A stretch of DNA of 63,796 nucleotides, counting the filler, from Globobulimina sp. (Eukaryota): NCBI GenBank assembly GCA_003354225.1. It is 38 parts of 38 records of this genome, joined end to end, with 100 filler letters (N's around TTAATTAATTAA, not from the genome) between each part and the next. Parts side by side here need not be neighbours in the genome. Positions count along the whole stretch, not along the records: positions 45,414 to 46,994 come from PIVH01014548.1; positions 47,095 to 48,675 come from PIVH01014549.1; 36 more parts are not named here. One strand, written 5' to 3'. The position numbers and the translations under genes are program-made. Positions 1 to 63,796 of the stretch are shown in pieces (position 1 is the stretch's first letter; the number at the start of each line of letters is the position of its first letter). The notes under the pieces were generated by a model. The model saw only the letters and a list, made by a program, of their open reading frames with translations, was not told where the DNA came from and did not search any database.

Positions 1-1
1 G

Positions 2-1583
2 TGGCAAGAATTAGTACATGATAATGATCAGCAGTTATTGCAAAAGGATGAAAGTGAGATTAAAATAAATATAATCACAACCAAACAAGCAAAGCAATTC
101 ATGGCAAACCGAGCCAATCAGCACATTGCCTGGGAAAACGAGAATGAATTAAAATTTACTGAATGTGCCTGGGAGGCCTCAATATTGAGTCAATTTGGAC
201 GGAGTCGTAATAAAAAATTTAGGATTGCCGCATTTAGATTTATTGAATCAAATTTATACGGGATTATCAATCAATTTTTTTTATGTTTGCATTTAGCGAC
301 ATCGCTGTTCGAACCGTCCACACCTTTGGAGCTGCGCAACAATGGATTGTCAAATACTGTATTAACTATCATTGCTTTTTGTATTTTAATGGAATGGTTG
401 GATGTATTTTTGATAATTTATCGACGGTATATAGAATTTAGTATAGCTGAGCCATTTTTGACGCAATTATATGAAATAAATCATGGCGCGGCACATAAAT
501 ATACAAAATTAGTAAAAAAATATAGAAAATATAACAAATTGATGCGCCGATTGTATCTGGTATTTGTTGGTCCGAAATGGCAAATATTTTTGGTTCATTG
601 TGCATTAAATGTATTAATTTTATTTAATTTCCTAACCCGCGCATGTTACAGAATTGGTTATTTGTCATATTATTTGCCGGTTTTACCATTTTTATTGCTA
701 ATTCGGAATGAAACAATACTTAAATTTTCGGCAGATTTTCTCTTTGCAGTCAATTATGCCAAAGACGTACTATTAAGTTACATTTCGTTCATATTGATAT
801 TTGCCATTTTGTCGCAATCATTATTTAAAACCGCAGTGAATGCATCAGAGTTTAGCGAGTCATTCGAAACCATGACGCAAGCATTGATCACAGCATTTGT
901 TTATATTTCAACATCTGAAAATTACACATTTATGTACGATGTATTCGATGCAAACTATTATATGAAGCATGCCGACGGTTTGCTGATCAATGCAACCTTT
1001 CTTTCATTATCCTTTGCCATGATTGGTTTGTTTATTTTTGTGCCGTTAATTATACATCGTTTTGAATTGGCATTTGAGGAACGAACAATATTACAAAATC
1101 AGCAAAATATTGCCTCCAAAGAGAATGCCATCGTCGCCGCGTTTATTTTATTAGACATGAACGGCGATTTAGATATCGACCAACAGGAATTCCACTCTTT
1201 GGTGAATTCGTCAATTTTAGTGGACAAAAATAAATTATTTGATGCCTTTGATGACAACAAAAGTGGCGGTATTAATATCAATGAATTTGTGCAACATTTA
1301 TTAAAACAAACATTTCGAAGCAAAGTGCGATCGAAAAGAATGCCAAAACAAAATAAGTTGCGAGCATATCTCGAATGTAATGTGGTGAGACATCCATTAT
1401 ACAAAACGGGCATTTTATGCGGTTTGGTTATTCCTTTTATTATGATCAGTTTATTAAAAGGCGTGGAAACTAATTTCAGTGAAACGTATTTAAATTATGC
1501 ATTATACGCCTTCTTTTTATTAAATATGTTTGAAATACATTTTGTAGTTTTTATATATGGCATTGACAGATATTTCGATTTGC
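2..1583 (+). CDS. Two-pore channel (TPC)-like cation channel with EF-hands, partial at both ends
   Basis: Six-TM repeat, pore-like TAFVYISTSENY, two EF-hand loops (DMNGDLDIDQQE, DDNKSGGININE), then the start of a second TM repeat; frame open across the contig. Confidence 0.75.
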
Positions 1584-1683
1584 NNNNNNNNNNNNNNNNN
1601 NNNNNNNNNNNNNNNNNNNNNNNNNNNTTAATTAATTAANNNNNNNNNNNNNNNNNNNNNNNNNNNNNNNNNNNNNNNNNNNN
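1584..1683. other. Artificial contig spacer (44 N + TTAATTAATTAA + 44 N); first of 37 identical spacers about 1.68 kb apart, the last at 62117-62216
   Basis: Identical N-run and six-frame-stop linker between contigs whose lengths fall from 1583 to 1580 bp. Confidence 0.99.
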
Positions 1684-1685
1684 AA

Positions 1686-2240
1686 TTAAATTATAATGAA
1701 TTAAGTGGCAGTAAAAGACATTTATGGATCGAACCTCATGATCTTGCAACATTTATTCAAACACAATATAAAGAATACAAACTGTGCACTCAACTGATTA
1801 TTTATGAAAACAACAATTGCAAACAAGTCGAAAAACAGTTGAAAATGAGAAAAATAACACGTAGAAACGAAACGGTCGAATATGACAAATACATTACACA
1901 ATGTTCAGATATTCGAAATATGATTTATCATTTCTTTGAAACGCATAAATTGCCGATTATTATGGATGATGGTGAATATAGTTATGTTATGTTAGCAATT
2001 TATTGTGATAATAACAAGAATTACTGGTATTTAATTGGTGATCCTCACTATGGAATGTTGTTTGGCAAAAGAGACCCAAAAAAGAATTGGAATGAATTGG
2101 GAAGAAACAGTCATGAAAACAACAACGTATTTGATTATGGAGTGGATTACGCTAAAATGCAATGGAAACAATCGACATTTTTTGAAAATTCACGTAAAAC
2201 ATGGATGCTGTTATTCGTATTTCATGATTTCTGCATCTAA
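1686..2240 (+). CDS. UFSP-like peptidase C78 family protein, C-terminal part
   Basis: Frame open from the contig start: GSKRHLWIE ... LPIIMDDGEYSYVMLAI ... YLIGDPHY, same order as UFSP motifs GSxxWIG / PVMIGGG / FLILDPHY; catalytic Cys region not in the contig. Confidence 0.55.
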   Translation, partial: LNYNELSGSKRHLWIEPHDLATFIQTQYKEYKLCTQLIIYENNNCKQVEKQLKMRKITRRNETVEYDKYITQCSDIRNMIYHFFETHKLPIIMDDGEYSYVMLAIYCDNNKNYWYLIGDPHYGMLFGKRDPKKNWNELGRNSHENNNVFDYGVDYAKMQWKQSTFFENSRKTWMLLFVFHDFCI

Positions 2241-2323
2241 GAATATGGCTTTTTATATGCATATTTAAATTATGCGAAAAAAATTTACCGGCCCAAATAT
2301 AATTTTTACCAAATGCAATATGA

Positions 2324-3265
2324 CTAAATATGAATATTACGATCTGTGCAAGATGTTAGATTAACAAGAAAGTAAGCGATATTACGTAAAGTTTTGCTTG
2401 CTTCTGGAATGACCCCCGCCATTAATGGCAACTCATGCAAAGATGATCCACGATTAACCTCCAAAATATATCTTACATTTTCATACTGCTCTTTCATGCT
2501 TGACATTTCCTTCGCTTTATTTGCTTTATCAAACACCATAATTGCATCATCATACAACGCTTCCAATTCTGAAACAGTAATATATAACGAAGGCAACCGC
2601 TCAAAAGATCCAAAACACGGACTGATTTTAGGCGAACTGAACTCAATTTTACTTTGCATGCTATCACATTGTTGCTGATCATGTTTCGCATCATTTCCCC
2701 GTAATATTTTATGCGTTTTTGAATCCACTTTAAAAATTCCAAACACATACTGCCGATACAACTTAATTGAGTCATAAAATATTATCGGATCATACATCGC
2801 ATTTGTTTGCCACGAACCTTGTCCATCATTCAGTGTCCAATCACAGCCCACCGAGATCAACACAGCACCGCCAACATTATTACTGATACGGTTATGGGCC
2901 CGAGCTGCTATTTTCTGCATGAACAGCAACGCCAAACTGCCTCCAGAACTGTCCCCAATGAGATAGATTTTATGCATTGCCACTCCCAGTTCTTGATGCA
3001 AATATTTATTGATCATAAATGAAACATCCACACTTTGACAGGGAAATATACATTCGGGGGACAAGCGATAATCAAATGCCATGATCGGAGGTGGTATCTC
3101 ATTGTCGCCCAATATATCACCCATATACGCGGATAATTGAGTTAAATATGGCAGCAAATGAGAGGCAGAGCCCATCACTAAAGCGCCCCCATGGATAGCT
3201 ACGATAACACCAGTTTTGGGCAAATTGGATTTCATAGTGGTTAACTCCGAGGATGTTAATGCAGA
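2324..3265 (-). CDS. Alpha/beta hydrolase, hormone-sensitive lipase (GDXG) family esterase, 5' partial
   Basis: HGGA oxyanion motif, DYRLSPE, GDSSGG nucleophile elbow, E-x-L-x-D-D and a C-terminal His. Confidence 0.9.
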   Translation of the reverse strand, partial: SALTSSELTTMKSNLPKTGVIVAIHGGALVMGSASHLLPYLTQLSAYMGDILGDNEIPPPIMAFDYRLSPECIFPCQSVDVSFMINKYLHQELGVAMHKIYLIGDSSGGSLALLFMQKIAARAHNRISNNVGGAVLISVGCDWTLNDGQGSWQTNAMYDPIIFYDSIKLYRQYVFGIFKVDSKTHKILRGNDAKHDQQQCDSMQSKIEFSSPKISPCFGSFERLPSLYITVSELEALYDDAIMVFDKANKAKEMSSMKEQYENVRYILEVNRGSSLHELPLMAGVIPEASKTLRNIAYFLVNLTSCTDRNIHI

Positions 3266-4731
3266 ANNNNNNNNNNNNNNNNNNNNNNNNNNNNNNNNNN
3301 NNNNNNNNNNTTAATTAATTAANNNNNNNNNNNNNNNNNNNNNNNNNNNNNNNNNNNNNNNNNNNNGGGATTTAGAGCAAAATTTGACAGATGCTGGCTA
3401 TGAAAAAGGTAATGATTACTTTGTATCGTACGGTAACAACGATTATAATATTGGCGTACATATTCTTGTTATTTAGAATTCTTTCCGATTAACTGACATA
3501 CAGTTTTCCTGTTACTAACTTTTTTTGCCACGTGTACCTTGCCACCATCGCAGTTTAGTACAGTCCATCAAAAGAAATAGAAACTGATTTAAATACGACA
3601 TTTATATTATATGCATTCCACGTGCGATGTGATTATGATAACACTCAAAAATAACATGATTACTAATGAACTAAACCAATTAAAAACGATGATTGAGATT
3701 GGTATCAAAATATTACGCAGATTATATAATTAGGGAGAAATATATGACTATCCTCGCACTGCTGGAAGATGGTGGTCCCATTATCACCATTCTAAGCAAA
3801 CGGAAACTAAATCCTTTCCAACCATTCTAAGGAAAAGTATTTAGTATTCCCATTCATCAAATCATTCGCATTGATGCCATCCACGACATTCTCAGGTGTC
3901 TATAGTTTGAAACTGAAAAAATTGTTGGAACTGAAAAATCGATTTCAAACTAAAAAACATGTAAAATTACACAGAAAAACCATTCGGTTTATGCACGTAA
4001 TTCAAATGGAACAAAATTATACGTAGCAATAACAAATTAAGGCAAACCATGGCAAAGTCCTTCGATACCGTCGATAACGAGACGACGACATTAATCATGG
4101 CGAATTATGGCGAATTATCAATATCAATATCAATTATCAATTATTAAATTAAATCAATCAAAATTAAACTGTCCCAATGCCATTGTGACGGTACATGGGC
4201 GCAATGATCGTATGATCGAGTTGGCTTCGTACTGCTTCTGAAGCATTGCTTTGCATCTCGCTGTGTGTCCACTGAACCCGTTCATCGGTAGTTCGCTGCG
4301 CATGCACTCTTTTGAGGAGAGCTCGGCTTTGTAGATTGAGATAGTGCGGTCACCATCGAGTGATTGCGGGAGTTGTTGCCTATCGCATTGGCATTGGGCC
4401 ACAGAAGCGCCTGCTGCAAAGGCTATATTTCTAAGTCGTCCCTTCGGCCACTTACGATACGGTGAGCCGTCGTGATATTATTCACCAGATAGTATCCTCA
4501 AACCCTGGGGGGCTCCATGCAAATTTTTATTTACCCCATCACGTAATTTTTGAATGCAATCACATCCACAATGCAATGAATGCATATAATATCATATAAT
4601 ATAATATAACAGGATTTGTATAATGTATATGCTTTCAAACAATTTTTAATACAATTAAATTTGTCGTATAAAATCTGAGATTGTCCGTCCGATCGCAAAG
4701 TTTTCTTTTTAGTGAACAGGTAAAATACGCA

Positions 4732-4949
4732 ATGGACAGTAAACAGCCAAAAGAAAACAAACAACGCTCAGTGCCACCAACACAAACAAACAAACAAAAC
4801 GATGATGCATCAAAACCTTTGATTGATTTTGATATATTTTTAGAGAATAAAACAAATGAAATGGATAATGAGAGTGATGAATGTAGGCAGAAAGCAAATG
4901 ACTGCAAAGCAATAAAGCGAGTGATTGCGGGGTTGATTTATTATGAAAT
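4732..4949 (+). CDS. Hypothetical protein, N-terminal fragment (same family as 31966-32226)
   Basis: ATG-initiated frame running off the contig; motif IDFxIF...C-x(2)-[IL]KRV-x(3)-L-x-YY shared with 31966-32226. Confidence 0.55.
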
Positions 4950-5256
4950 NNNNNNNNNNNNNNNNNNNNNNNNNNNNNNNNNNNNNNNNNNNNTTAATTA
5001 ATTAANNNNNNNNNNNNNNNNNNNNNNNNNNNNNNNNNNNNNNNNNNNNATAAACAATTTAAGGAGATCTTATTTGGTGATCAGTTCTACAAAAATATGA
5101 ATAGTTTTTGTAGACAGTTGAACTTATCAAAAACAGAAAAGTGTTTGTTGGGAATTGAAGAATGGTAGAATACTACGCATTATTCGTTTCAGTCTATATT
5201 CTCTGTTTCAATCTGACAATGCCTATTTTTTATATAATTTTTAATCATTTTCTCTC

Positions 5257-6579
5257 ATGGCATGGCTTGGTGAAACTTTCAAATTATGTCAAAAATTGGA
5301 GAAATCCATCGGCAATCTTGATTCAAAAGCATGGAATGAGTGTTGCATTGCATTAGAAAAAATTGAAAGTGAGTTAAATGCAGAGACTGCAGTTTCGGTT
5401 CGAAATAAACCTTTCAACATATTACCACTCAATATGCAAAACAAGATAATATTACAACAAAAAGAATTATGGATAACAAGTGAAACAAATAAAAAATCTG
5501 TCGAACAAATTTTAAAACATCTTATATTTTATACAAATCAGCAGTTTTGGTTATTGTTGACTAAATATCAATATTCCGTTTGCCCTAAATCCATTTTACA
5601 AAGAACACGCAGGTTGGCAACAATTGCCATGGCACATAATAATTGTTGCCGAGCCTTTGGCCAATTTGATTTGATCAATCACTTTGCTCAAAGAGTTGAA
5701 AAGCAAACTAAAATATCTCTAATAACAACAATACAATTTACTGAGCGATGCGGTGCTGACGAATGGGAATACATATTCTGGCACGCATTCACTTCTTTGA
5801 ATCAGTCCGTTGATTTTGGAAATCAAACTAAATGTCTACGGGCAATATCCGGCTTTATGTTGTTTTTTGGTGCAAAATACATTGAAAATATGTTGTCGAC
5901 TAAAAGTCACAAACAATTACAAAATGAAATGGTTTCGATGTGGTGGGAAGGCCTAGAAAAACTGTCAAATATTGATGCGATAAAATTAAGCAAAGTGATA
6001 ATTAGTTGGCGTAACCGTATAGACATTGAAAATTATGGCAAAATGTTTATACCGAATAGATTTGAACAAGATGCCTTCGCTCCTAATAAATTGGTAGGAA
6101 ACATAGCTTTTTTTTATGCTAAAATGCATTTACAAAATAAAAGATATTTGGCAGCAAAATATGAATTTATTTATGCGATTGATAATGCGACATCGTTTGC
6201 GATGATATGTTTGTCATTGCAAGATTTAAGTAAAATTTGTAGATGTTGTGGTGAATATGGAATTGGTTTAAAATGTTTAAAATATGCATATAAATTATGT
6301 TATATTGATAATGAAACATATATTACGCCATCATTTTTAGACAGATATGGTAAAAAAAAGAGATTATTTATAAACAAATTGAAGAAAACGAAATGTGGAT
6401 ATTGTGGAATGAGAAAAGGAAGGAAATTGCGGCCATGTAGCGGATGTATGAAAGTAATGTATTGCAATAGAAAATGTCAAAAAAAGCATTGGAAAAATAT
6501 ACATCATAATAATTGTGACAACAAGTTTTGGTCTCGTAATTATAATCTGCTTAAATCTGCTATTTTCAATGTTGTTTAA
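5257..6579 (+). CDS. MYND zinc-finger protein with helical/TPR-like region
   Basis: C-terminal CGYC...CSGC...YCNRKCQKKHWKNIHHNNC matches the zf-MYND pattern. Confidence 0.85.
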   Translation: MAWLGETFKLCQKLEKSIGNLDSKAWNECCIALEKIESELNAETAVSVRNKPFNILPLNMQNKIILQQKELWITSETNKKSVEQILKHLIFYTNQQFWLLLTKYQYSVCPKSILQRTRRLATIAMAHNNCCRAFGQFDLINHFAQRVEKQTKISLITTIQFTERCGADEWEYIFWHAFTSLNQSVDFGNQTKCLRAISGFMLFFGAKYIENMLSTKSHKQLQNEMVSMWWEGLEKLSNIDAIKLSKVIISWRNRIDIENYGKMFIPNRFEQDAFAPNKLVGNIAFFYAKMHLQNKRYLAAKYEFIYAIDNATSFAMICLSLQDLSKICRCCGEYGIGLKCLKYAYKLCYIDNETYITPSFLDRYGKKKRLFINKLKKTKCGYCGMRKGRKLRPCSGCMKVMYCNRKCQKKHWKNIHHNNCDNKFWSRNYNLLKSAIFNVV

Positions 6580-6733
6580 AAGCCTTTGGATGTCTTTCCT
6601 TTTAGAACCTGTCTGATGGATACAATACACAGNNNNNNNNNNNNNNNNNNNNNNNNNNNNNNNNNNNNNNNNNNNNTTAATTAATTAANNNNNNNNNNNN
6701 NNNNNNNNNNNNNNNNNNNNNNNNNNNNNNNNG

Positions 6734-8315
6734 ATTTCTTACATCCGTAATTACAAAGGAGAAACTCTGGACAAAACAGGATATCTCAAGTGCTGGTTTG
6801 GAACACCAAATGACACTGCTAAAAATTGGGGCAATGAAGAAAGAGCAACAATTGATTTCAAACAACCATATGTAACTCAATTCACACGTGACGATCGCGT
6901 AATATTGCGCATCAGAATACAAGATCAACCATATGATGTATGGGACAATGAAGGATTACCTGGACGACCATTATTAATGCCCAGAGCAACACATTGTCGT
7001 ATGTATGCAGAGGCAGGACAATTCACATTGAGAACTGTAGTGGAAGAATCTATCGGTGTTATCAAAAATTTTGCTAAGACTAATGAGAATCGTGCATTGG
7101 ATCTACGATATGCAGGTTCAGACGCACCGAAGGATCTTTTACTATGGTCAGTAGTTGTGGCAGGAAAAGATGGTACAGAAGAAGAAGTAACGGTTTATCC
7201 ATGTTACATGTTCCCACAAAGAGATACGTATAATGCGGATACGGCATCACTTGGAGCTTTTTGTTACTTGCATTATATTCCATCGAAAGTAACCAAGATG
7301 ATGATTCCTCGAGAGAAACGAATAGTTCCAGATGGAGACACTTCAATGACAGACAGTTGTTCATCAGGGGATGAAGATGAACCACATCACAAACATCAGG
7401 TAGTTATTATTAAATCACAAGTTGTTAAATGCATCATCGGAGAAGAAGCTTGGAAACGATTGTTTGCATGGGCAACACCATCAACGATCAGTGCTGCTTT
7501 CATACCTAAGTTGTGGCGCCACCTTAGGCCTGGGTTCCATGATTTTGATTTTTTAATCATGATGTATTCACGTGCTCATGCTCTTTTGGTAATGAATGAA
7601 TTAAATATCATCAGAAAACGATCAGCACAATTACTGTTGAATGTCACGGCATTTGTCAAACACCGATATCCTAACTTGGTTTTTGAAATTTTTGTACCAA
7701 AAGCCCGGTATTGTCCCGTACAGAAGCTCAAGAAGATTATCAGTCAGTTTACCTTTCATTTGAGTAAACCACTGGCGATCAAATTGTTGCATTCTAATGT
7801 GGACCCGGAAGACGGGGTACAAACCTTTTTAGTCGACAATAACATTCCTGGCGGAAATGCGTATGTTACACAAACCCAGCAGGTGTATGTAGAGGAAGAT
7901 GTTGTTCGTGATCCAGATGGTCCTATTTGGGCATCAAACACGCTGGACACACCTGACCCACGTTTGGTGTCGGATCAACCTCCGTCTGCTGGTAGTCAAA
8001 TGGTAGTAGCGGGACGCAGTGTCACTATCAATTTAAATCCAGTGTCAGCAATTCCGTTTATTCACAAAATACAGAAGTCAGATGTTGTTGCACTACAAAT
8101 AACACCAGTATTGAGTCACAAAGCTCAACAAGCTATGGTGGACCAAGTAATGGAAAACGGTATCTTTAAATCATTGGAAAGAGAAGAGGTAATGCCGGAA
8201 ACAGGAGTTGATGCAGAGAGACGTAATCATGTACCGGGAGCGAAATCTGTGGACAAATGCAGCAAAAACAAATGTATTGAATCGTTTTTGGGAGTCGAAT
8301 TTTCATCCAATTTAG
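6734..8315 (+). CDS. Unrecognised protein, partial at both ends
   Basis: One stop-free frame spanning the whole contig (about 527 codons), no apparent introns. Confidence 0.8.
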
Positions 8316-8415
8316 NNNNNNNNNNNNNNNNNNNNNNNNNNNNNNNNNNNNNNNNNNNNTTAATTAATTAANNNNNNNNNNNNNNNNNNNNNNNNNNNNN
8401 NNNNNNNNNNNNNNN

Positions 8416-9981
8416 GCCAAAGTATTAAACATTAATAATGTGACATTTTCTGATATTACCACACCAATAAATATGAATTTATTTAGTGTTATTTCCACTG
8501 GGAACACACCGATTGATTTAGATGTTGATTATTTATCATTTTCTGTAGTGAACACAAATTATTATTTTTATATTGAAGGGAGAGTTGTATTAAACATAGG
8601 TCGGCATTTATCGTTTGATTCTATTGATAACTTAGTTGGAGCCCAAGATGCGTTGGGTATTTATGCCGCAAACTCCGCATTTAGTGATTTTAATAGTTTA
8701 TTTGAGATATTTATTGAAGACCCAATGTCTTTATTTGATATGAATATCACTAATATGGATTTTATAAATGGTGTAAATGTATTATCTGTCGATTTAGCGG
8801 CGGGAATATCCATAAACAAAGCATCCATATTATTTAAAGGCTCGTATTATAACGGTTTAACACTCACAAATGAAGAGGATCATATATTTGCTGTGCATAG
8901 CGATGGTTTATCATTAGATTTTACGTTCGATGGTGGAGATTTTATAAATATACTTGCAAACAATAGTATATCTTCATGTATCTCACTAACTGGTGGCATA
9001 AATGTTGTTGTCGACATTTCGGACTCTGTATTTATTGACGTTTCGGCCATAAGAATCGATAGAACTAATACAGATCAATCGGCAAATTCATCACTTATCG
9101 ATATTCATAGTTGTGTATTTTTATCCTCATGGGATTCTAATATGGTATTTGTTACTAAATTGTCGGTCAACGATGAGTTATCTATATCCCATTGTAATTT
9201 TACTAAATCTGGCGTTGATATATCACTATTAAACAATGTTATAAATGATAATGATTTAGCAACGGAATTAGTAGCCATTGGTACTGACAAAGTGTCTGTG
9301 ACTGTCGATAACTGTTTATTTGATCAAATGGTTACATTTCCAGTGTATACAATTGATGACTTAGCAACCGATAATATGGCAGCAGATAACAATACATATA
9401 ATATAATCAGACCAAATATGAAATTTTCAAATAATAAATATTTTAATCATAATATCAATGGCAGCGTTCTTGTTGATATCCAAGTATACGATTCAAATAA
9501 TAATGTATTTGATATTCCGCGAATACAATTTGAAAATGATGAATTTTCAGCGAACAATATCAGTGCTTGTATTGCTATCTCTTTCCAAGAAACGCAAATT
9601 AATTTTGCATTAGCACGCAATTTGACCGGTACTGTGTTATTAAGCGATACTAATTTCATCAACAACGATGCAACAGCAATGGTGTCGGTATCTGGTTTTA
9701 CGCAAAATAATATATTTATATTCGATTCATTATTTGAGTCCAACACAGTGGATAATATTATGTCTGTTGTAGGTTTTGGTGATGCTAATTTTACAAATTC
9801 GCGCTTCATTTCCAACCATGTGAGCCAAACATTATTACCATTCACTTTAGATTCAACAGAAATTAGTTTCACGTCCTGCGACTTCAACAACAATACGGTC
9901 AGATTATGTGTTTTGGCATTTAATGGAAGAGGAACCGTAATAATATTGGATACAGAGTTGGTTGGATCAAAAATATTTTGA
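8416..9981 (+). CDS. Extracellular right-handed beta-helix (pectin-lyase-like/Pmp-like) repeat protein, 5' partial
   Basis: N/S/D/I/F-rich and poor in basic residues; recurring FxxN motifs (TNFINN, SLFESN, SRFISN, CDFNNN). Confidence 0.6.
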   Translation, partial: AKVLNINNVTFSDITTPINMNLFSVISTGNTPIDLDVDYLSFSVVNTNYYFYIEGRVVLNIGRHLSFDSIDNLVGAQDALGIYAANSAFSDFNSLFEIFIEDPMSLFDMNITNMDFINGVNVLSVDLAAGISINKASILFKGSYYNGLTLTNEEDHIFAVHSDGLSLDFTFDGGDFINILANNSISSCISLTGGINVVVDISDSVFIDVSAIRIDRTNTDQSANSSLIDIHSCVFLSSWDSNMVFVTKLSVNDELSISHCNFTKSGVDISLLNNVINDNDLATELVAIGTDKVSVTVDNCLFDQMVTFPVYTIDDLATDNMAADNNTYNIIRPNMKFSNNKYFNHNINGSVLVDIQVYDSNNNVFDIPRIQFENDEFSANNISACIAISFQETQINFALARNLTGTVLLSDTNFINNDATAMVSVSGFTQNNIFIFDSLFESNTVDNIMSVVGFGDANFTNSRFISNHVSQTLLPFTLDSTEISFTSCDFNNNTVRLCVLAFNGRGTVIILDTELVGSKIF

Positions 9982-10099
9982 CTCTTTTCAGTAATTTTNN
10001 NNNNNNNNNNNNNNNNNNNNNNNNNNNNNNNNNNNNNNNNNNTTAATTAATTAANNNNNNNNNNNNNNNNNNNNNNNNNNNNNNNNNNNNNNNNNNNNA

Positions 10100-10843
10100 A
10101 CAAAGGAGGAATGGAATCCCATTAAACAAGACGTTAAAAAAGGCGCATTGCGCTATTTTAAATATGGAGATTTACCGTTTAATTACGGATTCATTCCACA
10201 AACGTGGGAAGACCCTGCACATAACTCTCAATTCTCTGATAGCAGCGACTTATTTGGCGACAATGACCCGATTGATGTGGTTGAATTGTCAGATACTTCT
10301 CATATGTTGGAAAGAGGACTAATTATTCCTATAAAAGTACTTGCTGTGTTAGGCTTGATTGACGAAGGTGAGACTGATTGGAAAATTATAGGTTTACGAT
10401 GGAATCATCCGGAAATTAATAATATAAATAATATGCAGGATGCGAATCACATTTTGGGTCACAATGTAACGGATTTGATTGTGGATTGGTTTGAGAATTA
10501 TAAGGTGCCCGATGGCAAAGACATAAATCAGTTTAGCCATAATAAAGAATATCGCAGTTCGGAGGTGGCGGTGCAGATAATTGAGGAATGCCATCGTTCG
10601 TGGAATGATTTGATATTAGGTGGTGTGGTGGATAATGAATTGAATTTAACTTCAGTGACACAAAAATATTTGATTGCACAAGGGTTGACTTCAAGGAATA
10701 AGTTGGATGCTTTGCCCAACATTGAATATCCGCGATTGATTAATTGGCAACCGAGACCCATGCAAAAAGTGCAAACTATTGATCATTTACAAGAGGATTA
10801 TGATGCGGATGAACCATCGCCTGATCAGGAAAGGAAAACATGA
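10100..10843 (+). CDS. PPA: Family I soluble inorganic pyrophosphatase (eukaryotic type), 5' partial
   Basis: NPIKQDVKKG, NYGFIPQTWEDP, GDNDPIDVVE, DEGETDWK, YKVPDGK. Confidence 0.96.
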   Translation, partial: TKEEWNPIKQDVKKGALRYFKYGDLPFNYGFIPQTWEDPAHNSQFSDSSDLFGDNDPIDVVELSDTSHMLERGLIIPIKVLAVLGLIDEGETDWKIIGLRWNHPEINNINNMQDANHILGHNVTDLIVDWFENYKVPDGKDINQFSHNKEYRSSEVAVQIIEECHRSWNDLILGGVVDNELNLTSVTQKYLIAQGLTSRNKLDALPNIEYPRLINWQPRPMQKVQTIDHLQEDYDADEPSPDQERKT

Positions 10844-10997
10844 GGATATCAACAACAAATCGTTGCTGCATTTGTATGTGTTACTAAATGTAATTTAGGC
10901 TCTTAAAACAAAAATAAAATAAAAACAAAAAAACGTTGCTATATATACAGGCAAATGTTCCATATAATAACAGATGACTACTTGACTACTCGATTAA

Positions 10998-11644
10998 TTA
11001 TTTAACATTCTCGCGTGGAAACAAACGTATTTTAAACCCATTTTCCATATTCAATACCAATGATTGTGCTTTTTTAACATTTTGATGATTAATAGCTTCA
11101 AATGTATATCTTCTGAACAATCCAATTGAGACAAGTTTTGCTTCCATGATAGCAACATGTCGACCTAAACATAATCGCGGAGCAATGTTAAATGCTGGAA
11201 ATATATGCGGAGCATAACTGAGTACACCTTTTGATAAAAACCTTTCCGGTTTGAATATCTCCGCATCCTCTCCCCAAAGTTTCTTATTTCGGCCTTGCGT
11301 ATAAGTGGGAATTATCACAGCATTCCCTTTTTTTATTACAAATTTTTCATTTCCTGGCAATTCAACATCGCGAACAGCAAATCTTACCAACGATGGAACC
11401 GCCGGATATAATCTTAATGTTTCACATAACGCAGCTTCTAAATATTTAAAGTATGAATTTCCTCCTTTACTTTTACGCCTTTTCTCATCAACATAAACAT
11501 TTTGTATATTTTGATAGGTTAATTCTTTCTAATTTTTATAAAAATTATCAATTTCATTGTATATTTTACTTAAAACATCAGAATTCTCTTTTTTTGATAA
11601 CAGATAAAAAAACCAGGATAATGTTATGCGCGTAGTATCCCGTC
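10998..11644 (-). CDS. Cytochrome P450 (CYP86/704-like), last exon, with an in-frame TAG at 11529-11531 (possible pseudogene)
   Basis: After an AG acceptor at 11645-11646: GRDTT (I helix), ETLRLYP (ExxR), KPERF, FNIAPRLCLG heme motif. Confidence 0.9.
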
Positions 11645-13861
11645 CTATTTGCACATTATTTGTAAATATTTATAAATATTANNNNNNNNNNNNNNNNNNN
11701 NNNNNNNNNNNNNNNNNNNNNNNNNTTAATTAATTAANNNNNNNNNNNNNNNNNNNNNNNNNNNNNNNNNNNNNNNNNNNNGACTTGTACATAGTTGAAT
11801 ATATGACTATAATTTGGTGGAAAAGTTCCTCCATACTTTATAGTCATATTATAGTCATATTATATATGATTCTGCGTCTTATAGGAGTTAACCCTGTAAT
11901 CAGATTTGATATAATTTATTCATCAAAGTGGTCTTACTCTAGAAATATAGGTGAACGCGGGCAATTTGTGGCGTGAAGCGAGAAACGATAGAAACGATAT
12001 AAAAAGTATGTACACAAATTCGTTTTTGTTATGTTATGTGGCATTGTATTGTATTATATTTGAACGTGTGAAACGTTTTAAATCCGGCCAGACAGTATCC
12101 ATGCTTGATTTCTAAATGTTAAGATTTAAGAGTCACTAAAACTGTGAGCTATTTGCATGAAGTCGGAACCTCAATGGCAGGCCTTTATAATTCTATCGCT
12201 ATGCCATTCACATTCCATTAATTGAAGCATTTTGCAATGGATATTCGCTTAATTCGCTTAATTCGGATCGACAGTAGTTTAATAGTGATTTGATCGGATC
12301 GGATTGTTTCGGATCGCATCGGATCGCAAATATATGTATTCATTCCCAAATATTGTAGCTAGCACATTCATGTTGTTCCAATTCAATTCAATTCATTCAT
12401 TCAATTGCATAAAATGTCATGCAAAATATTTCGTTCAATGTTGAAAAATCATACATTCAGATTTCAGACTGGCCGGCGATGCGCACAATATTTTATAATG
12501 CAGATAGAAGTGGCAACTAATTTTATTTCATTTTATTTGTGCAAATAGCCTGCTGCGAGTATTTGTGCAAAATTTATCGTAACGGATTTAATTGTTTAAT
12601 AATAATAAAAACACAATATATTCATTTCATTCATTTCCAATTGCAATTGCAATTAAAAATGCGTCCATCTCAATATTAAGCAAATATTAATGCACTTAAA
12701 TGAATATATTGAGGCCTTGGCAGCCTGATTGTGATTGTACTCCACGCTTTGTGGATTTCTATCACTTTCTAAGGCTACTTTGCCATTGACTATATATGTG
12801 AGACTGAAGAGTGTTTTGTTAACTAAGTTTTTGCTTACTTCACTTTTATACTGCTTTCTAAACTTATATTACTTCCTCGCACAATAAATATATTAGCAAG
12901 TCTCTACAGCTTGATTTATAAATGTTAGATTAAGAAAGTCAAGAAAAATGTGTGAGTTTAATTTTGCAAGTCTGAACATCATGGCAGTGGCTTTAGAATG
13001 AAAGAGCTGATTCATTCCCATTGCAATTTAATCAAATACAGAGCACATTGCACATCCCATCCATCCAAATAAATGCATGAAATAATAAAATTAAATTGAT
13101 ATCTATCTAAGCTGATTTATTCGATGAATCGCTTCATTTGGACACAAAATGTGATTGAAAATAATATGTTGCGGCTGCTATGGGCAATACCCATTTAATT
13201 GCAATGTTTACATGACATTCTGCCACAATATTGCTGAATGGAATGCAATACATTTTGTATCGGATTTGATAATAAATATTTGAATCCGCGTTTGTATGAT
13301 ATTGGTGTTACTGATTCACATGAAATAATTGACCATTGTTGGTTTGATTTATCGCTCGCAGATNNNNNNNNNNNNNNNNNNNNNNNNNNNNNNNNNNNNN
13401 NNNNNNNTTAATTAATTAANNNNNNNNNNNNNNNNNNNNNNNNNNNNNNNNNNNNNNNNNNNNCATTCACTAATAAGTTTTCAAAATGTTACTGTTTTAG
13501 CTGAGGTTCACATGGAGCATGGAGCTCTTTCACAATAACAAAAGGAACATAGATTATTGGAGAATTAATGGTCTATTATCATTATATAATTATTAGGATT
13601 AAAATAGAAGAAGATTTATGTATGGAAAACCAGCAGCAAGCGTAAACAATAAATATTGTTTTTCACAAACAAGACCGGGGCTAAACCCTTAAACAAAGTT
13701 TTCATGTCTCGGTTAAGAACATGGTGTTTATCTGCCTTGAGAACTGTTGCCTTTTCAAGTGAACCAATTCATCAGACATACTCCCAAATCTATGGTTTGA
13801 TTATTATCATCCCGAGGAATCCTTTTATTTATGGGCAAGCATTAAAAATACAATTCACTCA

Positions 13862-14884
13862 ATGTCCACACAAACAGGATCAGTTAATTGGACTCATGGT
13901 GTTCAATATCCATTACCTCCAATGAACAGATTAATCGAAAATATAATATTAATGGTAAACAAATTATTACATCTTGACACACAAACAACTGCTTTAACCA
14001 CCGTAGATATTGCGAATGAATTCAATATTAACAATATCGGCGCTTATTTTGAATCAGATTTTTGTGTGAATCTGAATACCGATGTTGTATATTGCATAAT
14101 CGCTGGAAATAAAGCAAATGAAGAAGACAGTTTAGTAATTATTCAAAATAGATTTGCTGCGATGACAACAAATCCAATCAAGTTTACGAATGGAACTATA
14201 AACAGAAAATATAGAATGACATTTGTGGATGACACCATTTATCTTTTTTTTATTTTCAGATCAATATTATCGAATTCATAAAAATTATCTCAAAACTGGC
14301 TATACAGAATATTTACAGTTTGATCATAAATGTTTAACGCTCCCATTGGATGTTGAAATTATGAGATTTGATTGGAATGAAGAATATATTTATTTTATTT
14401 ATTCGTGTTTGAAGAATGACAAAATATTGGTGAATGTTGGAATGATTGACATGAAAAATTTGAAGGATTGTCAGTTGATATGGATAAATATCTGTCATTG
14501 CAAAAGTTTTTTATTTTTAAACTGGCAGAAAATGATAGAATGGATTTGCAATACAGAAAATACGAAGGAATTATGATATGTGAAGGAAATGAGCAACATT
14601 CGATAATCATTAATTATGACACAAATGTTCTGATTGTGAATGATATGTTTTTATCTCCATTGATGTTTTGGAATGTATTGAAGAGAGGACATGTCAAATA
14701 TTGTTGGAGCTGGCTGGAAATGTTTGGAGATGCTATTTATAAAATAAATGTATTGTTATGTGGTGAAGATGAGATAATTCAAGCTACACTTCATATGCTG
14801 TCAAATAATTTCTATGTAGACTGGGAAATAAACGGTGTCCAACTTGAATTTGACCAGCTTTTAAATGTTTGTCCTGCGTTTTAA
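13862..14884 (+). pseudogene. Probable frameshifted or decayed coding sequence of unknown family
   Basis: Three overlapping + strand ORFs (13862-14281, 14223-14576, 14468-14884) hand over between frames without convincing introns. Confidence 0.35.
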
Positions 14885-15145
14885 GAGCTAGTCTAATTAG
14901 AGACTCTTGTACAATCTTTTTTGTTGTTAAGGGCGACTACAGGAGAGTGATTTGCCCAGAACTGGCTGCAAGTCGTCAAATTATTTAGGTTCAATTCCTT
15001 GTTTTTGGTTATTTTTCCAAATGTGCTCATTATTTCAATACAAATNNNNNNNNNNNNNNNNNNNNNNNNNNNNNNNNNNNNNNNNNNNNTTAATTAATTA
15101 ANNNNNNNNNNNNNNNNNNNNNNNNNNNNNNNNNNNNNNNNNNNN

Positions 15146-16727
15146 GTAAAGCAACATGACAATAACAACGAAAACAAAAACAACCAAAATGTAAACAGTA
15201 AAGCATCGGAAAAAAATGTGCAAACTCCAAAATCCAATAAACTATCAAAATCGTCATCGTTTAGAAGATTATCAATGTCGCAATATTCCGCTTCAAGCAA
15301 CAAAACGAGATCGTGTTTATTATCACCATTTGGCTCAAAAACCAAAAAAAAATCCACAAAAATCGCATCAGATCTGAGCAATCATAATAAAAATACCTTC
15401 AATTTCGGGGACGACACACATTTAAAAAAAGATAATATGAAATTACACGAAAATAATATGAATTTAAACAAAGAACTCGAATCATCAAAGAAAGAAAACA
15501 AAGAGTTATCAAAGAAATATTTTCAATTAAAACACGATTTTAATACAAAACAAGAAGAATTTCAAAAAGAAATATCAAACAAATATAAGAAAAGCGAGAC
15601 CGTTTTGAAGATAGAAATTGAATCAAATAAAGAAAATATACGCAAATATGAAGAAGAAATAAGATATAATAATGACGAAATCAACGAATATAAAAAGGCA
15701 TTAATCCAATTGCAAGAGGAAAATAATAAATTTTCGGTGCAGTTACAAGACATCGATGCCATAAATGACACAAAATTGCGTCACTTAAGAGACGATTTAG
15801 ATATTGCCCAACATCAAAGTGGCAAATATTTTGAAGTGGAAAAACAAGTGAAAACATACAAGATACGGTTGGAATCAATGAATGATTTACAAGATGAACT
15901 GACAAAATATAAGACATTATATGCCCAGAAATGTGATGCAATGAATGATTTAGAGTTAAAAATGAAAATTATACCGAGTTTAAAACAACAAATTGAGAAA
16001 TATAAAAAACAAATGATTGAATATAAAGTAGCATCGATTGGTGCCATTGGTGTTGGCCATACATTGCACGATAAACAAATTGCGAATAAATTGGCAAATT
16101 TGGAAGAAAGTGTTGTTAAATTAAATCAAGAAAATGAGGAATTGAATAATAAATTAAAAACATCACGGATAGAGATTATCGATTTGCAGTCAAAAAATCG
16201 CAATCAATCAAATGATAATATTGCTTTTTTGGGCTCGACTGAGAATAACAACGCTTTTTTGGGTGGAATCACACCCGAATTACAATCAAAAATTTCTAAA
16301 TTACAATCCGAGAATAAAAGATTGCACTCATTGGCCAACAGTAAACATACAATGAATGATTTAATGGACGAATTAGATACAAAAACGCGGTTATTACAGA
16401 GCACGGAAACGAAATATGAGAAAACGCAGAAAATATTGAACAGCGTCAGCGAAGAATTAGAAACTATGAAAACTACGACAGCGGCATGGATGAGGAATAG
16501 CTGTTCGCCGCAACAGTACGACAACACATTGAAGCAATTGAAAGATTTGGAGGGGAATGTAAACGAAAAAAATAAATACATCGACCAATTGCGAGAGGAT
16601 AACATCTCATCGACAGCGAAAATAAAAGAATACGAAAACGAATTGAATCGAACTAAGCAACGATACAGAGACTTATATGAATATACAGAGAAACAAAAGA
16701 TGAGATTGGGTGAATATAAGAAGGCCA
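15146..16727 (+). CDS. HOOK: Hook-family coiled-coil dynein adaptor, internal fragment
   Basis: Long coiled coil; LRDDLDIAQHQSGK...VKTYKIRLESMNDL and ITPELQSKISKLQSENKRL resemble conserved Hook segments. Confidence 0.7.
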
Positions 16728-16827
16728 NNNNNNNNNNNNNNNNNNNNNNNNNNNNNNNNNNNNNNNNNNNNTTAATTAATTAANNNNNNNNNNNNNNNNN
16801 NNNNNNNNNNNNNNNNNNNNNNNNNNN

Positions 16828-16890
16828 CTAGGATTCGAAACCTAGGTCAACTTCGAATACTAGGTTGAAAACCACTCTAGCTAACCCAAA
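16828..16890 (-). other. tRNA-like / Pol III promoter-like segment (SINE head or degenerate tRNA), truncated by the contig end
   Basis: Minus strand has A-box-like TAGCTAGAGTGG and a T-arm-like hairpin CTAGG-TTTCGAAT-CCTAG; D and anticodon arms do not pair canonically. Confidence 0.3.
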
Positions 16891-16964
16891 AACCTTGCCA
16901 ATCACAAAAGAAGTGTTTAGAAGTTTAAGCCTAAAAAGTCAAATATCCTTAAACATGTACCAAT

Positions 16965-17720
16965 TTGGTAGGCTTTTTACAGATGCAGCGCGACAATGAC
17001 AATAAATGCATGACTTTCTTAAATAATATTATTGGCATTGATTGGTTGAATGAAATGGATTTAAACAACCATGATTTTAATTTATTAATACGGATATTAT
17101 ATGGGTTACCATTGATGGATAAGCACAGTGAAATAGTCTGTAACCAATGTCACAAGAAAATACATAGTAAAAATGTTTTGGAGCATATGAATAAATGTAG
17201 ATTTGTGACGAGAGCCCATCATTTTAGGCACGATAAAATCGCCTATTATTTATTTAAATTGTTTGAGAATGAATTTGATGACGCAACGTGGAAAAGCATG
17301 GGAAAACCAGATATTTGGGTTAATAATTCGATTGAATACGAAAAGGATAAATTTAGCAAATTAATATTGGATGTTGTTATTAGTGATATTTATAGCGACG
17401 AAAATAAATTAAATACGGAAAATGAGAATATATCACATTTTATGGCGGGAAAAATTGGAGAAAGAAACAAGTATTTAAACTATGAAAATAAATTCGAAGC
17501 GGACTTATTAAACGGATACAAATTCGTTCCATTAGCTTTTGACAGTTTTGGTGGAATAAGCAAGAATGTAAAGAAAATATGTAATGCAGCATTAGAATAC
17601 AAAGCAGAGAGATTAAAGCAGGATATTATGATTTTAAAGAATAATTTTTATGCAAAATTTGCAATATTTATGAAGAAGAATATAATTAAAACATTAAAAA
17701 ATCACTTTACATTAAAGTAA
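16965..17720 (+). mobile_element. 3' end of a restriction-like-endonuclease non-LTR retrotransposon (CRE/R2-type)
   Basis: CCHC knuckle CNQC...H...C, RHD, KPDI, LDVVI, KYLNY, FVPLAFDSFGG in canonical RLE order. Confidence 0.85.
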
Positions 17721-18689
17721 TTCTTCCGGATAACCAACTTCGTTTTTGATGGTTGTGTTTTATATGTTTTGTTATGTTTAGTTTAGCAACCAATTCAATG
17801 TTTGTTTTGTTTTTGTTTGTGTGAGTTTTATGTATTGATTGGTATGCTTTGTTTTTTGTGTGTATCTACGGCGAAATGTTTGTGTTTATTTCGTTGTATA
17901 TACAAAACGTTTGACAATAGTATTTATGAGTGGCGCTACTTATTTATATTTTTAATACGAGCACAAGATTTTAAGAAAACATTAGAATGCTGGAACAGAA
18001 ACGTTTGCTTCGATCGATATGCTCGATGCTATACTTATTTATAATTATAGGTATATATTTATTATTTTCTTTGGCATCCGGGAAAGATATATCATTTCGA
18101 TCTCACTCAACTTTGCTTATCAATACCTGGTGAATATATATCAGTCGTTGGGACAGCGGATAGCCATATAAATGTAAAAAATGGTTAACTGAATCAGATT
18201 GGGATGATTATATGAGTCAATATTTGAAAATTTCGAGAAAATAAAATTCAAATATGGAGCTGTGCAGATTCGTAAACATATATTTTCAGCCAAAAAGGAT
18301 CGACTTCTCTCTTGAGATTGGATTGGAAAGATGGCAATTATCAAAATGGTAACATTATTTTAAGGATAATAATAGATCGAAAAAGTTATCAGATTATGAA
18401 AAATCTTTGNNNNNNNNNNNNNNNNNNNNNNNNNNNNNNNNNNNNNNNNNNNNTTAATTAATTAANNNNNNNNNNNNNNNNNNNNNNNNNNNNNNNNNNN
18501 NNNNNNNNNGAATAAGAGAAACACAGGTATTCAATGAATACAATTTTGGTTCAAAAATTACACATTCAAACATAAGGGATCCAAAAATACAAAATCCAAA
18601 TAAAATAAACAACATATTAAATAATTTGTATATTTATGAAATATGCGTTTAAAGTATAAATACGTACATAGACGAACAATATGATGAGA

Positions 18690-19769
18690 TCAATTGACTT
18701 GGTCTCTGAATAAATATGCCAATGTTTTTGCGACAGCAAAGGCAGCAGTGACTTTGAGAGAATTTTTTATACTGATTTCTTTGGCAAATATTTTAACCAA
18801 AAATGGATAAACCACCACATAGTTCAATAAATAAAGTAGTTTTAACGATAACTCTTCCATTTGAATGGCATAAATTCTTTTTTTAAATGAATGATATTTT
18901 GTGGTGGCGGAAGAACCGGCCATTACGAGCTCAACAAATGGTATGGCGCCCATTATCAAATAAATAACATTTTCTATTTCGTCCATTACTGAATCAGCTT
19001 CGACTATTTCTGTCAAATCGATCCAAATCCAAAAGACTACAGCACACAATTTACATTTTAAAGCATATTCTAATAACTTAATACTTGATTAAACTGCGAC
19101 CGAAATGTTTGATATTCCTTGCAAACGGATCCAAAATCAACCTGTCAGCATATCACATTTACTGTATATTATAGTATATAATACAAAAAACATTCACATT
19201 CAAACCTCTTTGTCCGTTTCTATAATCTGCTCCAAATGGGAAATAAATATACCACCTTTGCAGTAATAAATGGATAAAATAAGTTGAGACAAAAATAATG
19301 GAACATCGACCAATGCGTAATAGCTGATAGACCTACTCAAATAAAGCAAATCCAGCAAAACAGTATCATCACTTATCGATAATTTGATGATTTTCACGAG
19401 AATCAGTGTAATAATACACAATATGAGTACAGATAATAATACTTGCATTCGAAGATTAGCCTTCTTCGTGATTTTATTGTAATCATTGGATTTTAATGTA
19501 TCGCCTTCAATGTTGACTGTACGTAATGTGCGGAAATCAAAGCATTTCCAGAAATAAAAAAGGCTAATACACGCAGCACCGGTTTGAAGAAGCATGGCAA
19601 TAAGATATACTACGGGATATAATCCAAACCCATAGGAAAAATTAGGTACAGTATAACTATAACACAAACCAAGGACGCCGGTCGTAGCGCAACAAAGGAA
19701 TAATATGCTGAACGGATGGTTGCGTTTTGTGATATTGCGAATTGCAACAGTTGTTGCCCAACGCAACAC
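18690..19769 (-). pseudogene. Multi-TM membrane protein, possibly 7TM ion-channel (gustatory-receptor-like) fold; probable intron 19142-19205 and apparent frameshift near 19085
   Basis: Two hydrophobic ORFs separated by a 64-nt GT-AG segment; the spliced frame stops soon after; C-terminus LLYLLNYVVVYPFLVKIFAKEISIKNSLKVTAAF. Confidence 0.45.
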
Positions 19770-20704
19770 TTTTTTTAGGCAAAAAGTAAAATACGAGGGA
19801 CTAATTGAAAGACAGAAAGGTGCAAAGGGGATACCCTTACGTTAATGAGCCAATCTCACAATCTCATATTGACCGCATGTTTTTCTATTTATGGCCTGGA
19901 AATTGCACAAATGAGCACGAATGACAACGGCGACTCACTCTTTAATGCAAACTACTCTCAAAAGAAGCTCCGCTATGACCCATCTTAATTTACGCCAGAA
20001 AATGATTTGCTGCTTTTCCCTGCATCTCACTTTCTATGTTGTATATGGAATCACATTTCTCATAGATTTCAATATATTCAGTGAGGATATCNNNNNNNNN
20101 NNNNNNNNNNNNNNNNNNNNNNNNNNNNNNNNNNNTTAATTAATTAANNNNNNNNNNNNNNNNNNNNNNNNNNNNNNNNNNNNNNNNNNNNCGCGCTCCA
20201 TCCAACTCACGTATTTCATGCATAGTTTCTCCTCCTCCCACACAGTGTGCACGTCTTCGCGCGTCAATTCTATCAATTCGTTGTAATTCTGAGGTTTGGT
20301 TTTAATGCGACCCTACATTTTGTTTTAAATATCGATATATTGCGTTATTGTTATTTGTTGCATGCAGTTATTACATAATTTTGGTGATTGGGAACTTGAT
20401 GGTTTGGATGTGGATTGCGATTGCGAGTGCGAAATTTAAATCAGTGTTCTTAGACACTGACAGATAGTATGATATGACGTTAAGTATGAATTAATAACTT
20501 ATTATTGGATGTTAAATTAAAGGTAAAATACAGAATAAATACAAACACATTTTTTCTCTGTATATTAATCCCAAAAAAAAAATAAAACATAAAAAATAAA
20601 ACGCGATTTAATGTAAATTTATAATAAGAATCCTGAAACGTACTGTTTAGACAATATTTGAAAACAGGTAATATAAAATAGTAGCTACGAATACAGCGCA
20701 AATT

Positions 20705-20893
20705 TTAATTTTTCCATATGGCTACGAATACAGCGCACATTGTGACAATGGCTCCAATGCCAACCAACAAGACAATATTTTTAATGTATTCTAACCATGC
20801 TTTGAATTCATAGTATGCATAGAAGCCTGCACCGAAAATGACAAATATTACGCATAGCGAAATTGAAAGAATTTCTTTGATTGTGTGACTCAT
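20705..20893 (-). CDS. Small two-TM hypothetical protein (62 aa)
   Basis: ATG to TAA ORF with two hydrophobic stretches. Confidence 0.35.
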   Translation of the reverse strand: MSHTIKEILSISLCVIFVIFGAGFYAYYEFKAWLEYIKNIVLLVGIGAIVTMCAVFVAIWKN

Positions 20894-20985
20894 TGTCTGT
20901 GTTGCGCTAAAAAACTAAAGTGAGTACAAAAAAACTAATAGTAGTGGTGCAAGATTCAATCAGGACGCAAGTGGTTTTTAAATAA

Positions 20986-21476
20986 AGTGAGTACAAACAA
21001 TGGTTTATTAACACTATGTTCCACAATGCACACAAACCGGCGAGATTGGCTTTTGTCGACTTATTGTTAGCCATCGTACACTATCAAAGTGTGAATGATA
21101 GGGAGTATTATGCGCAGTTTGTGAGCAATATATCTGTGCTAAACAGCGCCATGAATGGGGATAACATCTATGAGGACAACATGGATCTAAATAATCCCTA
21201 TTTAGGCTGGCCAAATATTGATGAAAATGAAGAGAAAGGCATGGGAAATATTATAGCGGGGTTGGACTCAGATAAATATTGCTGTGCTCGCTTCATTGTC
21301 GCTATGTTCCGTTTCTTGCATTTATCACCGAAATTCCATCGGAGTTATGAAGAATTCTTCAAATTATTATTGGGCATCGCGCACAAATCCTGGCATGAAC
21401 GCTATTTGTTGATCAATTTGGGCTGTATACGGAGCATTGTCGCCTTTTATTTGAATGATTCGCCCATTCTACATTA
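20986..21476 (+). CDS. Exon resembling the C-terminal helical region of USP9X/USP24/USP34-type deubiquitinases
   Basis: EEFFKLLLGIAHKSWHERYLLINLGCIRSIVAFYLNDSP pattern; ends at a GTAAAT donor at 21477, so the ORF-track TAG is probably not the real stop. Confidence 0.45.
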
Positions 21477-21773
21477 GTAAATATCTTGAAATTAAACATT
21501 TGACATCATGACTGTCCATGATGTCAGTGGTAAATATCTTAATTAAAAATAAACATTTGACATCATGACTGTCCATATGTCAGTGGTAAATATCTTAATT
21601 AAAAATAAACATTTGACATCATGACTGTCCATATGTCAGTGGTAAATATCTTGAAAATAAACATTTGTGTGGTAAATATCTTGAAATTAAACATTTGACA
21701 TCATGACTGTCCATGATGTCAGTGGTAAATATCTTGAAATTAAACATTTGACATCATGACTGCCCATGATGTC
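21477..21773. repeat. Minisatellite with about 53-56 bp units, most carrying a 10-bp-stem hairpin
   Basis: Six GTAAATATCTT unit starts; TGACATCATG-ACTGTC-CATGATGTCA at 21501-21526 and variants; one unit internally deleted. Confidence 0.95.
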
Positions 21774-21873
21774 NNNNNNNNNNNNNNNNNNNNNNNNNNN
21801 NNNNNNNNNNNNNNNNNTTAATTAATTAANNNNNNNNNNNNNNNNNNNNNNNNNNNNNNNNNNNNNNNNNNNN

Positions 21874-23190
21874 GGATGGCACAGGAAAAACGATGCTGAA
21901 TATACCAAGCAACAAAGCCATGATGTGATTGCAGCGACGTCCGACGTAAATATCAAGGACAGAATGGCTGCCTTGTCATCGGAGAGCGACTTGAATGAAA
22001 AGTTGGATGGGATGAAGAAAGAGAGGGAAAAGGATATCAAAACGCTAGATTCAGAACAAAAGCAACAAGCAACAGAGGTATTGACACAATATGCAGACGC
22101 CAAAGCTGCGCATATCAAAGATATAAATGCATTGAATGCGGAAATCAAAGATATAAATAAATCCAATGCGGTATCAAAAATGATAAATTTAGGGTTAATG
22201 TCGCATATTTATGTGAAGCAGGATGTATTTGAACGATATTCCGCAATGAATACGTATTCGAATATGTTATTGGATGGAGATAGTAATGAGATGCATGCGA
22301 ATGATGCGGAATATACACAAATGTATGTGTTGAATATGATGAATAGTGCGTTGTTAACAAAGTTAACGGCGGAACAACAAATTGAATTTGAGCAATTATT
22401 GCTGTATTCGTTGGAAACTGCGAATAAAATATATGTGGTTGAGCTAAGCCGGTCGAATTTAGATAATGCGTTGTTAGAAAAAATAATCAATGTTTTGATC
22501 CAACGGAGTCAGACGGAAAACGTTTTTGGTCCTGAAATATTTCATTGTGAGTCAAATAATATAACAGATACAGGCATGGAAAATATTATTAATTATATTG
22601 CTGAAAATGATAAAGATTTGAAAGTCATAAAAGCCGGACACATGTTTACGACCATCAGCAGTATGACTTGTAAAGTCTGTGGAGAAGTTTTGGAGGAAAA
22701 AAATAAATATTTGTTGAAATTTTCCATTGATATTCAATGGCCGCAATATCAAACGACAATTGATAGAGTATTGAATGCAAATAATAGTATGTTTAGAGAG
22801 GAGAGGAATAAAAAAATAAAATTGGCTGAGATTGTGGTCGTGGATGAGAGCAAAGAGAATGTTGAAGTTGTTGTTGTGGCAGAACCGGCAGTAAAAATAC
22901 AGGAAACAATTGGAATGGAAACAGAAACGGAAATATGTACAGATGTGATTTCAGATAATAATGATGTTGCAGCAGCAGCACAAGTGGCACCGCCTGTTGA
23001 TGATACTGTTGTGGTGGATATGGACGAAAAAAGTCCATTTGTTAATGTAAACAATGATGAAATTAAGACAGAGAGTGTAGGGAATGATGTTAATGTAAAT
23101 GAGGTGGATACAGAGATTGTAATTAATGATTATAATAATGATGGATTACAAGTGAATGAGAATGCATTTTATTCAAAATACACATTTTAA
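21874..23190 (+). CDS. Coiled-coil protein with tropomodulin-like LRR cap domain and acidic tail, 5' partial
   Basis: ESNNITDTGM...LLKFSIDIQWPQYQTTIDRVLNANNSMFREER parallels tropomodulin ESNFI...LLKFG...NNDLVRKRR. Confidence 0.6.
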   Translation, partial: GWHRKNDAEYTKQQSHDVIAATSDVNIKDRMAALSSESDLNEKLDGMKKEREKDIKTLDSEQKQQATEVLTQYADAKAAHIKDINALNAEIKDINKSNAVSKMINLGLMSHIYVKQDVFERYSAMNTYSNMLLDGDSNEMHANDAEYTQMYVLNMMNSALLTKLTAEQQIEFEQLLLYSLETANKIYVVELSRSNLDNALLEKIINVLIQRSQTENVFGPEIFHCESNNITDTGMENIINYIAENDKDLKVIKAGHMFTTISSMTCKVCGEVLEEKNKYLLKFSIDIQWPQYQTTIDRVLNANNSMFREERNKKIKLAEIVVVDESKENVEVVVVAEPAVKIQETIGMETETEICTDVISDNNDVAAAAQVAPPVDDTVVVDMDEKSPFVNVNNDEIKTESVGNDVNVNEVDTEIVINDYNNDGLQVNENAFYSKYTF

Positions 23191-23669
23191 TATGTTCGAT
23201 GTTGGTGTTCATCATCAGCAGCAACACAAAAAAAACATGTGTGAAAGTGCAAGGATATATGTTATTTTTTGTGAATGTTTATTTATTTTTTGTAATATCT
23301 GGTATTGGTGCTTATATAAGTCACGTTACTCATTCTTGTGTGTGTTGTTAAGATTCTGTAATATAAAAAAAATGAAAATACTTATTGAACTGATTGCATT
23401 TTTGAGAACTGTTTGATAAGTTTTTGAAAAAATCAGTACTTATCGGAAAGCCCTANNNNNNNNNNNNNNNNNNNNNNNNNNNNNNNNNNNNNNNNNNNNT
23501 TAATTAATTAANNNNNNNNNNNNNNNNNNNNNNNNNNNNNNNNNNNNNNNNNNNNAAGAGTTATTGCCCATGGTCAGCATACTTAGTTACAAAGTGAAGC
23601 ACTCAAATGTTAGTAAAAATAGAAAATTTAAATGTTGATTGAAGAAATGAACTAAAAGCAAAAACCCTA

Positions 23670-24637
23670 ATGCAGCACTTCCAACGTGATCAGCAATCAA
23701 ATGTTTTGTTATCTAATGCTTCCAATGAATTGAATGACACAGAAATAACCAAATGGTACTGCGACGTATCAAATTGGTTGAGAATATTCATTATTTTGGG
23801 ATTATCCGCATTAATAACACTGGCTATCATATTTAATGAAATAACAATTGAATTATTCACATCGTTTTTAGAGTGGATGAAGGAAAACATATGGATTGGT
23901 TCCGCAGCATTCATCTCCATCTATACGTGCTGCACTGTCGTAATGATCCCTGGCTCTATTTTAACATTGGGTGCAGGCTTTGTGTATGTCGACATTCTAG
24001 GAACAGCTATCGGAGTCTTATTTGCTACTGCAATCGTGTGGATATCTGCCAGTATCGGGGCTACACTGAGCTTCATTAATGGCAGATATTTAGCAAGAAA
24101 ATGGGTTGTGTCATATGCTAAAAAGTATGATAAATTTGCAATCATTGAAATGATCGTCAAAGAATATGGCTTTTCCGTGACATTTTGGTTGCGATTATCA
24201 AGTATTACACCGTACAATGTGTTTAATTATTTTATGGGCCTCACCAGTGTCAAATTAATGGACTATATACTTGCTCATATTGGCATGGTATGATATTATA
24301 TATTATTAAGTTTGTGGCATATTTTGTGATATTTTCTAATCAGATCCCAGACGTTGCAGTGTATTGTTTCATTGGAGGGAGTATCTCTGAAATGATTGAT
24401 ATCGCAGAGACTGGCTTGTCTGACCATGTCGGTTTTATTGTAGTTCTTGCTCTAACTCTGATTATCTCAGTGATTGGGATGATTTTCATCAGTTATTACG
24501 CCAAGAAAAAATGGGATAAAATGGTGGAAGAAGTAACTCATAAAAGAACGGAGTCGCTGTCATTTGGTGAGGATGAGCTGACGTCGGAGATGGAAGTAGT
24601 GAATGTTGACCAGTCTGCAGAATATGCAAGTCTTTGA
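23670..24637 (+). CDS. TVP38/TMEM64 (VTT/DedA superfamily) membrane protein; exons 23670-24287 and 24344-24637
   Basis: IPGSILTLGAGF, GATLSFINGRY, LRLSSITPYNVFNY; a 56-nt GT-AG intron restores GM|IPD. Confidence 0.92.
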
Positions 24638-24983
24638 ATGTGCGTTTTTAAAATTATACTAATTTTCATAATCATTGTCGTTCATGTTTTAGGATCCATA
24701 GACTCTTTGGGATTTTGGAACTTTGCGATTCTTCTGTCCCGCTGCAGATAGAAACGTTTCTCAAGGTTTTGAGCAGGTTTTTCTGTCAATCAGCAACGCA
24801 TTTGTTACCATATAACTTTTTTGTCAGCCAGCAATTCCTTTCTGTACAGACGCAAAGTTCTAAAAGTCCTGGAATTCCTAAAAAACGGCAATGATTATGA
24901 AAAGAAACTGAGCGACAATGATTTTGACAATTGGTATAAACTTTGAATTGAGCCATAGCTATTTTGTGGCTATCATGTTTTTT

Positions 24984-25137
24984 ATATTTTGTGATATTTT
25001 CTAATCAGATCCCAGACGTTGCAGTGTATTGTTTCATTGGAGGGAGTATCTCTGAAATGATTGATATCGCAGAGACTGGCTTGTCTGACCATGTCGGGTT
25101 TATTGTAGTTCTTGCTCTAACTCTGATTATCTCAGTG
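24984..25137 (+). repeat. 154-bp duplicate of 24319-24472 (acceptor plus start of TVP38 exon 2)
   Basis: Direct comparison: identical except one synonymous GGT/GGG difference. Confidence 0.95.
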
Positions 25138-25797
25138 NNNNNNNNNNNNNNNNNNNNNNNNNNNNNNNNNNNNNNNNNNNNTTAATTAATTAANNNNNNN
25201 NNNNNNNNNNNNNNNNNNNNNNNNNNNNNNNNNNNNNTATTTATATAATTATAGAATGGTATATATCATCATCGAGAACGTGTTTATTGCCGAATATGGA
25301 CTATACAGAAAAGGATAAAACAAAATTACAAGGTTCAAATATTGTGGCTAGTTCGATCTGTGGCGGAGGTTTATTGACATTTAGTTTTCATGTCAAAGCA
25401 ATGGATGTGATGAAATGCTATGTGTATTGGATATTAAAACTGTATTACCCACCATGTTTAATATGAAATATGGAGGGAATCAAGATTATATTGATAAGAA
25501 TCAAGGCTTGGATGGAATGATAAAAGAAATGCAAGAAAAACTTATTGATCGAGAATTTGAAGCATTTCAACAAAGTTATGCTTGAATAATGAATACAAAT
25601 ATAATTATACTAAATTTCACAGTATTTCGTAAATACTAAATAACATTGTTTGTGTGTGTCTCAATTGCATTTTGTTTGAGTATGAATATTGAATGATATA
25701 ATATTTCCATATTCATTTTACTTAGAATTCACTGACGAAATGTTACAATTAAAACATGTGTACAATTTTAATCTGTGTCTGAAAGAGCAAGAAACAT

Positions 25798-26647
25798 TTA
25801 TTTCTTCCATAAACTCGGAAACCAATAAATAGTCTCATCACCACCTTGTTCATCAATCCACGCCACACCTTCATTCAACATCATTTTCAATGTTTGTTGG
25901 ATCCTTTGTTTTGGCCATCTCGTTTTCCGCATTAACTGCGTGATGGTACCACACGCAGTGGGACAATGGGACAAAATGGCGGCATGATCCCGATTAAATT
26001 CCATTGGCACAGATTTAACCATTTCCTGTCTCCCAATTGATATGACACTAAATCCATTGCCTAAACTTTTTACTTTGGAGATAGCACATTTTATGTCATC
26101 CACTGATATGTCATTGGCTTGTTTTTTCCTTTTCTGTTGTATTAATTTTAACAGCTCATTCATTTCAATTAAGCCACCGTTCATATTTCTTGTTTTTAAA
26201 CATTGTTCAATTATTTGTACACTTAGTTCATAGTAAAAGTCACCGATTCCCAATATATCACTCCAGAAACCTTTATTCGACGCCAATGGATCTACGCCAA
26301 TCTTCATGCACATTGTGTTGAATTGACCCCTGAACGCGGGGTCTTTGTTGATTTCTTTTTTATGTTTTCGCGCAAATTTCTCTAATTCGGATTTGAATGT
26401 TACCATTGCTTTTTGCAACTGTATGTGGATTGGATGTGTTTAATTATTATTGCATGCGAAATTGCGATGATATACAGTACCTCCTCGAGTTTAGCTGCTG
26501 CGAGTTCAGTTCCTTTCTGCTGTATTGCTTGTCCTTGGCGTTGCCGAGCTTTGATTCCACGAATGCCTGATTTGCATTGTTAAGTGATATGGAATGAATA
26601 ATTATACAGGACAATACACATAAAGTGTTACCTGCTTTGCGTCTCAT
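25798..26647 (-). CDS. SNF8: ESCRT-II subunit VPS22/SNF8; introns 26567-26631 and 26419-26480
   Basis: MRRKAG start, LEKFARKHKKEINKDPAFRGQF, IGVDPLASNKGFW, GDFYYEL, WIDEQ, YWFPS. Confidence 0.96.
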
Positions 26648-26919
26648 TGTCAAAGATGTTTTTGAGGAAAACGATATTTTTTTTGTGGAAAATTTGAAAT
26701 TATGGGAAGGAAAATAGGTTAATAATAAAATGTTAAAGGTAACATTTAACTTTTTGCTTTTCAGTTTGAAATTACTGTTTTTACTGTAAACTCTTTGAAT
26801 TTACAGTTTTTTACAGATTNNNNNNNNNNNNNNNNNNNNNNNNNNNNNNNNNNNNNNNNNNNNTTAATTAATTAANNNNNNNNNNNNNNNNNNNNNNNNN
26901 NNNNNNNNNNNNNNNNNNN

Positions 26920-27712
26920 ATCTAATCACCAAAAACGATACATTTGCCTGTTTAAACTCATTCAAAAGTCTGATATTTATGCTCCATAAATTAGCATAAT
27001 CTTTTAAAATCTCATAAAGTTTACTAATATTTAAATCTGACAGTTGAATGTGTCGTTTATGCGGAAGCTGTGACAATGTGCCAGTGCCATAATGATAATT
27101 CAGAAGAGCGAAGATTGCCTTCCATGGATCCCGTATTATAAATATCGCAGATGGTACAATTGGCGCTTGATTAACCCTTTCAAATTGAGATTTGGTGACA
27201 TTTATCTTTAATTTCTTTGTTTTTCGATTCTGATAGAAACAGCCACACAAACATTCTCCATTCAATATAGACTGAGTGTAATTCTCTAAAAAAATATGGT
27301 CGCCATGGAATTTGGTCACAATGGTCTCCGTGCCGCAGTAGGCCGACTCAGTAAAGCCATGTTGAATAAACTCTTGCGAGTATACAGTTCCAGTATAGAT
27401 TTTTGTAATATACTCAATTAATAAACGAATATAAGTATTTCCCGAGCCACCAAAACTTATCAACAAAGGAGGGACGAAATGATTGAGCATCGTGGAACGT
27501 ATTTGCTTTGTTCTGGGATTATTCCATGATGGCAGCAAACTTATATTCTGGTCAGAGGGCACACATTCTGGCATAACCAGGTGGACATTGATGAGATTAG
27601 TAAAATGATCATGTGTCAATTCTATGTTGTTCATGTTCAAAATAGATAAAATAAAAATATATATCAGTGTCACAACAGCGCAAACGGCTGCAGCATATAT
27701 TTTCGTGTGCAT
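26920..27712 (-). CDS. Type II membrane sulfotransferase (WSCD-like), 3' partial
   Basis: N-terminal TM anchor; 5'-PSB-like LISFGGSGNTYIRLLIE...TGTVY; 3'-PB IIRDPW. Confidence 0.85.
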
Positions 27713-27829
27713 TGCATCTGTAAAATAGAGTTTTCAGTAGAACATAAATCCGATTCTACGATGTATCCTTGCACTTATTCAACGTTGGTTTACAAAGAAA
27801 AAATATAATCTAAATAATTATTAAGACAT

Positions 27830-28501
27830 CTAATTATTTTTTGGTACAAGAAAACACGATGGGTTATTTTGTAAATGTTCAATTATTTGTGCATCCTCCC
27901 GAATTATGGTATTATCAGATTGCAGCCAATATGGTGTATCATCTTTTAATCTCTCTCTTAATATTTTATTTAATGAATCCATATTATATCCATTCTTTCT
28001 CCTTAATACAATTTTTTTCTTTGTTTCATCCATACAATTTACAACAAACACAATCGTTCTCGGCAATTTTGGCTCGACTGCAATATTCTGTTTCTCTTTT
28101 CGTTTTTCTTTTTTCTGTTCAATCTTCCCTTTAATCATAAACTTTGAACTATCATATCGTGACATATTTGTCTCCATCTCTTCACATAAAACGATATCAT
28201 TTCCATCGCCTGTCAACGAACTTGCCGTTAATATCAACGTCGTATCATCTTTCATTTCCATATCAAATGCCTCCAAAAACTCACGTTTAAATTCTCCAAA
28301 TTGCATATCATTCATTGATGGCGCTGCTAACTGTTTCATTTCGTCATTCAATGTAATCAAATAAAACATTTGTGCATTGTTAATATTTTCCAACTCACTT
28401 TGTTCAGATTCATCCGGAATCGACAAACAAATTATCTTACTCCACTTCAATTTACTCACTTCCGTTTCTGATGATTTGCATTGTAATCTCAACTGTATTC
28501 C
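27830..28501 (-). CDS. Hypothetical protein, C-terminal part
   Basis: Open frame of more than 220 codons from the contig end to a stop; no motif recognised. Confidence 0.6.
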   Translation of the reverse strand, partial: GIQLRLQCKSSETEVSKLKWSKIICLSIPDESEQSELENINNAQMFYLITLNDEMKQLAAPSMNDMQFGEFKREFLEAFDMEMKDDTTLILTASSLTGDGNDIVLCEEMETNMSRYDSSKFMIKGKIEQKKEKRKEKQNIAVEPKLPRTIVFVVNCMDETKKKIVLRRKNGYNMDSLNKILRERLKDDTPYWLQSDNTIIREDAQIIEHLQNNPSCFLVPKNN

Positions 28502-28601
28502 NNNNNNNNNNNNNNNNNNNNNNNNNNNNNNNNNNNNNNNNNNNNTTAATTAATTAANNNNNNNNNNNNNNNNNNNNNNNNNNNNNNNNNNNNNNNNNNN
28601 N

Positions 28602-30156
28602 AAACAATGCGCAGATTTGGAATGAAATATTGACGGATTTGCAGGAGATACACAACAAGCGGATGAATGATATTGGGGACGATGTATGTTGTGTTTGTCA
28701 TTGGTAATGAATTTTGTTTTAATTTTGCTTTTTTTTTGATGTTTGCAGATAGGCTTTGGGTTCAATCCAGAATATTCGCGTAGAGCTTGTGTGGGTTTAT
28801 GCGGATTGAATAATTATGGCTGTACCTGTTATATGAATGCAACAATGCAGCAATTATACTGCAATCCGGTGGTCAGGAAAGTTATTTTAGGCGTCGATTT
28901 ACGCAAATTATACCCACAGCGTAGCGAGGATGACAATATTCCGTCGTTGAAGAAAACTGTATTCTATGCCATGCAGACTATGTTTAGCAATTTGCAATGG
29001 AGCGATAAACGCGCCGCGTGGCCTGAGGACTTCCTGCAAAATTATCGGGACTTTGAAGGCAACAAAATCGACCCCAATGAGCAGATGGATGCGCACGAAT
29101 TTTTTAACTTTTTATTTGATAATTTGGAGCGCGAATTGAAGGGAACCATTGCTGAGCAAATATTGAAGAATGAGTTTTGTGGAAAGGAAGTGAACCAAGT
29201 TATATGTCAAGAATGTGGCTACGTCTCCGAGACTTTTGTCCCAATGTATGATATTTATGTATATTTTGTACAGTAATTATGTGACGCATTTGTTAATTAG
29301 GTATGCAGTGTCGTGTAAGATCCAGAACCATCAGACCTTGGAAGAATCGCTGGAATACGAATTTGTTCGCGGTGATTGGCTAAAAGGAGGCAATGCATAT
29401 CGTTGCGGTAAATGCAACAAGAAAGTGACTGCACTGAAACGTTCGTGTTTTACTCAATTATCCAACACAATGTTGGTACATTTGCAACGTTTTGAGTTCA
29501 ATTTAGAGACTATGTTAAAAGTAAAAATCAACTCCGAATTGAGATTTCCAATCAATTTGAATATGAAGAAGTATACCAAAGAATATCTAGATTTCCAAGA
29601 AAATAAATGTTCCACTGACGCGTTAATGGATGACAGTGACTATGAATATGAATTGGTTGGTATCACTGTGCATTCTGGGATGGCGGATATCGGCCATTAT
29701 TACTCCTTTATACGCAAACAAGACAACAATGGCACTCTGGGCTCATGGTATTCATTTAACGATGATTATGTCAGCATTTTTGATACCAATACCATGCAAG
29801 ACAAGTGTTTTGGAGGCAATAAATTGACGCTAATACGCGATGCAAAGACTAATCAATTGGTACAGCGATGGATTGCCAAATCAAACAATGCCTATATCTT
29901 AGTGTATAGACGAAAGAATATAGCTAAAAAAGTAGAAAATATGGGCATTTCCGACGCATATTTGACTTTGAAAGAGTTCAAATTGGCTGAATTAAAAGCA
30001 AATGATGGTAAACCACCCAAAGTGAACATGATCCAACAACCGCAACAAACGAAGAAGCCTAAAATAGAAGAAATTGATGAGACTGTAACGGAGAAACAAA
30101 CTGAACACGAACATGAGCAAGAAACTGTAAATAAAGTATGTAATGAGAGTATATAA
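28602..30156 (+). CDS. Ubiquitin-specific protease (C19; USP9X/24/34-like catalytic domain), partial; introns near 28684-28748 and at 29246-29300
   Basis: Cys box GLNNYGCTCYMNA, QMDAHEFF, LQRF, His box HSGMADIGHYYSFI, FND, AYILVY. Confidence 0.95.
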
Positions 30157-30283
30157 CTCATTTTTTTAATGAGTTTTAATTTTNNNNNNNNNNNNNNNNN
30201 NNNNNNNNNNNNNNNNNNNNNNNNNNNTTAATTAATTAANNNNNNNNNNNNNNNNNNNNNNNNNNNNNNNNNNNNNNNNNNNN

Positions 30284-31865
30284 GATTCTTTTCATCGAAC
30301 CCTTGCGCGCCTTGCGACCAATCATAAGAAGTAGCATATGCCAACAAAGAGGCATTGCAATTAAACGCAGTCGCCACAATGGGTAATTGCATCCGCTTTG
30401 TATGTCTCAGCCGCGATCTCAGTATCCGATCCCAATAATTTATTCCCCCGTCACTCCCGCCAGTAAGAAACGTGCCATTCGGATGAAATGAGATGGTGTT
30501 CACACCATAAATATTGGTCTGATTTGCGTGCACCTGCGAAGGTGCTACATTTGCATCATTTTGATGTGTGTCCACCACATCCTTATCAACAGAATGCCGA
30601 TGACATTTAAACGAGAAATTCTTTTTCTTTGCTTCTTTATTGTCAATCATTTCAATGGCAACCCTGCCTTCAATGGAACCAACACCAAACCCATCCTTTG
30701 ACGGAAATATATTCATACATCGCAACTGATGTTTTAACGGAGTCGTTTTGTTAATGATCACTTGCGATGGATTCCTGCATAGTTTTCATCAAAATGGCAG
30801 TAGAATTATGCGCCGACATTGCTCCTCAAATCAGCGCAACATCGTACCTCAAATCGTAAACTTGAACGTGTTTATTTGACAAACCAACGGCTAATATCGG
30901 TGTCAATGAAGCCATGCAATATATTTTATGCCCCAAATGTATGGAACCACAGCAAATCGATGCGCGCGTATCCCAATATTTGACTTTCTTATCCCACGAA
31001 CCTGTGATAATCACATTGTTTTCTGCGATATATTTAACACATCGTATGGGCGCTGCGTGATGTACATATTGCATTGTTTTTTCTTGTGCAGCTTTAGCAG
31101 CAACGGTTTGTTGCTGAATGGCTTTCCGTTCCATCCCAGCCTTTTTTATGTCCGTTTCAATGATGGCCAGAGCTAAGTTATCCACTTTGATACGCATTGA
31201 AATTAAGTCATTTAAATACGATTTACACTGCGTTTCAGTGCATTGCTGCAACATTGTTGCAGTTACTTTGTCAGCAATGTTTGGATGCCATTCAGTGATT
31301 TGCGACGAGATCTTATCTGCGATTTCAGTGCTTATATTATGAGGATTGTCGGCATGGACTTCAGTGTCGGGTTCATCAGTGATGTTGCTATCATTTTTAC
31401 AGTGCGATATGTCATTTAATGTTTTCTCATCACTGTCAATGTCAAGCATGGACGTTGGAGATGGCGTAGGTTTGAACTCCATGCTCGAAAAGACATTTTT
31501 TTGCAAATCCCACACTTTGATAATTCGATCGCAGCCAACTGTATAAATTTTAGTGCAGTCGTTACCATTCCAACATGCATCCAATACTGGTTTCTCGTGA
31601 TAGTGTATGCCCATTAATTCGACGGATGTTAGCAATGAGGATGACTCGTCATTGATGCCTCGATAATGACGCACTTGTTTATCCCAAGTGGTGACCACAA
31701 AGTCAGTGCAATTTTTCTGGGGCGAGAAATATAATGATGTGACAGTGTCAGTGGGCGCATCTGGAATTACAATATCATTGTTTGGATTATCAATGCCTGG
31801 CTGGGATTTATAAAGTACTGATTTTTCATCGTCATCGTCTTCTGAGACATCATTATCGATGAAAG
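30284..31865 (-). CDS. RAE1: mRNA export factor RAE1/Gle2 (WD40) with a large insertion; intron 30775-30847; partial
   Basis: NPNNDIVIPDAPTDTVTSLYFSP, TGSWDK, PLKHQLRC, GSIEGRVA, FSFKCHR, GSDG, SYDWSQG. Confidence 0.9.
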
Positions 31866-31965
31866 NNNNNNNNNNNNNNNNNNNNNNNNNNNNNNNNNNN
31901 NNNNNNNNNTTAATTAATTAANNNNNNNNNNNNNNNNNNNNNNNNNNNNNNNNNNNNNNNNNNNN

Positions 31966-32226
31966 GTTGCTGTCGCCATGACCTTTAAGAATATGAATGT
32001 AATCATTCAGCAAATTTTCATATTTCTCGCAACAAAATGCAATGAATAATTCACGGCCTACCATACTATCCTTATCACCACATAATAAATCATAATATTT
32101 TAATGCCACACTCACTCTTTTCAATGCTGAACAATTTGAGATAAAATCAGACTTACATTCCTTACAAATTATTTCTGTCGATTCAAATATACTAAAATCA
32201 ATCGCAGCCTTTATTTTACTGTCCAT
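31966..32226 (-). CDS. Hypothetical protein, N-terminal fragment (same family as 4732-4949)
   Basis: MDSK...IDFSIF...CSALKRVSVALKYY...LLNDYIHILKGH. Confidence 0.6.
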
Positions 32227-32477
32227 TTAATAACAGTCAATAATAGTTATCTTTTCGTCCAAAAACAGCTTAAAATCTTTTCTTCCAACATCGCGTTACC
32301 TGGTTCTATTATGTGTATTTTTTAGGTTCCATCGATCGCAAACAGCCACAATATGACACAAAGTTATTTGTTTTTTTTGAAATGCGTGTCGGAATATTAA
32401 TTAAATCTTTTGCAACAGGAAATAATATTCAGTTCAATGTAGATTTTAGTATAATAAATTACAGTGATGTGGCGAGT

Positions 32478-33191
32478 ATGGATTCCGTTGATGAAGATTC
32501 GTTTGTTATGGTAAACGGAACTGAAGAAGATGAAGAAACGTTTAATGACACGGAAGATACAGATACGCATTCTAATCATAGCACGCATAGTAATAACAGT
32601 AATAATTCGTCATACAATTCATATGGAAGTGATTGTGGCTCATCAACTACATCCACGAAGCAACTTGAATTTTCATTAAGTGCAATACGAACAAAAATGG
32701 AACAAAAATCGTTATTAAAGCAATTAAAAGAATATAACCAACGATATAATGCAAATACTAAATGCCATAAAACCTATAAACGTTATTATAAATGTTATAA
32801 ATTTGTATCTTCAGTAAGTTTAATCATTACATTTTGCATTTATTGTTATTGGAGTTATTATTATTTTAATGATGGAAATCCAATGAATGTGAATAATGAC
32901 GAAATGTATAAAAACGAAAATGAGTATGAATATGAGTATGAGTATGAATATGAACAAAATCAACAGATATCAGCTCAACAACAGCAACAAAGTTATTATA
33001 ACCAACCACATGGACATGGATTTGTGCACGATTATAATGAATATAATAATCAATATACTGATTATGCCACATATTATAACGAATTCATACTATATTTATG
33101 GCAAATGGTTATTTTTATCATTATGTTTATAATCTGTTTCACGTTATATCATATACTTGGATTTACTGAGCCAACTGCGAAAAATGAGTAA
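32478..33191 (+). CDS. Low-complexity two-TM hypothetical protein
   Basis: Acidic/Ser/Asn-rich N-terminus, two hydrophobic segments, (EY)n repeat; start codon uncertain. Confidence 0.6.
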   Translation: MDSVDEDSFVMVNGTEEDEETFNDTEDTDTHSNHSTHSNNSNNSSYNSYGSDCGSSTTSTKQLEFSLSAIRTKMEQKSLLKQLKEYNQRYNANTKCHKTYKRYYKCYKFVSSVSLIITFCIYCYWSYYYFNDGNPMNVNNDEMYKNENEYEYEYEYEYEQNQQISAQQQQQSYYNQPHGHGFVHDYNEYNNQYTDYATYYNEFILYLWQMVIFIIMFIICFTLYHILGFTEPTAKNE

Positions 33192-33405
33192 TTTATTAAA
33201 TATTTTATTCTGTATTATATGTAGTAATTATTAATTAAATATTACATTCTGTATTAATTTTGCATGTATTTTTGTTGTACGTCTATATTTTTTCGAATAC
33301 CTCCTGCTCTAATTTTTTTTTTAAAGTCACTACGTCTGTTGAATCATGGTAGTTTCAGCGCTCTTTGTGAGTCTGGAATCGGAAATGTTAACACCTTACA
33401 AAACA

Positions 33406-33495
33406 TTTGTGTGGGGTGTGCTCTGTCTGCTTTTGTGTGGGGTGTGCTCTGTCTGCTCTTTTGTGTGGGGTGGGCTCTGTCTGCTTTTGTGTGTC
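33406..33495. repeat. Tandem repeat, 26-28 bp unit TTTGTGTGGGGTGTGCTCTGTCTGCT, three copies plus a partial
   Basis: Directly visible; no spacers. Confidence 0.9.
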
Positions 33496-33646
33496 GTCTA
33501 ACCTAAACTCTAAAAATAATTTTTTTCTGATTGGTTGACTCGAACCNNNNNNNNNNNNNNNNNNNNNNNNNNNNNNNNNNNNNNNNNNNNTTAATTAATT
33601 AANNNNNNNNNNNNNNNNNNNNNNNNNNNNNNNNNNNNNNNNNNNN

Positions 33647-35050
33647 TTTTGCAGACACAGATTTGTGACACGAATAAAGCATTGGAAATTGTTTGAATTT
33701 GAAGCCTATGACGAAACATTAGATCCGATATTGCGTGACTTAGATTTGTTATGTTTTTCATCACAATTTTATTTTATTTCCAGTATTACATCATTTGGGA
33801 TATTATTTATTTATTTAGGTTTTACGGTGACGCTCGCAAATGAATATCCCTTTATGTCCGATTCATTTTTCTTCATATTAACAATGTTTGGTATATTTAC
33901 ATGTATGTTAAGTAGACGAATTTTAATTTATTTATTTAAATTGACCCAAATTTGGAAAATTGCTCATTTGCCAATAATACATTATGCCGTGGATGAAGAT
34001 GAAACACCATACGATCCGATGCAACATTTAAGATCTAAACCGGTACAAAATAAATTTTTAGAGAAGAATAAGCGTTGGCTCGTAGAGAATCTGCAAGAAT
34101 TAATAACGCCCGACGCCTTAGAAAGGCACCGAGATTATTTAATGTATCATTACGAGAGCCTGCTAAGAGAGAAAAATGCCGGCAAACTACAAAATAAATA
34201 TGATATTTCCGACGATGATCTTTCTGATATGGACGCGAATAATTATAATAATAAAGCGATAAAATTAAATAAAAGACAAGAAAGAATTGCCATTTGGTGG
34301 CTAAATCGCGGTAAAAGGTTCTCTGAAATGAAACGATTGGTGGACGGGATTATTGCATCAAATCTAGAAAATAATTGTAATGAATGTGGTTCGAATGAAA
34401 ATTTACAAATCCAACAGTTTATAAGTATTGAAGATTTGGTGTATGAGTATGATAAAAAAGTAAAATTAGGGATAGATAGAATGGATAAAATGCATCCTGT
34501 TATTTCATGGAGACAATTTTTCTCCAAAACACAATTATTTCGAACATTATGTGCGATGTGTTTAGCAAATGTACGTATTAAACATATCAATAATAAAGAT
34601 GTTACGTTAATTTCTGACGATTCTGAATCTGAGAAATCTGATGAATACGACTGGAGATATCAACAATTTCAAGCTTCATTTAATAAAATATCTAAGAATA
34701 TTGCGGCTTTATGGTTACAAGGAGCCAGACGAAGAATGTTAAGACAAAATGCTCCATCAATTCCATCATTATCATTATCATCGGATCATTCACCACAGAC
34801 AACAGAGGATTCTATAATGCAAAATAATAATATTCCGATATTACGCGATGATATATCGTCGATAACAGAAACGAGTGCTACACAAAGCAGTAATCAATCA
34901 AAGCATTATGCACCACAAAGAGATGATATTTCAGATAATACAGCATCAGATATTTCAGATAATTCATCATCTGCTCATAGTAGAAATAATCAAAGAGTTA
35001 TAAGAAGAGAGGATATCTCATCTGATTCAGAAAGTGATGATGATGATTGA
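33647..35050 (+). CDS. Uncharacterised membrane protein, C-terminal part
   Basis: Two TM segments, two CxxC pairs, repeated [DE]DIS[DS] motifs; frame open from the contig start. Confidence 0.8.
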   Translation, partial: FCRHRFVTRIKHWKLFEFEAYDETLDPILRDLDLLCFSSQFYFISSITSFGILFIYLGFTVTLANEYPFMSDSFFFILTMFGIFTCMLSRRILIYLFKLTQIWKIAHLPIIHYAVDEDETPYDPMQHLRSKPVQNKFLEKNKRWLVENLQELITPDALERHRDYLMYHYESLLREKNAGKLQNKYDISDDDLSDMDANNYNNKAIKLNKRQERIAIWWLNRGKRFSEMKRLVDGIIASNLENNCNECGSNENLQIQQFISIEDLVYEYDKKVKLGIDRMDKMHPVISWRQFFSKTQLFRTLCAMCLANVRIKHINNKDVTLISDDSESEKSDEYDWRYQQFQASFNKISKNIAALWLQGARRRMLRQNAPSIPSLSLSSDHSPQTTEDSIMQNNNIPILRDDISSITETSATQSSNQSKHYAPQRDDISDNTASDISDNSSSAHSRNNQRVIRREDISSDSESDDDD

Positions 35051-35492
35051 TATCGTATGACTGTACGTATATATTATAAATTGTTTTAATATGTTTGTGG
35101 GTTTTTGATTTGTTTATTTTTATGGAGTTTTTACTCCTGTTTTATTTAAATTAAAAGTGTGTTTGCTTTTTCTAATTTTGCAGTTATACACAATTAGCAA
35201 CTGCTACAACTGTTGATTATGGCGACCNNNNNNNNNNNNNNNNNNNNNNNNNNNNNNNNNNNNNNNNNNNNTTAATTAATTAANNNNNNNNNNNNNNNNN
35301 NNNNNNNNNNNNNNNNNNNNNNNNNNNCATTATCATTATAATTGTCACCATCACAAGGGGCAATTATGTTTATATTGATGGTGTTGATTTCTGCTATGAA
35401 TGATACAAATATCAGCACTTGGACTGTTGACAGGTTCGTAGTTTATTTCCAACCCTCCAAACGCAATCTATTTCTCAATTTTGTAAATTCAG

Positions 35493-36908
35493 TTCTCATG
35501 AACGTAGTTTTATTGCTCCCGCATCTTTCCATCCACCCAACAAATCATTATTCTCTATTTCTAATTCCCTAAAAACACCGGCAAAAACACACACAAACAC
35601 ACACCGAGCCTCAACTTCACTCCATTCAACTATTAATAGCAATGAATTGCAAGAACTTGATTTAACCAACGATATAAATATAGAACACACTCGAAATGCA
35701 GATGCCGCATCCACGCAAGTCACCGCATCCAATACGTTACTCAGTTTACGCAAACAAACCTCCTCCGACGAAGGCAACAGCACAGACCACCATAGCAACA
35801 ATAATGGTAACCCCAATACCGATGCCTCCGTAACTAGCTATACAGAGACATATATCCACCCATCAGACCGTAACAAGACAAGCATGCAATTAATAGACGA
35901 CGCGAAAGATGAAGAGATGGTGGATATTATATCTATGATATCCGCCACCGACCAGCCATACGAGAATGACAATAATTTACGCAATTCACTGACAAGCAAA
36001 GCCTTGGTGGATACCATGGATTATACATCGAAATTAATGGCAACTATCCAGTCTATGGAAGAAGACAATAATTTGAAATATAAATTGCAGAAATATGCGC
36101 TGAAAATAAAGAAATTGGAGCGACAGTTGGCCGATGAAAGAAAAATAAATGAAAATAAATCCATTTTCTTAGATAAAGTAAACAATGAATTGAATAAAAC
36201 CAATGTGGAGATTGAGCGGATTGAATGTGAGAAGAGAGAGTTAAAATTATCGTTGACTGAGTTAGAAGACATACAGCAAAAATATCGATTATTAGAAATG
36301 AAGAATTTGCAGTTAATCCAAACGAATAAAATCAAAGATTTGGAAATCAATAAGTTGAATGGCGAGGTATTTGAATGCAAGAATAAGTTACAAAAGACCT
36401 TGGAAGATAGGGACAATATATCGGCGGTCAGTGAGGTATTACGCGAGGAAATCACCAATAAAAGAGCGTCCATTCATAGATATAAAGAAATAAACAAGAA
36501 ATTGAATGAAAAAATAAATGAAAGTCACAAATTGAGTGAGACGCTCTGTACAAATTATTCAATGCCGGATGCTACGAAATTATACACCAAAATGAGCGAT
36601 TTTGAGGATAATATAAATGTGGCATATAACAAGGATTTAGAGCATAAATATAATAATCAATCTCGGCAGTTTATGCAATTAAAATTAGAAAACAAAGGAA
36701 TTTCGGAAAAATTAAACATGGCAACCAATGACAAAAATGCGTTATTGAATGAGGTGCAAACTATGAAATTGACGCATAAATTGGAGGTGAAACATTTTAA
36801 AAAAGAATTGATATCAAAGCATAAAGACATTGATAGATTGAAAACGGTGATGTGGAATTTAAATAAATTTATTGCCAATCAATCATCTTCAAATAATTCA
36901 AACAATTC
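35493..36908 (+). CDS. Coiled-coil protein exon, 3' partial
   Basis: Long open frame after an AG acceptor; heptad-like K/E/L/N-rich region. Confidence 0.75.
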
Positions 36909-37008
36909 NNNNNNNNNNNNNNNNNNNNNNNNNNNNNNNNNNNNNNNNNNNNTTAATTAATTAANNNNNNNNNNNNNNNNNNNNNNNNNNNNNNNNNNNN
37001 NNNNNNNN

Positions 37009-37435
37009 TGGCCATGCTGGCGATGACGATTTTGACGTTGCTGTATTTTTGCTGCAGATACGAGAGATAAGTCATTAGTTTTTTGAGTCCCGGACGGATG
37101 TAAATGTGGTAATGTTCCACAGTGTGTTTGCTGACTTTGTGGTGGGATCTGTTTTTTTTTGTGATTGAGGTGTGTGGCGAGGAAGAAAGTGAAGGTTTGT
37201 TGGGGTATTTGGGCTGCGATGGGGTTTTGGAGCTGGTGCTGGTGGAAGCTGAGGAGGTGGAGGACAGAGAGTGGCTACGTCGGGGCTCGTGGCTGAGGGT
37301 GAAATGGAAATATTCTTCAACATGCTGCGATTTATAATATGGATAAGGATTATTGGATGTATAGTTACGAACTGATCGAATTAAGGTACGATCGACATCT
37401 AATACTATGGCTGCTAACTCTAACGATGAATTCAT
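37009..37435 (-). CDS. HAD-superfamily FCP1/SCP-like (NIF domain) phosphatase, 3' partial
   Basis: IVLDVDRTLI (DxDxT) and YIRPGL motifs. Confidence 0.8.
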
Positions 37436-37542
37436 CTTAATTTGTCAATGTGGTGTATTATAAAAACAAACATTCGATTGCTTTTGGCATTGACAAAAGC
37501 TAAGCTACAGTTAACTAAGTTTTTTATTCTCAAAACTAGATC

Positions 37543-38589
37543 ATGTGGTTGCTACTTTTTATTGTTGTGTATTTCGTTACAGCGCATTCATACTATTTCC
37601 AATATGGCGCGAAGCAAGTTTTAATGGATGAGTGTGGTCCGACGAATACATATATTGTCAATATACGGTTAGATAAGCCATCACAATGCAAGATTTCATC
37701 GGATATTGGCGGGCAACATTGGTGGGGAGCTGCGGACATTGAAGCTTTGAATGCATTGATTGGTATCCAAGACATTGGCGTTGCAAACATCTCTATCAAA
37801 TCCATGTCGACCATTCAACTGTTACTACCAGACGGGAATTATGAAATCATTGCCGATTTTAATAAACATATTATGTACGTTTTTACATTAAAGCGAGCCA
37901 ACGACATCACTGCATTAGGAATACCAGCAATATCTGATAACTATGTATTAATTAAAAGATGCCAAATCCAGCACGGACACGATATGAATATGCCTAACAC
38001 AGTAAATCTATCATCAGCAAGTAAACAAATATCCCGATCAATTCCGCGGAGTTCAGCTCCGCAAATTGTTGCATCCAAACCAAGGCCAAAAACAAAAGCA
38101 GAGGCAACAGGTCCGCTAATATGGACGGACAAAGACAAAGAAATAATGCAATGTAAATGGATACAATATGATGAGATGGCTGATATGCACGCGGAGGCAG
38201 CAAATGTTTATGACGCTAAAGAGAAAAAATTATTTGTTTAGTTATCTTTATATTTGCAACCAAGTAAGTTTGTGATTTAATTATTTTATTTGTAAATTAG
38301 TATCCAAATGTCGTGTTAGGTGGCGCTGCCACATTATTTTCGTTTATTTCTGCGCTTGGAAGTATGCTCCATAATGTATAATTGTGTAAATATTAAATTT
38401 ATAATAATGATATGCATTCTTTTTAGGTGACGGCAAAGACATTTTAATGCCTACGGATTGGTGTCATGTTACTGTTGGATTATTGACTGCGGCAACATCG
38501 GTAATCACAGCGGTTGGGTATACGTACGGCAATGCTGCGTTAGCTGCGCGACATGTTGCTATTAGTAATGAATATCGGTTGATGGCGAG
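37543..38589 (+). CDS. Signal-peptide protein with C-terminal SLATT-like 2TM domain; exons 37543-38235, 38301-38361, 38427 to contig end
   Basis: Two 65-nt GT-AG introns join three segments in frame: ...MADMHAEAANVYDAKEKKLF|YPNVVLGGAATLFSFISALG|S...VTVGLLTAATSVITAVGYTYGNAALAARHVAISNEYRLM. Confidence 0.7.
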
Positions 38590-38689
38590 NNNNNNNNNNN
38601 NNNNNNNNNNNNNNNNNNNNNNNNNNNNNNNNNTTAATTAATTAANNNNNNNNNNNNNNNNNNNNNNNNNNNNNNNNNNNNNNNNNNNN

Positions 38690-40071
38690 AAGATTATGAA
38701 GTGTGCAATATGGTATTTGAACAACTGATCGACAAAAACAAATCCGATACGCCCTGCAAACCATTTGCGTCAAATAAAATTAATAAATCATCGGCTAACA
38801 AAGAATATGTATACATTCCATGCGGCAAAGGACCAAAAGAATGCTCTGTAACTTGGTTTGATCCAAATACGAATAAATCTCAACACTGTACTTTTGTATC
38901 CGGTTTCTCAGCAAATGCAATATTTCTAATACAAAAATGCGGATTGAAAGAAACTAAACTTGTCTTAAAACAAGATGTCAACAAAAAGCACATCAAGGTA
39001 TGTATGTAAAATAATAATAATTATTATCTACAGTGACAAATCTATTATAATTTGATATCAGTCTCCCTTTATCAATGATAAAATGGCAATGCAATTTGTC
39101 GAGTATGTAAAAACAATGCTTCATAGTAACCAAATGCTGCATATATGGACACCTTCGAATAGACCAATAATTACAACATATAAAGTATCTGGAAAACGTG
39201 GGAAATACGTATTGTACGAATATATTAAGGTAAGTGGATATAATTAATGTTTCTCCAAATTTAATAACAAATAGAAATATGCCCTTAACCTCAATAACAA
39301 AATGAATATTGCCAAACATTTGAATTTTTTATTTAGGTTAAGACATATTTGAATTTCACCGACATGAGCTAGCTCACATTATTTGTTATTAGAATCATAG
39401 AAACTACCCACTACCTTAAGTCTGAGCCGTTCTTCATCGATCTTAATAAAGAAAGAAATAAAAAGGCAGCAAAATTTAAATACCAGCGGGTTCAATCTGT
39501 ACTGACTGCAAACACAGAGAAATATGAATGTCATTCAACACCAGAAAAATTGCAAACTTTTTTCAATTCGCTTCGAGGAACATTTTTGGTGCAGCAATTG
39601 TTGGATTTGGGCGATCGCCATTTTGAAAATATTGTAATAAAATCAGATTGCACAGTGTTGAATATTGATTATGAAACCACCGATGTCAAAGGACAGCGGT
39701 GTCAACAAAATGATAAATACACATTTCCTTATTCTAGAGAATTAGATGAATATTTAACACTAATCGGTAAAAGGAATGAATTCAAACAAGCATTGTGTTC
39801 CGATTTAACAAACGTTATAAAATTGCTCCAGGGAAACCAAACAAAATTGAAGGAACTTAAATTGTATAAATTTATTTGGAATATGCGTATTAAAAAACTG
39901 AGCACATTGTTGTCTATTCATGATCCGAGCAAAGAGTGCAATTTAAACGAGATTTTTGAACGGGATAAGCGTGATATTGAGAAAAAAAATCGTGTGCATT
40001 GGAACATTATTTATTCCGAAAAAAAAAGGACAGTGAAAAACCAAACAGAAACATTCTTCAAAAATGGTTAG
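38690..40071 (+). CDS. Divergent PI3/PI4-kinase-fold protein, multi-exon, 5' partial
   Basis: LVLKQD in the first exon; LLDLGDRHFENI catalytic loop and NIDY in the last exon; internal exon boundaries not resolved. Confidence 0.7.
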
Positions 40072-40159
40072 TAACTTAGTATTCTTTATGATTTAAATGT
40101 TCATTTATTTTATTTTAGTTATTTTTTCTTCTTTTATTCTAAAGCAACCTCCAACCAGC

Positions 40160-40185
40160 TCCATGAATAATATATTATTCATGGA
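40160..40185. repeat. Perfect 26-bp palindrome TCCATGAATAATATATTATTCATGGA
   Basis: Sequence equals its own reverse complement. Confidence 0.95.
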
Positions 40186-40370
40186 CTACGACAGGGGGGT
40201 AAATTCATAGTAGAATTAGTCCGTAGGGCCTCTAGATTGAGGGGGGCTATAATATATTACAGTCCATAGGNNNNNNNNNNNNNNNNNNNNNNNNNNNNNN
40301 NNNNNNNNNNNNNNTTAATTAATTAANNNNNNNNNNNNNNNNNNNNNNNNNNNNNNNNNNNNNNNNNNNN

Positions 40371-40618
40371 TTATGAAGAGATTTCGAGGGGAAATTGAAG
40401 GATTTGTAACTTCGGCGCAGGAGTTGGATGAGGATACGTTTGAAGTGATTAAGAATGCGATCGAGAGTGCCAATCCAGGGAAGAAGATTACATTGGAAAG
40501 AGCAGTGGATCCTGGATTGCAGTCTGGATTTATTGTGAAAGCTGGTGTACAGCGATTTGATTTCTCGCTAGCGACTGTCATACATCAAGGAAGAATTGCT
40601 GTTGGATCTGTTGTTTAA
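40371..40618 (+). CDS. ATP5PO: Mitochondrial ATP synthase OSCP (delta) subunit, C-terminal part
   Basis: RGEIEGFVTSAQEL...VDPGLQSGFIVKAG...DFSL matches the OSCP C-terminal domain. Confidence 0.85.
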
Positions 40619-41031
40619 TATTGAATAGAATGACTTGCCTATAATAACACTTCATACTTCATAGATCCTCTCTTGACTCATTTAACATTTTTGACATATA
40701 TTTGTTATCTGATGCAAGACCTGAAGAAACAATTAATCCTCGCACATGTATTCACACTCTAAAACACCAAAAGTTTGGCAATAAATAGTGATTTCTATAG
40801 TTTTGAAGAAGATGATTTTAATTTATATTTTATTATTGCGAATTTGCGATCAAAAAAGAAAATGAATTATACATAAATTTAAACAAGATTACAAATATTG
40901 AGCGTATAACAGTGAGAATCACTACTTAGTACTTATCCATCTCCATCAATTTGTAACCTCTCACAAAAAAAATAAAAATAGAATTCAACACAAAATAAAA
41001 TAGGCGAATAAATAAAAATAATTATAAACTT

Positions 41032-41946
41032 TTAGCAAATATGGCATGCATAATTGAATACTATCCAAATAAAGACAGCCAAAATAATGAAAATAACAAT
41101 ATTAAAAAAATGGGTTCCTTTGAAGAAAATCCACAGCATTTTACATTTCATTTTAAACATATCGAGTTTTGAGATGTTTTCTAATTCAGAAACGATTATA
41201 TCATCAGAAATGGTGGGAACAGCCATAAATTCATTTAGTTGCATTCGTGTCGTTTTAACCTGATTAACGTTGGCCTCTTCATCTTCAAATCCAATGCACA
41301 TCCCACAAAATATCAATTCATTCTCGTCAATGCCCAGCACTCTTTTTAATGTTTTATGCCACAGTGCCCATGCGACCTGACAACAAGTTGATAATCCATA
41401 CTGTTGACATAATAACATCACAGTATTAATAATTATGCCCAAATCGGGGAATTGGCCATAACTCATTCTTTTGTCAATGGTGAATAACAAAGCAATGGGA
41501 GCACCAAAAAACGCCCAGTTTTCATTAATATGTTCCTTTCTTCCCTCCATATCATCTCTTCCAATGCCCTGTGCGGTGTATATTAATTTGCCGAGAGCGG
41601 ATTGGCGCTTTCTATATTTTGGAAAGTGCTTCTTAAAATATGATAAATCAAATATATGATCGACCCCCGGTAATACTTGAAACGCAAAAGGTATATCACC
41701 AAGTTGGCCTTGCTTGAATTTGTGTTGTATGATGTTTGTTAATTTAGTTTTTGTTTGGCCATGAATAAGATATATTTTCCATGGCTGGAGATTGCTCGAT
41801 GATGGACACTGTCGAGATTCATCTAATATTTTAATTATTAAATCGAGTGAAACCTCCTTCGGTAAGAATTTACGACACGAATGACGACAAGATACAGCTT
41901 CTGAAACTGTTAAAAGTTTGTTTTCTGTTAAGTGACTTTCAGACAT
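41032..41946 (-). CDS. FMN nitroreductase (PnbA/NfnB-like) with C-terminal TM tail
   Basis: RHSCRKF, PSSSNLQPW, FFGAP, DLG...ML...GLSTC, IGFED; hydrophobic C-terminus. Confidence 0.9.
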   Translation of the reverse strand: MSESHLTENKLLTVSEAVSCRHSCRKFLPKEVSLDLIIKILDESRQCPSSSNLQPWKIYLIHGQTKTKLTNIIQHKFKQGQLGDIPFAFQVLPGVDHIFDLSYFKKHFPKYRKRQSALGKLIYTAQGIGRDDMEGRKEHINENWAFFGAPIALLFTIDKRMSYGQFPDLGIIINTVMLLCQQYGLSTCCQVAWALWHKTLKRVLGIDENELIFCGMCIGFEDEEANVNQVKTTRMQLNEFMAVPTISDDIIVSELENISKLDMFKMKCKMLWIFFKGTHFFNIVIFIILAVFIWIVFNYACHIC

Positions 41947-42051
41947 GATTANNNNNNNNNNNNNNNNNNNNNNNNNNNNNNNNNNNNNNNNNNNNTTAAT
42001 TAATTAANNNNNNNNNNNNNNNNNNNNNNNNNNNNNNNNNNNNNNNNNNNN

Positions 42052-43222
42052 AAGGAGTTGGATTTGAACCTGATTGGCATCGAAAAGGTGGCGGGTGGGA
42101 GCGTGACGGAGTCCGAGTTGGTTCTCGGTGTGGCATTCAAGAAAACTTTCAGTTACGCCGGTTTTGAGCAGCAGCCCAAGGCCTTCGTGGCGCCGTTGAT
42201 CTTATGCTTGAATGTCGAGTTGGAGCTCAAGGCAGAAAAGGAAAATGCAGAGATCCGGCTGAAGGATCCGACCAAGTATCAAAGCATCATCGACGCGGAG
42301 TGGCAGATTATTTACAACAAATTGGACTTGATCGTGGCGAGCGGCGCCAAGGTGATATTGTCGCGGCTGGCCATCGGCGATTTGGCCACGCAGTATTTCG
42401 CCGATCGCGGCCTGTTTTGTGCGGGCAGAGTACCGGAGGCTGCGTTGAAGAGAGTGTGCCATGCCACGGGCAGTGTGGTGCAGACTTCTTTGGGCGATTT
42501 GAACGAGGCCGTGTTGGGACAGTGCGGTAAATTCGAGGAGAAGCAAATTGGTAATGTTTTCAATGCATTTTCTATGTTTTCTGTGATGAAATATCTGGAA
42601 ATATCTCTATTTGTGGCAATATGCAGGGAATCAGCGGTATAATTTCTTCACAGAGTGCGATTTGTTGCGGACGGCGACCATCATATTACGTGGCGGCGCG
42701 GAGCAGTTTATCGAAGAGACCCATCGCTCGCTGTGGGACGCCTTGATGGTGGTTAAGCGCTGCATTCAGCACTCGGACATTGTAGGGGGTGCCGGTGCCA
42801 TTGAGATGGAATTAAGCAAATATTTACGAGAGTATTCGTTGCAAATCGGGGACAAATCGCAATTAATCATCGCGTCGTACGCCAAAGCATTGGAAGTGAT
42901 ACCCCGCCAATTGTCGCATAATGCGGGCTTGGATTCGACGGATGTTTTGAATCGATTGCGATATCAACATGCGAGTGAGAATAATATTTGGTGCGGAGTG
43001 AATATTGAAAATGACGAGATTGGCATTGTGGATGCCGTGAAAGAGTTTATTTGGGAGCCGTCGTTGAATAAAAAATCTGCCATCGCAGCCGCCACAGAAG
43101 CGACGTGTACCATTCTATCCATTGACGAAACTATAAAGAATGCCAAGGCGTCGGATGCGGCAAACAATGCAAAAGCACCCATTCCGAATGCGAGACCTAC
43201 GGGAAAGCCGAGTATTAATTAA
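42052..43222 (+). CDS. CCT7: Chaperonin CCT subunit eta, 5' partial; intron 42551-42626
   Basis: [59 protein letters not shown]. Confidence 0.97.
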
Positions 43223-43732
43223 TTAGTGATTCATGTTTGACAATGACAATAAGAGACTTGTTCTTCTTTTTAATTGAAAATAAGTTGATTGATTAATATG
43301 TTGCCCAAATCTTGTTCGTTGAATCTTTCTTCCCAATCTTGTTCGTTTACTGTCAGATTTAAACGGTGATATGCTTAATTGCACAATACTAAGAAATCAA
43401 TTCTATTGCACAAATTCTCTGTGAATTGCTTTTCTTCACCACTTGTCATGCCAGTGTATCTTTTGGCATTGGTTTCATATGGCAATATTTAAGATTTCGT
43501 ATATAAGAGTGTTTCCAAATGTAGAGATACCGCAAAAAAAACGTGTAGATTTTCGAAGTAATAATACTTTTCTTTTGAAATTGTATACATTATCCTAGCA
43601 CTGTATGTAAATGTCCATAGGATTTTAAATTGNNNNNNNNNNNNNNNNNNNNNNNNNNNNNNNNNNNNNNNNNNNNTTAATTAATTAANNNNNNNNNNNN
43701 NNNNNNNNNNNNNNNNNNNNNNNNNNNNNNNN

Positions 43733-45313
43733 GTAATTCCAGTTTTGCTCTGGAAATGTTATCTATAACAGTCACAGTGTTATGAACGGAATATTTAGAT
43801 TGTCTAAATTGAGTTTGTTGATTATTATTAGTCAAATCAACGGATTCAAATCTATCGCTGTCTGTGGCTTGTTTTTGGTCGGCATATATGATTTTTTCTG
43901 CCTCACTGTCACTGTCACTGTCAGCTGTTGTAATATATGGTATTTCCCCGAATGGAATTATTGGACAAATGAATGTAGAAACATTATTATCGCGATGTTG
44001 TGCTTCAAATTGAATATAAATACATCTTAATTGCACAGACATTTTACCAATGACACACCACGAATATATGCTACATATTGGAAATATAAACAGCAATATC
44101 ATGCCAGCAATGTGTTGGGAATTCTGCCACGGATTCATTAGCAATGTCGTACAAAAATTAACAATGATGTTCACAGATGACATTTTGAGCAAAAATATAA
44201 GAAAAGGAAAATCATTTAGTATATTGGTGTAATTATAATGGTTGTAATAATTACCTCTCATAAAACGCATATTTATGCGGTAAATGATAAGAAATGGCGC
44301 AACCAATGCATAAAAACTTAGATATGAGGCAGCGTTCCCAGCATAATAAGGTATGAGCATCCATGTTGTAGCCATAGTAAATGGACAAAGTACCATAAAA
44401 TATATTGTCGTATATTTAAAGTTTTTAATGAATTGTTTCATTTCAATGCCTTGCCGATATTCAGTTGCTTCTACGTTATGAGAATGGCTGTTTTTACTCT
44501 CTGAAAAACGAATTTCATTCTCATATTCACTGACTTCAATCTCAGATTCTTGCTCATATTTTATTTGTTGCTTATTTGCAGAGGAAATACTTGGAATTTG
44601 TGGCTGTGGTAAATGAGTTTGATGCGGCTGTTGCAGCGGAGGAGGTGCATTATCTGATTCTGCTTCAACTACAACATAACCACCGTTGCCCTGCACATTA
44701 TTACTTTCGCCAAATGCATTTTCATCATTTCCCGGTCCATTGCCGGCATAATCAAAATCAAATGGATTATAATCCGGAATTGCACCATGTTCTTCTTCTT
44801 CAAAATACTCGTTTTGCATTGGTTTTGGTGCATTCATAGATGGCACCGATACACTCGGATTATTTTGATATCGGTCCGATTCACCTGCATTGTCATTGCG
44901 TTGCGTATAACCCAACTCTGGGAATGGTGCCGGTGATGGTGATGGCTGAACGTATTGGGTCTGAAACTGTGGCGGTGCTATGTGATGTGCGCCATATTCG
45001 TAGTTTGCCTGTTTTGAGTGTTGCAGATTATTTTGTCGATATAGATTTGGACCAAAGTCCCTTGCATCAAATGTGGATGTTCCCCGTGGATGAGTTGCCT
45101 CATTGTTTATGGCACTAAATTGTGGATTGTACAGAATAAATTTAATACACATATACCAGAATTGAATGGTAAATATTATACTGAATATAATCCAGCCATC
45201 ACTGATGGTGGAACAATCATTTCTGTATCGAAATAATGAATCAAAATACATCAACGATATAGGTAATAATACAATAAATAATAAAAAATTGCATCCATAA
45301 TGATGAATATACG
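43733..45313 (-). CDS. Multi-TM hypothetical protein with a long low-complexity loop, partial
   Basis: Open frame over most of the contig with several hydrophobic segments. Confidence 0.75.
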
Positions 45314-45500
45314 NNNNNNNNNNNNNNNNNNNNNNNNNNNNNNNNNNNNNNNNNNNNTTAATTAATTAANNNNNNNNNNNNNNNNNNNNNNNNNNNNNNN
45401 NNNNNNNNNNNNNACAATTCACATTTCATAAACACATCTGCATTTCAATTTTCATTTCATGAATATATTAGTGTCAAATGATCACTTTCACGGGTAGCAC

Positions 45501-46112
45501 TTATGTAGTGGATTTTTGTTGTGAGTTTTCTTTACTATTTTCTTGAGTTTCCGTTTTTTTATTAGCAGTTTCATCATCAGTATTATCATTGTCGCTATTA
45601 GTATTATTGTTTTTAACCTGAGTTCTTTTAGATCTACTTTCTAGTCCTTCTTTAATACCAAATAATTTATTTCCTAAAGCTCCCATTGTAAAAGCAATTA
45701 ACATTACTCCAATACCAATAATTTGTTTGATAGATACAGATTTTTTAAATATAAAATAAGCTAGTAATGTTGATATAATTACTGCACCATTGCTAATAGT
45801 TGTAATAATTCCGGGATTAATATCAGTTCCTAATTGGTATGCCCAATATAAAAGAACATTTCCTAGTAATGCACATATTCCAGCAAGAATAATTAGGCCT
45901 TTGTAATTATTTAAAATATTAGTTATACTAATAATAATATCATAATTTTTAGTTAAATAAATAAATGCTAAACCAAAAATTGCAAAAATACAATGAATAA
46001 TTGTATTAACAGCTGCAGAACCAAATCCTTGTACATCTAATAATTCATAGGCAATAGTTCCTTGAATACCAAATGATAATGCAGATAATATTCCAAAAAT
46101 CGACCAATTCAT
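45501..46112 (-). CDS. EamA/DMT-type transporter (single repeat plus polar linker), probably viral and possibly truncated
   Basis: Five TM segments; GNVLLYWAY...NPG...STLLAYFIFKKSVSIKQIIGIGVMLI is an EamA-like pattern. Confidence 0.8.
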   Translation of the reverse strand: MNWSIFGILSALSFGIQGTIAYELLDVQGFGSAAVNTIIHCIFAIFGLAFIYLTKNYDIIISITNILNNYKGLIILAGICALLGNVLLYWAYQLGTDINPGIITTISNGAVIISTLLAYFIFKKSVSIKQIIGIGVMLIAFTMGALGNKLFGIKEGLESRSKRTQVKNNNTNSDNDNTDDETANKKTETQENSKENSQQKSTT

Positions 46113-46134
46113 TTTTAAAATATAATTATATTTT

Positions 46135-46142
46135 AAAATTGA
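46135..46142 (+). promoter_or_regulatory. AAAATTGA Mimiviridae-type early promoter motif
   Basis: Exact octamer 31 nt upstream of the ATG at 46174. Confidence 0.65.
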
Positions 46143-46173
46143 ACCTAAAAATAAATTAGTAAAGAAATTAATA

Positions 46174-46452
46174 ATGTCAAGAGAAAATGATAGAGTTAGT
46201 CAATTAGAAGTTATTCAAAAAGAAGGAAAAGAATTATTTCGTAGGAAAAATCAAGATTATGGCGATGCTTTTGCTGATTATGGTGTTGTAGGAGTTTTAG
46301 TAAGAATGGGCGATAAAATTCGTAGATTTCAAAATATTAATTCAAAAGGAATTCAAGTGGTAAATGATGAAGGATTAAGAGATACTTTAATTGATCTACA
46401 TAATTACGCGGCTATGGCAATAATGCTTTTAGATGAAGATACAAAAAAATAG
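46174..46452 (+). CDS. DUF1599 / nucleotide-modification-associated domain 1 protein
   Basis: KNQDYGDAF, VRMGDKIRR, DEGLRDTLIDLHNYAAMAIMLL. Confidence 0.88.
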   Translation: MSRENDRVSQLEVIQKEGKELFRRKNQDYGDAFADYGVVGVLVRMGDKIRRFQNINSKGIQVVNDEGLRDTLIDLHNYAAMAIMLLDEDTKK

Positions 46453-46483
46453 AAAAATATTAAAATGATTTCTATATATATAT

Positions 46484-46987
46484 ATGAATCATATATATCA
46501 ACAGTTGATTCATTTTTTATTTAGTAAAAAGAAGATAGCATCATATAATGATTTTTTTAATCAGAAAGTTATAAAATTTGTTTTAATACATTGTTCTTGG
46601 ATAATTTTATTTGCAATAATTTATTATATAATAGATATTTGGATCGCTATGCATCCCGAAATAGCAAAAAAATATTTTATACCAAAATGGGTTTTAGAGT
46701 CAAAATCCGAAAAAACAAAAAAAGTTGTAGATGAAGAAATAAATAGATCAAAACCATTTTTTTATCATTTATATTTTGCGGCGTTAACACAGACAACAGT
46801 AGGTTATTCTGGACAGGTAAATAGTGATGGTATAACTATACCAATTTTGATGAAAGATTATATTTTTCAATTGGCAAATTTTTTACAACTGGTAACAATA
46901 TTTACAACACCAGTAATAGCATTATTTTGGCACCCAGATTCAGGAGAATTTTTCTTTTGGAAGAAAAAGAAAAAAAAATTGAAATAA
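46484..46987 (+). CDS. Minimal two-TM potassium-channel-like protein (viral Kcv type)
   Basis: TM1 IILFAIIYY, pore helix HLYFAALTQTTVGYS, TM2 LANFLQL. Confidence 0.8.
   Translation: MNHIYQQLIHFLFSKKKIASYNDFFNQKVIKFVLIHCSWIILFAIIYYIIDIWIAMHPEIAKKYFIPKWVLESKSEKTKKVVDEEINRSKPFFYHLYFAALTQTTVGYSGQVNSDGITIPILMKDYIFQLANFLQLVTIFTTPVIALFWHPDSGEFFFWKKKKKKLK
46975..46982 (+). promoter_or_regulatory. Second AAAATTGA motif, probably for the next (unseen) gene
   Basis: Exact octamer overlapping the last codons of the channel ORF. Confidence 0.5.
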
Positions 46988-47130
46988 AATTTTTNNNNNN
47001 NNNNNNNNNNNNNNNNNNNNNNNNNNNNNNNNNNNNNNTTAATTAATTAANNNNNNNNNNNNNNNNNNNNNNNNNNNNNNNNNNNNNNNNNNNNATTAAT
47101 AATATCTATTTCGAATACATTCAATTATGA

Positions 47131-48300
47131 TTAATGTCCTCCAAAATGCCTATCCTGCGCATTTGGACAATCTGCCGTAGTATGCCTGTTTGCTATACCA
47201 CATGTTTCACAATAATGAGGATAATAACACTGCCGAAAATTGAATTTATCTTTACATCTCAGCCATGATTTACTGAAAAAACGACATGCCGGCATCCCAA
47301 AGTATTTATCATTAATACACGTCGTTCCATGTTTATCTACATACATATCTGGCTTTGGACGACGTTGTGATTCGCCATTATTGCCTCTTTCCACCGCTCT
47401 CGAACCATATGCTCTGTCGTATCGCTCCTCGCTTTGTCTCTCATTACGTCTGTTATTATCATACTTTGTCCGGTTTTTATAATCCGAACCATTTCGTTTT
47501 CTGCGTTTATATGGTCTGTAGGGAGCGTCATCGCGTCGTCGTCTGTCATTCCGTTTGTTATTTCTCTCTTTATTTCTATATTCATTTAATTTCTTTTTTA
47601 ACTCAATGGGACAATCCTTTCTCCAATGCATCCCTCCACATGTAAAGCAATCTACTTTTGCTTTTTTCACATTTTGTTTTTTATAATCAGAATGCTGCTC
47701 ATTTCCAGATTGTTGCTGCGTTGTATGTTCACCAAAACCCATATCCTGCACTGCCTCCATCGATAAATCTTGCAACACCAAAACCGGCTTATCCTGCGAT
47801 TTCCGCATTTGGTGCCAATGATAATTAAAATCCGCACAGTTCCATCGAAGAATAGATAAATTGCTGTATTTCCTAAATTTATTCAAATTGAAGGCAATCG
47901 CCGTAATTTGCCAAAAATGTGGCGCCGATATACTTTTATCATTAATCAAAGAAACAATATTATTATTCACAAATTCCCTCATTGTCTGAAATCTGCCCAT
48001 TAAAAATGCGATCAATCGACCTTGATTTGGATTCTTTTGCGCATTTTTCATTAATATCTCTGTCACTCTCTGTATTGTCGTCCTCCATACTATCATGAAA
48101 TTGGTTTTCTTTTTCAAGAAAGCTTTCATTGCATTTTTCATCGAATTGCCAAAGATTAGATACAATTTCCAGTATGAGATCCAATTAAATTTAATAATAT
48201 AAAAAATCGATCCATGTCCATTCAATAAAAAAGATACCATTTCATTTAAAGCCATATCAATCTCTGCCTTTTTCGCAATTAAAATACCGTCAGATTGCAT
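47131..48300 (-). mobile_element. Gag-like ORF of a retrotransposon, probably DIRS/Ngaro (tyrosine-recombinase) type
   Basis: CCHC knuckle CFTCGGMHWRKDC, Arg-rich linker, terminal C...C...C-x3-H-x-C-x2-C...H-x4-C finger; intronless. Confidence 0.65.
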
Positions 48301-49096
48301 TTTCTTTGTGTTAAATGCTCTTACTTTTATATTTTTATTTTATTTATATATTACATATTATTTAGGAGTAGTATGTGAAACACGCGATTTCCATTTACAT
48401 TTATTTCGTCACTGCACCAACAATGACATAAATGCAGGGTAAATCCAACCATTTTATTTGATGCTATCCACAACAATGGATTAAATGGGATGTACTGTCT
48501 CAACATTCTCAAACACTTCAAACTCGCGACCAGCAAGAAATAAATGAGAAATAACAACACATCAAAGATAACTACGCAAAACCACTTATTTACGCAATGG
48601 AGAAAAAGAGGAGAAATGCCATCCAACATAACACGCACAATGTTAAGGAACAACAAATAACATATTTTTGACATANNNNNNNNNNNNNNNNNNNNNNNNN
48701 NNNNNNNNNNNNNNNNNNNTTAATTAATTAANNNNNNNNNNNNNNNNNNNNNNNNNNNNNNNNNNNNNNNNNNNNGATTTGCTAACAACAAATGTGACTT
48801 ATTAGCTCTCGTTATGTCTTGGTTTTTTCTATCATTTTCTGTTTAAAATTGTGCAAGGATAATTCAGCAAAAACTCTCTGTTGCAAGGATATCTAGCAGA
48901 TTACGCATTGAATCCGTATTAAAAGGAGATCGATCTGTATTTGTTTCAAATTTACATAGCAAATTACTTGCAATTATTGCACGGTGCAGTCGCATTACTA
49001 AAGCTGGGAAAAAATACATTTTTAATTCAGAAGCAAGTCATGCATCAAATTTGTTAAATTAAAACAATGCTCAAAATGAATAAAAGTTAAAATAAG

Positions 49097-50031
49097 TTAT
49101 GCATATCGCAATATCAAATGTACGCCAGAGTCAGTATGAACAGGTTTTGATAATTGACCAATAGCTAACTCAAACGCAGCATTCTCAAATGGTTTTTGCA
49201 TTCTCCCCCTACCAAATGCTCCTAAATCACCCCCTCTTTTATACGAATTGCAATCCGACTCACTCTTTGCTAATTGCATAAATTTATTCAATATCAACTC
49301 ATTATCCTCCTTCTCCACATTGCCATTATTCTTGTTTTCAATGCATTCCATGACATCTTTCCTATATTTTTCTAGCAATGTGACCGCCTCTTCTTTGCTC
49401 CTTGTAATCGATTCACATTTCCATGACTGCGGTCGCCGCGATTCAATGTGTTTCACCAACAAATGTCTGCAAGATACCTTATCAATTTTCGCCTTTTTTG
49501 CTGCTCTCTCACCTTATTTGTTGCGCCAATATTTTGTATTCGGTGCAAGGATACTCAATGGAACAAACCGTTTGTTTCATCGACGTCTAACTTTCTTTTT
49601 TTCGACAATGATTTGGGTTTATTGTTGATATGGTTATTATCCTCAGCGTCTAAATCTAATTTAACAACATATTCACGTGTGGATGCTCCAAATTTAACAC
49701 TATAGCCATCACGCAATGGTTCGCGTTTCCTTTTTTTTAATCGAATGGAATTCACAAATGTGCCATGCGAGGAACCCAAATCCATTACATATAGGTTGCC
49801 CGATGAGCCATGCCCCATTAAGGCATGTCTGCGAGATATGGACGGATGCTCCAATTTAATGTCAGTCATTGCGGCATTACGACCAAATAATACATAGGGT
49901 TTGGCGCCAATTTCGGTGATGGTTTGTATTCGTTTTCCATCTTTCATTACTTTTAAACCACAATTTTCTAGTTTGGGTTTTACGATCCATGGTGGAGGCG
50001 TGAAGTTGTCGGTGGCTTTGTTGGTTGTCAT
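49097..50031 (-). CDS. FHA-domain parvulin (Pin1-type PPIase); intron 49513-49568
   Basis: FHA motifs FGR, HPSISRRHA, DLGSSHGTFVN; a 56-nt intron joins in frame to CRHLLVKH..SRRP..ITRSKEEA..SDC..GGDLG..MQKPFE..SGVHLI. Confidence 0.93.
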
Positions 50032-50505
50032 TGTTAAAATGGTCTTCTACTAAATGCAAAATTTTCTTCAAAACTTTATGAAATCAATTTTTGGGCTCAG
50101 ATCAGTTTTTATAACGACGTGGATTTCCTCTGTCCCGACTATGCCGAGTACTATCCTTTCGAGTTTCCAATTTTTTTCTTTTTTCCACACATTTTTTTTT
50201 TTTATCTTTTACTTTTTGGTAATGACAACATTTTCACAATCTTGTTCGAATTGAAAAATTATCAAATATAAACAAATCTTTAAGAGCATCCGGTTTTCAG
50301 CGTCAGATTTTTACTGGGGTAAGGTAGATGCAAACCGTTTCTGGTGACTGACAAAGNNNNNNNNNNNNNNNNNNNNNNNNNNNNNNNNNNNNNNNNNNNN
50401 TTAATTAATTAANNNNNNNNNNNNNNNNNNNNNNNNNNNNNNNNNNNNNNNNNNNNTATCGTTGTTAAATAATTACATTCGAACAGATAGTAATATTTTA
50501 ACATA

Positions 50506-51054
50506 TTGTTCAGTATTCTACAACGTACTCTTAGCACAGATCTCTGCACAAATGACAATTATACAACTTATGATCCCGATGCAGTTTATTGCGAAAACGA
50601 TGCTGACATTGCAGTTGCTTATAAGCATCTTGTCAAGCAATCCCATGCATTATGGCAATGTCAATGGTGGACCCAAGGGGTAGCACCGGGAGCACCTCTT
50701 TTGAGGGCAGGTGTATGGTTATTAAACAAGGAATGTATTCACAATGATTCAGATATCTGCTGGCAATATCGAGATGAATATAGGTATACAATATTTGAGG
50801 CTGCAAGAACTTATTGTCACGTTGGTACTGAATATGTGAAATATAATAATTCAATATATATGTGCCTGTATTCTACGCAAGGGACTATCCCCAATGTTGA
50901 TGATGTGTGGTTAGTGAAAAAGAACTGTAATCCCAAAAATACAGGTTATTATAGTACAGATAAAACAGATGGTATCGTCATAGCATCACCAAAAATAATA
51001 GTAACAATTTTAATATTGGTCACAAGCTTTATAATTATATTATCTCTATTTTAA
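50506..51054 (+). CDS. Surface protein C-terminus with two CBM5/12 (chitin-binding type 3)-like modules and a hydrophobic/GPI-like tail
   Basis: WQCQWWTQGVAPG...GVW and VKYNNSIYMCLYSTQGTIP...VW; hydrophobic C-terminal end. Confidence 0.65.
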   Translation: MFSILQRTLSTDLCTNDNYTTYDPDAVYCENDADIAVAYKHLVKQSHALWQCQWWTQGVAPGAPLLRAGVWLLNKECIHNDSDICWQYRDEYRYTIFEAARTYCHVGTEYVKYNNSIYMCLYSTQGTIPNVDDVWLVKKNCNPKNTGYYSTDKTDGIVIASPKIIVTILILVTSFIIILSLF

Positions 51055-51339
51055 CTCAGTGTTTCTCTTCACATTTATATTTTTTTTGTTTGCCCGATTT
51101 TCAATTAATTAATTTTATTTTAGAACAGTACGTTTTTGAGATGTACCAATGTACAGTGCGAGGATAATTTATGCATTAACAACAATGATTTTATAGTGTC
51201 ACCGCTCGGTCTGGATTCGTGACAGATTTCCCGACAAAGGATTTTACCCACTTGCTTTGTATTTTGTAGTAGAGGTTTTTAATAAAAAAACAAATCACAA
51301 ACACAGCTGATATACTCACCTGGCATATATTGGCAATGC

Positions 51340-52036
51340 ATGGAGTCATTTCAGTTCATAAACCTGCAGCAATTAGTAGATATGCCACCAAATCAAGCAA
51401 GACAACCAATACGCTCCATTCCATACAACAATGTTGTAAATAATAATCATATGTTTGTGATAACAATGCCTACAAATTCTAGATCTAATCCAATGCAATT
51501 TCAGTCACTACAACCCATTCAACAAATAATGCCACAACCAATATCACAAATATATAATGCCCAAAACATCTTAAACAATGTCAAACAATGCCAAACAACA
51601 TCGAACAATAATGCTCTTGTGCTAAATCAACCGTTTTTACCACAACCAACACATACGTCACCTAATATTATCAATGACATTGATATCAACAATATCATAT
51701 CATCACTGTCTACGGCACCACCTCGCAATAACATGAATAACATTATTCCCACTCATCATATTATAAATTCTATCAATATTCCGCCACCTATTAATATTAC
51801 GCCTGATTATAACAACCAGATTCCTCAACAGATCGTGAAACCATCCATAATAAATTTAAATGAACATTACAATGGTGATACCATACAAAAATCTGAAAAT
51901 GAAACTAACAAATGGCCACAATGTAGTTTTTGTGGAAAAAGGTACGTACATTTACTACATTATACGTATATTTGCGAGCATATAAATTTTCTTTTTTGTG
52001 TATATGCAGATTTGCGAGAAAATCAAATTTAAAACA
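51340..52036 (+). CDS. C2H2 zinc-finger transcription factor, 3' partial; intron 51942-52009
   Basis: N/Q/P-rich N-terminus; splicing gives PQCSFCGKR|FARKSNLK. Confidence 0.8.
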
Positions 52037-52136
52037 NNNNNNNNNNNNNNNNNNNNNNNNNNNNNNNNNNNNNNNNNNNNTTAATTAATTAANNNNNNNN
52101 NNNNNNNNNNNNNNNNNNNNNNNNNNNNNNNNNNNN

Positions 52137-53555
52137 CCACTGTTTCCATTCTTCAATGTCATTATTTATATTCCTATTTTTTTCCAACAATGTATTACCT
52201 TTTGAAGCAATATCAATATCACGTCGTAACGCAGCAACACAAACAGCTGCACCAATTCCAGAGCCATCTTCAGCATGAACCATATTTATATTATTCACAA
52301 TTTCCTCTCCTACCAATTTCCGCATGGTATCTTTTAGCCTTTCTGCATATTTTGGCATTTTCAAATAAACAGAACCATCAACACCAATAATTATACGCTT
52401 ACTTGTGTCATATTTAATCTTTTCTAATATTCCTAACACCAAAGTACTCACCAAATCAGCGCTTCGATTTACAATCAATTCACAAATGGCACCAAATATT
52501 TTACAATCATTCTCATTAAACGACTTTGACAAACCATATCCATCAGTTTTCATAATTTCATTCGACATTCCATAATAATCACCTTTATAATGATAACTTA
52601 ACACCTTTCCAACTTCAACAGCTGTAAACTCGCCAAACTTATCCAACATAATCGATTGTTTATTGATCATATCGCCAAATATCTGCACAAATATTAATCG
52701 TATAATCTCCGATATGTACATACCAGATATCATTTTTTCAGTATACTCTTCGCCACAATTTGTGGTATATGAGTCCATTAAAATATCGGTTGCTTTAATC
52801 CTTGGCAAATACTTACAATCTCCATCAAAATAACACCACTCTGTATTTATAATCTCGTCATTCATTTCAGGTTCAATGTACGCCGCATTTGTTCCAGTAC
52901 CTACAATTAGGGAAATTTTACTATCTCTTCCATTATAATAGGAACATGACAGCAATGTACCAACAGTATCATTACAGATTGCTTTTATTCTTGCGGGAAT
53001 ATTAAATTTGTGAAAGGAATTATGCATCAAAGTTACAATATCTTTGCCGATCACATCGTCCATTTTAAAACCTTTGTCCCATACAAGCAATATGCCTTCA
53101 TCTAATTTCTTGATATCCAAAGCGAACGAAAATGTGAATCCCACATCAAAACATTTATTCGTTGAATGTGATTCGTTGAATGTTTTCATATAATTTTTGA
53201 ATGAAAGGGCTACAAAATCAAATAATTCGGATGCATCGGAGCATTGTTTATATTTTGATGGTATTTTATATGAAAGTGAATCAATTTTTGGAGCTTTATT
53301 TTCCTTTCCATATAATTGCATTCTAATGATTCTACAGTTAGTTCCGCCCCAATCAATGGCATAAAATATCCCCTTTTCTGTCCCATTTGGTATTGATGTC
53401 ACTCGAGAAGGTAACATTTTGCATGAAGAACTCTGTCCGTTTGATGACAAACCAGTTTTCATATCATCAACAAATCCATTGCGAATTCTATGCAATTGTG
53501 GCAGAGAAAAAATATATTGGGATCTGATATTTTCGAACTTGATTGAAGCTGACAT
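52137..53555 (-). CDS. HXK: Hexokinase, 3' partial
   Basis: AIDWGGTNCR, GFTFSF, NDTVGTL, GTGTNAAY, INTEW, EKMISGMY, DGSVY, EDGSGIGAA. Confidence 0.97.
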
Positions 53556-54267
53556 TATTAAAAATACTAAGTTATTAAAAATACTATACTAAAAAACAAC
53601 ATCACTTCTGACATTATCTCAACATTTAGCAACTAGGATGAAACCCTGTGATCCATGCTATTGGTTATTTTCGTTTTCAACAAGTACGTATTTTATCCAT
53701 TCTTTTCCAACACCATNNNNNNNNNNNNNNNNNNNNNNNNNNNNNNNNNNNNNNNNNNNNTTAATTAATTAANNNNNNNNNNNNNNNNNNNNNNNNNNNN
53801 NNNNNNNNNNNNNNNNTTTTTGATAGTTTGATAATTTTTTATGATCAGCTTTAACTATCATAACTGTAACTTTCTTTAAAAATATCCTTAATTATCATAA
53901 TGACTCATACAAACTGACAAAATTAATATATTAATTTACCGCACTGTGTTAAAAGTTGTCTAGCTTTATTGTTGCAAAAGCGCACAAAAACATTTTTTCT
54001 TATTTGAGCGAAAAAAGTGTTCTTTACCAAGTGATCCTTGCACCAAGTCATCCTTTTTTGTGTTGTGTTGCATATATTATTTAAAACAGCTTTTTGTTTT
54101 TTGATGTTTTTTAAGAAAAAGTCCGATATGGATAAGAATTGTTATCATTTTATATGAAATAGAATGTAAATTTAAATGTAAATATTACCCGAAATAAGCA
54201 ATATAAAAAAATGCGCAGTCACAATAAAATAAGTTTTTTTTCAACACCAACCAAAAAAATGTATGTC

Positions 54268-55081
54268 CTATTCTGGTTTATAATGTTTTCCATAAACTGG
54301 CCTTTTATCAACAGATTTTTGATGATCACTACTTTCCGTTTCAGCCCAATGACGATCTTTTTGATGATTCCATTTATTATTACATAAATCTGGCACAGCG
54401 ATTGGTTGACAAATACAATGATAACCAGTACGAACGCAATATGTTCCTTTTGTTAATTCGACATTGCCATAAATCATAACACCAAAAAGAGTTTGATATC
54501 CTGCCGACACCTTCGCTTCCCAATACCAGCCAGCTTTAAGAAATTCAAATTTATGTTTTGGAGTTATTGCTTTGGTAAAATATACGGGAGCGGAATTATT
54601 GCAACATCCATTGAACATAATATAAAGTCCTTCAATCACATTTGTATTATCATCCTTGCCATCCATTACATCATATTTACTATTATCGACCATGCTTTCT
54701 CTACAAACTCCTAATTCTATGCATATATATATATTGAGAAACATATGGATTACTTATTAATTGAGAAACATACCCCAAACATCCACAACGTAGGTAAATA
54801 CTGTTGCGTCCAAATCAGGATCGAAATCCACTTCACCCAATGATATTTGCCAGGTTTTTGTTGATGGATCACATGATTCAAAGCAATCATCGATATTAAA
54901 TGGGTCTGGTTCATAACATAACGGTGCTAAATCTGCTAAATCTATCATCAACAATGAAGGTTTGTGTTTGCGAAATTAAATCAAATTAAAAGCAAACTGA
55001 ATGCAAACCTAATAATTTCTTTTCATCTGCAAATGTGGCTACAATGCACCATAAAATCAATAAAATTAATGCTAAATACAT
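54268..55081 (-). CDS. Secreted Cys-containing hypothetical protein, about three exons
   Basis: Signal-peptide-like MYLALILLILWCIVATFA; two downstream ORFs separated by short GT-AG segments. Confidence 0.6.
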
Positions 55082-55497
55082 TAGTTGTTTGTTGTTGTAT
55101 TACTGTTTAGGTTTGTGGAGCAATTTAACTATGGAGAAAGGTTAAGTTTTTTTACAGTGATCTTAAGTTTTTCAAAAACACATTTTTAGCATGGTTGTTT
55201 CTTGTTTGCTCATCATTTATTTATCAGTAGTATTGTCTGAAAAATGTGATTCCCAATGGAGACATGCGGTGAATTTCGATGCTGATGCAAACATTAACAG
55301 ATGAAAAAATTAAAATTGTTTACAAGAATTTGTGTTCGATCTCAACCTCAATCCATACGCACGGTCTTCAATATGACAAAACCTCCGAAGGGGCACNNNN
55401 NNNNNNNNNNNNNNNNNNNNNNNNNNNNNNNNNNNNNNNNTTAATTAATTAANNNNNNNNNNNNNNNNNNNNNNNNNNNNNNNNNNNNNNNNNNNNT

Positions 55498-56460
55498 AAT
55501 TTGGACGTGTCACAGTTATTTATGGTGAATCAGTCTGCGACTGTCGAGAGCATAAAAGCCATGGCTCAGAAGTCATTGACTGAGATAACTAAACTGATTG
55601 AGGATGGCATCAAGGAGCAAGCGGATATTTTGGAGAAGATATCGAATCAGAATGAGATCTTTGTGGCGAGCAAACAAAATGATCCGTCGCAGACGCAACG
55701 GGAGCAAATGATACATGTTTTGAATGAGACTTGCGTCAAATTTAAGGATAACGAACGACATTTAAAGGAAGGCTTGAAGTTTTATGGCGATTTGATGGCA
55801 GATTATTTGTTGCCTTTAAAGGACGAGATTGATAATTATTGCGCTGCGAGAGAGGCGGAGAGAGATTTATTATTAGCGGATTTAGGACAAAATGTACAGA
55901 AATTAGCCATTGACACCACCGGCACTGGGAAGGCACCACAACAACAACAGGGACAGGCACAGAGTGAGGAATACAAAGATGAGCCACCAAAGGAAGCACC
56001 AAAACAAGTACAGTATAATCCAAATTATCCGCCTGCTCAAGGATATAATCCATATTATTCACAACAACAACAACAAAAACCACCGCAAGCACAGGCACCA
56101 CCACAGCAACAAGGTGGATATCAGCAGCCGCCACCTCAAGGATATCAGCAAGCGGCTGTACCACCTCATGGGTATCAACAACAACAACAGCCACCACAGG
56201 GATATCAGCAATATCCTCCGCAAGGATATCAACAACGGCCACCTCCGCAAGGGTATCAACAACAAGCACCGCCACAAGGGTATCAGCAGCAATATCCACC
56301 GCAACAGTTTCAACAGCCACCACAGCAATATCAATATGGACAGCCGCCGCCCCAACAAGGATATAATCCAAATTATCAAGCACCACAACAAGGTTATAAT
56401 CCAAACTATCAACCTCCGAATAATAATAATAATAATAATCCATCTGCACCACCTCAATAA
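55498..56460 (+). CDS. PDCD6IP: ALIX/Bro1-family protein, end of V domain plus P/Q/Y-rich tail, 5' partial
   Basis: [11 protein letters not shown]...[20 protein letters not shown] repeats; PSAP motif at 56440-56451. Confidence 0.88.
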
Positions 56461-57178
56461 ACATTTATAATATGAGTTTTATAATAGTTGTTTTTTGTTT
56501 TTTGTTTAGTTTTTCTTGTAAGATGTTATGAATGATCGTCATTATGTTTTTTTTCAAGTAATTATTTTAATTATCAGATCCCTCTCACTAGTCAGATGAC
56601 ATATGTTCACGTTCTCTAGTAATTATTTTGAGTGTCAAACGTATATGATACAAATCTTGATTTATTAGTGTTTTGAAGAAGCTAGAAGAAGAAGAAGAAG
56701 AAGAACATCTTGTTTTTTTTCTGTTAAACAGCTACAGTGCAAGGATATACAAACAGTTTTGTAATAGCTCCTAAAAATTAATTTGTGCAAGGATAACAAT
56801 AAAAAAAACACACACAATGCAACAATGATGGTAGTATATGGTATATAAGCATTCCCTATTTAAAATTAATAGGTTCATCAATCAACACAAAATACACATA
56901 TAATTTATTAATTAATTGTTTTTTTTGAAATCTAGTGGGGCTCATACTAAAATTTCAATGATTTAATATTTGCCAACGATTAATACATTGAATCATCTGC
57001 AGCGTTCCTTGCAACTCTCCAACAAACAGCACTGTGTAGCGATTTTGCGTATTGTATACCAAATAAATAATGCATANNNNNNNNNNNNNNNNNNNNNNNN
57101 NNNNNNNNNNNNNNNNNNNNTTAATTAATTAANNNNNNNNNNNNNNNNNNNNNNNNNNNNNNNNNNNNNNNNNNNNGC

Positions 57179-58756
57179 AAATACACCGCAGATATTATTG
57201 CATGGAATGCTATGATGAATGGCTATATTTGCAATGATAAATGCAACAAAGCATTGAACCTATTCAATGAAATAAATGATATAAATGATATAAAACCAAA
57301 CATAACATCGTATATAATAATATTGAAAGCATGCTCCAAAATCAACTCATTAAAAAATGGCAAAAAAATACACAAATTACTATTATTACCGTACAATTAT
57401 AATATCTTAAATTCAATTCAAGTTCAAAATTCCTTGATTAATATGTATGGAAACTGTAATGATTTAAAAAACGCCAAGAAATTGTATAAGAAATTAAAAC
57501 AAAGGAATGTTCATGACACCATTAGCTACGGTATAATGATGAAGTTGTATTTAAACACAAACGCCAACAATAAAGTAGTTCAATTATTTGATGAATTAAT
57601 CAGAAAACATAAAAATAAACCAAATGGTACAATTTTCTTAAATGTTTTAAAAGCATGTTCAATGGATCCGGATATTAAAAAAGGTAAAGAAATCCATACA
57701 TTATTAATCACAGATTATTCAGATCCAAACATATTTAATATGCCCGTTAAAAATGCATTGATTACATTTTATGGCAAATGTGGCGATATATTTAATGCAG
57801 AAATGGTATATCATAAATTAGAGAAATCAGATATTATCTCATTGAATGCAATGTTGACGGCCTATTTTGACAATAATCAAAACGAAAAAGCATTGGAACT
57901 ATATAGAAACAACACATTTAACTTGAATCAATTGACACCAGTCACATTTATCAATGCATTAAAATCAGCCATCAAATTAAAATCATTATTTTATGGCAAG
58001 ATTATTCATCAAAATATGATTGATGCGAAAAATCCGAAAATTTCCGAAAACATTAAAATAAAGTCATTGCTAATTGATTTATATGGGAAATCTGGTGATA
58101 TTAATACAGCAAATCGTATATATAATGATGATATAGATATAGATATAATAAATTGTACAATGAATGTACTGATTGAAAATAATTATAATAACGATGCGTT
58201 GAAACTATTTCAAGATAAAATAATTGTAAATAAAATCCAAAATATAGTTTCATATTCGATTGCAATTAAAGCATGCACAAATATTATGTCATTGGAAAAA
58301 GGAAAAGAAATCCATGCAATGATTGCAAACAATGATAATGCGATATTATCAAATATTGAAATTCAGAATAATTTGCTAAATTTTTATGGAAAATGTGGTG
58401 ACATACAAAGTGCTGAAATAATATGGAGTAAAATGGATAAACTGAATGCAAATATTATTTGTTGGAACACTATGATGAATATTTATGTTCAACATAATGA
58501 CATACAAAACCTATTCAAACTATACTACGAATTGCAATTAAACCGTAATCATGAGATGAATGAAAAAACGTATTCCATTGTAATCAAAGGTTGTATAAAT
58601 TGTTCAGATGTGATTGGAATGGATAAAATTAAAGAGATTCATAGGAATATTATATGCAGTTCAAATGAGAATGTTTTTGATCACATTCAATTAAAATCAT
58701 TGTTAATTAAATTATACGCTAAATATGGTGACTTTGAGAGTGCCAAAGAAATATGG
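57179..58756 (+). CDS. Pentatricopeptide-repeat protein, PLS-like, partial at both ends
   Basis: Repeating triad WN-x-MM..Y / LKAC...GK-x-IH / N-x-LI-x-x-YGKCGD..A, about five times. Confidence 0.92.
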
Positions 58757-58856
58757 NNNNNNNNNNNNNNNNNNNNNNNNNNNNNNNNNNNNNNNNNNNN
58801 TTAATTAATTAANNNNNNNNNNNNNNNNNNNNNNNNNNNNNNNNNNNNNNNNNNNN

Positions 58857-59432
58857 TATTGCAAGACAGGCTGGGTCTGGAACACAAAAATTATCCGGAG
58901 CCAATGTTACATCGTCACAACAACAATTATCCCATGTCACACAGTCACAGCAAGTCGGGGGAATGCTGCAAGTGACAGACATGGAGTAGACACCGTGATC
59001 ACTATAAGCAAGCTCGCCAGCAGAATAACCTCCAATTCCTAATACATAATCGCCACTACTCACAGAAAGCACTGGTAATTGGGCTCTGTTCCCACATGAT
59101 CCACAATCATCACATTCAGCAATTGGAGTTCCATTCAGTTCATTAAAATAAAGATATGTATCATAGCCAGAACCACATGAATCGAATAAGACGGATACAA
59201 TATATGGAGGTGTTGTAAATCTATAATAATGAATGCGTTGGGATGCTGTGGTTGAACCTGTGACTGAATCTCCACAAAATAATGTGCCTTCCAATTGTAC
59301 TGAAGTGCTTGTTGTTGGTTGGCTGGTCGGTTGGCTTGGTTCAGATGTGGTTAATTCAAGTGTTGGTGTTACTGAACCAACATAACAACGCAATACCATT
59401 AAAACATACATCACTTGTCTGTAAACAGCCAT
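58857..59432 (-). CDS. Secreted protein with PPC-like beta-sandwich domain and Cys-rich region, 3' partial
   Basis: Signal peptide, T/S/P linker, DSCGSGYDTYLY...DD...GDYVLGIGGY. Confidence 0.6.
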
Positions 59433-59616
59433 GTTTCTGTTTCAAGCTAAGTGTATTTTCGAAGGGAAGTTTTTTTGTAGCAATACATTTATATTCAGTT
59501 CTCTTCTTCTTTGTTTTATGATTTCTGACTCGTCTGGTTGCCCGGTAAAGGAATTTCTGAGTTTAGTGGATAATTTCTGTACAAACGAACATATAAATAA
59601 CAATACAACGGCACTG

Positions 59617-60436
59617 TTACATCAACAGTGGATAAAAATGCATAATAAGCTCACTTATATCAATTGGAATAATTACCTCATATTTCTCCTCAAATCTTTT
59701 AATAAATTTGGCAACCGAAATCCGATAAAAATAATTATAATATAAATTATACAATTCTGTTGGAATTAAATCATTTAACAATACTTTTGTATGAGATTTA
59801 TGTCCGCCAACACTGATTGAATGTAAATAATTATCCCTCGCTACGACAGTATATGGATACTCCCCTTTATAGCAATAAGGGGAATATTTCAATGCACATT
59901 TAAACCATTGCTTTGACACTAAATCCAAACACCACATTTCCTGCCCACAATTTGCCATATAATAAAATACAAACAACAATGTATTAAACGCTAAGTGATA
60001 ACTCCAATCTGTGTCATCTCTCTTTTTTTGATGCGGTAACTTCAATGGATACGAATCCCATACAAATGTATAATCCGTCGGACACAAATCCATGGTCCAA
60101 ATATTGCCTCCATCCAATACCATCAATTTATGCATGGCGGCAATGTATAATAATTTATCAAACGGTATCGGAAACAGTTTATTTTCCTTATTATGAATTA
60201 TATCTTCATTCATCAGTATAATAAATGAATGTTTCTGTTCATCATATTTAATTTTCATTAATTTTAACACCAAATTCTTGTCATAATCCTCCATTGCTTG
60301 GTATTGTTTGATTTGACATTGGATTGCTTTTAACCGTCTGCTCAGTGCTGCTGTCAATAAATTATCGTATGACTGCTGGCTCATTCCCAATGAATTTAGA
60401 TCGGAATTTAATAAAAATCTTAAATGTAAACATGAT
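59617..60436 (-). CDS. Hypothetical protein, 5' partial, with kelch-like C-terminal segments
   Basis: Open frame; MWCLDLVSKQWFK and YLHSISVGG resemble kelch blades. Confidence 0.55.
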
Positions 60437-60997
60437 NNNNNNNNNNNNNNNNNNNNNNNNNNNNNNNNNNNNNNNNNNNNTTAATTAATTAANNNNNNNN
60501 NNNNNNNNNNNNNNNNNNNNNNNNNNNNNNNNNNNNGAAGTCACTGATTTAAAGAAATTAACAGAAAATATTAATTATGCCTTGAGAATTATTACATATA
60601 TCATCCGCGAGAAACAACTATTAATGTCGGTACCTAAGCAACAATACATAGTATGGAACAAAATGAAGAAAATCCCTACAAATTATAACCATACTGAGAA
60701 ATATTTGGATATCAAAATGATGACTGACTTATCCAATGAATTTGAACCAAAAAATATACCATAAAGCGAAGAATTCAGTTTTGAAAATCATGACAAATTT
60801 TGGTAACTCTGTCGTTATCAAAGCATTTTGGATACAACAATTGTTTAAATCCCTCATTATACCAAAAATGTATGGAATTGAACTATGGGGGTCGTCCACA
60901 TAAAAAATCCGATCCAAAATAAAAGCGCTATATAATGATATGATCAGATCCAGCAACGGCGACAGTGATAACTCATCGCCGCTACATATTCTTGAAA

Positions 60998-61061
60998 TGC
61001 AAATTAAATGGCACAATTTCGAAGATTGTGCAAATTAAATGGCACAATTTCGAAGATTGTG
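60998..61061. repeat. 31-bp tandem duplication inside the retroelement
   Basis: TGCAAATTAAATGGCACAATTTCGAAGATTG occurs twice head to tail. Confidence 0.95.
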
Positions 61062-61997
61062 TAACCAACCACTAACATCCTATCATCACACATCGAGGAA
61101 AAACATTGGCAGAATTGGATAAAAAAACGCCAAAACGATCAAACAAATTATAGCATTAAATCGAAGAGAGCGACCGAAGAAACGGAACTGAAATGCGAAG
61201 GAATTGCAATCAACGATATTGAAATCATTGGCGCCATCAAACGAAAGAATTTAGAGAATACATCATGGAATTTTGCTATCAATACAAACAAAGATGAATC
61301 ATTCAAAATGACGAAGACAAATAATATAAAAACAAAGAACTATTCAATGAAACAAGGCCTATTCAACACAATATTCAATTCGGCAGTATCCCTTTTATCG
61401 ACAGATTACAAATTTATGAAAAACATCAAATTTAGCGAGATTCCAAAATCCATAGCATCTTATCATGCTCCGTTAAGCATACCACACAATCTGCAGCCAC
61501 ATATATATGATAACGATAAAAAAGTCATCGATTTTAGTCAAGATTGGCTAAAACAATTATTATGTGACAACCAAATTAGTCCAACATCACTACAGTTGGG
61601 CTTTACTGATGGCTCAAATAAAAATCAATACGGAGGATCTGGCTTATTCTCCTGCTCTGCGGAATATTACTTACATAAATTATCATATGATCAAATAATA
61701 CAACGCAAATTCGTAGATCCCGATAGAGAGAAAAATCACAACACAATCTCCAACTATTTCTACCATGCGAGATCAGTAAGTATACGATCAAGCATCGACC
61801 ATTGCGAACTTGATGGAGTCGACCTGGTTTTGGACGACTTTGATTATTATATCAAAATGATTGAGCAAAACGATCCAAATCAAATTCCTAAACACATTAT
61901 GCTATTAGGAGAACAATTGATGGACATAATAAATGCTTTACGCCTCGGCCTTACACTCCTTACGTTCGCCGACGATAACAACCTATTAACAAATGGT

Positions 61998-62116
61998 GAA
62001 GTCACTGATTTAAAGAAATTAACAGAAAATATTAATTATGCCTTGAGAATTATTACATATATCATCCGCGAGAAACAACTATTAATGTCGGTACCTAAGC
62101 AACAATACATAGTATG
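61998..62116 (+). repeat. 119-bp exact repeat of the contig start 60537-60655
   Basis: Direct comparison. Confidence 0.97.
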
Positions 62117-62216
62117 NNNNNNNNNNNNNNNNNNNNNNNNNNNNNNNNNNNNNNNNNNNNTTAATTAATTAANNNNNNNNNNNNNNNNNNNNNNNNNNNN
62201 NNNNNNNNNNNNNNNN

Positions 62217-63794
62217 TCCAATGTAGCCATAATTTTCAACGGATACTCAGAATGACAGCGTCGTTTATCATCAAAGAGCCGCACGGTGCGGTCCGCTTTA
62301 TGCACAATCATAGTCCGCTCTTTTTTGGTGCCCCATTTGTTAATTTTCACAATGCGGTACACCACATTGCTCGTAGCCATGCCGGTGTACACATTGCCGT
62401 CATCCACCAACCCCTCAAACATCTCCGTGTCAAACCTCTCGCGGCCACCCCTCCCGATACGCAGCTGTCCGCCATTGGGATGGCTTTGCAACGACATGGA
62501 AGCCTCATCGTCGTCGTCATAAAAGCCATAGTTACCGCCACTATCCACAGCGCCATGGCCGGCCCCCGGACCCGTTGCTAACTGCATCATATTCATAGAA
62601 TGCGAGCGTGCATCTCTACCAATATCGCCATGCACATTTCCTATGGTCATACCCGGCGACATAGTGAGCTTTTTATTGGGCCGTTGTGTGATCATTTTGA
62701 GGTTGAATTTGCGTAATTTCTCGATCAAATCCCTAAACTCAATGCAGTGTCGATTGCTATCGAAGGTTAGAAAATAGTCCCTATTGTCATAGAATTTGAT
62801 TATAATCTGCCGTGCTTCAGACACACTGCCCACAATCACGTGGTCGCTGATGGACGACACGATGTGCTCCTTATGCGTCTTTCCATTCTTATCCTTGATC
62901 CGCAGCACTTGCAACGGTATGTCGAGCACAGCGACTCTATGCTTATCCCGTCCCAATTTGTTCCTTTTCTTGACGCGGTATTCCACAATGTGCGGTATAT
63001 TGGCCCCAAAGGTGTCCTGTATCATAGACGTGGAGGCCTCGACGTGGCCGCCATAAGGTTTTAGTTTATCGTTCAGAATATGCGCAGACGAGACAGTTTT
63101 GAGCCTATCGAAGCCTTTGCCAATGTGCCCGGGTAAGGATTTGAATTTATTTAACTGCAATTTATTCAAATTCAGTTTGGCTTTGTTTGCGGTGGCGAGC
63201 TGATGTGAGCCGTTTGAGCCGTTTGACTTTGGCGGATTTGAGTTGTTTTTATGCTCCATTTTCTGACGCGTGTCAAAATCGTATGTGTTTAGCAATATTT
63301 CCAATTCATCCTCACTCCATTCCTGGGTAGAAAAACACGCGAATTTGTTATGGAAACACTTGCGAAATTGCGGCATGAACGGATGGCGAGAAACAGCTGT
63401 ACTTAACATGCGAATCGTCGTCGAAGTCAGAATCGTCGAATAAATATTTAAAATGCACGGAATCTCGATGCGAACGGGTGGGGAAATCCGCTTTTTGCTT
63501 CTTCTGCGATCGCATCATAAATATGTTCATGGTTCCGGGCCGATATTCGGTCTCTAACTTCCTATGAAAACGCCTTGTGTGTGGCAACAAACTGGGATCA
63601 GATTTGGAGCGCGGCCGATTTTTGCGCCTGCAACATTTGGAGGTGTAGCGAGAGTGCAATACTTCGTGGCTGGATAAGCGGTGCTGTATTTTATAGCCGT
63701 TGTGCCGAAATATGTTATTTTGAGTCACACTCTCGTATTTGTCGTATTTTATGTCATCGATTATAACTTCCTCGTCGTCGTCGTCTTCGTTGTT
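62217..63794 (-). CDS. Hypothetical protein with two PH-like repeats, partial; intron 63323-63407
   Basis: An 85-nt intron joins the two ORFs in frame; YRVKKRNKLGRDKHR...LRIKDK and YRIVKINKWGTKKER...VRLFDDK are internal repeats. Confidence 0.65.
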
Positions 63795-63796
63795 GA

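Follow-up and report, generated by a model that had tools for sequence, protein, structure and literature searches.

The locus examined here raises two questions: whether the open reading frame at 37543–38235, on the plus strand, is the first exon of a longer spliced gene, and whether the protein that splicing would restore belongs to the SLATT clan. Bacterial anti-phage systems, CBASS, RADAR and reverse-transcriptase systems among them, are predicted to use SLATT proteins as pore-forming effectors; the founding SLATT paper is that of Burroughs et al., from 2015. In eukaryotes, one fungal family and some virus genes aside, the occurrence and use of the clan have barely been explored. A preliminary description of the locus had proposed a hidden gene with two introns, coding for a secreted N-terminal domain fused to a SLATT-like pore-effector domain, and had suggested that a prokaryotic conflict effector was domesticated by a protist.

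The DNA comes from the Globobulimina sp. assembly GCA_003354225.1. The window, by which we mean the whole stretch of 63,796 nucleotides that was analysed, consists of 38 contigs of 1580–1583 nt in order of length; the 37 linkers between them are identical, measure 100 nt and carry stop codons in all six frames. The contigs are unlinked, so that neighbourhood across a linker is biologically meaningless. Most genes lack both of their ends. The contig of interest extends from 37009 to 38589 (1581 nt); position 38589 is therefore the end of a contig and not the end of the gene. The GC content of the window lies between 0.28 and 0.40 throughout. Among the 73 open reading frames of at least 110 amino acids, 47 were scanned against Pfam (the 26 that were dropped were mostly overlapping antisense frames), and Pfam families, HOOK, Vps36, ALIX, TCP-1, PPR, UCH and MYND among them, were detected in 24 of the 47. 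Judged by these matches, the Pfam content of the window is what a eukaryotic nucleus would typically show. Neither RNA genes nor tRNAs were found in the window. When a hexokinase encoded elsewhere in it was compared with the PDB, structures from animals, plants and fungi were all equally far from it.

The reading frame that opens at 37543 is followed by an in-frame TAG at 38239–38241. Joining 37543–38235 to 38301–38361 and 38427–38589 gives 305 codons with zero stops and two bases left over at the contig end. The corresponding gene model continues from the first exon as follows.

38236..38300, plus strand: predicted intron 1, 65 nt, phase 0, GTTTAG...ATTAG, with GT at 38236–37 and AG at 38299–300
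38301..38361, plus strand: exon 2, 61 nt, predicted to encode the first membrane helix (residues ~232–252)
38362..38426, plus strand: predicted intron 2, 65 nt, phase 1, GTATGC...TTTTTAG, with GT at 38362–63 and AG at 38425–26
38427..38589, plus strand: exon 3, incomplete, predicted to encode a loop, the second membrane helix and the start of the next helix; ends at the contig end
38590..38689, no strand: non-biological assembly linker, consisting of 44 N, TTAATTAATTAA and 44 N

Exons and introns of this model differ in composition. The GC content is 0.39, 0.43 and 0.47 in exons 1, 2 and 3, respectively, versus 0.20 in each of the two introns, and intron 1 contains stops in all three frames. 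The frame of exon 2 opens exactly past the acceptor AG. Codon usage was scored as log-odds after training on 18 Pfam-supported stretches of open reading frames from the same window. The proposed frames of exons 1–3 received +50.5, +8.5 and +15.4 bits, and the scores were negative for the two other frames of each exon and for all three frames of both introns. The sole open frame of exon 3, which is reached via the 61-nt exon 2, runs for 59 codons up to the contig end; at the stop frequency of the window (0.058), the chance of exon 3 staying open is about 0.03. The two 65-nt GT-AG introns of the preliminary description proved exact in their coordinates, with low GC content, codon scores and the conserved first donor (see below) in agreement. 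We consider the spliced gene to be very probably real and infer that both predicted introns are removed from its transcript. Contigs from four sequencing runs were compared with the locus; none of them bridges either intron, which makes them uninformative on expression, and the body of the gene is covered by contigs of the low-depth DNA run X1 only. One X1 contig of 391 nt overlaps 38482–38589 and extends 283 nt beyond the contig end.

Other introns of the window, placed from split Pfam matches or from frame changes, measure 55, 56, 64 and 76 nt and start with GTATGA, GTATGA, GTATGT and GTAATG. Since these are similar, the size of the predicted introns and the GTATGC donor of intron 2 fit the local pattern. 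The GTTTAG donor of intron 1 is, in contrast, atypical when set against the local GTATG and GTAAT donors. This departure speaks for an alternative in which the gene model is wrong: translation would end at the TAG at 38239–38241, the product would be a soluble secreted protein of 232 residues, and the downstream open stretches would be untranslated or part of something else. Against such an outcome, exons 2 and 3 score positive only in their spliced frames, exceed the spacers in GC content and each encode a hydrophobic helix. The 64-nt intron among the local examples is a clean phase-0 one, GTATGT...ATCAG, at 38998–39061, in a PI3/PI4-kinase-like gene (Pfam E = 4.3e-7) on the next, unlinked contig, at 38690–40270.

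Relatives of the exon 1 product bear on the same alternative. They were sought with phmmer among 1.84 billion representative sequences at E ≤ 1e-3. Twenty matches were obtained, five of which were true relatives: P0001 (5e-30), P0002 (1.4e-23), P0003 (2.4e-18), P0009 (1.2e-6) and P0020 (9.6e-4). A sixth relative, P0021, is a longer member of the P0009 cluster. All are unnamed open reading frames from ENA metagenome contigs of 624–2668 nt; the contigs of P0001, P0002, P0003, P0021 and P0020 measure 2668, 2617, 1531, 2059 and 624 nt, respectively. In the family alignment, similarity peaks over the last 40 residues of exon 1 and then ends at the phenylalanine that closes the exon. The codon after the aligned phenylalanine is a valine codon (GTN) in five of five relatives; past it, two relatives stop immediately, one stops a residue later and two read on for 10–20 unconserved residues. 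Such a break at Phe-Val in all five is what a prokaryote-style gene caller entering a conserved phase-0 intron would produce, and it therefore provides independent support for the donor of intron 1. The position of this predicted intron is conserved across the family, and the gene, to judge from the alignment, belongs to a small and so far unannotated eukaryotic family of which ORF-based metagenome catalogues hold just the first exon.

The fact that every database relative is an open reading frame ending at this point may be taken in favour of termination at the TAG. However, the relatives were called as plain reading frames on short contigs and would end at the intron regardless, two continue into sequence that is not conserved, all have GTN at the junction, and a C-terminus formed by the family's most conserved helix would be odd. 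We therefore regard an early end of translation as highly improbable.

The remaining 15 phmmer matches (P0004–P0008 and P0010–P0019) were rejected as long repetitive bacterial proteins with repeat-inflated scores; the best of them gave a BLASTP E value of 12 against exon 1. Such proteins reach E values as low as 3.5e-17 against the 231-residue query via many short stretches at residues ~92–142, and P0004 also matches nine unrelated Pfam families with no single stretch passing, which is a caution for very large phmmer searches. No match was returned by a word-index protein search for exon 1 (among near lengths) or exon 3 (among longer and near lengths), by a pattern scan with the family alignment in JGI metagenomes and IMG/VR or by a pattern scan with exon 3 in IMG/VR. 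No paralogues were detected within the window by tblastn.

The part of the protein encoded by exon 1 can be divided into four segments.

37543..37590, plus strand: predicted cleavable signal peptide, residues 1–16
37591..37977, plus strand: ectodomain, residues 17–145, predicted to be beta-rich, without a known family
37978..38112, plus strand: basic Ser/Pro/Lys-rich linker, residues 146–190
38113..38235, plus strand: predicted pre-membrane helix, residues ~191–231, the most conserved part of the family

The N-terminus is hydrophobic over residues 1–19 (mean Kyte-Doolittle hydropathy, KD, 1.64), and cleavage would occur after A-H-S. The two relatives with a complete N-terminus also open with a hydrophobic core of limited length, after which small residues come (T-A-N-A or S-T-N-A), so that a signal-peptide-like start is found in all three complete N-termini. 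In the ectodomain, Cys31 and Cys49 are kept in three of three sequences and Cys140 in three of four, and the N82-x-S sequon is kept in each of the five sequences that cover these columns. An AlphaFold2 model of exon 1, built with six sequences, had a mean pLDDT of 50.6, which is too poor for a fold search; strands were modelled between residues 16 and 142 with low confidence. The signal peptide, the conserved cysteines, the sequon and the modelled strands together support the assignment of residues 17–145 as a probable luminal or extracellular domain. The secreted N-terminal domain of the preliminary description is in line with these features. The linker that follows (seven Lys and Arg versus two Asp and Glu, pLDDT below 50) varies in length among the relatives, and its alignment columns are gappy and unconserved.

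Residues W194, D198, M202, E211, H216, A220 and F231 of the pre-membrane segment are invariant in six of six sequences, and AlphaFold2 modelled a helix at 196–230 with pLDDT of 74–80. The helix encoded by exon 2 is rich in Gly, Ala, Ser and Thr and has KD values of 1.41–1.45 over 19-residue windows. Exon 3 encodes an acidic 11-residue loop, a second membrane helix at ~263–285 (KD 1.47–1.54) and a tail with 20 residues of a further helix containing A-x-x-H (H294), the rest of which is lost at the contig end. Hydropathy peaks at residues 230–253 and 263–284, together with the modelled helix, agree with the helix - membrane helix - short loop - membrane helix - helix layout described earlier, with the last helix barely begun. 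Every motif listed for the spliced product was also recovered: W194, W206, MH-x2-AA-x2-Y at 215, P-x-VVLG at 233, VGLL at 268 and A-x-x-H at 291. The flanks of the hairpin carry charges of +5/−4 versus +1/−3 in the loop. The hairpin module is truncated at its C-terminus and the domain is incomplete.

To search for known families, the Pfam, PADLOC, NCBIfam and PDB libraries were scanned with the three exon products separately, and the spliced protein was compared with profiles of our own. Nothing significant was found in Pfam, NCBIfam, PADLOC or PDB for the exon products or the relatives, the lone sub-threshold row being an NCBIfam match of P0001 (E = 0.029, 14 bits versus a cut-off of 235). 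Scans of Pfam and PADLOC at E ≤ 10 assigned no family, SLATT models included, to any separate exon product. Our own HMMs gave −0.0 bits for SLATT_4 (74 sequences) and −0.7 bits for DUF4231 (28 sequences) against the spliced protein. Profiles for the clan were made from 28 (DUF4231), 74 (SLATT_4), 5 (SLATT_3), 8 (SLATT_2), 1 (SLATT_1), 1 (SLATT_5) and 7 (SLATT_6) sequences; during seed collection, genomes with a match numbered 1 of 301, 2 of 201, 2 of 151, 6 of 151, 1 of 250 and 1 of 250. The profiles of SLATT_1, 2, 3, 5 and 6 are shallow, and negative results against these families are accordingly weak. Among the genomes searched, the DUF4231 and SLATT_3 models coincided over one stretch in each of the actinobacterial and myxobacterial reading frames L121/L234, L122/L233, L125/L236 and L124/L235, and the two families are inseparable with the sequences collected (hhalign 99.8%). 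A SLATT_6 match in a gammaproteobacterial genome (L263/L264 in G898:C112) is split by a single TAA between model positions ~143 and 151, and, lying at a short contig's end, may represent a copy that is broken or recoded.

Profile-profile comparison was carried out with hhalign for seven clan families, with five relatives added to the module over the pre-membrane helix. Only SLATT_4 gave a match in register, and a weak one: it spans 73 columns and has a score of 24.6, with P = 0.0019 and a probability of 14%. In this alignment H216 lies on SLATT_4 H19, the first and second membrane helices lie on their SLATT_4 counterparts and H294 lies on H89. DUF4231 and SLATT_1, 2, 3, 5 and 6 (profiles of 1–28 sequences) gave short off-register matches with probabilities of 0.1–0.5%. 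After correction for seven families the P value for SLATT_4 is ~0.01–0.1.

The score was calibrated with shuffled and real sequences. When all blocks were shuffled, 2 of 200 sequences reached 24.6 (mean 14.8, sd 3.0); this level was also reached by 3 of 100 sequences in which the flanks were shuffled and the membrane helices fixed, and by 2 of 100 in which the membrane helices were shuffled and the flanks fixed. Two real membrane proteins of the window were also cut into 15 pieces of 120 residues, none of which scored above 19.7. The query alone scores 19.0 versus 24.6 with relatives included. For comparison, the clan families themselves score against SLATT_4, with shallow profiles, at 26.0 for SLATT_5 (72 columns), 25.8 for SLATT_6, 24.3 for SLATT_3, 16.7 for SLATT_1, 16.0 for SLATT_2 and 33.0 for DUF4231. 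By this measure, the likeness of the hairpin to SLATT_4 is on the level found between accepted SLATT families.

These results allow a reading in which the C-terminal module genuinely belongs to the SLATT clan, as a strongly diverged member nearest to SLATT_4, a family also present in polinton-like viruses of algae, and acts as a membrane-perforating effector. The hairpin would then oligomerise into a pore once the flanking helices are released, and the gene would have been taken up by a eukaryote, possibly via a virus, before it gained introns and a secretion signal. The match in register over two invariant histidines and both membrane helices, its rarity among shuffles (1–3%) and among pieces of real membrane proteins, the rise of the score on adding relatives and the comparable level of accepted clan families (16.0–33.0) all argue for it. 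A language-model search with exon 3 also named SLATT_4 and no other Pfam family, in 11% of a cluster of Preplasmiviricota (polinton-like viruses), with a score of 0.77. However, this score is within the range reached by shuffled sequences, and the pre-membrane helix piece alone retrieved Myb/SANT clusters equally high, at 0.77, which we rejected as noise. The low hhalign probability, the P value after correction and the HMM-to-sequence scores of about zero bits likewise count against clan membership.

The invariant positions of SLATT_4, as seen in 22 sequences, include R6, G10, H16, K17, T18, H19, K21, M22, H89, R100, R124 and D125. In the hhalign register, only the two histidines H19 (H216) and H89 (H294) are matched in our protein, with positions past 305 missing from the contig. 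Finally, the signal peptide would put outside the cytosol those helices that are cytoplasmic in bacteria. Taken together, kinship of the module with SLATT is a reasonable lead, with a probability well short of even. The SLATT identity put forward for the hairpin in the preliminary description is weakly supported: its exon products are unmatched in Pfam, our own HMMs give scores near zero and the SLATT_4 match is weak.

The account that we favour, with a confidence barely above even, is that of a real spliced nuclear gene of an AT-rich eukaryote encoding a secretory-pathway glycoprotein that ends in a two-helix hairpin and is not to be filed as a SLATT member. The product would enter the secretory pathway via its cleaved signal peptide. 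Its ectodomain would be disulfide-bonded, N-glycosylated and beta-rich, with the basic flexible linker next, and the C-terminal part would be made of the conserved amphipathic helix and a hairpin whose two helices are of moderate hydrophobicity and contain many small residues. The first membrane helix would serve as a stop-transfer sequence, the 11-residue loop would lie on the cytosolic side and the second helix would return the chain outward, so that ectodomain, conserved helix and the C-terminus lost from the contig would share the luminal or outer side. Oligomers may form through packing of the Gly/Ala/Ser/Thr-rich helices. Secretion, topology and oligomerisation of the product are all predictions from its sequence.

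Several points go against this account of a hairpin-anchored glycoprotein. KD values of ~1.4–1.5 are only moderate, and insertion into the ER membrane could fail, in which case the protein might be secreted rather than anchored. The slight positive bias of the flanks weakly argues against the proposed topology, as it better fits the bacterial arrangement with both termini inside. The weak SLATT_4 signal, in turn, may mean that the module does belong to the SLATT clan. The hairpin may also insert in the bacterial way, or it may stay uninserted in the producing cell and so yield a secreted pore-former.

Judged from the bacterial consensus, the flanking helices of SLATT proteins are basic and presumably cytoplasmic, where nucleotide signals are. 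With a signal peptide and a glycoprotein-type domain ahead of the hairpin, a cytoplasmic nucleotide-gated suicide pore is hard to reconcile with the sequence of our gene. An improbable further reading would combine clan ancestry with export: an intron-bearing SLATT descendant turned inside out and joined to a signal peptide and a glycosylated ectodomain, its hairpin buried until a target membrane is met, would act as a secreted or surface pore-former against other cells or an intracellular compartment. If this were so, the gene would supply the first case of a SLATT-type module employed from the outside, in a lineage so far represented by few metagenome fragments. Secreted alpha-helical pore-forming toxins of the colicin and ClyA types have a buried hydrophobic hairpin. 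The likeness of our protein to these toxins, a moderately hydrophobic hairpin between amphipathic helices, is one of architecture alone.

Comparison with SLATT_4 (PF18186) reveals both likenesses and differences. Both have a helix with a conserved histidine, a first membrane helix, a short loop, a second membrane helix and a helix with a histidine ~10 residues past the membrane; in both the membrane helices are rich in small residues, and the profiles match weakly in register. In contrast to SLATT_4, the module of the gene lacks the H-K-T-H-E-K-M signature and most other invariants, has no score at the HMM level and has a loop that is longer by eight residues. The gene also adds a signal peptide, an ectodomain of 130 residues and predicted spliceosomal introns, and it is known from a 1581-nt contig without a nucleotide-signalling partner. 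DUF4231 and SLATT_1, 2, 3, 5 and 6 resemble it in having two membrane helices with helices on either flank. SLATT_fungal (PF18142), the eukaryotic branch of the clan and hence the most obvious candidate for comparison, has a similar two-helix layout. Its Pfam model did not match the separate exon products of our gene, and it gave zero matches in five bacterial genomes.

Genome context and domain fusions link SLATT to producers or sensors of nucleotide signals, such as SMODS, SLOG, TIR and reverse transcriptases, according to two reports (PMC7159879, PMC9226505). No SMODS, SLOG, TIR or reverse transcriptase-type domains were found among the 47 scanned reading frames of the window, the contigs of which are in any case unlinked to the gene. 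Two other reports place SLATT_4 genes in polinton-like viruses of Tetraselmis and in adinto-like viruses of eukaryotes other than animals (10.1101/2025.10.09.676808, PMC8502044), which speaks for the reading with true clan membership. A virus-borne SLATT_4 gene is a conceivable route into eukaryotic genomes. Were the module a true SLATT, a eukaryote would have rewired a pore effector for the secretory pathway, and the gene would bear on the transfer of immune or killing modules between domains of life. The earlier proposal that a protist domesticated the effector, possibly for use in immunity or cell death, is speculation. Should kinship fail, the gene would still define a new small family of eukaryotic membrane glycoproteins.

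The contig carries one other gene, which is the only linked neighbour.

37009..37435, minus strand: 5′ part of a NIF/FCP1-like phosphatase gene (weak Pfam NIF match at E = 8.9e-4, short of the cut-off and covering the DxDxT region)

The two genes are divergent, with about 98–107 nt between their start codons. The region 37009–37483, which includes the phosphatase-like gene, is covered by contigs from sequencing runs with three organism labels. Contigs of run X5 are near-identical to the window, and those of X6 and X7 are 90–95% alike. Relative to the window, X6 and X7 show a 33-nt skip at 37143–37175 and a 6-nt deletion at 37228, in a low-complexity Ser/Thr/Pro stretch, and one X5 contig has adapter-like letters at 37027. 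The X5, X6 and X7 contigs all stop near 37483, between the two start codons.

Follow-up and report, generated by a model that had tools for sequence, protein, structure and literature searches.

Does the contig at positions 45414–46994, which is filed in the assembly of the protist Globobulimina sp. (GCA_003354225.1), belong to the protist genome or to a giant virus, and if the latter, to which viral order and by which route did it enter the assembly? A first-pass annotation had read it as giant-virus DNA of the Imitervirales type. Our analysis leads to the same reading: the contig is a genome fragment of an aquatic, uncultured member of the Nucleocytoviricota (giant viruses), most likely of the mimivirus-like order Imitervirales, and was assembled along with protist DNA, most probably from a separate viral molecule. 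We assign this reading a probability of about 0.78.

Composition and gene content of the contig

The window (the whole stretch of 63,796 nt that was analyzed) consists of 38 contigs of 1580–1583 bp, joined by N44-TTAATTAATTAA-N44 spacers. The contig at 45414–46994 has a GC content of 0.253, against 0.262–0.466 for the other 37. Its three ORFs have GC3 values of 0.098, 0.118, and 0.173, compared with 0.239–0.567 (median 0.336) for the longest ORFs of at least 200 aa on 31 other contigs. The extreme A/T bias at third codon positions described at first pass (GC3 0.10–0.17 versus 0.24–0.57, rounded) is thus real, as are the three tightly packed, intronless genes, which are separated by gaps of 61 bp (46113–46173) and 31 bp (46453–46483). 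All features are collected in Table 1.

Table 1. Features of the contig at 45414–46994, in window coordinates.
Feature	Position	Strand	Remarks
Contig end	45414..45503		90 bp, not matching the viral relative; GC 0.30
AAAATTGA	45445..45452	-	In the unmatched 90-bp end; 31 nt left to the contig end, no gene assignable
EamA/DMT transporter, N-terminal half	45501..46112	-	203 aa; one EamA repeat and a low-complexity linker
Palindrome, 36 nt	46108..46143		Divergent intergenic region; 18-nt arms, 94% complementary
AAAATTGA	46135..46142	+	Mimivirid early-promoter-like; 39 nt ahead of the DUF1599 start codon
DUF1599 protein	46174..46452	+	92 aa; Pfam 'nucleotide modification associated domain 1' (PF07659)
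AT-rich palindrome	46465..46492		Between the stop codon of DUF1599 and the start of the channel gene
Channel-like protein	46484..46987	+	167 aa; one pore loop and two transmembrane helices; TQTTVGYSG as filter
AAAATTGA	46975..46982	+	Inside the channel gene, in its final codons

The neighboring contigs are eukaryotic, and only one of the 38 contigs of the window has a tblastx match to viral loci. For these neighbors, the ciliate code (table 6) lengthened many ORFs, yet most of the gain consists of antisense or downstream junk, and 11 contigs have longest frames of 216–527 aa free of any TAA or TAG. The ciliate code was therefore rejected and the standard code assumed. As a separate observation, a P450 gene among the neighboring contigs contains one in-frame TAG.

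Relatives of the contig and its viral origin

The contig has a very close relative in a 98.5-kb metagenome contig (L082). Positions 45504–46994 are 97.1% identical to its end at the nucleotide level (1513 aligned columns), and the three genes follow in the same order, with protein identities of 97.5, 100, and 97.6%. All ORFs in these 1491 bp are intact. A second relative, L081, is a locus in an 83-kb IMG/VR record; its EamA gene has 81% protein identity to the copy in the window and 90.8% nucleotide identity over 510 nt. The GC content of L081 and L082 is 23–25%.

The DUF1599 gene points to a wider circle of viral relatives, which were found on 118 out of 127 candidate stretches of viral contigs in IMG/VR. 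Among the 80 IMG/VR loci kept, identity to the DUF1599 protein is 58–77%, and half of the contig names (40) contain 'GVMAG'. A gene for an mRNA cap guanine-N7 methyltransferase, a trait of eukaryotic viruses, is located downstream of DUF1599 in 22 of 81 related loci. The record that holds L081, and thereby shares the EamA gene with the window, has three Capsid_NCLDV matches, one of them above the cut-off. The record of another DUF1599 relative has one match above the cut-off, and the same search of a third relative's record gave no match. The 1.58-kb contig itself encodes none of the NCLDV hallmark genes (capsid, PolB, A32, VLTF3, RNA polymerase). PolB, A32, and Rpb2 were also not found in the records of three relatives, which are 7–39% complete, so that this is no evidence of absence.

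The identity and shared gene order with L082, the 58–77% identity of the DUF1599 relatives, the capsid genes of relatives, and the position of the promoter motif (see below) show a viral origin of the contig and support its reading as giant-virus DNA. A source in an AT-rich bacterium, in a phage, or in some atypical region of the protist genome is already contradicted, and we regard it as highly improbable. Bacteria and phages commonly carry EamA and DUF1599, and one channel homologue (on contig L083) is labeled as coming from a Balneola sp. MAG, but the best phage DUF1599 match reaches only 41% identity, the relatives carry NCLDV capsid genes and the mRNA cap methyltransferase, and the 'Balneola' contig looks chimeric, with a GC content of 0.20–0.63 along its 6.8 kb. 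The protist genome is likewise a poor fit, the GC3 of the contig being far below that of the protist contigs.

Cultured or named viruses are absent from the DUF1599 and channel homologues found; the labels on close homologues were limited to Tara gene tags, 'viral metagenome', and the one Balneola sp. MAG. At least half of the contig's sampled words occur in 16 sequencing-run rows, and the 20 holders of such words are spread over 16 metagenome studies (aquatic, marine, sediment, and sponge). The proposal that the contig represents an uncharacterised lineage thus holds insofar as the lineage is uncultured; it is, however, already present in IMG/VR and in the metagenomes of these studies. The further suggestion that the cluster of transporter, DUF1599, and channel could mark the lineage applies to the closest relatives, since the three-gene cluster is kept only in L082 and partly in L084, but does not extend beyond them: neither an EamA nor a channel gene is found near DUF1599 in any of the 80 related loci, within the stretches examined. 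The contig is a real but fairly ordinary find, from an uncultured lineage that is already common in public aquatic metagenomes.

In an RNA run (X17, an oligo-dT library), contigs with 95–99% likeness match parts of all three genes. As the strand is not shown and carry-over of DNA is possible, we do not claim expression.

Position of the promoter motif

The two copies of AAAATTGA noted at first pass, at 46135 and 46975, are both present, and a third copy lies on the opposite strand at 45445. In L082, the motif (9630) precedes the ATG of the DUF1599 gene (9669) at the same spacing as in the window. The counterpart of the 46975 copy in L082 lies at 10492, i.e., 46 nt upstream of the ATG of the next ORF (start 10538), so the 46975 copy is probably the promoter of a next gene that is missing from the contig.

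Simple counting shows no significant enrichment of AAAATTGA in the window, in L081, or in L082. The whole window contains 13 copies versus 18.1 expected. The contig contains three (0.68 expected), a number reached by 141 of 5000 dinucleotide shuffles, and its virus-matching part contains two (0.62 expected), which 649 of 5000 shuffles reach. The raw count of the contig is only weakly above chance, and the weight lies in the position of the motif. Over 81 related loci with 1300 ORFs of at least 100 aa, pairs of a motif and an ORF were collected within 150 nt upstream; 166 out of 201 pairs lie 31–70 nt upstream of the ATG, compared with 38 out of 71 for the reverse complement of AAAATTGA as a control. 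Seven other 8-mers gave a flat distribution, save for a small peak of the one-mismatch variant TAAATTGA. In L082, four of the seven copies are located 37–46 nt upstream of an ATG. A high prevalence of AAAATTGA in promoter regions, which PMC6163669 lists as apparently unique to Mimiviridae, is thus found in the 81 related loci, and the copies at 46135 and 46975 lie at matching positions. As a side observation, we estimate the per-base frequency of AAAATTGA in viral loci at about double that in the other contigs of the window.

Two palindromes accompany the gene borders (Table 1). The right arm of the one at 46108–46143 contains AAAATTGA. The one at 46465–46492 fits a mimivirid 3′-end hairpin and may also be due to chance, being rich in (TA)n.

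Assignment to a viral order

Most likely, the virus belongs to the Imitervirales, a placement that we infer from the promoter motif and the composition rather than from a phylogeny. The giant-virus reading of the Imitervirales type proposed at first pass is supported by the identity to L082, the capsid genes of relatives, and the position of AAAATTGA. A giant virus of another order, e.g., a phycodnavirus-like member of the Algavirales, is an unlikely source, with several observations that have to be weighed. As had been stated before for large dsDNA viruses, miniature K+ channels and DUF1599 both occur in phycodnaviruses according to PMC7650704 and PMC12085832, respectively. The latter lists DUF1599 in the gene table of phycodnavirus CpV-BQ1; since the domain is found there and in phages, it is not diagnostic of a viral order. 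A capsid-like ORF of 827 aa in one relative has the capsid proteins of PBCV-1 as its only matches among PDB sequences, which also seems to favor the Algavirales, but these matches carry no order-level information because the PDB may contain no close mimivirid capsid sequence. That RNA polymerase, PolB, and A32 were not found in the fragments of the relatives could be counted on the same side. Against this stand the position-specific peak of AAAATTGA, a feature listed as apparently unique to Mimiviridae in PMC6163669, and the GC content of L081 and L082, which matches the 25% of the mesomimivirid CpV-BQ2 and not the 32% of phycodnavirus CpV-BQ1 (values from PMC12085832).

The truncated transporter and the relation to the protist genome

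The transporter ORF matches Pfam EamA with 31.4 bits (cut-off 28.2; E-value 2.6e-7) over residues 3–141, and its 203 aa correspond, at 97.5% identity, to the first part of a 382-aa ORF in L082. The EamA genes of L082 (382 aa) and L081 (350 aa) are full-length with two EamA repeats each, and in these closest relatives the gene adjoins an alpha/beta-hydrolase gene and a block of glycosyltransferase genes. EamA/DMT transporters (PF00892) have two EamA repeats and about 10 transmembrane helices per chain, whereas the ORF in the window has a single repeat and the second is not found downstream in any frame of the contig. The ORF ends at a TAA that is created by the breakpoint join. Being only half a gene, the copy in the window is unlikely to work as a transporter.

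Similarity to L082 is lost to the left of 45504, which places the breakpoint at about 45499–45504. A 2169-nt contig from metagenome run X1 continues with L082-type sequence past 45504, and positions 45414–45466 are covered in none of the four runs examined. A blastn-short search of the 90-bp end against 87 loci and the 37 other contigs gave chance matches of 12–22 nt (E ≥ 0.33). This end may represent an assembly chimera, a viral rearrangement, or a virus-host junction. None of the comparisons made identified these 90 bp as viral, so they may mark a junction with non-viral DNA.

The last of these options would imply that the contig is part of an endogenous giant-virus element integrated in the nuclear genome of the protist, with the breakpoint near 45503 as the junction that truncates the transporter. 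We consider such integration improbable. It would agree with the abrupt end of L082 similarity within a few bases of 45503, with the different join in the window compared to the X1 contig, and with the stop codon right at the join, which is what one would expect of a random insertion or deletion; the GC content of the 90 bp (30%) is also nearer to that of the other contigs (median ~33%) than to that of the viral part (25%). On the other hand, 90 bp is too short to be assigned and matches none of the 37 other contigs, and it contains a copy of AAAATTGA, a motif enriched about twofold per base in viral loci by our estimate. Over its other 1491 bp, the contig matches free-living metagenome sequence at 97% identity and every ORF is intact, hence there is no sign of decay. 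Moreover, chimeric contig ends are frequent in short-read assemblies. Most probably, the source is a viral molecule that was present in the sample on its own, be it from virions, from material that was infected or ingested, or from an infected state of this cell, and the chromosome of a poorly sampled protist probably is not.

The DUF1599 protein

The small protein encoded between transporter and channel gene matches Pfam DUF1599 with 42 bits (cut-off 25; E-value 1.2e-10) over profile positions 1–60 of 61, and phrog_1485 with 2e-20. It is 100% identical to its copy in L082. In total, 3750 homologues were found at E ≤ 0.001, the best of which are metagenomic proteins at 71–99%, while a search of PDB sequences gave no match. 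Its AF2 model (pLDDT 79) has a three-helix fold. By fold, it comes closest to 2p06_B (Z 8.3, rmsd 3.0 Å, 83 of 88 residues aligned), 1.8 Z units above the next match, with a TM of 0.66 to 2p06 in Foldseek, where the MazG structure 1vmg reaches a TM of only 0.41. Foldseek against the PDB returned no match at E ≤ 0.001 for either this model or that of the channel, and an NCBIfam search gave nothing useful. The DUF1599 protein may serve the nucleotide pool or modify nucleotides in the early phase of infection.

The channel-like protein

The third gene encodes a protein with the predicted architecture of a K+ channel pore module, i.e., an outer helix, a pore helix, a filter, and an inner helix, in a predicted tetramer. 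Taken alone, it scores only 12.7 bits with Pfam Ion_trans_2, below the cut-off of 22.5. Homologues are represented by 41 sequences at E ≤ 0.001, and of 40 relatives, 23 match IRK and 17 Ion_trans_2 at E ≤ 0.01. A profile search of PDB sequences gave 133 matches at E ≤ 1, the best 60 of which are potassium channels or constructs derived from them. Relatives of the channel were found only among metagenome contigs (three loci), and neither a single-protein nor an alignment search found one among viral contigs. In the ESM Atlas, K+ channel and Nucleocytoviricota clusters appear at 0.84–0.86, under the 0.9 level, and these are leads only.

TQ(T/S)T(V/L/I)GY is present in all 40 aligned channel sequences, followed by G (14), A (13), S (6), N (4), T (2), or R (1). 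The K+ channel filter motif is given as TxxTxGYG in PMC7650704; the proteins of the window and L082 do not keep both glycines of this signature and read TQTTVGYSG. A literature search, which covered main texts and returned no channel papers, gave no occurrence of TVGYSG or TVGYAG.

The AF2 model (pLDDT 82.8) has helices at 21–56, 92–104, and 126–148 with the filter at 102–110, i.e., two transmembrane helices that flank a pore helix and filter. Nearly all of the best 50 VIA-align matches are pore domains of tetrameric cation channels, at Z 6.3–7.9, which is middling for helical proteins. A model of four copies scores 0.82 against 0.00 for the best control and predicts a homotetramer; in a calibration on two copies, the mark it reaches was attained by 21 of 30 proteins whose solved structure is a pair of the same chain and by 0 of 23 with a single-chain structure. 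Between the four-copy runs, at least 80% of the contacts coincide, with a partner pLDDT of at least 69, and the predicted interface includes residues 102–112 (the filter), the pore helix, and the inner helix. This result may reflect K+ channel tetramers of known structure that the model has memorized.

By analogy with algal-virus channels, the protein may let cations pass through a membrane of the host or of the virus, with uncertain K+ selectivity. Tentatively, it may come from a widespread, giant-virus-borne branch of K+ channels, whose members readily exchange the second glycine of GYG for another residue (26 of 40 sequences) but are still conserved and predicted to be tetrameric; we hold this for possible rather than likely.

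Implications

Giant-virus DNA in a protist assembly gives a lead to the host of a marine lineage of mimivirus-like viruses, uncultured but common in metagenomes. The host link is a lead, as 1.6 kb cannot separate infection, ingestion, and carry-over. Users of the assembly should flag the contig at 45414–46994, which is not a protist gene set. To specialists, two details are of interest: the breakpoint that swaps the second half of the transporter for 90 unrelated bases, and the non-canonical filter of the channel family, in which TVGY is followed by A, S, T, or N. If such channels conduct, they would have a filter chemistry undescribed for K+ channels, e.g., with altered or lost K+ selectivity, and the variant filters would be natural experiments on the purpose of the second glycine.

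Comparison with known systems

Among the relatives, L082 shares with the window the three genes, their order, and the positions of the promoter motif. In L081, an alpha/beta-hydrolase gene adjoins EamA, and unlike in the window, neither DUF1599 nor a channel gene lies beside it. The EamA genes of both run on past residue 203, where the window copy stops and 90 unrelated bases follow. Compared with the Imitervirales, or Mimiviridae sensu lato, the relatives share the occurrence of AAAATTGA at a fixed distance upstream of genes (PMC6163669) and the GC content of about 25%, as in algal mesomimivirids such as CpV-BQ2 (PMC12085832). Packed and intronless genes, with TAA as the main stop codon, are likewise common to both.

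The DUF1599 protein is predicted to have a fold similar to that of AF_0060 (PDB 2p06), an uncharacterised archaeal protein, at a sequence identity of 17%. AF_0060 is presumably grouped with the all-alpha NTP pyrophosphatases (MazG-like).

The channel-like protein resembles Kcv of chloroviruses and Ktv1 of Tetraselmis virus 1 (79 aa) in having a pore helix and filter together with two transmembrane helices but no cytosolic domains, as well as aromatic residues upstream of the filter and a TxxTxGY core. With 167 aa, it is twice as long as the viral miniature K+ channels, and differs from Kcv and Ktv1 by an additional helical insert of ~35 residues from the outer helix to the pore helix and by a lysine-rich tail. 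All four mimivirid channel candidates described in PMC7650704 keep GYG. The filter of the window protein, TVGYSG, has a serine in place of the second glycine of GYG and no aspartate after it, unlike that of Kcv and Ktv1.

Contig Layout and Composition

The 63,796-base window is composed of 38 contigs of 1580-1583 bp each, arranged in descending length and separated by spacers of the form N44-TTAATTAATTAA-N44. It is not one genomic stretch, and features that apparently cross a spacer are artefacts. The focal contig (45414-46994, 1581 bp) corresponds to exactly one of the 38 contigs, and our analysis draws on it, the other 37 contigs and public sequence data. Its three open reading frames (ORFs) are listed in the table.

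Table. ORFs of the focal contig, with positions in window coordinates.
ORF	Position	Strand	Length (aa)
Transporter (EamA)	45501-46112	-	203
DUF1599	46174-46452	+	92
Channel-like	46484-46987	+	167

The first-pass annotation, made from the sequence alone, had described three tightly packed genes with a low third-codon GC unlike that of the other contigs. The packing is real, with gaps of 61 and 31 bp, and the composition was borne out as well: the GC content of the focal contig (0.253) is the lowest among the 38, and its ORFs have GC3 values of 0.10, 0.12, and 0.17, compared to 0.24-0.57 (median 0.34) in 31 other contigs, taking their longest ORFs.

Viral Origin and Relatives

Within this protist assembly, the focal contig represents part of the genome of an uncultured, mimivirus-like virus. 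From position 45504 to its right end it shares 97.1% nucleotide identity with the last 1.5 kb available of L082, a 98.5-kb metagenome contig that has all three genes in the same order (protein identities of 97.5, 100, and 97.6%). The IMG/VR locus L081 (record length 83 kb) has the transporter gene in common (81% protein identity; 90.8% nucleotide identity over 510 nt), together with the adjoining alpha/beta-hydrolase gene. The NCLDV major capsid family has three matches in the record of L081, one of them above the cut-off, and one match in the record of another DUF1599 relative, while none was found in the third relative's record searched. With this identity to L082 and these capsid matches among the relatives, the earlier proposal of a giant-virus contig inside a protist assembly proved right on essentials.

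DUF1599 relatives make up 118 of the 127 candidate stretches from the viral collection. Identity is 58-77% for the 80 retained, and half of these lie on contigs with ‘GVMAG’ in their names, which we take to mean giant-virus metagenome-assembled genome; the closest phage copy shows 41% identity. An mRNA cap guanine-N7 methyltransferase gene comes next after DUF1599 in 22 of 81 related loci, which is indicative of a eukaryotic virus. In the relatives, GC content is 23-25%, coding density is about 85% and the main stop codon is TAA. An origin from a bacterium rich in AT, from a phage or from the host's own genes was set aside, since the identity of the relatives, the capsid matches, the cap methyltransferase and the composition oppose it. 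Searches of three relatives' records, all of them fragmentary, yielded no PolB, A32 or RNA polymerase.

The focal contig was found whole or in part in 20 run rows from 16 studies, labelled as aquatic, marine, seawater, sediment, and sponge metagenomes, and in 16 of these rows at least half of its sampled words are present. The lineage of the virus thus has a wide distribution and is represented in public data already, with no named or cultured relatives among the DUF1599 and channel homologues.

Some features of the relatives stand apart. The three capsid-like matches of the EamA-sharing record (L086, 1474-3957 on the minus strand, and L087) lie within about 6 kb, and one of them falls in an ORF of 827 aa, about twice the size of the matched PBCV-1 capsid chains, which suggests tandem and enlarged capsid paralogues. 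The cap methyltransferase is the most frequent gene after DUF1599 in the giant-virus relatives, an arrangement absent from the lineage of the window. L083, a public contig of 6826 bp binned as a Balneola sp. MAG, carries a truncated viral channel gene at 1090-1416 (76% protein identity); as GC along this contig ranges from 0.20 to 0.63, it is probably chimeric or misbinned and not a bacterial homologue.

The Promoter Motif

The motif AAAATTGA had been reported at 46135 and 46975 and identified with the Mimiviridae early promoter. Both copies (+) are present, along with a third at 45445 (-). As a raw count, the signal is weak: the whole window contains 13 copies, fewer than the 18.1 from shuffles, the focal contig 3 versus 0.68 expected (141 of 5000 shuffles reach 3), and the virus-matching part 2 versus 0.62 (reached in 649 of 5000). 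Raw counts are not significant in L082 (7 versus 4.5 expected) and L081 (8 versus 5.8) either. It is the position upstream of start codons, and not raw-count enrichment, that upholds the claim. Across 81 related loci (1.26 Mb; 1300 ORFs at least 100 aa long), 201 same-strand copies have an ATG within the next 150 nt, and for 166 of them the distance is 31-70 nt, with a peak at 41-50 nt (69 copies). The reverse-complement control gave 38 of 71 at 31-70 nt, and of seven other AT-rich 8-mers, only the one-mismatch variant TAAATTGA has a peak, which is small. Four of the seven copies in L082 are located 37-46 nt upstream of a start codon. In the focal contig, the copy at 46135 precedes the DUF1599 ATG by 39 nt; the one at 46975 falls within the last codons of the channel gene, and its L082 counterpart precedes the next gene by 46 nt.

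A review of the family counts a high prevalence of strictly conserved AAAATTGA in early promoters among the features apparently unique to Mimiviridae (PMC6163669). The label Imitervirales is based mainly on the positional peak and this review, and is not a phylogeny. In addition, an 18+18-nt palindrome (46108-46143) covers both the start codon of EamA and the motif copy belonging to the divergent DUF1599 gene; on the minus strand its left arm reads AAAAATGA, one mismatch from AAAATTGA.

The Left End of the Contig

The likeness to L082 ends left of 45504. The break lies directly after transporter codon 203, where the join makes a TAA, and the focal contig thus holds half of the gene, which continues into a second EamA repeat in L082 (382 aa) and L081 (350 aa). 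A 2169-nt contig from the public sequencing run X1 aligns to 45504-46162 and then continues with L082-type sequence; 45414-45466 is not covered in any of the four runs aligned, and the 90-bp end has no match in the related loci or the other 37 contigs. The join is therefore particular to the assembly of the window. It may be that the contig end is chimeric, that the genome of this virus strain was rearranged or that non-viral DNA adjoins the viral part here. Integration of the viral fragment in the protist genome appears unlikely; most probably the fragment comes from a separate viral molecule, which may have arrived via infection, ingestion or carry-over. The breakpoint is one of two points worth follow-up, the other being the non-canonical filter of the channel.

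Neighbouring Contigs

In a tblastx comparison with the viral loci, the focal contig is the only one of the 38 that matches. The other contigs encode eukaryotic genes as read from translations (e.g., hexokinase, P450, inorganic pyrophosphatase, and a chaperonin subunit), hexokinase alone being confirmed by search. Among the matches listed, it shows 71% identity to a EukProt entry and at most 40% to named matches, indicating the assembly of a poorly sampled protist. Reading TAA/TAG as glutamine (table 6) was rejected though many ORFs lengthen, given that 11 contigs, with longest frames of 216-527 aa, contain zero TAA or TAG. The C-terminal part of a cytochrome P450 (10950-11681, minus strand) has one in-frame TAG at residue 51 of the translated stretch, in a conserved region, while other long ORFs of the assembly are without TAA or TAG; a sequencing error, a pseudogene or a tiny intron could account for it. 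Another contig of very high AT content (57177-58756; GC 0.262, GC3 0.26) is open over its full length (526 aa). Its product looks like a repeated helical-repeat protein, PPR-like by impression, and it has no tblastx match to the viral loci.

Predicted Gene Functions

The transporter matches Pfam EamA above the cut-off. In the relatives, the full gene adjoins the alpha/beta-hydrolase and has glycosyltransferases in its vicinity (GT2 twice and GT11 in L082; GT10 and a weak GT47 in L081). Judged by this neighbourhood, it may be linked to glycan synthesis.

DUF1599, also matched above the Pfam cut-off, is the least secure of the three gene readings: a putative nucleotide-pool or nucleotide-modification factor that would be expressed early. 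The nucleotide role is drawn from the Pfam domain name, a fold match and invariant charged residues. The predicted model (pLDDT 79; three long helices and a hairpin) has one outstanding match, AF_0060 (PDB 2p06; Z 8.3, rmsd 3.0 Å over 83 aligned residues; next-best Z 6.5), with a MazG structure far down the Foldseek list (TM 0.41). E17, D28, D31, R44, D47, E66, and D74 are the invariant acidic or basic residues in 36 sequences. L084, a more distant metagenome relative, keeps the DUF1599-channel gene pair (3626-4330; 77% and 47% identity).

The third ORF has a sub-threshold match to Pfam Ion_trans_2. Its family comprises 41 cluster representatives at E ≤ 0.001, mostly 105-145 aa long; among 40 aligned members, 23 match IRK and 17 Ion_trans_2, and all keep TQ(T/S)T(V/L/I)GY. 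At E ≤ 1, the family profile matches 133 PDB sequences, of which the 60 listed are potassium channels or constructs derived from them. In the predicted model (pLDDT 82.8), the outer helix is followed by a helical insert, the pore helix, the filter and the inner helix, and a structural search against representatives returned almost only tetrameric cation-channel pores, at middling Z-scores of 6.3-7.9. A four-copy model scored 0.82 versus 0.00 for the best control (the mark is reached by 21 of 30 solved one-chain pairs and 0 of 23 solved single chains), a pass that may come from model memory, since potassium-channel tetramers are textbook structures, and that shows likeness only. The runs share at least 80% of contacts with a pLDDT of at least 69, and the interface is formed by filter, pore helix and inner helix.

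The second glycine position of GYG is occupied by G in 14 members, A in 13, S in 6, N in 4, T in 2, and R in 1, with S in the window and L082 and A or T in their closest relatives. At 46808, contigs from X1 and X5, another public run, have G where the window has T; from the codon reading, this is the residue at the second glycine position, and it would be alanine in those contigs. The filter of L084 is canonical TLGYGG, indicating that the serine/alanine replacement arose within the lineage of the DUF1599-channel pair. The published mimivirid channel candidates all keep GYG, whereas the channel predicted in the window has TVGYSG; of the four candidates described there, Ktv1 (79 aa) alone was shown to conduct (PMC7650704).
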